A DNA stretch of 63,908 nt, counting the filler, from Neolecta irregularis DAH-3 (taxonomy: Eukaryota): NCBI GenBank assembly GCA_001929475.1. It is 5 parts of 5 records of this genome, joined end to end, with 100 filler letters (N's around TTAATTAATTAA, not from the genome) between each part and the next. Parts side by side here need not be neighbours in the genome. Positions count along the whole stretch, not along the records: positions 21,946 to 53,279 come from LXFE01002362.1; 4 more parts are not named here. One strand, 5' to 3'. This document shows, piece after piece, positions 1 to 63,908 of this stretch (position 1 is its first letter; every line of letters begins with the position of its first letter). Made by a program: the position numbers and the translations under genes. The notes beneath the pieces were generated by a model. That model made no database searches and had not been told where the DNA came from. It was given only the letters and a program-made list of their open reading frames with translations.

Positions 1-395
1 ATTACAATTCTTCTGATACCGATCTCCAAAGATCCCGAAGACCAATATCACCGTGCTCACCAATATCGCCCCAATCTATTACAACAAGTACAACAACTAT
101 CAAACCACTATCGACCTTAAGCTACAACCTGCGTGTGACATACCCAATTTGCCAATATTGAAAATATTCAACAGGTGATTGATGAAGCAACTCAACAAAG
201 GGCAAAATTCGTAGCTAGAGCACCATAATTAGAAGCTAAAAAAGCAGCAAAGGCATTAGAAAAAGCTAGTATTGATAGCTACATGTTTGAATGGCAGCTA
301 AACTTTGAATAGAATGTTGGGGAGACAAATATGTGTCGCCCAAATTTCTTTTCGGTGGCCGGTTCTGGGTGGTGGCTGTTTTCTCGCCGCTGGGC

Positions 396-513
396 CTATC
401 CTGCAAATTTAACCACCGTTCCGATCCAAACCCAATTTACAGTATTCATACCTATATTCCGGAATGACCAATCCTCCATTTCCGATTGTAATTCAACCCT
501 CGGGCAGTCGATT
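396..513. repeat. Copy 1 of a ~115-bp segment duplicated at ~1437-1549
   Basis: ctatcctgcaaatttaac...tcctccatttccgattgtaattcaaccctcgggcagtcgat occurs at both sites, with small substitutions and indels. Confidence 0.9.
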
Positions 514-1448
514 GGTTAATTGGAGCTTCTGGAGCCTCCCATTGAAAGTGCATTTGAAGGAGAGCAATCTGTCTAGCACAAATATAGAAATTGAACTTGC
601 TTAGGTTCCTCCATTCAATGCAAAACATATCTTACCGATTACTCACCACATTTCAGATCAATCTATTCTATATCTCCATTTCTTTCAAGGACAGTCTTGA
701 GGACATCTTTACAGAATGGAATAATCCTCCGGATCCGCACGTATCCTTTGTCTCCGCCCGTTGATCTTCATAATAAAGATAATAGCGCTAAGATGATATA
801 TTAATCAGTCCCAAGCATCTGGAGGCTGCTCGAAATAAGATGTGGCAGTCTTTTCTGAGGGATAAGACTTGGAATCAGAATCATATATTATCAAGAGACT
901 CGTTAATCTTTCAAGCAGTTCCTCTTGACTGTATTTCAAGATTTCAGGCAATGGAACACTGGCGCAGGATAGGTTTTCAATTCTAAGATCGACACTTGTA
1001 TAAACACCTGTAATTAACTGGTTTGAACGGCAGATCATCTCGGGATTAATGTTTCCCCAAACTTGATGTCCTGTTTTCTAATTTCGTTCTCTAGTTCTTC
1101 AAGGGGACGATCATAGTTCTGTTATTATTTTGATAATAAACAGACGAGAACCGTTCATGGCCCCCAGACCGAATTATTAGATCGCTTCCGAGAGATTTTA
1201 GGCGCCTTGGAGGTAGATAGATTCGAACTTGGCACGGAAGGGCCACATCTCCAGAATTTGCAGACCCGACTCTTTGATGGATTCTCATCTTAAAGACCAG
1301 ACATTTCGATTGACTCGGATAAAATGGAAGCCAACATTGAGTTCAGGAGAGATTCTGAGATCGTTGAAAAAGAGACTGAATTACAAGCGCAGCGAGATCA
1401 AGTCTTGCAGAAAACTAAGCAATTCTGAAAATTCGCTATCCTGCAAAT

Positions 1449-3098
1449 TTAACGACCGTTCCGACCCAACCCCAATTCCTCAGTATCATACCTATATTCA
1501 TGACCACTCCTCCATTTCCGATTGTAATTCAACCCTCGGGCAGTCGATGTTTCCATAAAATCATCTAATATCTTCATCCCAATGTTTCTCAGACATTCCA
1601 CAACAATGATATTTCTAGCTGTGTCAAATTGGTATTCCTCCTTTTCAATCTCGCGAATAGAAAGAATTACTCCGCAGAGACTCCGTTCGATAGCAGGATG
1701 TAAATTTGAAAAACTAATAAATGGATGGTAGAGTAGTAATCTGACTAAATGACCGGCTCCAATCAAAATCTTGGATTCGAGATTATTCGCTTCAAGGGAA
1801 ATTCGATTTGGGAGGTTTGAATACCAGATATCAAGAAGTCGTTCAAGACGATCAATATTCTCAGAGAGATCAATTTGATTCATTGACGTTGTACTTTTTT
1901 GAATATTGATCAAGATTTTGGTCAACAGACAGAGATGGCGGAAGAATATACTAGAAAGAGTGGTTCCCTCGGTGTAAGTGTGATCTTGATGTGTCGAAGG
2001 ACCGGGAAGGAAGGATTCGGTGTCAAGACTGAGCAAAGGAGATAATGCATCTATGGACGTTGAATACCTAAATAATCAACTCTTTTCTTGTACAGCAAAG
2101 TTACCATAATTCAGAAATCACCACACACCACCACAATCTCTTTGCATAACCGGCTTCATTCGGTGGGAAAAATTGCGGCATCACACTTAATCCCAAAGTC
2201 TGTGCAGCAGTGGTTAATCTGCCTGCAACAACAGCCATCTCGCTCCGCCTTTCCATTTTACAATGTACAAGGAAGATACATAGACTCTGAACGCTGGAAA
2301 TACATGGTGTTGATAAATGGATGATCTGATTGTACACTAAATTCTTCAGGCTGTGATAGCTAATCTCGGAGCTGAGAAGTGATGGGGCTTGAGAAGCTGC
2401 TGCTGCGCATACAGTGAGGATTAAATGAGAAGAGGGCGGACTTTTTGTTTCAGGCTCAAGGCTTTTGAAGAAGGAGTATAGGTCGAGGACAGGGAAATAT
2501 CCGTGCATCTTATCGGTATAACTTGAAGTCAGTACCTTTACAAAAGTGACATACTATTTAAATAATCGCTTCTGAACATCTTCTGATATGGGAAACGTCT
2601 TATCTTCAACAGGAGGGGCAATGAATCCAATAAAAATGTTTTTCTCCAATTCGTGTCCATCTATCAGTAACCCTGGATTTTTGGCCTGGCACAGCCCAAA
2701 GCTCGTTGCCGAACAACTTGTCGTTGTATACAGCACGAAATTATTGTCTGCGATTTGGGGGAATGATGAGTCTTTACGCCGGGTTGACTCGAGAGTTTTC
2801 GTTACTCTTTCAAGCCGGTTCGTTAACATGTCGTAGTATCTGCCTGTGGATAAATACGAAGAGAATTAAAAAGTAATACCCCCGCTGAGGGCCTCGCTTT
2901 TTGCGATCGCTAAATATACATGGGATGTTGCGGACATTGCAGTGATGACAGCTTCCCGAACTGCCATCTCTGATACATCTCGATTTCTAAATGGTCAATA
3001 ACCAGAAAAGATCTAGTCTTTACAATGCGTTGACAGTTTAGACATGCTTTTGTTAACGTTGATGATATCGTGGGCGGTTTCTCGTTCGTATCGCTCAT
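1449..3098 (-). CDS. Zn(II)2Cys6 transcription factor with fungal-specific TF domain (multi-exon; 3' end approximate)
   Basis: Spliced N-terminus ACLNCQRI|KSRCIRDGSSGSCHHCNVRNIPC. Downstream exons HGYFPVLD...AAQTLGL...KRLWWCVVISELW and LLLYHPF are typical of Fungal_trans. Confidence 0.85.
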
Positions 3099-3278
3099 AG
3101 CATAATCTTGAAGAGGATATCAGCATCGTTATCTAGAATCTCCACCTAAATCCAGCAGTCACGTGTTGAGAAATTGCAGTTGCAAAAAGTTATTCTCGTC
3201 AGAAATATTGATGCAACCAACAGTTCGTATTATCCCAACTTATATTTACACAAGTGCCTAGCGATACCTAATAATTAA

Positions 3279-4988
3279 TTAATCGACCCGGTATAACTCT
3301 AAATCGAAAGCGGATAATATTTTCTCGACTCTATGTTGAAAAATTTTCATTTCCACGATCCGTTTAACATCAACCATGGCATCTGGATCCTGAAGACAAT
3401 TCTTCGCGAGTATTGTTATAGCTAATGAGATTCCAACTTCCATGACAAGACCCATCGGACCATCGCAGAGGGCCATAGAGACCTTTGACGCTGTTTCGAC
3501 GATGCCGCTTGCGCAGCGGGTCATAATAACCGAGTTTACTGCTAATGGTCGATGCAGTAGTATATTGATTGATAGATAGACGATATTTAAGATTCCTTGT
3601 TGTGAGAATTTCATATAATCAGTCAAATACCAGAAAAAGTATGTCCCCAACTTGGCCCTAGTTGTTTCTTTGAAGGAACATTGGCAAACCAGTTGGCCAG
3701 ATCAGATCTAAGCGCATTGATATTCTGAAAGCAAGCGGCATCACCGCTTTCTTTTATTGGATACAAGCTGATCATTACACGATGTAATACTTCCGTTGCC
3801 GAGGAGAAGCTGCTAAAGAAGAGACTTTGGCTAAAAGTTCCTTCTGGAGGCAAGGGCATTGTTGGTAGAAGGCCGAGTAGTGCTGATTCCCAGGTATCGG
3901 CAATCCAGATATACCACCCTGTACGTAAGTCTCTGTCAAATGTTGAATTCCAAAGACGAACGGTCTGATTAGCAGTTGAAAACAATCATTACTAGTACCA
4001 ATCCATGTGATAGACGATCCCGAGAAGAACAGAGTCTTACAACCACCATGGCGATTAAATGAGCTGTGGTGATATATGAATAGTCATTCAGGATAAGATT
4101 GACTCTGGTTAATAAGCCTGCTTTGTCGAGCTCTGCGTTTTGTCGACAACGAGAATCTGTTGATATTCTGGAGGCAGCAAATGCAACGGTCAGCGATAAG
4201 ATTCCACTGTGTGAATTCGTAGAGAAAGAATCTTGGTCAATGATCGGGAATAACGGATGGAGACTTGAGAAATACCTATGATCAATAAATTCCGAGAAGA
4301 AAGACAAACTGCAAAGTCAATGATTCAGCAAGATCAGCTGGAATTTGTTCACAAAGCTGATTCACCAAAGAAACGTAAACGCTAGGTGGCTGCTCATCAG
4401 CCTTTACCTCACAGTGTGTTTTCAAGTGAGGTTCAGATAACATAATATCTTTCGCCCCGGTTTGCGCTTGACCAACTCCTGAGAGGCAAGCTCGTAGATC
4501 CAGTGCTTCGTTGATGACTGGGAGGCTTTGAAGGGGTAGGTTTGAGTGTTTTGGAGATTGAGTGAAAGGTTGATGGCCTGGCGCTGGAGATACAACACTT
4601 TCAAGGAGCTTTTCTATTTTGGAGATGTATGTTGTTACAGAGTCTGATTGATGGCTGTTGTTATAGCTGTTGTTACGAGTACAAGGCGTACCGGGAATCC
4701 AGTCTTGCGGGTTTTTGTGACGGTGATGGAGCCATTGAACATGCCAGTCTAGCGTTCTTGCAGTGCTTGCATATCGGCCAGTGTTCTTCAAAAGTACACC
4801 TGCGAATATCAGAGACCCGTCTAGCGTGTCTGCGGCACTTTATTTTCTATATCAAGTCAATTTAACGGACCTTGTTAACTGCGCACCCTCCTCCGACACC
4901 GGTCACAGGCGGGTAATTTGCGTATTGCTTTGCGATCTGGGCTGCCTGACGACGGGCGGCCAGTCGCAGCGGCGGGTGATCGGCGCAT
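3279..4988 (-). CDS. Zn(II)2Cys6 transcription factor with fungal-specific TF domain (multi-exon; alternative ATG at 5093)
   Basis: Spliced ACDRCRRR|KIK|CTFEEHWPICKHCKNARLAC. Also YFSSLHPLFPIID, DLRTGWYIWIADTWESALLGLLP and ILLHRP. Confidence 0.85.
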
Positions 4989-5072
4989 TAGACGCCTCGG
5001 GGAGTTCCGCGAAGAACGACTAGGCAGGAACGCGCGGCACGTGATTATACGGGAAGCGGATCCAGCCAATGC

Positions 5073-5114
5073 TTTCCCGAGATCGCCCGGCATGATTTCC
5101 CGAGATCGTCCGGC
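5073..5114. promoter_or_regulatory. 19-bp direct repeat containing CCG/CGG triplets in a divergent promoter
   Basis: tttcccgagatcgcccggc (5073-5091) and tttcccgagatcgtccggc (5096-5114). CACGTG (5038) and CCAAT (5066) lie nearby. Confidence 0.5.
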
Positions 5115-5129
5115 GCCGGATCGTCATTA

Positions 5130-6938
5130 ATGACCCGCCTACAGAAACTACCGCGGCCGCTGCCTGAACCCCCGAAAACTCCAAACGGCGATACAAAAGA
5201 GCGGGATGCGGGCGCGGACGATGATTGCAGAAGTGCATGCAGCCGCTTAGCGCTTTCTCCCGGAGAAAAACGACACCTGACTCGGACGAAGAAGAGGACT
5301 GCGCTGCAGGCACAGATCACACAGATCGAAGGCATAATGATCGATATTCTTGATCAGCGGGCCTATTCCTCAGATCTTGAGGTCAGAGATCAACTTGTCG
5401 ATATGGTAACAAACATACAAATCTTTCTGCCAACATCAGATCCATACATCTTTCTCGAGAAAATTTACAGCGAGAGGATATCTCAATAGCACCGGGAGGA
5501 CATCCAGGCAGAAAACCTTTGATATATCCACACTATTAGCATATCTCCCCCATGAGATTCATGCACTACCTCAGATTGCGGAAAAGCCCTTCGAGTATGA
5601 GTTGGATGCCATGCAGACTCCAGAATATCAGAGTCTTTTTCACAAATATCTAGCCGTCTCAGCAAGATGTTTAAGTTCTTCCCCCACTCATTGCGACATT
5701 TGGTCTACCGTAATACCACAAATGGCACGAGAGACGTCCTCTGCTCTGCTCGAAATCGTTGTCGCCATTGGTGCATTGCAAGTGGCTAGAATGGACGGTA
5801 GTTCGATTGCTATTGCCTTGTATCATTATCAAAAGGCCTTGAGTCTAGCTCGGAAGGATGTGACATCCCCCCAGACGGCTCTGACAGATCACACCTTTGC
5901 ATTAATCTATCTTTTGGGCTGGTTTGATGTTAGAAACTGCAGTCCTTACCTTGCTTATGAAATTAGCTTTTTCGTGGAGATAACGCATCAATGGGACTTC
6001 ATATGATAGGTTGCCGAAATATAATAAGTAATCGCGGAAAAACAATATCAGATGAACCACTGGGTCGATGTCTTTTTAGTCACTTCACCAGAGTTGAAAT
6101 TGCAACAAGTATGGTCACTGGGAACTCGTCGTTCATGAATCCGGAATGGTATAATCTGGATCCATTTGTGAACGCCAGGTTGGACGAAAACTCGATCTAT
6201 ACATATGCCGCAGACGTTGCATACAGTCGCCTTTGCATCATACAGTCCAAGCTCACCGAACTCAAAGCTTGGAAAGTCAATTATAAAAAGAATGGGGGAG
6301 ATACCACAGCTGGGCAAGTTGAACTGATGTCTCGAATCACATTGGCAGAAAAAGAACTTTTTGATTGGAAAGCTTCATTACCCTCTTGGTTCGGACCACT
6401 ACCTGACGAGCCAGGAACCCTTGGCTTTGATCCGACAGCCTCAGATATCAACTGTATTCGGCCAAGTAGATATCCAAGCGAAGGAATCGCGATCGTTTAC
6501 GCGAATTTCCTCGCAACATATCTTCAACTCCATCACCTTTTTCACGTTGATGTTTTCAACCCTGGATCAAGCCTGGCTGCAGCAGCACTCGAAATACTGC
6601 GTATATTCGCGTTTGTACCCCCCGAATCAATTGTATTCATGGTCGTCCCAGTAAGTAGTGCTGGAATGTCATTGTCACATCCTCATCAAAGGAACTGGAC
6701 CTTGAATCAACTCTATCAAAACCCTACGAAACTTGATGCTGCAGAATTGATCAGAGCTGCCTTGGCACATATATACAAAGTTCGAGATATTGATGGTCGA
6801 TTTCAAATTGTCGTTGACGATGATCTCTCCAATAGAGATGAATTTGAACGGGTGCCTGAGGGCGTTGAACGCGAAATCGAAGGGGTCAGTGAAAATTTGT
6901 ATAAAGCAGAAGGGCTGATCCGGTTGGCAGAAGTCTAA
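5130..6938 (+). CDS. Fungal_trans_2 (DUF3468-type) transcription-factor-domain protein, apparently without an intact Zn2Cys6 cluster
   Basis: LFHKYL...IWSTVIPQMARETSSALLEIVVAIGALQ...ALYHYQKALSL...IYLLGWFD and HMIGCRNIISNRG. ORFs 5130, 5602 and 5991 can be joined by short introns. Confidence 0.75.
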
Positions 6939-7628
6939 TAATTCAGAGGGGTTATCTTATAGGGCATTTAAATATTTGTTTCTTGGCATTGGATGTTTAT
7001 TTTGATTAGTGGGAGTTGACATTAAGTTCTGGTGTTGTCTATTGATACAATGATTCGATGACATGTGCCAAGGAAGATTCCTAATACTTTCATTATTACT
7101 GTACTCGGGATGTCCTCTAACACTAATATTCCAAGGTGATATTTGATTTCTACACACTTTTGTGAATGCAAACGGAAAAGCTTCGCAATGCGTCAAACCA
7201 GCTACAACCACATTTTGATCCGACTCCATACGATTCAACGACCAAAGATTTCTGATTCATTCCTTTTATACTTACCAGGTGGACTTGCAATGCGTCCTAG
7301 CACCTCCAAAAAGTGGCATCAATGCATCTGGACACTCTGATGACAGCGTATATCCTCCAATATCAGATAGAATTGTGCATCAAGGTTGAAAATCTTTTAA
7401 ATTGTAGAGTCAAAAAGGGAAATATGAAAAGAATACTTTTATAGTATGATAAATATTTGATCGGAGCTTGTACAACATGATGTAAGACAGCCAATTGTGG
7501 AGAGGCAAAACACTTCATAGTATTCTGCAGATAGGCGCATATCTATGGATCATCATTATACCAAAACCTCCAAAGAGCCGTATCAACATGATTCTTCGAA
7601 ATGTCCTCGATTGAAAGCACGTAAATCT

Positions 7629-9640
7629 TCAGTGGTGGAATAAACGCAGTCCGGTGTCGATGTAGACCATGTCGTATTCATCTGCAGTGTCTCGAACAAC
7701 TTTATCCATCACGCTTCCACTAGGAGCAGCAATGTATGACACCCCGCTTTTCGCGAGCCTATGAATGTTATCAGGAAATGGGAAAAATGCATCGCTTGAA
7801 GCTGTAACGCCCGTTAACTCTTTGAGCCAGGATTTCCGTTCTTGAACAGAAAGACGATCAGGGACTGTCATGAAACTGTCTTCCCAGCTTTTTCTGGCGG
7901 ATCCAGAGTCAGGGATTTGATCGCTAACATAGAGATCGATAGCATTCGACTTTTCCGGTCGTTTAGTAGATGATGACCATTCAAAATTCAGGACTTTAGG
8001 ATGATGCCTAAGCCACCTTATCCTTAGTCAATCATAGATATTTGAGACAGACCATAAATCTGCTTTTTCCCCGGCCAGTCGAGTGCAATGAATTCGGCTT
8101 TGTTGACCGGCTCCAAGACCAATGACCATACCGTTTTTTGCATAGCAAACGGAATTACTCTGAGTGTATTTCAAGGCAATTGTAGCAACAATCAAATCAA
8201 CTAGAGCATGTTCAGGTAACTCTGTATTTTTCGAGACAATGTCTTTGAACGTTGATACATCAATGCAAGCGTCGTTTCGTCGTTGCTGAAGGAGAACTCC
8301 GTAAACCTGTTTTGTTTCCGTTAGAGGTGGGTTATAATTGGGATCCATCTGACAAAAATTAAGTATATAACTTCAAGGCATGGTGCACCTTAAGAATGGT
8401 ATACTTTCCACCCTTTTTCTTCTTGAGAATTTCCAATGCATCGGCATTGTATCCTGGGGCAATTACACCATCGGAGACTTCTTTTGAGATGATTTGAGCG
8501 GTGGATAAATCAACCTTATGGCTCAAGGCAATCATATCGCCAAAGCTGCTCATTCGATCAGCCCCTCGAGCTCTAGCATAAGCGCATGCCAGCCGACTCA
8601 TGTTCTTGATATCTTCAACAAAATAAACTTTTTTCTCGAGATCGCTTAATGGGATACCGACAGCAGCTCCCGCTGGACTAACATGCTTAAAACTGGTTGC
8701 AGCGGGAAGATCGAGAGCATCGCTTAACTCTTTGACGAGTGGCCAGGCATTCAGAGCATCGAGTAAATTGATATAACCAGGGGACCCATTGAGAACTGTA
8801 AACGGGAGTTCCCCTGCTCTAACGAATGCCTGGGCAGGCACCTGATGAGGGTTGACGCCATACCGAAGTGACAGCGTTGAAATACCTTTGGCATATTTCA
8901 ATCTGAAGTAGTCAGAAATGGCAGTGTCATAGTCTGCTGTCTGAGAAAAAGCTTTCAAGGCATATGCATTTCTTGACTTTTCCCTGATTCCGTCTTTCGA
9001 GAGTTCATCTAAGAAGGATGGATAATCGTTTGGATCACATAAGATTGTAACTCGAGAATGGTTTTTGGCGGCTGCTCTGAGCAATGTCACTCCGCCTATA
9101 AGGAGTCAACTTATTTTCACATAGAGTATATACCAATATCGATTTGTTCGATCGCTTCAGCAATAGTTACACCTGGAGCTGCAATTGTTTGCTTGAAAGG
9201 GTAAAGATTGCAAACAACATAGTCGATCTTTTCAAATCCATTATCGGCAAGGTCAATTTCATCTGAATCGAGGTTTCGCGCAAGAATTCCTCCATAGACA
9301 GCGGGATGAAGAGTTTTAACTCGGCCACCGAGAATCTCGGGCGCTTTTGTGAAGTCGGACACTTCTCTTTGTACCAAGTCAGTGTTTGGCTTGGACCATC
9401 GGACTAACTCAACAGCAAATCCAGCTTCTCGGATCAGCTTTGCAGTCCCACCTAGTCGTCTTTAACGCTGTATTGGATCGCCAATGGTCATACCCGACGC
9501 TAGCAATCTGACTTTATGCTCAATCAACTGTTTCGCGAGGTCCAATAGGCCTGTCTTGTCGTATACCGAGAGGATGGCTGCATCATTAAATAAAATCCAT
9601 GCTACGAGAAAATACCAGTCTTGGTTCTTTCTTCGACCAT
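7629..9640 (-). CDS. ADE17: Bifunctional AICAR transformylase/IMP cyclohydrolase (PurH)
   Basis: [60 protein letters not shown] and C-terminal RLFHH. Confidence 0.97.
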
Positions 9641-9910
9641 CGCACAAATTTGCAAATCAAAGTTTTGGCAGCCGCAGAATTCAACTGGTTTCGTTTGCAC
9701 CATTCGCAGGTTTGGCTACTCAAATTGCCGTCAAATGAAAAAAGACCCCTAATTTAATATTCGCGCTATTTAAACCGCTAGACACCTTCCGCTTTATTCA
9801 ACAACGCAAATTTTCTGTCCCATCAAAAAGCACCCGCTGCTATGACTGTTTCTGCTTTTGGGCAAATGGAACGATCGAGGATGCTGTGGGCCGTCAAGTG
9901 GACTGGAGAG

Positions 9911-9917
9911 TGAGTCA
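9911..9917. promoter_or_regulatory. TGAGTCA (Gcn4/CpcA- or Bas1-type) site upstream of ADE16/17
   Basis: Perfect TGA(C/G)TCA about 270 bp upstream of the purine gene ATG. Yeast ADE genes are regulated through TGACTC sites. Confidence 0.4.
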
Positions 9918-10178
9918 GGCTTTCTGTAGCCCCCGGTTATGGGTGAGGCGTGCTGATGAGGAATCTTCGTATTTCTTGCATGTAGTGAGTCTCAATGACT
10001 GGTGGTATATTTAGGCTCTTGAATATGAATTAGATGGATTATTTGAGCCATCTGCCTCCATGTTGGTGAGCTTGTGCATGCCAACTTTGACTTCAAACCT
10101 TCCAAGTCCCGTGATTTAGGAATTATCTGTTCAAGCAGATCATTAGGCCACCCCCTCAATTCAACAGAACAATATACA

Positions 10179-11111
10179 ATGTCCGGTATCGGAAGTGGCT
10201 ATGACCTCAGCTGTACATACTCTCCTGACGGTAGGGTCTTCCAGGTTGAATATGCCGGCAAAGCGGTGGAGAACGCAGGGTAACCTTCATATTTTTGTGA
10301 TGACGTTAACCAGAGTAGCACCGCGATTGGCCTTCGGGTGAACGATGGTGTTGTTCTTGCTGTTCAGAAACTTGTGCAATCAAAGCTCCTAAAGCCCGGC
10401 GCGAACAAAAGGCTTGCTACAGTGGATAGACATATCGGAATCGTAAAGACCGTCCTAATATCTTGAATAATACATTATAGGCGTTCGCCGGCTTGATTCC
10501 TGATGGAGAGCATTTAATCAGGCGTGCGAGGGACGAAGCTCAGAATTGGAGGGAACAGTATAAGGCACCAATTCCTGGAGATGTTTGCAACTCAACTTTA
10601 TCCCCTTTGTAATATGTTCAGGTCCTGGCAGATCGAGTATCGCAATATGTGCAAGCGTACACCCTATATAGTTCAGTCCGGCCTTTTGGTATTGGGACGA
10701 TTGTTGCAGCCGTTGATGAAGATGGTCCTCAGTTATATGCTATCGAACCAAGTGGAGAATCATGGGTATAGAAAATATCTTCGCAGTGCAAACAACCTAG
10801 GGTTATTTCGGTGCAGCAATCGGGAAAGGCCGCCGCGTCGCCAAAACAGAGCTTGAGAAACTCGATCTAAAGAATCTTACAGTTCGAGATGCGGTGAAAG
10901 AAGCTGCCAAGATGTAACACCTTCTTTGGCTGACCGTTGCTTATCAGTTAGAATCTATGCTACCCACGACGAAGGAAAGGACAAAGACTTTGAGCTTGAG
11001 ATGTCGTGGATCAGCAATACGGAGACGAACGGCCACCACCAGTTTGTTCCTGCTGAGATAATAGAAGAAGCGGAGCGTTTGGCAAAAGACGCGGATGACA
11101 TGGAAGAATAG
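10179..11111 (+). CDS. PRE10: 20S proteasome subunit alpha-7
   Basis: [44 protein letters not shown] and [15 protein letters not shown]. Confidence 0.96.
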
Positions 11112-11796
11112 GCAAAATGTGTATATATTTGATACCATTGTCATCACTGCTTCTTTTGGTCTTAAGGTACAGCTGCCAGATTGTTTACCCTTTGTTCCAT
11201 TTGGTGTCAATTGATGCATACTAAATAGATGATACCCTGCTAAAGTAATTGGATCATCCAAAGTCAATCAACCAAATGTTCCACCAACCACTCCACAAGC
11301 TCAGCAATTCCAAAATTCACTTGATATCAACCTTTTTCATACTCCTAAAAGACCTCAACGAAAATATTTTGCTATAGAAAGCTTAAATAGGCAGCAAAAA
11401 TTAGCCTAGGAGAATAGGATTCTCTTGGGCATGTGACAGCTGTCCTTTTTAATATATACAGAGACTCCAACAAGACTTCAATCAAATTGAGGCTCAAGTC
11501 AAAGTTGGATACAATTGAGCCCAAATTGAATAGAGTTGATATTATCATTCAATAGTTGTCAAAGACAAGAATTCTTGTATATCAATAAAGTCCAATTTCT
11601 TGGTGAATATAGTAAATCCTGCTATTCTCCATATCCTCTCTAAATGGACAGAGTTAGTATTTGATTCTACAACTTGGGTGGGGCTGAAAATGGATTGCTT
11701 GGGTGATTAGATAGAGTCCAGTCTCAAATCTTTTGTGATTGATTAGGGTTTAGGGTTAAATGATTCGTTTTATCAACTATATACAAATATAATTAA

Positions 11797-13649
11797 TTAT
11801 AGTGTTGTGGCTAGTAATTCTGTTACATATACATTGAGCGATTCGTTTATAGCCGCAATACGTAAAAGGTCTCGTTCAATGAGTTTAAAAGCATCTATGG
11901 AAGACCTTGATTTACTTAGATTGCGAAGGACAAGGGAAGCAGTTAATGCCAACCCAACAGGTTGGCCTCGTTCATCGACAGCTGTGCGATACGAGTGTAC
12001 TACTACATCTGTCGAATCTTTATTTGATACTGAAGGTGCGTCAGAGTCGTGTGGGATATGTGTTTTTAAATGAGTAATGGTGACGGAACGGGTTGCTTCT
12101 TCCCCGTCTTTGAATCTTTCGCAGCCGGCCCATTGACATGGTCGTGTCGATACAAGCGTAGATTCGATGTGGCGGTCCATGATATGCCTTAATAAATCTT
12201 TAGAATCCATAAAGAGACCGTTACATGGAGCCCAATTTGTTTGTTGGCTTGTCCATGAGCAGTGAAGGAATTTGTTGCCGTTGACTGTTAATGGAGAATC
12301 GCGAGGACGGAGACCCTTTAGTATAAATTTTTGCTGTCCGTCTGGGGACGGTTCGACGAGAGCTACGACGGCGGAGAACACGACGGAAACATTCTTGATT
12401 ACGTCTGCTGGTTTTAAGAGGGGATGACTTTGAGCATAAGGTTGAAATCGCAATTGGTAAGACTGCCATAACGAAACCTGGGTAACAAAGTCATCTAGCG
12501 ATTCTTTGTAGCACACGCGCATCCTAGAGCAATTTAGAAAAGCAAATACAAGAATTTCACCATCTAAAAGACCGCTCTGGCTCGGGAAAATTCAACAGTT
12601 CAGTGATCAAATCTGGGGGCAAATCAGGAGGCCCAGAGGGAACAGACTTTGTATTCTGACCGGGTCTCTGTTGTAGGGGTCTGCGTTCTTGGAAATTCTG
12701 GGCGTTATGAAGGAGTAAGCGAACCAGGGACTGAAAGAATGCTGTACATCCTGGGGAATCAAGGAGGGATCCAACATTGTTCAAGTAAGAGGTGTACTGA
12801 TAGAAAAAGTCGAGGCATGCAGAAACCAGATCTTCGTCCTGGAGGGTGAGGAGCAAGATGAGACGGTTTAAGGTTGATTGTTTGATGTTTTGCAATAACA
12901 GGTGGTCGTCATCATGTATCGCGAGCCTGGAAAGAGACCGCAAGGCGGTAATCAAGAAAACGCGATCTTCGTTGTCTAAAAGGTCTGCCAGATGGATGTA
13001 AAAGGTGTCGAGGGGGGATTGGCGGGTGATGTATAAACTGATTGCTTCGGTGACGTCCATGATATTTTGTTTTAGTTCGACTAGTTCTCGATGTTGAGGG
13101 AGAGCCATGGCGCGTGCGAGGACTCCTTTGGCCTGTGGAATAGAAGCGAGGTATCTTGCATTGTCTCTTTGCAATGCGCAGTTTCGCAAGACTAGAGTTG
13201 CTTCGAGGACTTTATCCATTTGAGTTTGGGCGGCAGGTGTAGACAAGACGGTCTCTATTTCTGCATCGTCGAGATCTGCGGGAGACTTGGGGTGGTCTAG
13301 TGAGAGTGCGTGCAACATGATCCAGAGGGAGTCTACTTTTGAGAGGAGAGTTTCTGAAAGGTCTGGGATTTGCTCGAGACGGAGACCGTCGCCAGCTTCA
13401 AAGGAAAAGCGAACGAGGTGACGCATGGCCCAGTCTATTTCAGCCGACAAACCTGATTTCAGGGCGAGGGCGATACGCATCATCAAGGGCGGTCCGGGTA
13501 AACCGGCTCAGAGTTATAGGGATTATGAAGAGGAAGTACCACCAAATATTTGGTTGCCATTGCGTGTGTGCAATGATTGGGAGAATCCTCTATTAAGGGC
13601 GGCGGTTTGGACGGGGACTGGAGTGATAAAAGAGCCGCCGTCGGGCATG
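11797..13649 (-). CDS. RSC9: RSC chromatin-remodelling complex subunit Rsc9 (5' end unclear; no intact ARID domain seen)
   Basis: GPPLMMRIALALKSGLSAEIDWA, VLEATLVLRN, LDFFYQYT, an RFX-like segment (QVSLWQSYQ...ADVIKNVSVVF), C2H2-like motifs and ALTASLVLRNL. Confidence 0.88.
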
Positions 13650-13842
13650 ATAATATTGGAGGATATAGAGGACAATATTGGGGGACAATATTGGTGGATA
13701 TATTGGAGGATATATTGGTGGATAATATTGGTGTGGAGGTTTCGCCTTTTTGACAGATGCCAATCAAGCCAGCCAGATTTCGAGGAGGCTGGGCAGGACT
13801 ACAGGCCATCGGTCTGCATTGTTGAGGAACCTTTTTTCTTCG

Positions 13843-14490
13843 CTTTTCTGCACGAGTCTATTATTACGACGTGGCCTAAAGCCAAGGAAGCGCAGAGTGT
13901 TGCTGAAAAGGTGATTACACTGGGGAAGAAGGGATAAAACAGGGGCGGGGTGATGGCCAAGTTATTTGTACTAGATGTTACTGGATGGTTGCTGATGGCA
14001 GGATCATGGGCGGACGTTGCCCAAGGTGTTTAGCGAGCTTGCGGAGCGGTGCCAGGAGCGACCCGGGGGTATACGCGGGTGCTGCGGCTGCCGCCCCGAT
14101 ATGGGGGCAGTGCGCCGCAGGCTATTCTTGAGCTTGTGGACGGGCCCCGGGATATGTTGATGACGGCGGCGAGAACCAGGGAGTACTCTGCGATCGTTGC
14201 AAGGCGGGCGACGGAAAAGAGCAGGGAGTTTCCCCGGGGTGGAGGGTTAGAGGATCACGAGTAAATGAATTATTGGATTTATATCCAAGAGGGACTAGGC
14301 GAGAATGACCAGCAGCCACCCAAGGGCGAGGCGCGAGTATGCAGAAGAGAGGGCAGCCGCATTTTTAGCGGAGCCGCCAGTGGTTTGCCCGCTGCGGCGA
14401 GCAGTGAAGCAAAAGGGGAGTCCGAGGCCGCGGAAGAACCCTTTGTTGCGGAAGCCGGGGCAGCACTTGTGGAGGCGTCTTTGGACACAC
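13843..14490 (+). pseudogene. MRPL8: Mitochondrial ribosomal protein bL17m, N-terminally truncated with a stop and frameshifts (pseudogene or misassembly)
   Basis: FLHESIITTWPKAKEAQSVAEKVITLGKKG*, LPKVFSELAERCQERPGG, then a frameshift to YTRVLRLPPRYGGSAPQAILELVDGPRDM. Confidence 0.75.
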
Positions 14491-14494
14491 TCGC

Positions 14495-14585
14495 AGGCTT
14501 GATACAAGCAATCATGTATGTGATTGCATTTCCTCCAAGCGAATCTTGAGGCAGCCTTGTGAGCTTTGAGTCATGATAATTATGG
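14495..14585 (-). pseudogene. Isolated kinesin motor-domain fragment
   Basis: YHDSKLTRLPQDSLGGNAITYMIACIKPA matches the kinesin YRDSKLTRLLQDSLGG motif. No other motor-domain sequence is seen around it. Confidence 0.8.
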
Positions 14586-15554
14586 AGACACCTTGCTGCT
14601 TTGCGATTCATGAATCCCTTGTGAATCGATATGGATTCTATACATCACTGCATACTGTGTTCTCTAACCACTCTCAATACTCAGATTCCTACTTAGTGTT
14701 TGTTTTTGGTGTCAACGGGTAGTGCTATCCTTCCAGAACCTTTCTTCAACGGTTTTGCTAATTTATTAAGGTAGCTACGCGTTGAAAAGAAAATAAATGT
14801 GTGAGCGTTGGGTGTCCGGACTTGCTGCTCAGGAGGCTTCGCTGGGAATATACGATCGCGATTCTGGAAATACAGGCAACTACGTATATTATTGCTCCGG
14901 TTTGGCCTGGCTTGATTAGCAAGCCAGGCCCTACTTATAGAAGACCGCACATGCGCTTCCTCATCTCTGTTTGCCTCCCTGCATACCACTCGGGTAGCAA
15001 AGATTGTGAGCGTCCTGACTTGGCTCGATGGTACTGCTAGCCACAGTCAGGCTGACGTCAGTGAGTCTTGAACCGTTGGGGGAGTCATGGTGGCTTGCAA
15101 TGAGTGGTGCCGGTGCTGTCTGATCGTGGGGCATGATTCAGTCCCCAAAAAGATACCACAGAACGCGAATCCGGCATCTGTTCAACATTGCAAAAATTCT
15201 TCGCTCAGCATCTCTGAATAACAATGACATACATAGTTTCCTTCACTCAAAGTAACTGCCGCACTACCGAGATATCAATCCAAGTCTACGAGCGACATAA
15301 ATAGAACACCCGAACGCTCACAGACGGAGATTATGGCATCTCAACATTTGTTTAACAAATCAACCCGTCACCTTTAAATTAATGGAAAGCTTACTCAGCC
15401 AATTTTGAATTTTGAATGTTGCACCGCGGGATTTTGGTAGCCATAATCTGCAAAGAGAATATATAAAAGCTTTGCACCATATTACAAATATTGAGGAGTA
15501 ACAGAGAGATAAATCCTTTCAAAATAAAACACATCTTAATACCAGTGTGATATC

Positions 15555-16311
15555 CTAAGTGTCAAATTGCGATGGTCCCCCGAACAAATTGGTTGCTTTA
15601 TTCTTGAGTCTTTCAAACAAGGATTTAGGCTTAGGGGGCGCATAATTTAGTGCGGGTCCTAGAAGTTCAGGAATTTGTTCATCCGGCAAGATTATTTTAA
15701 CATGTTTGCAACCTTTTATCTTTGCTTTATCCAACGACCCGAAAGAACGTACCGTCGTAGACTCTCCGTTGCAAACGTAGAATTTGCGATTGTTGTTGCC
15801 GTCAAACGTCGTTATTTCAAGACCTCTAGTTTTTGAATCGAAGAGACAAGGGATTGCTAATTCGACTGGGGTGGAGAAAGAAAGCTCACCAGAAGGAGTG
15901 ATATCTAGGCATCCCTGATTCTGAAGGCAAAGGCGGACATTTTGCATATAAAACTCTGCTGGAGGATCACCACCAATGGCTACTGACGAATCACGGGCAC
16001 TCAAAACCCGAACTGGAACAAAGCTCTGGGAAACCCCCAAATCTAAAGTATGAGATTGAAAATGAGATATCGGTGCTTGCGGAATGGAGTCAAGTCTGCA
16101 ATCGCAACGCTCATCTAGCTCTATAACTTTTGAGAAAAACACCAAGATATTTAAATACTTGAAAATTGGTTGATTTGCAGGTAATATCTGTGACACAAGG
16201 TGAAGCTAGGTTCAATAGCTGTTTCTTTGACCTAAAATATTGTTGAGAGCTGAGCACGATCGTGTCTCTGGAGACCAAATTGTAGACCTTAGGAGTAAAG
16301 TTGAAGTCCAC
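15555..16311 (-). CDS. Hypothetical protein (probably two or more exons; start unclear)
   Basis: 213-codon ORF plus an upstream ORF joinable through a short GT-AG intron near 16125-16160. No recognisable domain. Confidence 0.5.
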
Positions 16312-16315
16312 GGAG

Positions 16316-16497
16316 GGAAATGCTTCTTATAGCCACAAGCGGCGGGAAAAAAAGAAGAGGAAAAAGGGAAGAGAAAGCCCGGACGCAGCGAAATGCAATG
16401 CCAATCCGGAAATGCTTCTTATAGCCACAAGCGGCGGGAAAAAAAAGAGGAAAAATTAAAGAGAAAACCCGGAAGCAGCGAAATGCAATGCCAATCC
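16316..16497. repeat. Tandem duplication of a ~91-bp unit
   Basis: ggaaatgcttcttatagccacaagcggcggg...gcagcgaaatgcaatgccaatcc at 16316-16407 and 16408-16497. Confidence 0.95.
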
Positions 16498-17267
16498 TTC
16501 CGGAACAAGTAAAGGATTGATAGAATTAGGAAATGTCGGGGGATATTTGCATATTCGATCTGAATACTAGAATGTGGAACTGTACGTACAAACTAAATAC
16601 TCTTTCACGTGACACTGGGGGCTTAGAAATCGGTGCGCCACAGGGATCTGTGATAGGGCAGGTAATACTCTGCAGGTGAATGACCAGGACAGTAATATGG
16701 AGGAGATGCAGGATTCTGCAGGGGGAATATTCATTTGACCCAGGCAGTCAACAGTATTGTGAGTTTATGGCCAAAAGTCTAGAAACAACCTAAATCCTCC
16801 CAGTCATATGGTTCCAGGAGACTGCCAGTGACACCAGACTATGTTGGTGGATGACTGGTGCTGCCTGCACTTGTCTGCAATCTCTGACATGACCAGTGCA
16901 CAGGAACAGCATGGAGTTTGGTGACAGTGGCGGATTAGTTATTAGTAATGCCATGTTCATTTATAATTGAAATAAAGCAGACATTTTGGTTGACGAGTGT
17001 TTTTGTGATCGCATTGGGAATAGGTCTGGACTATATTTCTTTCTTGAGACTCCGACAAGTCTCAAATAAAAAGTTTGAATTTATGATTTCTTTCTCGCAT
17101 TTTTCACGAATATTGCAAAAGAAAGTTAAAAGTAGTGTGGCGCCTCGCGCGACGAAAAATCAGAATCTGTCATAATCATCTAATATTGTTAATAATTGGG
17201 TAAATCTGGTGGTTGGCTAACGCACCTTTGAAAAAAGAAAAAGGGAAAAAAAAGATTTGGGGACGAC

Positions 17268-19001
17268 ATGGCGACGTTATTACCGCCTCCACCCAAACGA
17301 GCGCGAATCGAAGCTCAGAAACCGCGTGATATAGATATACCGAGTGATCCAGGGGCCGTGCTATGTCGTTTTCGCGCGTCGGATACGGGAGAGGTAATTG
17401 GATCGACTGTTCGACTTGCTGGAAACGTGACTGTAAAACAACTCGAGTTGTTGGTAAACCAATTAACAGGGACTGTACCGCGCCCTTTTATTTTGAAAAA
17501 GGTTAAAGAGTAGACTGATGATCCTCTTCAATTTACGTTTTCGCTTGCTGGGCCGGATGATTCGCCTGTGGTAGATGTACTGGAAAACATATACACCGAC
17601 ATTTTACAACCGGGATATAAGAGTACCGAAGATCTGCTTACGTTGGTGTATACTCCGCAAGCTGTATTTCGCGTTCGTGCAGTAGGGAGATGTGCCTCGT
17701 CGATAAGCGGGCACTCTTCTGAAATTTTGACAGCGCAATTTGGACCGAATGGATCAGAGAGATTGGTTACTGGCAGCGGAGACGGTACAGCTCGGATATG
17801 GGACTGTCTGACGCAGACGCCGTTGTATACTTTAAAAGGTACATTCCCACGCATCCAGGTATTCACACACAGGTCACACTAATTGGGTTCTTTGCGCGTC
17901 TTGGTCTCCTGATGGAAATATTGTTGCAACGGGGAGTATGGATAATACTGTACTCGATTGCAATTGTTTCGACTAATTACAGGTACGACTATGGGATCCA
18001 AAGACGGGTAAAGCATGCGGAGAACCATTAAAAGGACACGTTCGAAATATATTTTCTTTAGCATGGGAACCATATCATCTGTGCGCATATTTGTATCACA
18101 ATCTAACATTAGAACTAAACACGGCTCGTCTCCTCGTTTGGCGTCTGGTTCAAAAGACGGGATGATTAAAATCTGGGAAACGACAATTCGACAATGCCAA
18201 TTTACGCTGTGCGGGCATACGAGTGCTGTATCGTGTGTCAAGTGGAGTGGTAAAGGGCTGATAATATCTTCGTCCCGAGATAAATCTATTAAAATCTGGG
18301 ATTCAAAAGACGTTTGTTTCCTGTGCCTGTGGATGTTGATGGTATAGGGGAAATTAGTTCACACGTTGACGGCTCATTCACATTGGGTAAACCATATTGC
18401 GCTTTCAACCGAGCACGTATTACGACTAGGACCATTTGCCGATCGACGCTGTTCATCTGATTCCGGGGAAGCGCCCCAACAACGAGCGCTCCGAGTATGG
18501 GAGAAAGCAGCTCAAATCGGAGGTTGTTTTGAAGAACGGTTTGTCACTGGCAGCGACGATTTTACCATGTTTTTATGGGATTTAGCAAAGGGGACGAAAC
18601 CTGTTGCTAGAATGACTGGACACCAGAAATTAGTTAATCATGTCTCTTTTTCGCCTGATGGACGATACATTGCCTCTGCGTCATTTGATAATAGTGTCAA
18701 ACTATGGGACGGAAGAGACGGAAAGTGCGTCAGATAATTACAAGATGCTGATTTTAGGTTTATTGCTACGCTTCGGGGGCATGTAGCTGCGGTCTACCAA
18801 TGTGCATGGTCTAGCGATTCACGTCTCCTCGTATCCAGTTCCAAAGACACGACTCTCAAGGTCTGGGATATACGTACTCGCAAGCTCAAAACCGATCTTG
18901 CGGGCCATCAAGATCAAGTTTACGCTGTAGATTGGTCGGTTGACGGTGAACTGGTAGCATCGGGAGGTCGTGACAAATCAGTTCGTTTATGGAGACATTA
19001 A
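17268..19001 (+). CDS. RSA4: Ribosome assembly WD40 protein Rsa4/Notchless
   Basis: MATLLPPPPKR, NLE domain, YTPQAVFRVRAVGRC, multiple WD40 repeats (GHQKLVNHVSFSPDG) and C-terminal VRLWRH. Confidence 0.96.
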
Positions 19002-19004
19002 GAG

Positions 19005-19160
19005 TATCAACAATCGCCAGGTCTCATTCCAACAGCTTTATCATATCAAACAATCGCCAGGTCTCATTCCAAACAGTTATCATATCAAACAATCGCGGGG
19101 TCTCACTCCAAACAGCTTTATCAACATATCAAACAATCGCCAGGTCTCATTCCAAACACC
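19005..19160. repeat. Four tandem copies of a ~38-bp unit corresponding to the RCY1 C-terminal coding sequence
   Basis: atatcaaacaatcgccaggtctcattccaaacag repeated four times. The last copy is the RCY1 coding end. Confidence 0.92.
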
Positions 19161-21231
19161 GCTTTATCAACATCCTTGGCTACATGGATCCAATCCGCCC
19201 TTTTTGTAACAAATTCATAAAGGTCATCTGGTGTGAAAACTCCCCCAAATCGAAGGGAATCGTCGACCACACCAGCCAAAGTAGTTGAATCAGAAGCGTC
19301 TATTAGGAACAATATTCCGAGTTCTTTTAGGGCGTCGAAATATGGCGTTAGGCCTTTTTGTCGCAGGGACATTGCGAATGAATGGTATAGAGCCAGGTCG
19401 CTATATTTAGCGTGCGATATTATTTGTTCATACCTATTTAGTCGCAAGGCTCCTTGGTAACTTATGGTTTGGCGTTTAATGTGTTTACATATGGACTGAA
19501 ACAATCTGATTCCGACTTCCTGGAAAAAGACGTCGAGAGTGTATTTATCCGTGCTCCCGACCAATATTTTCGTATGGGTAGTGAGACATTCTACTGATGC
19601 TTTTGCAGCGGGAGTAGCTTCGAGATTAATGTTTATACAAGTCGGGTTATAATCCGAGGGTAGTTGTAGCGTTGTCAAAAGGACTTGAACTTGCGTGATT
19701 AATACCTGTATTTAGATACAAGGCAGGGGGGAGGGGTACGTCGATGCCGCGGTTTAGACCTGTGGCTACGCGTTCATCTATCAATTGTTCGAATTTCTTC
19801 TTTTCTTTCACAGCCGGGTTCAAAAAATCGTTACAATCAATCAAGTGTTTCTAGAGTTAGTTGGGACTTGCCGTTGTGGCACCATTTCTTGCTGATAAAA
19901 GAGGTCGATCATTTGTTGGATTAAATCGCCAATGTGGACTAATTCGAGGAATCTGACGAGGGGTTGTACGGCGTAGTGGTGGGACGAGTCATTGGAAGAG
20001 TATAGCAGCATGTGCTGAATGGCCTTGTCAAAACCTACTTTAATATGGCGATTTCCGAGCATGTCTAAGAGCGTGGTGAATATTTCTTCGCATTTGATCA
20101 TTCTAAGAATTAGGGTTACCTAGGAAGAGTGCGGACGTGCGGGCTGCGACGGGACCGTCTAGGGTGATAAAGTGGTTTGCGCGATCCAGAGCTTCCCTTC
20201 CAGCGTTTACAATGTTTAAAGCGATTTCGAGGCTGAAGAGGGATTTTATTCCTTCGAGACGAGCGTTTAGGATTTCTGTTTGGGCTGCGAGTTCTGTTGG
20301 AGGAGATGCTGAGGGGAGGTTGACTGGGGCGAGGATGGAAACCGGGGTGAGGATTGCCTTTTTGAACGAGGCGAGAAAGTTTCGTTTTACGACGTCGTGG
20401 TTTGCGTTGTACAAGAGAGATTCAGTAGCGGCGGCTTCGAGCTCGATCTGGAAAATGAACAGCTGAGGGAGGGAGATTCACCTTTTTGTCCCACGAATCT
20501 ATCTGGTCTTTGCACCGGGCGCAAAAGTAGTCCAGTTCTTTTTGCAGGTAGTGGTCGAGACCGGGGGCGAAGAGAGCGGCAATGGACGACTTTACGTGTT
20601 TTTTAAAGGTTCTGCTGGCGGCGGGGGAGTCTACAAAGGCGTTGTGGATGCGCATGGACTGCTGGAAGCAGGCTACGACGATGTGGAGGTACAGGGGGGT
20701 GTCGAGGGGGGCGGCGTGGGCGATGAGGGTTGCGAGGTAGGGCTGGAGCACGGCTTTGAGGAAGCGGTCAAAGAGCAGGGAGAGGGCGTTGAGGGAGGGC
20801 GGGAAGACGGCGTGGACGATGTCTACCTGCTTTGCTATTTCCTTGACGGCGCGGTCGACGAAATCGAGCATTGGCTGGAGGGAGGGGGCGCGGGAGCCGG
20901 CGTCGCGGGAGGCGGCATCGATAGCGACGGCGTCGATAGAAACGGCGTCGAAGCTGTATTCAGCAGGCGCAGAGAGGCGGCGCACGTCAGACAGAGGAGC
21001 GGATCGAAGCGGTCAAACTTGTTGAGCGGGTTGATCTGCAGAAAGACTTTGGCGATGGACTGGCCGCCGTCGAGGTTGACGAGGACGGCGGCGGCGCGCT
21101 TCATCTGGCCGTGGATGTCGCCGCGGCGGTAGGCCCTGGGGTGAGCATCGGGGCAGCGGCAGGCAGACGGTACTCTGTGAACTGCTGGAGGGCGGCATGT
21201 TCAAACTGGAGCGTTTCCCAGTCGGGCGTCA
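19121..21231 (-). CDS. RCY1: Recyclin Rcy1/Pof6 (Sec10-like domain, C-terminal CAAX); N-terminal F-box region not present
   Basis: KRNFLASFKKAIL, IKSLFSLEIALNIV, FLELVHIGDLIQQMI, KKKFEQLIDERVATGLNRGID, YEFVTKRADW and terminal CLIC*. Confidence 0.85.
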
Positions 21232-21276
21232 TGTCGGAGGTTGGAGCTCATTCACACTTCTATACATCTGGGTAGG

Positions 21277-21477
21277 AGACTTGGACTTGGACTTTAGCTT
21301 CAACTTTAGCTTTAGCTTCAGCTTCAGCTTCAGCTTCAGCTTCAGCTTCAACCTTAGCTTCAACTTCAGCTTCAACTTTAGCTTCATCTTCATCTTCATC
21401 TTCATCTTCATCTTCATCTTCATCTTCATCTTCAGCTTCATCTTCATCTTCATCTTCAGCTTCATCTTCATCTTCAG
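21277..21477. repeat. Compound hexanucleotide microsatellite (CTTCAG/CTTCAT/CTTTAG)n
   Basis: Seen directly in the sequence. It generates spurious KM/KL and FI/FS ORFs. Confidence 0.97.
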
Positions 21478-21501
21478 TACTGGACTGCAGACTCGGACTG
21501 A

Positions 21502-21845
21502 CTACATCTGCGAGTACCGCTGCTTGGCACGCTCCTTGACATCCGCGACATACTCGCCATACGTGTCAAAGCCCGCCGCGCGCTTGGCTCCAGCTGCGCC
21601 GAGCCCCGCGCCGGCCGCGTAGACCTGCGCCTGCACCGGCTCCACGCGGCCCTGCATTGCGCTGCCCAGCCCGCGCCCGGCCGTCCAGCCCATCTTGCCC
21701 AGCAGCTGCGCGCCCTTGTCTGGTGCGGGTGGTTGGTCTGCTTCTTTATCTTTATCTTTTTCCCTTTCCCGCTCCCTTTCCCGCTCCCGCGCCGGCCGCT
21801 CCGGCTGCCGGTGCGCCTTGCGCCGCTCCTGCGCGCGGTCAGATC
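21502..21845 (-). CDS. 3' end of a G-patch RNA-binding protein (RBM5/RBM10-like), truncated by a gap
   Basis: AQERRKAHRQPE...KGAQLLGKMGWTAGRGLGSAMQGRVEPVQAQVYAAGAGLGA...AKQRY. Confidence 0.8.
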
Positions 21846-21945
21846 NNNNNNNNNNNNNNNNNNNNNNNNNNNNNNNNNNNNNNNNNNNNTTAATTAATTA
21901 ANNNNNNNNNNNNNNNNNNNNNNNNNNNNNNNNNNNNNNNNNNNN
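21846..21945. other. Assembly gap with artificial six-frame-stop linker
   Basis: N run, TTAATTAATTAA, N run. Confidence 0.98.
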
Positions 21946-22637
21946 CTGCCCTTGATTAAAAGAATGGACAGCTTGCTATTATGATCACAGACTACGTCAT
22001 CCACCATTGTCGATATTTTTTCGCTGTATTATGTGACTGTTTGGAGAACAATCATAAAGAAACTTGAATTTTTCACCAAGTTCTTACTCAATATCAACAT
22101 GGGGCATTTAGTTTGGCCAGAGGGCACCTTAAGTCTCAACCTCTTCGTTCATCCCCATATTTCAAGCTTTTCTCTCTAAAAGTAATCTAAAGATCTAATT
22201 AAATTTACTTGGACATTATACTTGTGAAAATCTAAAATCCCTACAATTGTTGTCTTTCTTTTATACTCAAGTGAGTCTGTGTAAAAAGAAGATGTGAAGG
22301 CAGTGGTGTCGACAAACGTATATTTAAAACATCGATTGTTCCCTACTTGATAATCAGACATTGTATAACTATTTCAAGGTATAAATCAATCATCTTATAA
22401 TCATAATCATCGTATAACTATCAGTCATCCTATGGAAGCATTACCGGTCATTTTATATAAGGATCACTAGTCATCCTATATAATAACCATCACAGTTATT
22501 CTATACAAGCGTCATCGCAGTATCAATGTAACAACAGAGGAAGGGATTGGGTTCAGAAACTTTCATGAATTCGAAATGCGAAGGGGGAAGATAAGGTTAT
22601 CGAAGGTTCGAAAAAAGCCTCTCCACCTCTATCTCAG

Positions 22638-23291
22638 ATGCTTGTTCCAGAATTTGCGATTCCGGGCCAACAGCTAACATCTACGACCGAATACATGCCT
22701 GGTCCAGGGACATACCAATCCGCGTCTCAAATCTACTCTTCCTTACTGGGAAAAACTCTAATTGAAACCCAGAAATCGAATACCCCTTTATTGCCGATAT
22801 TATCCGTGATACCGAACTCCCCTACGTCAATATTACCCGAAGTAAACAGCGTAGTACTGGGGAAAGTTACAAAAATAACAAATAAACAAGCCAATGTGCA
22901 GATTTTAACCATGGGCGATCGGCCACTAAAAGGCGAAGTACTTGGGATCGTGAGGCAACTTGCAGTAATGCGTGTTGAAGCTGAACAATAAGGACGCAAG
23001 ATGTACGGTCGCTGGATAAAGATAAAGTGAAAATACATGCGAGTTTTCGGCCAGGAGATATTATTCGTGCACAAGTGGTACGTATGTATTAACTCTCTCC
23101 TGTTGAAACAACAGATATCGTTAGGCGATGGGCTAAATTACTTTTTGTCAACAACACCTCTCGAATGCGGTGTTCTTCTTGCAAAGGCAGACGAAAGCAA
23201 AGAGTTGATGGTTCCCATCAGTTGGAAGGAGATGAAATGCTTGAAAACGGGAATCGTAGAGGAAAGGAAAGTCGCGAAACCACCGATATGA
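22638..23291 (+). CDS. CSL4: Exosome cap subunit Csl4
   Basis: AIPGQQL...[38 protein letters not shown] and [11 protein letters not shown]...EERKVAKP. Confidence 0.95.
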
Positions 23292-23672
23292 TGTTGCAAA
23301 ACTCCTATATTTGACAAAACCGTTGGTTTGTTTCACCAACATATGTGTATTTTCCTGTCAATGGTGACCTGAGATTTGAATTTGATATCACGCGAGCTAT
23401 GTAGTTTTCGAGCTATAGTTTGTATATCATTTGCAATCCCCGTGACAGATGACTCTCAGCCATACCCAAACCACTTTCCTATAATATCGGTTGATAATAT
23501 GCACTCATGAATGCGCTTGCTCGCCTTTGCAGACCGTGAATGCCCCAATAATCCTATCCTTTGATCGCTGAGATGTTCATTGTCTGTAAGTGCGACAAAT
23601 AGCTAGATAGTGGCATATAAATAACCCGCCGCCAGTCTAGGCTGCTGTCCTTTCCTCATTCTCTGGCTTATC

Positions 23673-26307
23673 ATGTTTTCCGATCTCCGCTGCTTACATC
23701 CCGCTCCAACTTCACCGCTGCCTTCTCTACCAAACTTCTCTTCTTCCTTAGTACCTCGGAAAACTTCTCTCGGGTCGATGACTCAAGAGGTACGCTCAAA
23801 GAATATTTATTTGCATCAGGAGATCGCGCCAGTATCGTTCACAGTATCATCATCTACACTCAGCGAAACAAATAGGTCCTTTTTGTCGATTGCAGACGAT
23901 GAAGATTCAGGGGAAGAATTAAACGAAGAAACAGATGTCAACTTCAACCCTCGGTTGCATTCATCCCCACAGTCTTCCTTGGTGCAATCCGAAGACCCGG
24001 CATTTGCAAGGAACCTGATTGATCTAACCGATACGGTGCGCCCAACATGCAGCGATCTTCCCATCACCCTGGTAAGTTCAGAAGAATCAAGTAACAAAGA
24101 CGTTCTCCCGAATATCCCTGAGGCAGAATCTGATCTAATCTTACCTGTCGGATCCCCGGAAATACCTCCAGCCGAGTTTCCACCTGCACCTCAAAATCTT
24201 CCCTTGCATCGTTTGAAAGGCAATACCCCAAATTTGAATCGCATTCCGTCGATGATATCCGTTGCTGAGTCTGAACTATCGCCCTCGATTGACCCGCCTG
24301 TCATCACAGTAGTTCCGTTTCCCATTCCTATCACAGGTTTAAATCGTTCATCCCATCCAAATTGGCCCGGTCGACCTAGGATTATTCATTTCGGACAGTC
24401 AGGTGCTTCAGAATCATTCGACGAGGAGTCTGCACATACCGACGCCATGAAGCAGACAATACCTAGTGACAATTCATTTAGCCTCAGGACATCCTCAAAG
24501 CCGTGTTCTAACTCTATCTCATCGTCAGTGACAATGCCACCTACCTCTCCATCAAATGCGATGTCAAGCCAAACCCAAACTCGTGTTGATCCATGCATAC
24601 CGAAAGAGTGGGACAAACCGCCCCGCAAAAGCTCACTCTCTCAAAACCTCCGATCTGTCGCTTCAGAGTCGACTTTTAAACCAGCAGGTAAACCCCATGG
24701 CCAGGTGGTTAGTCCTCTGAGCTCACCCCGTCTGAACCGCCTGAATGTAGAGGCGAGATTCTTTGAAAATCAGGTATGCCCTTGAAATGAATGAGTTTTC
24801 ACCAGGAGAATTATAGTACTTCGACAAGTAAATCGTCAATGGATTCTCCTGTTTCAGAAAGCATCACAGCCTCTAGCCCGGTAGGTTTTGCAACTGTTTC
24901 TATATGTACTGAGCAAAAAGAGCCACGAATCGATAGCCATGGTATCAAAGCTTTCTTTTGAATCGTCATTATCAACTCCCAGTATTGAACCTGGAGATCT
25001 CCTTTGGAATGCGAGCCCTGTGGCTTCCAGAAATCAACCCCGTACTTCGATCTATTATTTCGTCTCTGATTATCCCAGGACGCTTAGCATCTCAAGAGTT
25101 TCGTCTTTCAAAGTTGACAGTCTCGAAAGAGACCAAGGTTGAAAATCCCAAAATAAAATTCTGGAGGAGGAAAAAGCATACTGCCGAATTTCCCCCAATG
25201 CCAAGTGTCGCAGAGTTAAATACCCACCCACCACGTCCCCCTTCGCCTTTTGAATCAACTCCCTTCTCGACAAATACTTCCGTGCCGGTAGAAAGTGGGA
25301 CACAGTCATCAAGAAGCAACCCACCGTCTGAATCAACTGATATTAATAAGCCCATTCTATTACCCAGTCAGTCTAATTATGATCCTCCTTATTCTAATAC
25401 CAACGCTCTGAAAGAAGTGATAAATCATTTCAAATTCGTTCAGTTATCACCTGAAGAAATGCTCTGGTTGACAAAAGAAACAATTAGTCGATATTTGATC
25501 AAGAACGAGGGAATAATCAAAGATACTCTTGACAGTTTACATTTCACTCTCACTTACCGAAAGCAAGAGCAACTCGCCATCCTTCGTGAAAAGAAATTCG
25601 AATCAATGGTATACTTTGTTTACTCAGACATTAATACAAAGTGCTCTGCAGGTTCAATTTTCATCCACGGCTTCGATAAACTACATCGTCTAATACTTTA
25701 CATTTATGTCATTAAATTATTCAGTATAAAAGACCGGTTTTGCTTACTGATTTGGTATCTCGAACGATTATGCGAACTTTCGGCGAGGAACTTTTGCGTC
25801 ATAGTGGACTATCGTGAATGCAATGGAACAAAAGAGACCTCTAATCTCAATGATTCGAAAGAATTCATTGCGAATTTATGCGCGCATTTTCCGGAAAGAC
25901 TAGGTGCTTTGTTTGTTTTTCAGGGTTGATATTCATTCTATAAATTAACTGATTACCCAGCGCCGTTCAAAGTTCGAGCCTTTTTTAAAGTCGTCGCAAC
26001 AGGAATGTCTCAGTTAACGAGAAGGAAAATTCATACTAGTAATTCTTCGTTACTCGAATTCATCGATTCAACTATGCTGCTCTCTTCTTTCGGTGGGTCC
26101 AACACGTTTGAATATTCTCATTCTCGCTACTGGTCAGAGTTTATTCGCGTGATCAGTTCCCGGCGAAGAAGACGACTGACTGGTTGGGAACGATTGGGAA
26201 GGGGTATTGGTATTTCTGACGTCGACTGTATTGAATTTGGAATTGACAGGGCTCGGCTTGATGATGATGAGAATTCGCAGCCTTCAGCTCCGACGTCTTT
26301 GCTTTAA
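23673..26307 (+). CDS. CRAL-TRIO (Sec14/Pdr16-like) protein with a very long Ser/Pro-rich N-terminus
   Basis: WLTKETISRYL, IHGFDKLHRLILY, LCAHFPERLG, FGGSNTFEYSHSRYW. Preceded by a long low-complexity coding region. Confidence 0.75.
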
Positions 26308-26978
26308 TGTACGAATATCTCACTATATCTATATCCTTTGGTTGATTGAGGATTTTCATAACTTGGGAATATTATTTATTGATCTTGTTTGGAAGTCAGA
26401 ATGACAATCCGACTTTAAGCTTCAGATATCCGTTATACTCGGATGAACCAAGTCTCTGCGACTTACTAACAATGTAAGCCTTAACTAGTGATCTACTAAT
26501 ATATCGTTATGGATGACAACTGGGCAATCCAGAGATTACAACATCAAGAAAAATATTGAGCGCGCGTTTGGTGGGCACCAAATTTCATGAAATTTGGCAA
26601 TTTGTCAAATTCAAATTTTAAGCCCGGTTTGGTACCCACTTTCTTGGAATAAATTTTGTGGAGTCTTCCCAATTTCTTCAAAAAAGAAAAGTCCTCACTT
26701 TTTTTTCTGGTTTCCCTCATCATATAAGGTATATATACCAAGGTTTGTTCTTAATTGACATTCCATTTTGCTCTACTCATTTTCGTTGGATGGATTGTTG
26801 GTAAAAGGGTTGCTGAAATATTGGTGGTGTGTTGGATGGGAATATTATAAAAAATAATTTCATAAATTGTATTTTTATGTGGTGTGTTGTAGATAGATAT
26901 CTATCTAAAAACAAAAGCATCAAAAACCTGAATTGCAATCTAAAATTCCGAATTAGCAAATAAAGAAGCCAAAGTAAA

Positions 26979-27761
26979 CTATTGCATTCTCCCATATCCC
27001 CCACGATAACTATCCATGTCTTTGATATTACAATCTGGACTCCAATCTAAACTTTTCTCGCGTTCTTTGAACTGGCGACTGGGGCGAAGCTTAAGTTTGG
27101 TAAATATAGTGAAAAAAATGAATATAGAAACAATGGCACCTCCTGGGCGATTAGCAGATGAGAAGGGACACCAAAATGTACCGACGCCAATAACAGCGAT
27201 GATTGGAGTCTTTGAATTGACATCTCCAGATTTCCCATTGGCTTCTAGCGATGGGATTATGGGGGCAGAGGCTGGAATGCCCGTTGGCAAAGGGGCATAC
27301 TCCTCAGAAACGTCTTGTGATGAAGACGGCGTAGGCTGTGAAGACTGCACAGTTACCCCGCTTTCACCATGCGCAGCCTTCTCCGGCGAATTATCCATCG
27401 AAGCAGTGACAACATGGCCAGCGCGTCCTCCGGTTTCCGCCGATTCCAGTCCAGGAGTTGATGGGATACTAGATTCTGGAGTATGTGAAGAAGCTGACGA
27501 AGTTATATGGGCAAGGGCTGATGTAATTGTATGGGTAGAAACGGACTGCTCTGTCGTCGGCACCACTTCAGGGTCAGGAGAGAACGACATATGGGATTCG
27601 GAATTGGTTGCCGGATCGGATGCAACTGTAGTCTTGACGGCTGATGAGGTAGATATGGTGGAATTGACAATGCTATCGCCCGGGGAACGAGGCTCCAGGG
27701 GTATCAACGACGGTAATGCATTAACGACCCAAAAAACAGAAAGCGCACGAAATATGCGCAT
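26979..27761 (-). CDS. Single-pass membrane protein: signal peptide, Ser/Thr-rich ectodomain, transmembrane (TM) helix, short basic tail
   Basis: MRIFRALSVFWVVNALP, an S/T-rich stretch, and IIAVIGV..GAIVSIFIFFTIF followed by KLKLRPSRQFKER. Confidence 0.8.
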   Translation of the reverse strand: MRIFRALSVFWVVNALPSLIPLEPRSPGDSIVNSTISTSSAVKTTVASDPATNSESHMSFSPDPEVVPTTEQSVSTHTITSALAHITSSASSHTPESSIPSTPGLESAETGGRAGHVVTASMDNSPEKAAHGESGVTVQSSQPTPSSSQDVSEEYAPLPTGIPASAPIIPSLEANGKSGDVNSKTPIIAVIGVGTFWCPFSSANRPGGAIVSIFIFFTIFTKLKLRPSRQFKEREKSLDWSPDCNIKDMDSYRGGYGRMQ

Positions 27762-28247
27762 AGCTACACAAAAACACGGAAAAGCAGCGAACGACGGACA
27801 AAAAGGAGCGTATTATCCTAAAGAATGACTGGTGCGAGAGGCAGAGGAAGGACGGTGGTGCACGTGCGCCAACGTCTACCATGTGTGGCACACAAGAATA
27901 TCACACTTGGCTGTCTCATCCTTGCAACAAAATGAACATTTGGCCAGCCCTGTATAGAACCACGCTATGCTATTCATCCCACCCTTATCCTTCCCCATTC
28001 AGTAATATCGCTGAATGCGCTTGTTTGTCGTATATGGTCTGTGAATGAGAAGTATGATCAGAGGAATCCAAGGACATGTTTCCATAGGCTACATGTTGAC
28101 CAAAAGGAGAATATGATCTGAAATTCTTGGATTTCTCATTTCCTCTACAAACACAATTCAGACAAATGGACTACAGCCTGCCAGGAATTTGTTGGTCATC
28201 TGAAAATAAATTAGCAAGCTAAGGCCGCTATGTCAGCAACTTAGACT

Positions 28248-29593
28248 ATGGGACTTCACTTTCTCTCTCTCTCGCAGTACTACGTTTCCATCCTGTTTTC
28301 ACGCGCACGACCAAAATTCTCCAGCAACCCTTGCCACGGGTCGAGAGACTCCTCCCGATCCAGCCTGTCTACTCTGCGACCGGAGCCAATCAAACCCCGG
28401 ACAACTCCTTTCGCGAAACCCGAAGGGAGATCGCAAATCGCGGAGAAGGCCTTGACAAGAGCAGAAATTGATGCCACTGCCAGGATCATAGAACACTTTC
28501 AAAAAGAAGACCTGATAGACGACGAGAAGTTCTGGTTAACCAAAGAGTGCGTATTGAGGTATTATCACGCATCAAAGACAGACATCACCCAAGCTATCTC
28601 GCGCATCAGTAAAACTCTTGCCTGGAGAAAAGAGGTTGGAATCTATTCGATTACGGCCGAAGAAATTTGCACTAAAGTATCTTTTCGTCTTCTTTCGATG
28701 ATATCTGAACTCAGGCCCAAACCGGGAAGCAGGTCCTTCTAGGGTTTGACTACGCAAGGCGTCCCGTTTTATACCTTTATCCTGGTCGTGAAAATACATC
28801 ATTCTCACCTAGGCAATCGAAATATTTCGTATGGAGTCTCGAACGATGCATCGAGCTCATGCCACTGGGAGTCGATACCCTGGTCATATGTATCAATTAC
28901 AAATCTACGACTTCGATTACTTCTTCCTCCTTCACCCAAAGCAGAGAAGTCATTCATATATTACAAAATCACTACGTTGAGCGACTGGGAAAGGGAATCA
29001 TAATAAATAGTACAGCCTCATTCTATTTCTCTCTAAATCATCTAGTGCCATGGTTCGTGACTGCTTTCTTTAAACTTATTTGCCCTTTTCTTGACCCGAA
29101 AATTCGTCAAAGTTTGATATTCAATGAAAACCTGAGAAATCACATCCCATCCCATCAACTGGACAGCGAGTTCGATGGCGGTCTTCACTTTGATTATGTT
29201 CACACGGAATATTGGCCCTGCCTCTTGAATATCACACAGCTACGATCTGATGGAATGAGACGACGTTGGAGAGAATACGGCGCATGTGTGGGAATAAGTG
29301 AATGGGATTTAAAAGACGGGTTAGAAGAAGAAGTCGATTTGAAGTTGGAGAATGAAGTACATGATATCTTTCTTTTCGAGCAAGCTACCAAGGACAGCGA
29401 ACAGACGGAGAGACCAGGAACCAAATACCAGGATTCCATCCATCAGGAAGCTGTCGAAACTGCTATTCCAACTATCGTAAACAAGGGGCATGTATGTGTT
29501 GTTACGGAAGAGACAGAAAATCGAGACAGTAAAGTTCTGCAAAGTGCGATGAGCGATACCGCCAGTTTCGTCACTGCTGCGGAGAAGCATTGA
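28248..29593 (+). CDS. CRAL-TRIO phosphatidylinositol transfer protein (Pdr16/Pdr17-like)
   Basis: WLTKECVLRYYHASK...TLAWRKE, LYLYPGRENT, ILQNHYVERLGKG, PFLDPKIR and FDGGLHFDYVHTEYWP. Confidence 0.88.
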
Positions 29594-30403
29594 TTTCACA
29601 TGAAAGGCAAGGCGTTTTTGATATTGTTTGCTTTATGCTAAGGGAGTATCTAATATTATTTCATTCACAATATGACTACAAAATCGGGATCAATAAAAGC
29701 TGATCGTCGTTTCTAAAAGTCCCTTTTCGAACAAACCTCTTCAACAATTTAACCGCCAGTTCGATAGCGTGAACTGGGCATATCAGCAAATAGAAATGCA
29801 GCTAGGTGTTACCTCTAGTCTCTCGAATTTAATGCATAATTGATTGAAAATTTGCAATGTCTAATGTACTCTGGAGAGGAATCTTTCCCTTTTTAAAACG
29901 TTCCTAGATCCGTTAAGAGACGTTTTGAAAAAGGAGAACTACTCCAGGAGCATTTGGGGAATAACGGGGCATTGATTTTAATGATTGGGCCTTTACTAAA
30001 TTTCGGTTTATGATTAATTCAGAGCGACACGCCCGTCGAGTTGTTGGCCATACCACATCAAGTTAAATTAGGATTTTGTGGCCTAAGGGTGCGTTTTGCC
30101 AAAATAATTTCATGAAATCCGAAGTCGTAAAGTTTGAAATTTATTTCGCATAATTCCAAAAAATCTGGGTTGATGTCCCTTGCCAATTTTATAAAATAGC
30201 ATTTCCTTATTCCTGATTATTTTACATCATAAAAGAATGTGGTTATTTTGTGGTTACAAGACCCGCGTGTTAAATCCGAATTTCATGAAATTCTGCCTAA
30301 ATCGGGCCAAAAAACTGGCTGCAAATGCATCCTAAGTCTTAACCCCTTCTGAAGACCATGAAACAGATCCCTAATCCATTTTAATTGGCGTCAATAGCCT
30401 GAT

Positions 30404-31137
30404 ATGTCCAAGATCCCCGTATTATTCAGAAATCGACATTTCTTGGCAGTTCATAAACCGCCAGGAATAAATAGCCAACCAGGAGTTCCCAATCATCCTA
30501 CAGTCCTTGGTCTTCTTCAGATTCAATATCCAAAACTCTTCGCACCAAAAGCTGATCCGTTTCACGAGCCAAAACTCGTTCATAGATTAGATAGGCCTGT
30601 AACTGGCGCGCTCTTGTTAGGTACAAGTGTTCTAGGGACCCGGACACTGGCAAAAAGATTCAAGGAAGGGACGATCGGTAAACTTGTATCACGTTTTACT
30701 GATCTCCATTTGCTGACCTTTGAAGTACCATGCTATTGTGCCGCAAATAAGTTCAAGGGCTACCGAAGGAACAATTACCTTAGGTAATTCAGTTACGACT
30801 TATAAAGTTCTTCTTACAGACTATCGATATTCGCTACTCTCGCTGATTCCTAAAACCGGAAAGAAACATCAACTGCGCGAATTCTGCGCAAAATGGCTTC
30901 AGGGTGCTCTTTCTGGTCTTCTGAACTAATTACAAAGCCCCAGTCCTTGGAGACAAACTCTTCGGCTCGAGCATCGCATTACCTGATGGAAAAATCGCCC
31001 TTCACTGTTCGTCCATGAGATTTCCATTCGGACTGGAAACCATTGTTATTTCAGCCGAACCTCGAAAAGAGGACGGTATCTTCCACGTATATGGACATTC
31101 AAGATGGTGGAAGAATAATTATGGACGATTACCCTAG
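30404..31137 (+). CDS. RluA-family pseudouridine synthase (Pus5-like; 3' end uncertain)
   Basis: AVHKPPGINSQ, HRLDRPVTG with the catalytic Asp, TGKKHQLR, PVLGDKLFG and IALH. Confidence 0.88.
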
Positions 31138-31540
31138 GTTTGTATTTCGTGGGCTGCCAAAAGTAACACCTACCGGAGCAATATGGCTCATTTCTACGCC
31201 CTGCAGAATTTCAGGAAAATTCTTTGAATTCCAATGGCCTTTATCGTAATGTCATGCCTTTGAGCACTGGAAGCCAAGTCGGCATTAAGGTAAAGTTTGG
31301 TGGACAACATTTTTCGTTTCCCAAGGACAGATGATCGTATAGTTCACTGTAAAATGCATTCTATATGTATTATTTTGTATACTATCTAGCCAATTTTCAG
31401 TTCAACTCTCAAGAAAATCTAAAAGAGATCGGGGTTCGGCCTAATATTCTGGTAAAGAAAGTTGTTTAGGGGTAGCACCGCTTCATGTTATTCATGGCAA
31501 CATTTAGAAAATAATGACAAGACTAATTACAAAATCCGTC

Positions 31541-32437
31541 CTATGCGATATTCATATATGCCTCCATATCTTGGCGGTACTTTTCCGAACGTGCTTTCGC
31601 CAGTTGAAAGTATTTCTAGAATAGCTTAGAACCCACTACGAAGTCAATGGTATATACCGTTTTTTCGCTATCGCTCATGTTTCTCCAGGTTTCTCCAGAT
31701 CTTTTGCCATTCTCCGCGACACTCAAACTAGGGTCTCGATTTTCAATATTGAAGAGCAAATACGCGGTTAAAGGTCTTTTGGGTCGTCTCGAGTCAACGA
31801 GAGGTTTAATATTGCTCTTTCGGCCATTTTTCTTGAGTTTTCTTCGGAGAGCATTTTCTTTTGCGATCTCATCGGGGGTAAGACTAGTGACATATTGCTC
31901 ATAAGCTCGTTGGTAACTTTCCTGGGCGGTCATAGCTCGAGATTGCCAATGCTAGAAGCTCAATTGGAGTAGTGGGAGAAGACGTACATTCTTTTCTGAT
32001 TCAGATAATCCTTGCCATTGAGAACTCAACTCGCGGATACGGTCATGAGGAGGAATTCCGGCGACAGCAGAGTGGTTCTCCTTGACAAATTGAGAGAAGA
32101 GATTGCCGGGAAATCTAGGGACGTCCCGTTTCGCGACCAACTTCTGTACGATGCGTTTTTTGGGCTTTTTTATAGCTTTCTTGACTGTCTTTTTGGGCTT
32201 TTTTATAGCCTTCTTGACTGTTTTTTTGGGCTTTTTGACTGGTTTCTTCTTTGCAATGGTCTTCTTAGAAGCGACTTTCTTGGCAGGTTTCTTGACAGCT
32301 GCGTTCTTGACGACAGAGGTCCTGGCGGCGTTGATCGCCTCTACAATCGGTGAAGCCTTCGCGTATCCACGTATGACGAGCACAGCGGGGGCACGGAGAG
32401 CGAATCCTGCAAGGGGGCGGACGAAGCGGACGAGCAT
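31541..32437 (-). CDS. Mitochondrial double HMG-box protein (Abf2/TFAM-like) with a Lys-rich repeat
   Basis: Arg-rich presequence, KKPKKTVKKAI repeats, HMG box 1 (PGNLFSQFVKEN...WQGLSESEK) and HMG box 2 (PKRPLTAYLLFNIE...WRNMSDSEK). Confidence 0.85.
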
Positions 32438-32747
32438 TGGGGATGAGAGGGATGAGAGGGAGTGGGGAAAGCTGCCTTTTCAGGCGGCGAGGCCAGGCGT
32501 CAAGAATGTGCAATCGCCACTAATTTCTGGATGTATTAGCGGCGATTGCATCATGATGAGTCCCTTTTGTTTCAACCTCGGACCTGGGACCAAGAAGTTG
32601 GTCCTCCTGGTTTCTGTGTAGCTGCAGTCCCTGGGATTCTCGCATCTTGATATATAACTGGCACGGAGACCACATTATCCTTGCATTATGAAGGGCCTGG
32701 GTTTCACCTGGCTCACTTTTGCAGGCTACAGCCGTCAACCACCAACA

Positions 32748-33616
32748 ATGGCCTGTATGCGCCCACTGTCTCGCTGTTTTTCGGTCTCAGCACGCACAAG
32801 TGTTCTTGGCGGTCGCTTTTCCTTTTAATGCCCCCTTCGCTGATTTCGAAGCCGAGCAGCGCATCCACCTCCCGATCGTCAATCCTGCCGACTCTGCTCC
32901 CACTGACCGTCTCGCCAAATATGGGATGTACCTGATGACCGCTTTCCCTAAGTACATCCAACTATTTTCCCTCTACAAAGATGAACTTTCCCTTCATATC
33001 TCTCCGTCAGGCCTTGTACCCATCATGACCTTTCTCAAATATCATACAAATGCACAATTTAAAAGTGTCATGGACATCGCATGTGTAGATTATCCAACAA
33101 AATCCAACCGCTTCGAGGTCGTATATAATATACTCTCGCATAGATGGAATGCCCGCCTTCGTGTCAAAACTTACGCGAACGAAGCCTCTTCGGTTCCAAG
33201 TATAACTGATCTTTTTCAGGGGGCAAACTGGTACCCTATCCTCAATTTTTATCTCTCCTCACAATCAAGGTATGAGCGCGAGGCCTATGACATGTTTGGA
33301 GTTTTCTTCTCCAACCACCCTGATTTGCGTCGTATACTGACCGACTATGGATTCGAAGGTCATCCTCTTCGGAAAGACTTCCCATTAACTGGGTACACGG
33401 AAGTCCGCTACGATGAAGAGAAGAAGCGAGTCGTTGTTGAGCCATTGCAATTACAACAGGGTAATTTCTCATCTGTCTTCGAATCTGACATTTGTAGCAT
33501 TCAGGAATTTCGAAGCTCAAAGCGTCTGGGAACCTGTTGGCAAGGGCGTGGATAAAGTTCCCGAAAACATGAAGACAGCAGAACCTAAATTAAATGAAGG
33601 GAAGAAAGAGAAATAA
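32748..33616 (+). CDS. NDUFS3: NADH:ubiquinone oxidoreductase 30-kDa subunit
   Basis: Presequence [31 protein letters not shown] and [29 protein letters not shown]. Confidence 0.96.
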
Positions 33617-34223
33617 GTATCTCGTTCTGGTTCATGGATAGCTGGAGCATTGATAGCACTCTTATAATTTGTCAAAGAGAAATACTCCCTCGGTTGGTCC
33701 AGGAAACACTTCATTTTTCCCTAATTGCATGATTTTTCTGGAGGTTATCCACTAAGATTATGAGATCCGTTTCAGGATCACAAATCATCCACCTGCAATA
33801 CTGAAATGTATTACTGAAATATATTGCTTTATTATATGTTAAAAACATTCAAGCAATTTTACGAGAAATACACACAACTTGTGCCATGGGAAGCCAGCCT
33901 TACCCAATTTGGAGGTTCATTATTTACATTCATTATTTCAAAACTTTGAAAAAACGCGAAGCGATCATGGAATGAATATAACGCTCTCAGTCATTCTCAG
34001 ACAATGGCTAAAAATGACGTCATAACCTGGCGGCATTGATCAACAACATAATACATTATTATCTCAGGGATCTGCCAAATATCCCTTCTCAAGTCTGCAT
34101 TTTGAGGACATCAAGAATGTCTGCTAGCTAATTTGTTCTCCAGACAGTAAAAAAGTAAAAAAGTATGCTTAATTAATCGTTTTTGCGCAGTCCAAAATTA
34201 AAAATGAAGATGAAAAAAAATGT

Positions 34224-34316
34224 CGACAACTGCAGGATTCGAACCTGCGCGGGTAAAACCCAACCGCTAATCTGATAATTAGCAGGCGATCGCCTTAACC
34301 ACTCGGCCAAGTTGTC
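34224..34316 (-). tRNA. tRNA-Ser(GCT) with an ~11-nt intron
   Basis: GACAACTTGGCCGAGTGGTTAAGGCGATCGCCT-GCT-A[intron]AGCGGTTGGGTTTTACCCGCGCAGGTTCGAATCCTGCAGTTGTCG. It has a long variable arm and a downstream oligo-T terminator. Confidence 0.95.
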
Positions 34317-34399
34317 TCGGCTTCCCATGGGTAGGAATATAAGGATCAATATACTCGTATTAATGTGAACAAGATTCAATCATTGACTTCGCCTTTTAA

Positions 34400-36990
34400 A
34401 TATACTGAACATCGCTGCACATCCTCCTCAAGGGAGTCGCCGATAAAACAGCCTTCATCATCGTAGTGAAAGCGCTTCGTTGAATGATTCTACTCTGGAA
34501 ACGTTTTTTCCGTTTCTTAATTTTTTCAGTGCTGAACTGCATTCATCAAAGTATACTTGCACTGAAAGACTTCTTCAGATGACAACCCAAGCCGGTCTTT
34601 AGTGATTCTAACCTTTTACTCTCGGTATCCCTGGATTTTCAACTTGGAAGTGATCCGCCATAGTAGCACATGTCTGACCGAGATATACGCATGAAGGTTT
34701 CGGTTCCGAGATACAGTATGAGCTGAAATGCCATAATGATGGAAATCATGGTAGGTGTAAGTGTTGAAGCTCGAGTTCGAATAAGACCAGGTTTATTATA
34801 CTAGCCTGAGTGACTGAGCTTGGCTAGGTAGTGAACGCCTATCTACTTTATATAATACAAATTAAATTGCCGCAATATTATTGCGGGCCTTCCTTCCGTA
34901 ATGGTAAGCTCTACCCAAGGGTATATGCTTACAGTAGGAAGACTGATTTCGATCTCTTTCGCCCTTCGAGTCCTCTTGTAACCATTGGAGTGATCTGTGT
35001 AAAGAAATGGAATCGTGTCGAAAGAAAATACAGAATCTTTGATGAGAACTCTTGCATTGTAGGGTAATATTGAATTGGTAGCATTGCCGTTGTGTCACTT
35101 CCTAATTCCGAACACTCATCACCGCTGATCTACTATTCTGAAACGGCTCGTGTCATTCCACGCTCCACCACGTGTCATGCTATTAAATTATTATTTTCAC
35201 GGCCTAGTACTTGCTCATTCTTGAAACATTGGCCCTAGCATTATTCTTAGTAATTACTAATCCTATGGATAATCCTTCAGGACAGCTTACGATGACATTT
35301 TGGCACATCAAAGAATTATGACTGTCGCTCGAATTCACGCTTTGAACCCCTCACAAAGGGCAATCGCTTTGTACAGGATAGAGATTGTTCCTCTAACATT
35401 CCCCGTCTAACTATTCAGCTTGCGTTCCCATACCATCAAACAATCATATCAAGATCCTTGCTATCAATGTCTTTAAATCGTTTCCCCGAAAATGGTCGCG
35501 TGGTCAGTTGTAGACCGATATGTCACATTTCTGCGATAAAAGGAACATACCCTCCATCTTGTTCCATGCTTCCCCATCCTCTGTTGCCCTCTGATTTGCT
35601 GCAGTCATATCGTAAATTATGATGTCGAAAATAAGAAAATCACGTCCCTCGAGTGAAACCCCGCCAGTATTTCAACGGCCAGAGACAATGTTTGAGTCTG
35701 GGATTACAGCTTTATTGATTCATATAGAGTATGCGTTATACAATGACCGTTCGGCTATCTGCAGTACTGTAATTCTAAATGAGTGGGCCTGTATCTTGAT
35801 CTAACAAAATCGAGCTTGGATGAAAAAACCAAGATCGCTGTTGCGATCAGAACAAGAGATTAATAACTTGGGACACATGGATTTGATAATTTCCATTATG
35901 GAGAGTGATGAGCGAAGTCCCGGTGTATTCTTTCTATGTCGGTTTAATATTTGTAAAACAAGGAATGACCAACTAAAGAAAGCTTGGAACTGTCCAGTTC
36001 TTTAGCATAGTTGCAAATATCATAATCGTTTCAGCCTGCAATATCACATTCCTGAGAAATGACAGGCAGTCGTCGATTAATATGTCCAGCCAATGCTCTA
36101 GGGTTCCTGATCTCTGAGTCCGTCGATCAGCTATGTTGCTGAAAGAACAGTTGGAGAAATTACTATAAGTGTGAATTAGGATCAATAAACATAATCCTTT
36201 ATATGAGTTCACAAGCTCTATTCCTTCTACTTTACTTTCTGGATGCTGATAACTTTAAGCTAATAGAACCTTATGCTAGAATCAAAGTCTAGAATGGTCT
36301 GGAAATTGTGATTTCTGCAATCAACGTCTCGTAGTCTGGAGACCATAAGAATTGTAAACGAAAGTTTCGGCATCCTCGCTTTCTTCAACACCCGCAATTC
36401 AGAAATTGCTCCATACAATGTGTGTTCGACTAGAACATAACAAACAAAGCTTAGCCATCTAGCCTACAACCGCCTAGTAAATGGTCGATCTATGAATAAG
36501 CGAGAACTAGAAGCCAAATGCTCTACATTAGTTATTAGGCAGTAGCTTCATTTGATGAACATGATGAGCAGAACCAGACGCAATAGTACACATATATTCC
36601 TATCATTAGTTGGACAAGCGACGTTTGTCGGTAGTGAGTAATATTGCCTCTCAATATCAGTTACTATTCCAGGAATATGTTTGGACACAGGGTAATGAAG
36701 TGTCTCGCCCTGCGGAGGTATTTTCCTTCTGAGCTTTGTCTGACGCCTTAAAATGACAAAGGAAACAAAGAACAAATTGATGAACACAACTTTCAGAGCT
36801 AGATGGCACCAAAAGATCCTCACCACAAAGCTGGGATTGTATCAAACTCCTAACTTTTGGGATTTTTGCCTGGCAACTGCTCTCATGGAAGAGAGCATAC
36901 CATTACTAACTGTGAAAATGATGTAGGTTATGTCTTGAGTGCGAATTCACTGATCATGCTTCTTCGTCACCGTTTTCTCCTGATCCTTAT
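34400..36990 (-). other. Possible unrecognised multi-exon gene
   Basis: 2.6 kb of coding-like composition with short minus-strand ORFs. No domain recognised. Confidence 0.3.
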
Positions 36991-37126
36991 ATATTTCTGC
37001 ATCCTATACTTTCCACTTAAACTACTTCGAAAAGTCCTACAAAAAACGAATAGTAGTCAATTGGTGTTGGTCAACGCGAGTGAAAAAGAACCCACTTTTT
37101 TGCTGCCACTCCGCAGTCTGTAAACT

Positions 37127-38061
37127 ATGTCACCCAAAACGCTTCACCTCGCCCGTCCTACACCTACAACCGCCCATTGTGGTCCCCTTAAAGTCATAAT
37201 AGATCCAGTTGTCCTACTCTCCATTCTTAACCACGCAAATCGCCGTCCAGAAGACCAAGAACGAGTCATCGGGACCCTACTTGGCTCCCGAAACGAAGAT
37301 GGCTCTGAAATTGAATTGAAAACGTCTTTTGCAGTTCCTCATAACGAATCAACAGATCAGGATCAGGTATGCTTTGACCCCCTGAAGCTCTTTAACTAAG
37401 AAAAAGGTCGAAGTAGATATGGAATACCACAAAACAATGTCCCAGATCCATTCAAAAACAAATCCCCGTGAAAATCTAGTAGGATGGTACGCAACAACCT
37501 CGAATCTCAATACTTTTTCCGCTCTGATTCAAAACTTTTACGCATCGCAAATTGACGCCCCTTCGGTCCATTTAACGATTGGTATCGAACCAGGAAAGCA
37601 GACTGATATAAATTGCTACGTTAGCAGTGGTGTTGGAGTTACCCCCGAGCGAGGGGATGATAGCTGTTACTTTGTTCCCGTCCCATGGGTCCTCAAAGAC
37701 TCTGAGAAATCAGCCCGTATGTTCCTGTAGATTCTGATTTGACTAAGCGAAAGTTGATGCGCTAAATACCCAGTCAACACCGTCATCGATAACTCATCTG
37801 ACTCAAACGTTAACCCAAGTTCAAGATCTCCTCAGCCGAGCGATCCGCTACGTGGATGCCGTCATCTCTGGTACCGAAAAACCAAACGTGCGAGTGGGAC
37901 GACATCTGTTAAGTCAGCTCGAAAACATACCTCAGCTCCCTGCTAGTCAACTTGAAGAGATGTTTGGGAAACATGTTCAGGATGTCTTGCTGATTGAGTA
38001 TCTTTCTGAAGCGGTAAAAAGTCAAGTAGAACTTGCCGCAAAGTTAGGAAGAATATGTTGA
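37127..38061 (+). CDS. EIF3F: Translation initiation factor 3 subunit F (MPN domain)
   Basis: [18 protein letters not shown]...[42 protein letters not shown] and [11 protein letters not shown]. Confidence 0.92.
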
Positions 38062-38923
38062 TACGTTAACTGATTGAAGGCATGGGTAGAGATGTAAATG
38101 ATGGGTAATAGTGTGATTTTTCAGTTCTCTCACGAAGAACCAAGCATTCGTCTACCTCATTTTGGTATATGGACTCCCTTTCACATGAATTAAACAAATT
38201 GCCCAATCGACGAATGATAGCAACACGTTTTTCTGTGACCACACGATCCGGCATAGTACCTCAAGAAATAACAAGGCGGTTTCATCAAAACATCGCTAAT
38301 ATGCAGCTACTGCGGTTGCTTGCGGGGCGGGAAGCCTTATGAAGAACAATACCAAGACTTGCTATTTTAATTTGTCTGAAGGATGATCCAGAAGGCCAAC
38401 GGCTCATGATACTCCTCCACAACGGCTTGGCAGTGTTATATAAATCTATCGTGCTTTCATCTTTTTCTAGACACTAGCCACTGCCTATCATTGCTCTCTA
38501 GATGTTTCACGCTACTGCAGAGCACGAGGATATTACCCGGTCCTTTCCAGAAAGGCCATATGAAGCCTTTCGCCTACGGCAGGCTTCGAGGACCGGCGAG
38601 CTGGAGCCAGACTGTTGCTTGCAGCGGCGAGAAAAACAACTATATCTACGTTCATGGATCAAGAGACTGGGCCAAGGGGCAGTTGAACTGGTTAGTCTGT
38701 GCCGTTTCGGCGGATCTGCTTTTTTTCCCCGGCGGGCAAATGAGCAGCAGGGCGGGTGGGAACGCGTGTCCGCTGCCAGCCGCACGCAGCCCATCGCCCG
38801 CCTTCTCCTTCCTCACGCTCCCCCTCCCGCCTCCCCCCTCTGCCTTGCCTTCCACTACTCGCTTCCTCCTCCTGTCTCTCCCTTGAGTCCTGTCTATCTC
38901 CTTGATCCGCCTTCTTGCCAGCC

Positions 38924-40139
38924 ATGGGTTGTGGCACGTCCCGGGAAGTTGATCCGTTAAGTCGAACTCGCAATGACCAGATCGAGTCGCAGCTCAAGAA
39001 GGACCGTCTCCGTCTTCGCAATGAAATAAAGATGCTTCTTCTGGGTTGCTTTCCCTCCCGCTTCCAGATTGCTAAACTCCCTACAGGTGCCGGCGAGTCC
39101 GGGAAATCGACTATCCTGAAACAGATGAAGCTGATCCACGAAGGTGGATACAGCCCCGATGAAAGGGATAGCTTCAAGGAAATCATTTACAGTAACACAA
39201 TCCAGAGCATGCGAGTCATGCTCGAGGCGATGGAATCGATGGAGCTTATCTTGGCCGACCCGGAGAACGAGATTCACGTCCAAACCATATTTAGTCAGCC
39301 AAGTCAAATCGAGGGAAACGCCCTCCCTACCGAAGTCGGCGTTGCCATCAAAAGTTTATGGGCAGATCAAGGCGTTCAGGAATGTTTCAAGCGAAGCAGA
39401 GAGTACCAACTCAACGATTCAGCCAAATAGTAAACATCGTTGCTGGGGAATCTTTTGACGATATAGCTATTTTGATTCGGTTGATCGAATCGCTGCTTTT
39501 GACTATCTCCCAACCGATCAGGATGTGTTGCGGTCCCGAGTTAAAACAACTGGGATCACAGAAACCACCTTTATCATCGGTGAATTGACTTATCGAATGT
39601 TTGATGTCGGCGGTCAACGATCTGAACGAAAAAAGTGGATTCATTGCTTTGAAAATGTAACCTGTATTCTCTTCCTTGTCGCGATCAGCGAGTACGACCA
39701 ACGTCTACTCGAAGATGAAACCGTTAATCGAATGCAAGAAGCTCTGACCTTATTTGACTCGATCTGTAATTCGAGATGGTTTGTGAAAACCTCAGTCATC
39801 CTCTTCCTCAACAAGACGGATATTTTTAGAGATAAATTACCCATTAGCCCTATGGGCGAATATTTCAAAGACTACGAAGGTATTCTCCACTCTGTCTTCA
39901 ACACGCTTACTTTAAAGGAGGAAATGACTATAACGCCGCTTGTGATTACATTCTCAACCGTTTTGTAAGTCTGAATCAGTCCGAAACCAAACAAATATAT
40001 ACTCACTTTACCTGTGCCACAGAGTAACTTCCCCCTTTCCTCTTAGCTAATGGTCAGTACGACTCAAATTAAATTCGTGATGGCCGCCGTCAACGATATT
40101 GTCGTCCAAAGTAATCTTCGTGAATGTGGGCTTATTTAG
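38924..40139 (+). CDS. gna-1: Heterotrimeric G-protein alpha subunit, group I (GNA-1/FadA type)
   Basis: MGCGTS myristoylation site, [29 protein letters not shown] and C-terminal NLRECGLI. Confidence 0.95.
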
Positions 40140-40918
40140 AATAGCTGGGTCGTCATCTCCTTTGTTCGTCCATTTTATTCTGTTTTTTCATATCTTATCC
40201 TAAACCGCCGTTCTGTTTTTGTGATGTCGTCCAGAAAGAGGTGAGCACTTTTTTATCTTTTTTATTTTTTTATGAATATGTTTCTACAGGCTTTTTAAAA
40301 AGCTTCTTGCAGTTGCTTCCTTTGACGGTTACTGATTGGACCCATCCGGAGTATTCAATTTCGTGTATTTAGGTCGCTAGTGGTCCATGTCTACAATCCC
40401 TTCATTTGCCAACGTCTTATATCGATACATCCCAGCAATCTACGCAATATAATTATTAGATTAACTGGGGGCAAATTTAATTCAAGTTGTCAAATAAAGC
40501 CGATTGCCAAAATATATCAAGTTTCTTACCGGCGTGTCCATGTCCTGGCTGCATTAACGCAAGAGATTAGTAATTTCTCCCTCGAATGCAATGACGAATG
40601 TTCCAAGGTTAGATCTAATATGTTTACGCCTCTGAGGAAAAGAAAAGGGATCGACAAAATCCATATGGTTCTCTTCCACTCGTATGAGCGGAAGATCGCC
40701 GGTTCTTTTTTCATGAAGCCAAATTGACCCCATCTGAAATTTGAACTTGTATGCATTCAATAATCCCCGGTTGATTTTATTTGCCAACGCGGATAACTAA
40801 AAGAAATTCCAAGTGACAAATAGCCAGATACTCGCAAGTATAGGTATCTATCTGAGAATTCCTCCTACATAGCTTCAAGTTGAAGACAAAGCCGGAGTAT
40901 GCAATCCGACACTGCCGA

Positions 40919-42073
40919 TTACCACTCCTCATTTTTCTCCGGTTTATCCAATATACCAAGCGAATTCGAACTTCGTGCAAGCATTCTCATGGAACACATT
41001 TCCAAAAATCGCACAACCCACTCAGTACATACCAAAAGACCTCCAATAATACTCGTCAATCTTATTAAAAAAGGGAAGAACGAAATTCGGTTAGCAGTCA
41101 CGGTAAGACTTAGTGGCTCGATATCATATTTGAAAAAGATTCCAGGAATACCGCTTTTAAGAGGTTGTGACTGTTCAGTTACTGCATATTGATTTGTATC
41201 GATGGTTCGAAACCGACCGCGGTACGTAGTTGGAATTATAGAGAGGTAGTATTGGAAACGATAAAAGTCTAGATATTAAAACCAGAATATCCATGGAGCA
41301 ACCCACTCTCTTCAGTGCGCGTGTAAATTCCATCCAACGGGTTTACCAAGTTTGGATAAAGGTCTCCAAACGAGTACTCTCTTATCACGTGCGAGAAATT
41401 CATACCTTTAATAAGCATAAGAACAGATGCCGAATTCATACGATCGTGATCCAGGTGCATTAATCCACCGTATCCATGACCAATTGCTGTTATATGGAAA
41501 TCTCCCATTACTCTATTTAAGAACAAGGATCCCCAAATGCGACATGCGTCTCCTGTTTTTACTCGTTTCTTCAATCCCCCTTTACGTGCATTGAGAGCTG
41601 CTTTGAGACTTGGATCATCAGCTCGATGCGACAGTAGCGACTCCGTATCCAGAGTGTTAAATTCCGACTAGGATATTGAGAAAAGCCTCTATTTTAAAAA
41701 GATATAATAGTACCGGTGATTTTTTGAGAATTCCATCTGTTACTATGAGATCTCCAGTCGCATCTTGAACATTGATATGTAACACTATATGGATTAAAAT
41801 TGCTCTCGTGTGCAACACGGTACCTTCGCATTCCATTGCAACTGTGATATCCACATTCAGCCTCATACGTTGTTCGATCTTCTTTTCTACGCTAAATCTG
41901 TGAGTCTCTTGACCACCAAGATATCGATTGAATTCCGATACTGAAAAACACGCGATAAAAAGGATTATGATTACCGAAATGATACCATTACGGGAGGTTC
42001 GTGTAGTATAAGCCGAATCGACTTTCGGGAAAGCATCGAATGTTCGAATCGTCGATGGGACCAAGTCATCCAT
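40919..42073 (-). CDS. ERV41: ER-Golgi intermediate compartment protein Erv41/ERGIC2
   Basis: RTFDAFPKVD, LNVDITVAMEC, ACRIWGSL..NRVMGDFHITA, NFSHVI, NPLD, PGIFFKYDIEP and IIGGLLVC. Confidence 0.92.
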
Positions 42074-42667
42074 AAAAAAAACCAAGAGAAGGGTCAGCAG
42101 AGATGGCCAAAGAAATGTGGATGTAGCAAGATAGAAGGCACGTGCTAGTTCGTTGAGTACGAAATAGGAGTTTGAATAGAACCAGGAGATTTTCATGATA
42201 CTTTTGTTATAAACAGTTTCCATTTAAAAAAGGGCCTAATGGATGTCTTGAGATAATAGATCCAACGGAAAAAATTTAGTGTAGTCTATGATATCTTTGT
42301 AGGAGTAATCAAATCTAACCCTTTGCAGCGTCGGGGAGAATAGATGGAGTTGTACAAGATGTCAATTAATTTCAATTACTAGCCCAAATGATTCTCCAAA
42401 GCAATCATTAAGAGTACTTTCGATGCTGACGGCGTTGAAGTGGTCGAGTTTCATCATTTCGACCTACAATAAAATCTTCTACAGAGTCATTTCGAGAAAA
42501 CATGCTATTTCTAGTTTCAGGATGCTTGTGGTATGTTCGTGCCGAGGCGGCATCTCAAAACTTTGGCAAACAGTTCTTGATTTATATTGACATCTCTTTT
42601 GGTTTTTGATTCAGTGCTTAATAAATGGGGTTAATTCGTGAAGCGGCGTCCTGTGATGCTTGTACCT

Positions 42668-43250
42668 TTACAAGATGCAATCTCCTGTTCTGCGAATGAA
42701 ATATCGAACCAAGCTGTCAAATCCCAGCCTATCCCCTATTCTCAGCAATTTCGCTGATAAGCATTAATAATATTCATATGTAAATTATACCAGCATCAAC
42801 ATTCAGCGGACTCGATGGATCCGGGCTTTCTAGGAGACTTCGTACGGCTACACATGCTCCGGCGATACCCCATGTTGCCGACCAAGAATCCTTCAACACA
42901 TCTAAGCAAATTTCGCCAGTCTACTTGATCAGAACATAGTGACGACTCAACAATGCCTTTATATCGATGTTAGGATGTAGTACTTGATTGTAGAAACGTA
43001 TACTAGGCGGTTCTAGCGGGTACTTCTTGGGAATAAATATCTCCAGTTTGAACATTCCGTCTGTAGTTGATTAGCAGTGAACGGATATGACCTCAGTGCC
43101 TTCATATGCGGTTTCCGGTGGTCCTCTGAATTCGCATTCCCATTTCTCTAGCAAATCGTCGGTAGGTTCAAGCCGGATCAAGTTTTCATTTGGATGCCGT
43201 TGAATAGATTGATATTCTTTAAGAAGACGCTTCGTGGTGGTCACGGACAT
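42668..43250 (-). CDS. PEX4: Peroxisomal ubiquitin-conjugating enzyme Pex4 (4 exons; missed by the ORF track)
   Basis: Spliced: MSVTTTKRLLKEY...WECEFRGPPETAYE|DGMFKLEIFIPKKYPLEPP...HPNIDIK|TGEICLDVLKDSWSATWG...PDPSSPLNVDA|AKLLRIGDRLGFDSLVRYF. Introns at 43061-43099, 42921-42956 and 42754-42790. Confidence 0.9.
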
Positions 43251-43251
43251 T

Positions 43252-44392
43252 ATGACTCAACCGACGTCCCATGGACATTTACATAAGAAAATTCTCACAA
43301 GTAAAGATCTCGAAATATTCAAAGGCTCTGAAACATATTTCCAAATTTCTAGCTTCCTCGAAGAACTAAACGAGAGTGTAAAAGATAAAGGGAATAGGAC
43401 TGACTGTTATTTCTCCAAAGTAGTTCAAACTATCTGCAGCTTCTGATAATCAGACAACGACCGAAATTAACAGGATCCTGCAGCATATAGAAGATCTTGT
43501 GGGAAAACACCCACCAGAGAAGGTAGGATTATCAAGATTTGGAAACACCGGATTTCATGGATTCTATGATGAGTTGAATTCAGTATATCCTAACGCCATT
43601 CTGATACATGCTCACCATAGATTTCGTTCTCGCTTCAGTCGCCATTCAGCGTATCTGAATCAGCTAAAGGCGAGCTTTCGGAATATCTTGCATATTCCTT
43701 CGGTAATCGCACGCGTATAGACTACGGTTCAGGACATGAGTTGAATTTTCTTTGTTACTTGTATCATAATTCGCGTTTACCTATTGATAAATAGACTTTG
43801 CCTCCGTCAGCTGGATCAGATCTGTTCTGCGGATAATACAGCCCTTGTTCTCGGCATATTCACTAAGTATCTCTCACTTATGCGACTCCTCCAGCAAACA
43901 TATTGGCTCGAGCCAGCGGGCTCTCATGGAGTTTGGGGTCTCGATGACTACCACTTCCTTCCATTCGTCTTCGGCTCGTCGCAGCTTCGGGGTCATAAAT
44001 ACCTTCGCCCAAAATCGATTCACGACCCGCTCGTCATTGAGGCTTATGCAAAGGAATACATCTATATTGACTGTATCTCATTCATTAACAGTATCAAGTC
44101 CGCTAGCCTGCGATGGCATTCACCCATGTTGGATGATATATCAGCTGCAAAGTCATGGGAAAAGGTCAACTCGGGAATGATTAAAATGTATAGAGCTGAA
44201 GTTCTGGGAAAATTGCCAGTTATGCAGCACTTTCGATTTGGAGAGTTGTTGAAGGCAAACGAGAACATGGGAATAGAGCAGGAAGCTGAGCATGTTCATG
44301 GATGGGGTGACTGTTGTGGAATCAAGGTTCCTAGTGCGGTCGCTGCGAAGAAGGCTGAAGAACCTCGGTTGCGAAGGTTACCTTTCGATTAA
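43252..44392 (+). CDS. RRD2: Serine/threonine phosphatase 2A activator (PTPA), Rrd2/Ypa2 type
   Basis: [45 protein letters not shown] and [12 protein letters not shown]...LPFD. Confidence 0.95.
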
Positions 44393-45537
44393 GCTTTACT
44401 GTATGTAGTTTGAAGGCATGGCATTTTCACATCTTCATTTCAGCTTCGTTCCCTGATACGTCCGCCATATCGAATAACCGTTGAGAATTTCTAGTGTCTG
44501 TACATAGACCATAGACTATCATCTGTGTGATGAGCTTCAAGAGGCGACACTTCGGAAGTTTCTGCTGCAGGCGTAATACTGAAGGTAAGACAGAAAAAAT
44601 AGGAAGTGATTGTTCACCTTCAGTTGGTTTTCGCAGAACTTTTTAACTTGCGATTTTCAACCAACAAGCTTAAAGACTATACTTAGTTGTGATATTCGCT
44701 CCCAACAGATGAAATCTGCTAATCTCTCCTGAAACATTTCAGAAATAACTACTAGCCTCAGCGCTTGTCTTTTAGAAACGAGAGGCAAATAACAACCTCA
44801 CTTACCTGAACTATATATAGAAAATCGTTGGCGCTTGAATCGCACCCTAGGAAAACATTGATGAAACAAATATAGGCTTAAATTTGATATCCTGCCAATG
44901 TTGACAATGAAATTCGTAACAATCATATAGGGAGCTATCATCTTGTTCCAGGACTGGCAAATATCTTCTGTGGGCATTTGAAAAGTATACCAGAAGAAGG
45001 TAATATTAGTCATGTTTGAATGAGGATCTGAGAGAATACTCCCACCGAAAGAAGCTTGTTCATCCTCTTTCAGCTAGCCAAAGTGTGTGAAATTACAAAG
45101 ATTAGTGATTTGTTTTATTGACCTTTCTAATAAGAAGGTCCAGTGACCACAGTGTTTTAGCCAGCGATGACACTCCAAACCAGATCATCAAACGGAACCT
45201 TGTACTTGCATGAAGGTTTCAGGTCGCAAGTTCACCTTGTCTAATTTTCTTGAGTCGTTAGAGGGAGAAGTTCTCAATTAAAAATGATACTTAGGATATA
45301 TTTCATTGGTCCTTGCATCAAGTCTAGAATAAGGAATCCAGAGATTAAATGAGAGTTTCGAATTTAGAAGTTGGTGGTCTGACAAGGGCAAATCCTTAAG
45401 GTGATGTCTGGGATGGACATGTGAAAGACGCCTCGCCTCGATGGTGAATCGGGCGGGTCTCTCACTTTGCTACACCCTTATAAACCTCCAAATCACTCAA
45501 AGTTCCCCACGCGCCGCATTTCACATCCCCACCCAAC

Positions 45538-46330
45538 ATGAATCCTCCCTCGCAGTCTACTCCAATAAAAGCTAGATCAGCACGTTCAGTGCCTCAGAAC
45601 ACCCCTAACTCTTCCGTTCCAAGAAGTGGCGTGCTTCCTCAGCAAGGCGTATTAGACTTTGAAGCATTAAATCAAGCGGCAAGGAGGGCGGAAGTTGACG
45701 TTATGGCTCGCGATATAGAATTTATGACTTGTAAGTCGGAATGAAAGGAAGGGACTTCCTGCTATGTCTATTTGATGTGGAGTGCGCATTTTTGTTTCGG
45801 GGATTCTTTTCATCTGGTGTTTTGGTGGGAACGGGGTAAAGACTTTTCATGTCTCAAATCTGCTAGAGCAGTTATTTCAAAAGCGATCAGATCGGAGGTT
45901 AATCGCCTGTGCATTATATTGTATATGCAAGTCGATATTAGTCGTTATGATTCTAAATAAGCCTCACATTTATTCACACGACGTTCCCTTTTTCGGGTTG
46001 TTTATGTTATTTTGGCTTGCTTTCTGAATTCCCATTCTGCGTTCGCATGGCCTTCGACTCTAGGTCGGTTGACCCGCTGACCGATTCAGTAATATGACCG
46101 CGGTCCACATAGTGACACCATTGTGGGGTTCTATTCCCTTGAAAAGACTTAGACCATATAGCTCTCGCGTAATTTAGCTTAACCTTGGATTCTTTGGAAC
46201 AGGACCGGTCGTCTTCGGTCTTCCTGTCAGCTTTGTAGAAGAGAGCGCATATATATTATTCTCTTCTACTTGGTAGGTGTTCAACATTTGGTATAAAGAC
46301 ATCACCAACACGAACGGCTGTAAGTTGGGA
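45538..46330 (+). CDS. Hypothetical small membrane protein (multi-exon; 3' end uncertain)
   Basis: First exon MNPPSQSTP... ends at a canonical GTAAGT donor. Downstream segments are hydrophobic. Confidence 0.4.
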
Positions 46331-46566
46331 CTAGATTAAAACTTAATATGATATAATACTAAGAACACTGTTGACGAGTTTCCATCGTTGAGTACCACAC
46401 TATGTCCCCAAAAGAACGAGATCTCTCGTCAAGACTTTATTGATGTCCGAATCGAGTGAATGCATATCCTTCAAATCAGGAATAAGATGATAAACTATCA
46501 TCCATCCGAAGGTACGTGCCACTGAACAAGTTGATTGAATAAGAATTTTTATATAAAAAAGAGAAG

Positions 46567-49500
46567 TTATGAGACATTATCACTAGACTGTGATTTGTAA
46601 AAAATGGACGATTGGTCTTCGATCATTGTGGCAGCAAAGCCGTCTTCAACAACCTTGCCATCTTTCAGTACAATGACTCTATCATATTCCTGAAATTATC
46701 AGATAGAAAATAACATAGTGAAGACTTACCAAAGCCGTACCCACGCTTGAAGTGACTGCAACAACTGTCAAGTCCGGAATTTTCCGTAAATATTGAATAA
46801 TTTGATGTTCGCTGTTATAATTAGGCCTCATATTTTTGACAGGGAGTATACGTAGCGAGATCAACGCTCGACGTGGTGTTATCTAAAACGAGAAGCTTGG
46901 ATCTCCGAAGAAGAGCTCGAGACAGCGACAGAATTTGGCGTTGACCTAACAGCGTTAGCCTCCCACGCATCCTGAGGCTTTGTTCATACCGAGAGAAAAA
47001 TTGCTTCCATTCTGAAGAACTACCTCATCAAGAATGCTTCGGCCCAGCAGTATATCCGCCTTTCGGGGCAAAGACTTGCTGAATCCCACATTCTGAAGCA
47101 ACTGGAGTAATATACTATCATCAAATATCTTCGAATGATCTAAATTTGACCGAACAGTACCTGTGCTGTTAGATTACTGCTTAGCCCATATCATACCTTC
47201 AAAGAGCATCGGATCCGAGGACACAAAGCAGACACGGAACCTTAACTCTCCCAGGTTCACATTTTCCACATCAACCCCGTCAACCTTAATACTTCCGCGG
47301 GTGCGCTTTTTAAAACGCATTAAATTTTCCAGAAGCTCTGAGCCCCCAGGGCCGATAATAGCAACATGATCTCCACTCGCTATATGTATAGAAACATCTG
47401 AGAGAATTTCTTTCTCGGCATCCTGCCGAAATGAAAGTTCTTGAATGGTAACAGATCCACCTACGGGCCAATCCGCAGTGACACGACGAAAAACATGAGG
47501 CTTTGGATCTTGTTCGCTTTCATTAAACAGCTGCAATCTTTGGAAACTAGAAAGATTAACACAAGAACACTATAAAGATTTTTTACACCTTTTAGCATGA
47601 GCAATTGTCGTGCTCAAGCTACCTAAAAATCCAATGATGATCCGACTCAATCCCATTGTATTGTAGATAATAAATGCGATAAGCCCAACTGGCAAAGATC
47701 GAGGATGAATAGCAAGTAGCGCAGCAACAAATGCAATCAAACTTGTCGTTAAGTCAAGGCGTGCAGAGATCCACCGATCAATATCTAAATGTGCTTTCTC
47801 TACACGATTGTGATTGTCGAATCTTTTAAAACTGTCTTCGAGGAATTGATCTTCAGCTCGGAAAGCGCGAATTGTAGCGACCCCTACAGAAGTAGCTACT
47901 GGAATAGGTGCCTTTAACGTAGTCTCGATATGAACGAGGGAGGCTTGAGTTCGCAAATACCTTATGTGTAAGAAAATGAATAAAGAGGAGAGCAAACATA
48001 TAAGTAAAACACCATGAAGGCGCAAGAAGAAGAATCATGGGAAAGACGATTAGTGGCATAAATACTGGGATGGCAAAAGTAACAACTATCAAACTGAAAA
48101 AATAAGCAATCGCGGTATATGTTGCTACTGGAAGGGCAAAGTCCAAAACACTAATTGAATTAGACTCATCTATTCCTTGGAGACTCACGAGATATCTTGA
48201 GGAAATGTCATGACCTCGCTCGAATTTACCGATGAGAAAAGAATTAACCTTGTGAATTTTCCATGTAATTTTTGGGAAAAACCAAAGGTAGAATTGAATA
48301 ACAGGCAAATGGCGAGAGAACTGAATACCACATTTGAAGCAAATAGACATCCAAGAAGAGCAAAGCTTGAATTAAATGTGAGTTCTGGAAGAGGCATATA
48401 AATGCGGTGTCCGTGATGTCTGCGAATGGCAGGGTTATTGGCAAAGACGCAGAGCCCGTATATTGTAAAAAGAGCAGCCAATTGAGCCAAGAGGATCAAA
48501 AGGATAATCAAGAAAATGCGAAAACGTGAGCCAATGTTGAAAAAGTATGTCCAGACTGTATATGAGATACTCTGCTCAAGAAAAAGGGATCAAACCTCTC
48601 GTTCGTTTATACTGTTCCTTGGTACCCAGTTCTTGCAACTTCAAGGATGAAATAGTGTTGCTCTCATCCAAATCAATTACACTCTCAGAATCCCCTTCTT
48701 CCAAACCATCCTGACCCTCAATTGAGAAGTGAGACTTCTCTGAATTGCTTCCAACCGTATGAGCTCTTATGGGAACAATATTGTCTGTCGAGGTATCCTC
48801 TGAGTTCTCAATCTCAAAGGCAGTTTGATCTTCATCTCGAATTATTCTCCCTTCATAAAGTTCGATCACTTTATGAGCGTATTTCTCAATGTGCGTTGGG
48901 CGATTAGTTGCCAATATAACTGTGCGTCCCATGAGAATACTCCCGGATAAACAGTTCCGGACAATGGTTCGGGCCAGATCGTCCTCTAGAGAAAAGATAT
49001 CGTCAATAAGCACGACTTGGCTGAATGAGAAGACCGCCCTAGCCAACGCGATCCTGATTCTCATTGACATGTTGACATCGTTCGCATTGGTTTCATCTCC
49101 ATTTTCCAGAGTTTCGACTTGATCAAGAAGAGCACAGGCACGGAGAACCTTTGCATATCGACTTTCGTTATAGATTTCTCCAAAAAGTATATTATCTCGA
49201 ATAGAAGAGTCTTGCAACCATGGATCCTGAGAGACAAAACTGACGCCATCTATTCCGGGAAGAAAGTAAGATCCAGAAAGAAGGGTTGTCTCTCCGAGAA
49301 GACTCCATAACATAGTCGACTTACCACTCGCTACTGGTCTAGTGAATTAGTTAGAGAATGAGGACGAGATACTTGCCCAGTAATAAGATTCAAACCGCCC
49401 TTTACAAATTGAACATTAAGGTCTTGCAGAAGAAAGTTCCCTTCATTTCCATTCGAAAATGTAGCATTCCGGAAACAAGGCGGTTGGTCCGCTTTCTCAA

Positions 49501-51532
49501 ATAGATCACCTTCTCGAAGGGACTGCTGACTGGCTTCGTCGAGACCATGTGATGAATTGATGAAATCGAGAATTCTACCCAATGAGATATAACAAGACCA
49601 TGTTGAAGATATTGAATCGAAAACAAATAATACTAATGTCAGTTACATTTAGAAGAAGCAATATACGAGTATTGCGCAGGTAGATGATCAATGCTAAGGA
49701 ACTAAACGCAATTGATACTCGAATGTGCGTTCTTTGAACTTGATGGGCATAGCTAAACATTGCCAATAACGCAACCCATGGCATCGCATTTCGGAAAATC
49801 GTGCACAATATAAATATCTTATTCCTATGCCAAAGGAAGCGTTCTTCGGCCTCTCGAACTGTCTTTACTTGGTCCATCGCCGAGGATTCTGAAGCAGTGA
49901 TTTTAGTGAAGCCGAGGTTTTGAATAAGTTTGGTAACAAGATCGATGCGGTTGATATTAACTTTACCCGGAGACATGTATCGGAAAAGAAATATCGTTGG
50001 AAGAAGAAGACCAACAAAGAGTATTGAAGAACCAATAAATGCAGCATTGAAGAGCAGTTTGTGGAGAAAGTAGATTGAAATTCCAATTTGGATTGGAGAG
50101 CTTATGGAGAGCTACGTGTTAGTATTAAACTCCTGCTTTGTGTTACGAGTAAAAGGTCTCGACAGTCAATGAGATTATTGATATCTTCATCAACAATAGC
50201 TAAGATAAGAACGGCGTTTGGAGAATGCCAAATACCTTGTTTTTCTTGTAAATCTTTGTTGGTCTGGTTCGAGATATTACTCCGCAAAATCTTTTCGTAA
50301 ACTTGAACAGACATAACAGTACGCAAGCGCGAAGAAAATCGATTTGTAAAGTAATAATACGTTCGGCTGCTATTAGCAAATGTCACATTTGTGTCGAAAT
50401 ACCTGAATATTCCATTAATGATTGGTCCTGCAAGAATTCCAGTGGCCCACAGGTAAGGGTTGGAGTGTGCGCCTCTTGGATTTTCAAGGTAAGCTAACAA
50501 ATAAGTAGATTACGCGCAACGAAAATATGATACCGAGTAGTCGATTCAAGGAAATAATAGAAACGAAACCACTGACAGAACAACCCAGCGCAAAGATGAA
50601 AGCAGCGGCAATAGTATCCTTTGTTCGTATGACGAAACACTTCAACAAGGTGTTTTGTGTCCTATCTTCACGAATTCGAAGATACATTTGCGCAGTATGT
50701 TCGTCATCTTGTGTAGGAGGAATCTCGCTCAAATCTGGGGTTCTCTTCCAACCTTTCCATAAAAAGGTTTCAATGTACCAAATACTTATAAACCGAGAGA
50801 AGGGATTGGAAAATTGTTCCGGATGAGGACGAACGATTGAATAAGTATGGCTTGGGGTCTACTTGTTAGCCACGGTACATAATGTAGAAATACCCAAATT
50901 CGAGGTGTTATCAATGGGATAAAATTAACTAAACAAACTAGCGAAAATTGAATCCACATCAAGATGCTCCCGGAGTGATGCCTGTGAATCTGAAAGAGAG
51001 GATATATATCCCTAAAGAGCATGTTGAACAGAGGCATTGTACCAAGTATTATGGCATGTCGATAAGCTTGTCGTCGATGTGGGTTTGGTATTAATGTCGC
51101 GGAATGAAGAAGAATGAGATATCCCTTGAAATATCAGTAGTTTTCGAGACATCAGGATACCCAAAATGCAGTTTCAATGGACCGTGCAAGAATATGTCTT
51201 GCAGGTTGCCAGCTCATTGCAGCATGCCATGTACTTATACCGTACAATACCAGAATGGCATTAGTCAATAGTATCGATAATAATAGTCCAAGCCCGCGCA
51301 AAATTTCTGGTTGTTCTCCCGTCTTGTGGTAGGTCAGAAATGTGTATGCGAAGATCAATATCGAGAAAGTCATTCCGAGAAGTGGCAATATGATGTTTGA
51401 GGCCCTGCAGCGGGTTAGGGCTGATTCCAACACATGGGGGAGCAATACCATACTACGTGTCCCCAGTGCACGCCTATCATGACTGGTGGAGGGAGCGGGT
51501 ACCGACCGAAGCGGTTTTGATGGACTGAGCAT
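46567..51532 (-). CDS. ABCC/MRP-family (Ybt1/Bpt1-like) transporter with degenerate nucleotide-binding motifs
   Basis: TMD-NBD-TMD-NBD layout. Motifs: GPVASGKST, QDPWLQDSSIRDNILFG, GVATIRAF, RWISARLD, WPVGGSVTIQELS and GSNFSLGQRQILSLSRALLRRSK. Confidence 0.9.
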
Positions 51533-52138
51533 TATTGCCGGATGCGGTGAGGGTGGTTGGTAGTGGTGGTCAAGATGAACAGGCAGTGCAAAATACGATG
51601 AAGGCATTGCAGCCCCGCCGTCTGGACGGGTGCAATGCGGGTATGCGACGATAGAACCGACAGGGATATGTAGAGTACGCACGGGTCGCATGCAACCTCT
51701 CGGTGCCATCGAGGCAGTGAAACTGCTGCAGCTTATGGCACACGGCGGCGGCGGCGGCAGATGAAACGGGCCGGCCGCTTCCGGGCCAGGGACGGGAGCG
51801 GCGGTGGCTGAGCAAATGTAATTTCGGCGCTGGAAGTAGGCAAGCCACCTGTGGCGCAAAGAGGCAGCTGGAGCCAGAGGCCAGCGCAGCAGCGCGGACG
51901 TGCGCAGCGGACGCCGCAGCGCAGGCGGGGCCGGCCGGGTTCTGCAGCGACTGGCTGTTTGGAGCGACGCGCGGTGTTGCGCCGCCAGGGGAGCGCGAGA
52001 GCGCCAGCACCGCCCGGGTTCGAGCCAGGCCGGCACAGTTCTGGGCAGCATTAATTACGCAGCTGATTACGCGGCCTATAAAGCCCGCCCTATTTCCCTC
52101 GCCCCTCCAACACCCTCCACCCCCCCCTCCCACCCGGC

Positions 52139-52622
52139 ATGTCTTCCACCATGGACCTGACCATCAAACTCGACAAGCCGGCAATATCCTTTCCCCTCAC
52201 CGTCCCTCTCTCCACCACCGTAGACAACCTGAAGCTCCAGATCTCCCTCAACATGCCCTCAAAGGCTCCTCCCCAGTCGATACGCATCATCCATTCCGGC
52301 ATTCTGCTCAAGGAGCCTGACCTCGTCTTGGCCGCTATCGGTATTGCTGACGGAGCCACCGTGTGCGCCTCGCAGAAAAAGAAATGCCATGCCGCGTCGT
52401 GTACCAACAGCCCGGCAATCATCGGCCAGTGTACTTACTGCGGCGGAAAATACTGCAATAAGCACCGTCTGCTGGAGGACCATGCTTGTGCCGGTCTACA
52501 AGACGTATCTTGCTGCTTATGCTTTTTATGCCAACATGATCTAGTGTAAACGTGAATCGCATAATCGTAACGCTGCCAAACTAAACTCGGAGTCGTGTAT
52601 CGCCTCCAAGATTGCTAGTTGA
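52139..52622 (+). CDS. Ubiquitin-like domain plus AN1-type zinc-finger protein (Tmc1/ZFAND-like)
   Basis: UBL (TVDNLK..I......IRIIHSGILL) and AN1 (CHAASC...IGQCTYCGGKYCNKHRLLEDHAC), then CKRESHNRNAAKL. Confidence 0.88.
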
Positions 52623-53149
52623 GCCTCGCACAAGGATTTCTAAATAATGCATTTTCTGGGTTGGGTGAACAAATGTCATGGTTACTTCATTTGGATGGTT
52701 TTTTCTCTATTGGCAATAATCTGCGTATTTGTAGGAGTTATTGGTTGTTCTAGAAAGTGAAGCTGTTATATGCTTTTCATATCAAGTGGTCTTATAATTC
52801 AATATTACATCTCAATGTCGTCAATCTTTTTCGGAGTTAACCAAGTATCGCATATAGTAGTGTCTAGGCTGCAAAAAAGGCAGAATTGCAAATAAATATA
52901 ATAATCATATCCAATATCAGGAAAATTACCTAGTGAGAGACAAGAGATGGTTGAGATGCGTCGGACAGGTCAGAGTGTCACGACAAGAAGAGGGGCATCG
53001 GAGATATCCGGGGCACTCGCCATGCATCAGAAACACGCGTAACTCATGCAAGTATTATTGAATCGATCACAAACTAATCGAGAACTTTACAAACAGGAAC
53101 TCTATGGGCCGAACAGGCAGTGTTGAACTCTGACGTTGGNNNNNNNNNN

Positions 53150-53279
53150 AGGCAGGCTTCGAGGACCGGCGAGCTGGAGCCAGACTGTTGCTTGCAGCGG
53201 CGAGAAAAACAATTATATCTACGTTCATGGATCAAGAGACTGGGCCAAGGGGCAGTTGAACTGGTTAGTCTGTGCCGTT
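53150..53279 (+). repeat. 130-bp mini-contig duplicating 38578-38706 (upstream of the G-alpha gene)
   Basis: Near-identical sequence (caattat versus caactat), flanked by N runs. Confidence 0.95.
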
Positions 53280-53379
53280 NNNNNNNNNNNNNNNNNNNNN
53301 NNNNNNNNNNNNNNNNNNNNNNNTTAATTAATTAANNNNNNNNNNNNNNNNNNNNNNNNNNNNNNNNNNNNNNNNNNNN
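53280..53379. other. Assembly gap with artificial linker
   Basis: N-TTAATTAATTAA-N. Confidence 0.98.
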
Positions 53380-54447
53380 GCTTGAATTGGTTCAGCCATT
53401 GTCACAGACAGCAAAAACACAAGGAACTAGAGAGACAGAGAGGATTTTATGTAGAAACGGAAAGGGGGTGGGACAAATATTTTAATTCTCATTTAGCCTG
53501 ATACATTCCAACTCAATACTTTGGCCTTTCAGTACCCTGATTCTCAATTTGTTTGGGGTTTTAACTTTCTAAAGCTCTTGTACACTGAAAACTTGTCAAT
53601 TGGCGCATCACTGGCCAATCTTGGCTTGTTCCGATTTCACATTCTGCGGACGGACAGAAAATGATATGTCGATGATAGATGATCTTCGGGATATGACACC
53701 ATTTAATTGATTTAGCTTGCAATTTCTGTATCGTGATCTGCGTGCAATAGGTATTTAAAGATTGAGCATTGGGGAATAGGTTTTTGCATGGTTAAAAGAA
53801 AAGTAGTGGAAGAGTGGTTTCTCGATTGTGCCATTACTTCTCTCTCTCACGCTCTTCAGTGTGTCTACATAATGTTACGAAATCACTACGGCCCCTAAAA
53901 CCCCGGGTGTCGTAAATGATGTGGATTTAGAATATTGTTTCTTTTTCCATTGCTATGTTAATGATTTCAAGACTTAAATTGCACACTAGCTCTTGTTTGT
54001 GGGACAAGGATTATTGCTGTTCCAATGATTGAAGGTATTCATGTGAACATCCCGGTAGCCTTGTGTCTAGACCTTGAGATGTATTCGATAATCCTGCAAG
54101 ATAGCAGCACAGAGTGTTAGGGCAGCAGAAAACCCAAGAAAATGAACATCGTGAATCACGCAGAAACTAGCGGATTATACTATGGATTGTTTCAAGTTCT
54201 AAAACGTAACCGGGCTATTTTCGTGCTTCTAAACTGAAATATCTTGGGATTTGATTAGGTTATTCTCATTTCCTTTTCTTCTATCTTTAGCATGTTTCTT
54301 CAAGCAAGTTGATCAAACGACCGTCAGGTTCAGCAAGGATACGATCATCTCCGGCGCTATGGATACGGCTGTGTGGTGAAGAATTCTGACGTCATCTCAC
54401 CTCTGTAAGCTATGCGCTTAGAACTACGATAAGACCAAGTGATATAA

Positions 54448-54546
54448 CTAGCCTAGGATGATGTACTTCATTGGGGGAACATATCTAGCCTAAGTAGATG
54501 TACTTCATGAGGGGGACATATCGAGCCTAAGTAGACGACGTACTTG
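54448..54546. repeat. Degenerate ~37-bp tandem repeat (about 2.6 copies)
   Basis: ctagcctaagtagatgtacttcat.....g.acatat repeated. Confidence 0.85.
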
Positions 54547-55773
54547 GCTAGGTATTCCCCATTCCCGGCTTGTTATTTTTAACAGTTTATATAGGTGCAA
54601 TCCAGAATTCACTAAATAACCAAAATTTCTAATATAAAATGATTTCTATCTGGCCATTTCTTTAGTTGGTGCAAGTATGTTGCCCACACCCATAAAGTTC
54701 ACGACGAATCGTCTGGATCACAGTGCCACGTGATCCACGACAAATCTAGCAGAGAGCAAAAGGCAATCATTCCAGTTATACAACCAACCAACGGTTTCTT
54801 TAACTGTAAGTGTTGTTTATATAGAAGTATCGTGACAGTGAACGCCAGCAAATCAAGCATTGTAGTAATCAGGTTGAAAATTTGTGTTCGAGAGGCCGCT
54901 TTTGATTCTTCTCTCAGATGAGATGGACAAGGATTCTACTCCGTTCCAGGGATATCCACGTCGATTATTACCAGGCCCTGGGAGAATGCCTGAGTCGTGG
55001 TCATTTCTCCCGGTTGACTCGTCGTAAGCCGGTTTAGGGAGAAAGCCAAAGTCCATGAAGTGGTAGGCACGCTAAGAACGCAAATTAACGCAGAATGAGG
55101 ATGTTGGTCGAGACAAGGGCAGTAATAGAAATTGGCAGACCGGCTGCGCTGCAGCAGAGTTTGCTTGCTCGTAATGGAATCAGATGTCGCGAGATAGTAC
55201 AGATCATAGGCAACAGTTCTGTGAGAATCAAGGGGGAATAAACTGATGCGACTAGTGGCAAACCCAAAGTAAATCTTTAGAAAGCTAATAATATGGCATC
55301 ATATTAGTGCAACGCGAGTAAAGCTAAAAGCATGGAGATTTTCGAGAAAACTTGAGATAGAACCATGAATGCATTGTTATTATTCCTCACTGTATACAAA
55401 CTGGAGCATAAATCCTGTTTCACTGTGACACTCGGTGTGGCCAACCACCCGCCGGCGGGTCGGGCGGGTGGTTCAGATTTCTCCGGCAGGCGGTTGTCTT
55501 ATTCCCGGCACAATATACTATTTACACCAAGCCTCATCAGCCTCCCTACCGTTTCCGTCTTTGGTAAGGATATATCCTTACAACCTCGCTCCTCAACTCT
55601 CGGGGAAGGTTCTAGCGTCCAACGCTCGGTAGTGGCCATATGATTACAAAGAGCCAGAGCTCATCATAGACCGATTTGAGCCTTGGCGATCCCCCAACCC
55701 AGTACTTCTACCGACATTCATCCCACGGGGATACGTAAAAGATATTCACTAGGATCTTGTATTAACACCAAAT

Positions 55774-56536
55774 ATGATGCCCGCGTCTCCGTCTCCCCGC
55801 ACCAGCCAGACTCAACGTTCTACTATCGCCCACTTTTATCCCCAAGATCCAATCCAAGTTCTTCTCGATCGGAACGACGCTTGGAGCAAACGAGTGACTG
55901 AAGCTCTTCCGTACGTCCCCTTCAAGATTCTAGATTTAAAATTAAAAAGTACATTTTTCTCATCTCAAGAACATACGCAAACTCCTTTTGTGCTTTGGCT
56001 CGGATGCTCGGATGCTCGTGTTCCAGAGACGAAGATCCTTGATTTACTTCCCGGTGAAGTATTTGTCCACCGGAATATCGCGAATATTATTCCTTTGGGA
56101 GATCAAAGCTCTCATAGCGTGATTCAATTCGCAGTAGACATACTTGGTGTTAAACATATCATTGTATGCGGTCATTATGGGTGTGGGGGAATCGCTGCAT
56201 CGTTGGCCTCGAAGAGATTGGGATCACCGATTGATGACTGGTTGAGGTAAACCTAATTTTCCTGGTTCGATATGAACGACTGCTAGGAACGTTGGAGATG
56301 TACGATCCGCACACCAAAAAGAACTGGACTCAATAAGCGATCCAACACTGAAAGCGCGAAGGCTTGTTGAATTAAACGTCATGGCTCAAGTTCGAAATGT
56401 ATTGAGAACTAGTACGGTTGTAGCTGCTCGAGAAGAAAGAGACTTGCAAGTACATGCCTGGGTCTATGATGTTGGATGTGGAAAATTAAAGGCATTGCAA
56501 ATTCCAACTAATCCCGAGGAAGAGAATTGCTGTTAG
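55774..56536 (+). CDS. NCE103: Beta-class carbonic anhydrase
   Basis: LWLGCSDARVPE, GEVFVHRNIAN, VCGHYGCGG, LVELNV and VHAWVYDV. Confidence 0.95.
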
Positions 56537-56640
56537 ATAACGTGTATCGATATCTGTAGTACATAAACCCAATCTCAGAAGAGTTGAGATAATCCTATAC
56601 TTGAATTCATGCTCTAAACGTCTCTGCCTAATTAAGGAAA

Positions 56641-59426
56641 TCATTTCCACCAAGTCAAGGCAGCTCTAAATCTTTCCTTCTCGTCTTCCGGTACATTCCA
56701 CTTATTAATCCGCTCCATTTGTCGTTGTAAACGTTTTGGTTCTTGTAGGATTTCCTTCACACCAGGGCTAACCACTGCAACAACCACTTTTTCTTCAGAT
56801 CGTGCTTGTGTTGCTGTATTACTTTCTTCAGGATCCCCCTCGACTGGTTTCCGGTAAACGATATTATCAATCGATTTACCCAATTGCATAGTTTGATAAT
56901 TCAACAGAGCAATATCAAATGCTAAATCCTGGATAACTTCATTTGCAATTTTCAAGTCGTGCCAAGTCGAGTTTGCAAAGGGTATTACAAATATAGCAAA
57001 CGCGGCGGTAATCCAAATAATGAATATCATGCTAATCACTCGTTTATACGAGACTCGTTGTTCAGTAAATTTTATGAATAGTTTTTCGCCGGGCGGGACG
57101 ACGTGGAATTGAGTTGGAAGCGACGATACCGGTTCGTTTAGACAAATGCTGGTTCCACTTAACGTCCCTAGAAACAGTTTAATATCAAACTAGTTTATTT
57201 TTTACCTGTGGGTAATTCGCAATTGACAAGGAGCTTGAGAATTGTCTTGTCCATGATTACTGGTAACTCTACCTTTTTTTCATTTTTCCGTGCCAGACAT
57301 ATAATTTCCACGTCGACTTGGTTATCTTGGATGAATATCTCTTGATCGGATATGGCATAGATACCAGACGACTCTCGGTACACTATATTGTCTCTATTTT
57401 TCCCATCAATCGACACCCATAAAATTTCAGAAAATGGAGGCAACGCGAATCGAAGAATTGGAGAATCGTCAAGAAGACAAGCGAGATCGAGATATGCATT
57501 GATAACAACAAATACCTCGTCGTCGTTATTCTTTTTGGCGAGATTAGCAGGACATTTATCGATTGTATAGCGAATGAGGCTAGTCACATTCTCGCTTATT
57601 TTCTTGCCCACAAATTCAATTTTTTCAGTGGAGAGGGTGAGGTTTTGCAGAGATGAAGCTGTGTTTTGACAGACATTTTTAAATGTCATTTCTTGGTGAT
57701 TTGAAGGTTCGATTTGTCGCCATTTATCTGTTGGGAGGAGTTTAACGTGGTAAGGAGGCGTAGAAATGTCAACACTCGAATAAACCGTGCCGGAAGTAGA
57801 TAAAATGATAGACGGAACAACAAGAGTATTGGTAAACGGAACTTGGAGCTTGACGTAAATTGGTTCCCAGATTGATTCATTCGACCGTTCAATTTCGAGG
57901 GTGCAGATATTTGATTCTGGAACTATTGTCTGCATCGAATTGTCAGCGTCAAGGAGATTATTAGTTTCTTTATCGAGCGGACGCAAGGATTTTCCTGGTT
58001 CCGAGATACACTCCCTGTCATCAATTGCACGGCTCTCTACTTCACTTCCAAGGGGAAGGGCAGTCCAAGATACAATTCCTTCACCGCCTACAAAAGTAAA
58101 CTCGACTTGTTCCGTGCATTTCACAACAAGTCGAACTGTAAGACGTTCTGTATCGCATATAATCGTTTCTCCGCGTCCAAGGAAATATACTTGATTAGAA
58201 ATCTTTGCGGTATTATTTTCGAGTTCGATTGAAGATTTAACATCGACACCTTCATCGCAATGCAACAGTTCAATTTCATCCCGTCTTTTCCAATCGAGAA
58301 TGAAATCAGAGATTTGTGGTAACGATACGAGTGCCGAGAATGTTCGTTCACTGACGTCGAGTTCCGATATCTGGGCACTTGCTTTAAATATCCAGTCCCC
58401 TGATTCTTCATCGTCGATTGATACTTTTAAATTGATGTTGTTTAATTCGGAAAAGATGTTTGCGAGACAAAGGGTTTTCCAGCCTTCGGTCTCCCAATTA
58501 TCAACGGGCATATCAAATGGAATTTGAACGAGACAAGTAGTTCCAGCGACCGAGTCATCTGAAAAGACAAGCTGTACATCGTTCTCTACCCTTTGAAAAA
58601 AATGCGGAGAGACAGTGAAAAATCCCGACATTCGTTCTCGATCAGTCATTGGAGAAGACTCGAATATTTCTGGCGGAGTCTCCTTTACCATGAACGGATC
58701 CGAATGTTTACGATCATGTCCATTGACCGATTGACTTCTAGTCAGACCCTGCGAATTCTTTAATATAGACCCCCGCTTGACGGGAGGAGCAGAAGGAGCT
58801 CTTGGTCGAGGTTTGAAAGAGAGCGGAGATTGAGCGCCAGTTGACGTTCCACCAAACTTTGAACTGGCAGTCTCCGCCGCCGGGCTTTTTATATCTTTGC
58901 GAAATCTATCCGTTGGACTTAATGATCGCGAACTTTGACGTAAAACCGGAGACATGCGATTGAACGAGCGTTCAGATAAACTGGAACTCGAACTCCCATC
59001 TGGCTTTTCAACGACTTTTTCCAAATCAGGAGCTGAGGGTAAGTATTGAAATAAAGAGCGGTACTTTGAACAGATGTTCTCTTCTCGACTAATGGAGAAA
59101 AAGAAGCTCTTCGAACAAGTGGTGATGATTCAGGGTCATTCGCAATCAGTAATGGAGCTTTGAAAATCCTTGCAGCGGGCGTATCTTCAAGAGCGTTACC
59201 AGCAGCGGTGATATTCGTAATTAAAGCATGTGAAAAATCACAAGTTGTATGATCGTTGAGATGTAAAAGCGTTTTTCTGGATGACGGTACAGCTGGGATC
59301 TGAATTGTAAACTAGAACGAATGGGGCTGAAGCAACCTTTGCATAGAATATAAAGGAGGCGATGGATGAGCCTGGGCGGATGGTTACATGGACATGGACA
59401 TCGTCAGCAGACAATTGGCAAGACAT
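56641..59426 (-). CDS. Large hypothetical protein with a C-terminal TM helix and short luminal/coiled tail (multi-exon)
   Basis: 609-codon ORF plus flanking ORFs joinable by short introns. TM segment ISMIFIIWITAAFAIFVIPF. Confidence 0.7.
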
Positions 59427-59721
59427 GGCGAAGGGAGCGATCTGGAAAAGGGACAAAATAAGGGAGTGATAGGGACAACGATTAGAGTTGCTACCACAGG
59501 ATTGTTTGAAGAGGCTAGCGTAATTTACATTCGTTAAAGATAGGAATTTGCCTGCATTTGTCCTACACCTGCACCACTTGCCTATATGAATTACCTGTGG
59601 TCTGAAGGTAATAGGCGGGCATCCGGTTCGATCCCGCAGATTGATCGCTACTCGGATCTCGTACTAAGGGCGGACCCGGAGATCTACCCTCGTATATTTA
59701 TTCCCGAACACAATGACCAAG

Positions 59722-61149
59722 TTACCTTTGCAGCGGGTCTTCAGGTCCCTTTCGAGAGGGAAAAGTGCCTCCTCCGGCAACAGCGCCTTCTGTAAATTGC
59801 AAGGGGGGCAATTCGATTGGCGGAAATTTTAGTTGTTCTCTGGATCCTGGACGAGGGAGGATAGGCGAGCAGGGGTGAGCAGGGAGAACAGCTCTTGCGG
59901 TGGTTGGACCTGGCGGCAAGGGGTAATAGTGTCTTGGCGAGCGAGGGAGGTGGGGTGGGTGGTAGTATTGGGATGGCGAATAGAAAGGCTGAGGCGGGAG
60001 AGCGTATGGCGGGGGGTAAGCGGGGTATGGAGCGTAGGCTACGGGCATTGGAGGGATTTGGGCTCGATAGGGGTCTGGATAGTGATGGTATGCGGGACCG
60101 GGCAAGTGTGCCGCGTACGGAGGCGGGCGTGTAGGGTCGGGGTATGCCGGGGAGGGCTGCAGGTACACTGGCGGATTTGGCGGAGCCAATCGAGATCGCG
60201 AGTAAGGGTGATCTTTTTAGTCAGCGAGGGGAAATTGAAGAGGTGTGCATTCAAAGTTTGATGGGTGTCGGGTGTGCCGCATTACGGGGGAGGAGTTGTA
60301 GGAGGGGAGGGACCGGGTGATCTGCGAGTGAGCGGCGTCTTCTGGAGGCAGATCGGGGGCTTCTATTCTCCTTCGCGGAAACCGGCTGTCTGACTTTCGT
60401 ATTCGCAGAAAGCGAACACCCTGATCGGAGAAGGAGCGAGAAAGGAAGGTTGATTCCGACATGCCTGGAAAGTTCTTTGCCGAATACACGGTAAAGGGCT
60501 GGGAGACTACGGACTGGACGTGTATGACCTCGTTACTGGAAAGGCGTTAGCCGGGGGCGGGGGATCACCGCAGCGCTCACTTTACGACTTCAAACAGGCT
60601 AAAGCTGAGGCGGAACTGGCCTTCGATCTTGATGGAGACGTCGCCAAAGATGAAAAAGCCGCCGTCTTGCGGGGTCAGGGCGGGAGGCACAGGGGCGGCA
60701 TACCAGAGTTGTCGACGTCCTTGAGCCTGTGGAGGGAGGAGACGATGGTGCCGGCGAGGGACTGGCAGGAGGGGACGGGGTGGGGCGTGCCGTCTTCGGC
60801 GTTGACGAGGTTTGCGCACATGAAGAAGTAGGGCGACTGGAGGTAGTTTCTGCGGTCAGCGGGACGGGGCGGGGGCGGGGGCGGGGCACTGAGCAAAGTC
60901 TGAGCCGTCCGCGACCTTGAGCTGGACGATGGGCGGCGGGTCGACGGGCCTGCGTTCTGCCGGTGAGCATGGAGGGGTTTGGGGTGCGAGACCTCGCTCC
61001 TTGACGGTGCAGACGCGGGCGCGCTCGGGCTGCTGGCGGATGGCGAGGTCGTAGGCGGGCCTCGCGGGTCAGCGGCAGGCAGCAGCGCAGGCGCACCTTT
61101 TGTCCGGCGCGCGCACCGGGTCCGGGCGGACAAAGTTGTAGCTGTTCAT
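59722..61149 (-). CDS. vosA: Velvet-domain regulator, VosA-like, with a Pro/Tyr-rich C-terminus
   Basis: [76 protein letters not shown] and [26 protein letters not shown]. Confidence 0.88.
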
Positions 61150-61172
61150 GCGGAGCCCTAGCCAGGGAGGGG

Positions 61173-61256
61173 AATGGATGAGAGAAGAGGTGGATGGTGG
61201 ATGAGAGGAGGTGGATGAGAGAAGAGGTGGATGGTGGATGAGAGGAGATGGATGGA
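61173..61256. repeat. Purine-rich simple repeat (GGATGAGAGAAGAGGT-like) running into a gap
   Basis: Seen directly, just upstream of the velvet ATG. Confidence 0.9.
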
Positions 61257-61356
61257 NNNNNNNNNNNNNNNNNNNNNNNNNNNNNNNNNNNNNNNNNNNN
61301 TTAATTAATTAANNNNNNNNNNNNNNNNNNNNNNNNNNNNNNNNNNNNNNNNNNNN
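61257..61356. other. Assembly gap with artificial linker
   Basis: N-TTAATTAATTAA-N. Confidence 0.98.
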
Positions 61357-62027
61357 GGGGGGGGGGACTTGGAGGAGCGATTGTTGCCGCAGCAATACGC
61401 AGGCCTGGTCGCCGCTGCCTTTTCCTTCAGTGTCTTTGTCTCGAGTGCCACCTTCCTTCTTCCACCACACCTGCAGGCCTAGCTCAAGGAAACGGACCAG
61501 TAGAAGGAGGACCGCCCGAACAGCGATTATGGAAATAAGAATTTGAAAAGATGATTTTGTAGTTAAATTATTGAGCGTAGGAAATAATGCGTAGATAGGC
61601 TGACCAGAAACGTGCTACATGCTCGAGTTTAGCAGTTGAACGGTGTGGTATGAGGGCGTCACCACGCCCTTTGCGCGCTTCCCGCTGTACTGCCTGCCAG
61701 CAGAGGCGGCGGCCCCAGGCCCGACAGCGCTGCCTCCGCCTACGCCGCTTCCTGCCGAGCCTGCCGTTGCCGCTGGTTGTCCCCCGTTCCTCCTGCACCA
61801 GAATTGTCCAACAAGTCTGTTGTGAGCGATGTTCCAAGGAAGCAAACTGGGACAAAGAGTCTGCTCTTCCGCCTGCTGAATATCTAGACAATCGCGATAA
61901 ATCTCCTAAACTCTTGTGAGGGTATCCTTCCATTTGCACGGACCCACATCGAAGCATTCAAACGCCAAGTTTCATTGGATATAGCAAGTAAGAAAACATT
62001 AAACATTTCACTGCTCTTGCAACAAGT

Positions 62028-62624
62028 TCACTCAGGTTTATGTCTTTTTGCTTCCGGATCTGTTTCCGATGCAGTCTTTCTCTTTTGGCCGGTTCCGCGC
62101 TTGTGAGTGTCTGTTTCTGAAGTCCCCACTTCCAGATCTCTGGAAACTGTTGTAATACTGACATCTCTGGTTAAGCCATTTTGAGAGCCTGTTTCTGAAG
62201 TCCCCAGAATACTCATTTTTTGAGAGTTAAAAATATTTGGTTCGAGATCTGCTTGACGAACTTTGTAAATCCATGATAATACAAATGTCATCATCTCCTC
62301 TATGGTCTTTGATGGAAGTGGGTTTTTGAACTGTCTCAGATCTGGACGCTCAATTGCGGTCGTAATGTGCCCGACCACTGCTATTGCCAATTTTCGGTGA
62401 AGCTCAGGCGGAGATAATTTGTCGCAGGTGAAATTGATAATCGAAAACCTCCTCATCCTAATGCCATCTAGCTCGCCATCTAGCAGCCGAAGGTTCGTTG
62501 TCCCTGGGGCAAGCTCAATTATCTTATCTGACAGCTTTTGGTATATTTCCCAAGCCTTATCTACCCTCTTTTCTGCTTGGGTAGCATCACCATCAGTTAT
62601 GTATGTGATCTCATCATGGGATGG
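62028..62624 (-). CDS. 3' part of a hypothetical protein truncated by a gap
   Basis: The reading frame appears open from the gap edge (SHDEITYITDG...) to the stop at 62028. No domain recognised. Confidence 0.5.
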   Translation of the reverse strand, partial: PSHDEITYITDGDATQAEKRVDKAWEIYQKLSDKIIELAPGTTNLRLLDGELDGIRMRRFSIINFTCDKLSPPELHRKLAIAVVGHITTAIERPDLRQFKNPLPSKTIEEMMTFVLSWIYKVRQADLEPNIFNSQKMSILGTSETGSQNGLTRDVSITTVSRDLEVGTSETDTHKRGTGQKRKTASETDPEAKRHKPE

Positions 62625-62724
62625 NNNNNNNNNNNNNNNNNNNNNNNNNNNNNNNNNNNNNNNNNNNNTTAATTAATTAANNNNNNNNNNNNNNNNNNNN
62701 NNNNNNNNNNNNNNNNNNNNNNNN
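62625..62724. other. Assembly gap with artificial linker
   Basis: N-TTAATTAATTAA-N. Confidence 0.98.
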
Positions 62725-62790
62725 TTGATTGATTACATAATCAATCAATCAATCCCGGATTGATAATCCGATTGATTGATGGACACACTG
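62725..62790. mobile_element. Possible terminus of a hAT-like DNA transposon or MITE
   Basis: Interleaved ATTG/CAAT tetramer arrays in both orientations ending in CACACTG (CAGTGTG on the minus strand) at a contig edge. Confidence 0.4.
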
Positions 62791-63096
62791 TTCCTAATGC
62801 TACACAAAACCAATATAAATACCAATGGGGGTTCTGGAAGTGTGGATTCTTTTGGGGGGAGAATCCAAAAGACTTGATTGTGGGATGATTCAAGGGAATG
62901 AGCCAGTGACAACGAGTAGCATGGGCATTGTAATCAACTGTCCTTCATATGGTCAATTAACTGAGGTTCGGGGAGCTTCTGTGCTTGCAGTCTGCAGTAG
63001 ATGAAACTTATGTACTTAGTTATAAAGTTCGTTTATGAATTTCTATTTTTATCTTTATCTTTAAGCCAATAGAAGGATACGAAACCACCGAATTCC

Positions 63097-63802
63097 TCAA
63101 TTACTATGACTTCGATATGAGCAGGCGAGCTCATATATGGATGATCTCCCGCGGTCGACTTTATCCAAGTGGGAACCCTGTATTTGACATTCGAACGGTT
63201 TCTCGCCAGTGTGTAGCTTTCGAACATGGCGTTTGAGACCTCAGCTTCGTCGAAAAAAGGCGTTCCCACAGCCTAGGACTCCGCAGACAAAGGCTTTTTG
63301 CGCTTCCAGGATCTGGACCTCTGGAGACGCGACGACCAGGTGCTTTGACTGCGTTTTCGTGCACAGATTCCTAGGTTGCTTTTTAGGCACGAGACGGCGC
63401 TTAGGGGCCGTAATTTCGCCTGGGGTATATTCCTTGTCAGATCCCATGTCACTGCCTTCAGAGATATCGCTGTCTGAGGTGTCATTGGATACAGATAACG
63501 AAAGCAGGGTTGCAGCTGCCGCTGGACTGGTGCAAGGATCGAGTAAATATAGTTTGGCTGGTTTGGGTAGTCGTCTTTGGAGGAGTAGAGGCCGTAGTCT
63601 TAGGCCTTGACGAAGATCTGGGGAGGGTCGTAGCAGTCATGGGCGAGGGAATCGGGGGGCATCTGGGAGGAGAAGTGAGGGCAGCAGTTCGGGCGGGCAA
63701 GAGATCGAAGACCGTGGAAGCGCATCCGCGAAAAAGCTGGTGAGCGAGGTCCCGGTCTCGACACCTGCTTGGCCACGGTGCTGCGGGAGCGGGGAAGCCA
63801 TG
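63097..63802 (-). pseudogene. C2H2 zinc-finger transcription factor with an in-frame stop and frameshifts
   Basis: KAFVCGVLGCGNAFFRRS*GLKRHVRKLHTGEKPFECQ. The second finger is incomplete and the upstream frames are broken. Confidence 0.7.
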
Positions 63803-63908
63803 CGGCCGTGTGCAGTGCAGCTCAGGCGGCGGGAGAAGGCGCCGCGAGCGAGTGCAGTGTCGCAGAGCCTGCGTCGGTGTAGATGCCTTCGCAGAGAGCT
63901 AGGGCAGC

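Follow-up and report, generated by a model that had tools for sequence, protein, structure and literature searches.

A Neolecta irregularis ABCC protein with an eroded hydrolytic ATP site is a candidate natural pseudo-transporter

The window analyzed here is a 63,908-nt stretch of joined sequence from Neolecta irregularis DAH-3, in which positions 21,946 to 53,279 correspond to record LXFE01002362.1. The minus strand of this part carries a gene for a full-length ABCC protein (Table 1), with an open frame of 1420 codons once 17 introns are spliced out. The protein is a single chain in the order TMD0-L0-TMD1-NBD1-TMD2-NBD2 and has a degenerate ATP site 1 (NBD1 Walker motifs and NBD2 signature), as is characteristic of the ABCC subfamily, with Asp replacing Glu in the NBD1 Walker B motif (DD) and a non-canonical NBD2 signature (FSLGQ). 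A shortened NBD1 between Walker A and the Q-loop is a further ABCC feature (PMC10305233), and here 31 residues separate Lys609 from Gln640; in protein P0123 the spacing is likewise 31 residues in NBD1, compared with 42 in NBD2. An earlier sequence-only reading of this DNA quoted six motifs, all of which were located on the minus strand within a single frame that splicing can join; its statement that the exons stay open holds for the entire spliced model. The 5′ end given in that reading, 51532, is a possible start that does without the first intron; the model used here starts at 51480 and has an intron at 51448-51405, and the start codon is uncertain.

Table 1. Features of the Neolecta ABCC gene, in window coordinates.
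Feature	Position	Strand	Remarks
ABCC gene	46567..51480	-	1420 aa encoded in 18 exons (CDS 4263 nt); the 17 introns measure 34-44 nt; 51532 is an alternative start
TMD0-like N-terminal membrane domain, aa 1-165	50906..51480	-	by hydropathy
L0/lasso motif, aa 166-240	50646..50905	-	kept, by alignment
TMD1	49535..50645	-	retains six hydrophobic helices but not the ICL1 G-x-x-x-N motif; gap of 4 aa ahead of ICL2
NBD1	48822..49492	-	retains Walker A, Q-loop Gln, and Walker B DD; Asn in place of A-loop Trp and H-loop His; changed X-loop and D-loop, SGGQ deleted
NBD1 Walker A GPVASGKST	49378-49314	-	kept, given the GC-AG intron
GC-AG intron, G/GCAAGT...TAG	49376-49339	-	required for in-frame NBD1 Walker A
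NBD1 X-loop and signature, NDVNMSMRIRIALAR from about 49082	49053..49091	-	trans half of hydrolytic site, degenerate; SGGQ deleted in frame (4 aa)
TMD2	47540..48626	-	retains six helices, ICL4 G-x-x-TIRAF, and TM16 RW-x-x-x-R-x-D; lacks the ICL3 motif (6+1-aa gaps); Gly replaces TM17 Arg
NBD2	46600..47482	-	Gln in place of A-loop Tyr, Ser in place of Q-loop Gln, Asn in place of Walker B Glu, and TSS in place of H-loop AHR; Walker A without Lys (3 aa deleted); NFSLGQRQ and D-loop Asp retained
NBD2 Walker A remnant IIGPGGSELL	47359-47330	-	3-residue in-frame deletion; IIGPGGSEL spans 47333..47359
NBD2 signature NFSLGQRQ (FSLGQ)	46935..47002	-	interrupted by intron 46989-46946 but complete; trans half of site 1
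NBD2 Walker B LVLDNTTSSVD	about 46892-46860	-	catalytic Glu to Asn
NBD2 H-loop VAVTSS	about 46762-46745	-	AHR to TSS

The NBD1 exon matches an NCBI protein from N. irregularis at 100% identity, and our model is identical to the NCBI protein P0001 except at the N terminus, in 11 aa of TM16, and in the NBD1 Walker A motif (13 aa), which P0001 omits. Among 23 in-frame options for splicing this motif, only the GC-AG intron yields an ungapped family sequence. A rival GT donor 4 nt downstream of the GC donor (at 49372) would break the NBD1 frame, and a GT-AG splice at 49372-49320 would drop the NBD1 P-loop with the frame retained. A frameshift considered at the linker-TMD2 junction was ruled out, as a 40-nt GT-AG intron restores the frame. 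Structure prediction with P0001 gave an ABCC fold (mean pLDDT 80, pTM 0.73) with TM-scores up to 0.84 to solved ABCC structures, although alignment-guided prediction tends toward the family fold. In this model the NBD2 Walker A remnant forms a 3-residue turn joining strand and helix. Since the NBD1 Walker A and 11 aa of TM16 are missing from P0001, the model carries no information on site 1.

In ABCC1 and ABCC7, hydrolysis is described as taking place at the site formed by the NBD2 Walker motifs and the NBD1 signature (site 2; PMC7756269), in agreement with what the sequence-only reading states for ABCC proteins. An active ABCC/MRP pump has a competent consensus site, but a profile alignment found none of its six features here (NBD2 Walker A Lys, Walker B Glu, Q-loop, H-loop, and A-loop, and NBD1 LSGGQ). 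Among 263 full-length homologs, 240 keep all six, 19 keep five, and 4 keep four, which is the minimum. The earlier claim that this site is degenerate at every motif is thus confirmed, and to it can be added changes in the NBD2 Q-loop (Q to S), the NBD2 A-loop (Y to Q), the NBD1 X-loop, and the NBD1 D-loop, where SALD has become SLED with a 1-residue gap. Both the Walker A and the signature were lost by in-frame deletion, of 3 and 4 residues, respectively. Of the columns that 85% or more of 51 fungal ABCC proteins conserve, the gene keeps 7/30 at the hydrolytic site, 16/17 at site 1 (leaving out the NBD1 A-loop), and 51/64 elsewhere in the NBDs. With each deletion counted once, 8/24 hydrolytic-site positions are kept compared with 16/19 at site 1, where the NBD1 A-loop is counted as lost (p=0.0016). 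By these counts, the pattern of loss at the hydrolytic site exceeds chance. Given the established ABCC mechanism, loss of this site would leave no ATP-driven pumping cycle, and the protein probably no longer pumps.

The sequence-only reading had described the other site as kept, naming the NBD1 Walker A and the NBD2 signature. Both motifs are present, with the Walker A depending on the GC-AG intron and missing from P0001, and the site does keep 16/19 positions; however, it has lost its A-loop Trp (W to N) and has Asn at the H-loop, a change also found in 15/263 homologs. Degenerate ABCC sites are described as binding ATP stably and serving as a hub or sensor, and A-loop mutation as speeding nucleotide exchange (PMC7756269), and with the A-loop Trp gone we infer that nucleotide would be held more loosely. 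Retention at site 1 is not significantly higher than elsewhere in the NBDs (p=0.28), which, together with the missing A-loop, the protein-wide erosion described below, and both the in-frame splice that would excise the P-loop and the NCBI model that lacks it, would suit a structural relic: a protein that is made and selected to fold in the membrane, with neither site binding nucleotide meaningfully and site 1 riding on the NBD core. We consider this reading unlikely, as equivalent ligand-contact residues are kept in 7/9 cases at site 1 and 2/9 at site 2 (a borderline difference in a paired comparison, p=0.057) and the NBD2 signature retains 6/6 conserved residues whereas the NBD1 signature is deleted. 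The kept Walker A, Q-loop, and partner signature could also be taken to mean that the sites have swapped roles, with residual site-1 hydrolysis driving a slow pump. Sites in which Asp replaces Glu do hydrolyze ATP slowly, but this activity is described as too little for sustained transport (PMC7756269), and with Walker B still DD, Glu not regained, and Asn at the H-loop, such a pump is highly improbable.

The TMD0-like region shares about 20% identity with the N termini of group IV proteins, the same as these have among themselves, and a Pfam search with it returned no match. Conservation of the lasso between subclades is no better than that of other domains (25% vs 36%). TMD2 keeps 9/17 invariant residues, showing that the membrane domains too have lost many, and TM17 has Gly where 44/51 homologs have Arg or Lys. 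Across the protein, 87/128 near-invariant columns are kept, and relaxation is therefore not confined to site 2. With hydropathy windows defined from homologs, the core helices are slightly more hydrophobic than those of the homologs (rank 41 of 45 and 45 of 47). These features bear on whether the protein could be a nucleotide-gated passive facilitator, channel, or lipid scramblase, in which ATP binding and release at site 1 would flip the membrane domains without hydrolysis and allow downhill flux. There is precedent in a TAP1 D-loop mutant, described as a bidirectional nucleotide-gated facilitator that works without hydrolysis (PMC4242082), the NBD1 D-loop being altered in the Neolecta protein also, and in CFTR, which still gates when its NBD1 signature is broken or its NBD2 is absent (PMC5881446). 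The 12 core helices, their hydrophobicity, ICL4, and the TM16 charged motif are compatible with such a role. However, two coupling loops, ICL1 and ICL3, have decayed, TM17 no longer has its Arg, comparison with homologs found no gain in the helices of the charged or polar residues expected of an ion pore, and the sites of the TAP mutant still bind nucleotide while site 2 in Neolecta has no phosphate loop. We regard this possibility as somewhat unlikely.

The open frame also bears on whether the gene is maintained. It contains 0 stop codons, compared with about 78 predicted if drift had erased two thirds of site 2 and 49 if it had erased just half, and the spliced model has no frameshift. All 9 within-exon gaps are in frame and lie 6 to 116 codons from exon edges; the gaps and the lack of stop codons argue against a pseudogene. 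That the locus is a pseudogene, or an artifact of assembly or splicing, might be suspected from its presence in one species and one record, its long branch, and its need for one non-GT donor. The position of the gaps, the uniform 34-44 nt introns with branch-like motifs, the site-specific pattern of loss, and the single copy in the assembly make this very unlikely. Neutral decay also seems inadequate because loss is concentrated on the hydrolytic site while the frame is open. The earlier claim that the changes are not random decay is upheld to that extent, but is tempered by the eroded membrane domains and by the p values of 0.28 and 0.057 for site 1. From the sequence, it is very likely that the protein is maintained and does not pump.

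Phylogenetic analysis places the gene, as the Neolecta representative, in the Schizosaccharomyces Abc1/Abc4 clade within fungal ABC-C group IV, as defined by Kovalchuk and Driessen (PMC2848647). It groups with S. pombe Abc1 and proteins from Protomyces, Taphrina, Discina, and Calocera (SH-aLRT 99) in a tree that does not include S. pombe Abc4. Its branch is about 3× the median length, making its placement within the Abc1 clade unsure, and the acceleration is specific to the gene, with a branch of 1.55 compared with 0.58 and 0.63 for two other ABCC loci in the assembly. A recent decayed duplicate of a Ybt1-like paralog was rejected (p-AU 2.75e-07 for that grouping), and S. pombe Abc1/Abc4 are apter comparators than the Ybt1 and Ycf1 previously suggested. 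A second intact copy was likewise rejected, since this gene is the only Abc1-clade copy found among the 4542 contigs of the assembly, which may be incomplete. When 1191 aa of P0001 were searched against 1.84 billion representatives, in which relatives with >50% identity would be hidden inside the query's own cluster, the closest non-self match was S. japonicus abc1 (P0121) at 30%. The NBD1 exon found no close ortholog among longer proteins (best non-self match 46%, with canonical motifs) or proteins of near length (2 matches, 39-42%), and the NBD2 exon matched only itself. Metagenome contigs gave 119 pattern matches with 0 confirmed, and the ESM Atlas gave only generic ABCC clusters; these protein, representative-cluster, and metagenome searches found no ortholog with the same pattern of loss. 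N. irregularis is reported as uncultured so far (PMC5309816). The literature covered, which takes in few subscription journals, listed no paper describing this gene, nor one describing a natural ABCC protein with a dead consensus site.

We propose that an ABCC transporter has become a hydrolysis-dead membrane protein that is still under selection. The sequence shows that the phosphate loop, the catalytic Glu, the His switch, the Q-loop Gln, the A-loop, and the partner signature are gone from the hydrolytic site, and that the frame is still open and all 12 core helices, the lasso, and the two halves of site 1 persist. Nucleotide could still bind between NBD1 and the NBD2 signature and clamp the NBDs on one side. 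In a vacuole or ER membrane, the protein may regulate, or provide a scaffold for, a partner on which it acts via TMD0 and the lasso; decay of ICL1, ICL3, and the cavity arginine makes this role likelier than one in driving substrate movement. We assign a probability of roughly 0.45 to a hydrolysis-dead ABCC protein with one-site nucleotide binding and a regulator or scaffold role, a function that we can only infer because no ortholog, RNA, or partner was found. The chance is about even that the gene encodes a natural fungal pseudo-transporter, in the broader sense that site 1 alone would act as an ATP-sensitive switch in the vacuole or ER membrane, whether regulating a partner or gating passive flux.

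The reason that ABCC proteins retain an ATP site without hydrolytic activity is described as unsettled (PMC7756269). The Neolecta protein, with evidence from one species, would be an experiment of nature, with the normally silent site 1 the sole survivor of its two ATP sites. Up to 2010, none of the fungal ABC-C proteins was reported to act as a channel or regulator (PMC2848647). If correct, our reading would add a further case alongside SUR and CFTR, independent of them and more extreme, in which the degenerate site is tested naturally on its own.

The Schizosaccharomyces Abc1/Abc4 proteins share domain order, lasso, and a supported clade with the Neolecta protein, but the Abc1-clade members aligned keep the hydrolytic-site motifs that it lacks; its identity to them is 26-28%, compared with 37-43% for five pairs among those members. 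Two other loci of the assembly, L008 and L054, which by their tree neighbors would be Ybt1-like and probably Ycf1-like, share its subfamily but have ordinary branch lengths, and L008, rejected as its sister, has canonical motifs. SUR1/SUR2 (ABCC8/9) are non-pumping ABCC regulators with TMD0 and lasso, with structures solved with Mg-ATP/ADP, and are among the best fold matches, a rank that carries little weight because their lead over MRP2, MRP4, and MRP1 is narrow. The tree gives no link between SUR and the Neolecta gene, and the SUR-like protein P0004 keeps its site-2 motifs whereas the Neolecta protein has lost this nucleotide-binding site, which a SUR-type channel regulator would retain. 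Kir6, the partner of SUR, is not known from fungi. TAP1 D674A and the CFTR site-2 mutants (G551D, delta-NBD2) are likewise described as ABC exporters that work without consensus-site hydrolysis. These are, however, engineered or disease alleles with single changes, whereas in Neolecta the whole site has eroded naturally, along with changes in the coupling loops.

The motifs quoted in the sequence-only reading were all present in a three-frame translation of 46300-51800, and the ABCC gene model, with 18 exons separated by 17 short introns of 34-44 nt bearing branch-like motifs, gives 4263 nt, or 1420 codons, with no internal stop, in agreement with the open exons proposed there. The NBD1 exon is a 100% match to P0001, the NCBI protein model of this gene (‘ATP-binding cassette transporter abc4, partial’, Neolecta irregularis). 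P0001 differs from our model in three places, lacking the N-terminus, a 13-residue stretch that carries the NBD1 Walker A, and 11 TM16 residues; both internal stretches were regarded as coding because they match family sequence. Retaining the NBD1 Walker A requires a predicted GC-AG intron, which alone among 23 in-frame splice options there yields ungapped family sequence, and which is the likely reason that the public model drops the motif. The intron's donor sequence, G|GCAAGT, has the strong form that GC-AG introns usually show. A competing GT donor lies 4 nt downstream and its use would cause a frameshift; the choice between the two donors could possibly act as an on/off splice switch.

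Features of the ABCC locus and its surroundings
Feature	Position	Strand	Remarks
ABCC gene	46567-51480	-	start codon at 51480 or 51532
GC-AG intron (predicted)	49376-49339	-	at NBD1 Walker A
Ubiquitin-like + AN1 zinc-finger gene	52139-52620	+	PF00240, PF01428
Short spliced ORF, ~65 aa	45538-45750	+	convergent with ABCC gene; no Pfam match
Two CRAL-TRIO (Sec14-like) coding regions	24937-29590	+	near each other, on the ABCC gene's contig
644-codon open frame	57198-59129	-	no Pfam match
Contig join (paired N-runs)	21846-21945
Contig join (paired N-runs)	53280-53379		encloses TTAATTAATTAA spacer
Contig join (paired N-runs)	61257-61356
Contig join (paired N-runs)	62625-62724

The ubiquitin-like/AN1 gene and the ABCC gene are arranged head-to-head, with ~600 bp of GC-rich DNA between them. 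The domain pair of the former is reminiscent of yeast Cuz1/Tmc1, linked to arsenite stress, and its linkage to the ABCC gene may be chance. Because the N-runs are contig joins, genes on opposite sides of one need not be neighbors in the genome.

Six hydrolytic-site features were scored (the NBD1 signature and the NBD2 A-loop, Walker A Lys, Q-loop Gln, Walker B Glu and H-loop His) in 263 of 278 homologs, those of 1000-2000 aa, with P0001 left out. All six are kept in 240 proteins, five in 19 and four in 4, with alignment gaps accounting for three of those four lowest scores; the Neolecta protein keeps none. In domain alignments of 50-51 fungal ABCCs (11 of 63 tree rows, non-fungal, Ycf1-like or long-branched, were dropped), it retains 7/30 of the columns at least 85% conserved in the hydrolytic site (site 2), 16/17 in site 1 (NBD1 Walker motifs and NBD2 signature) and 51/64 elsewhere in the NBDs, the classes being textbook motifs drawn after the sequence had been seen. 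A stricter count, which treats each deletion as one unit and adds the lost site-1 A-loop and H-loop, gives 8/24 for site 2 versus 16/19 for site 1 (p=0.0016) and versus 51/64 for other NBD positions (p=8e-5). Like-for-like ligand contacts are kept at 7/9 in site 1 versus 2/9 in site 2 (p=0.057). At the level of sequence, loss of the hydrolytic site is a real, statistically clear feature in this one species.

Internal clocks were used instead of dN/dS because no sufficiently close orthologue was found. The coding sequence should gain ~5 nonsense changes per 100 missense changes. Drift strong enough to remove 16 of the 24 units of site 2 would have left ~78 stops in an unconstrained frame, or 49 if only half were lost; none is observed. 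Nine gaps in the alignment fall within exons, among them the Walker A and signature deletions, and all nine (two of which may be a single event) are in frame, at distances of 6-116 codons from exon boundaries; a 12-residue ICL1 gap was left out, as an in-frame 36-nt intron lies at the same place. All 12 core helices are still hydrophobic in windows set from homologs, and an alignment-guided predicted structure has the ABCC fold (pLDDT 80, pTM 0.73, TM-score at most 0.84), with a 3-residue turn at the position expected for the NBD2 phosphate loop. A pseudogene or artefact is very improbable. Erosion is also broad, with 87/128 near-invariant columns kept and only 9/17 in TMD2, as a structural relic might show; we consider a relic unlikely. 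The earlier argument against random decay is supported as far as it draws on the open frame and site-2-centered loss, and is weaker for the sparing of site 1, whose retention does not significantly exceed the NBD background (p=0.28). The sequence of this one species is better read as repurposing than as decay.

When 1191 residues of P0001 were searched against the full library with HMMER, no non-self match exceeded 34% identity, and the best-scoring one stood at 30%; the top matches that were named are S. japonicus abc1, Protomyces, Calocera, Discina and Taphrina proteins, and S. pombe Abc1. In trees of 63 and 24 rows the Neolecta protein falls inside the clade of these proteins with support 99; phylogenetically it is a member of the ABCC Abc1/Abc4 clade (fungal ABC-C group IV). 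Within this group, Abc4 of S. pombe resides in the vacuole, and Abc1 has been observed in ER-like membranes (PMC2848647). Own-genome searches found three ABCC-like loci (this gene, C1482 and C2590), with one DNA copy of the gene itself. Forced grouping with the Ybt1-like paralogue C1482 was rejected (p-AU 2.75e-07), and the Neolecta branch is 1.55 changes per site long (median 0.53; two paralogues, 0.58 and 0.63). Therefore, this is the clade's sole copy found in the assembly, and its acceleration is gene-specific.

Besides site 2, the protein has lost conserved ICL1 and ICL3 motifs and the TM17 Arg/Lys (present in 44/51 homologs), the putative counterpart of an MRP1 substrate-binding residue; ICL3 would dock on NBD2. 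ICL4, the TM16 charged motif, TMD0 and the lasso are kept. The NBD1 A-loop, Trp in 198/263 homologs, is Asn. In ABCC1 and CFTR, only site 2 hydrolyzes ATP at transport rate; site 1 retains its ATP, serving as a hub and possibly as a sensor, and site-1 A-loop mutation shortens ATP residence (PMC7756269). Therefore, the Neolecta protein cannot be an ordinary pump, and a slow pump driven by site 1 is very improbable. We favor a putative regulator or scaffold, at a probability of roughly 0.45, in which a single, readily exchanged nucleotide would clamp NBD1 to the NBD2 signature and set the conformation of a protein that would no longer carry the ancestral substrate. The main rival, doubtful but ahead of a relic, is a nucleotide-gated facilitator, by analogy with TAP1 D674A (PMC4242082).

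Our literature searches returned no paper describing this gene or any natural ABCC whose consensus site is wholly dead, and a 2010 survey records no known channel or regulator role for a fungal ABC-C protein (PMC2848647). The fungal ABCCs of Syncephalis fuscata (P0201) and Ambispora gerdemannii (P0169) have changed NBD1 signatures (ITKSL, LTDDQ) and DN in the NBD1 Walker B; in P0201 the NBD2 signature and Q-loop are altered too. They are possible partial parallels in another clade. The Neolecta protein lacks the competent consensus site that defines an active pump, and in its mode of action it would at most resemble SUR or a site-2-dead CFTR or TAP, with which it has no specific kinship.
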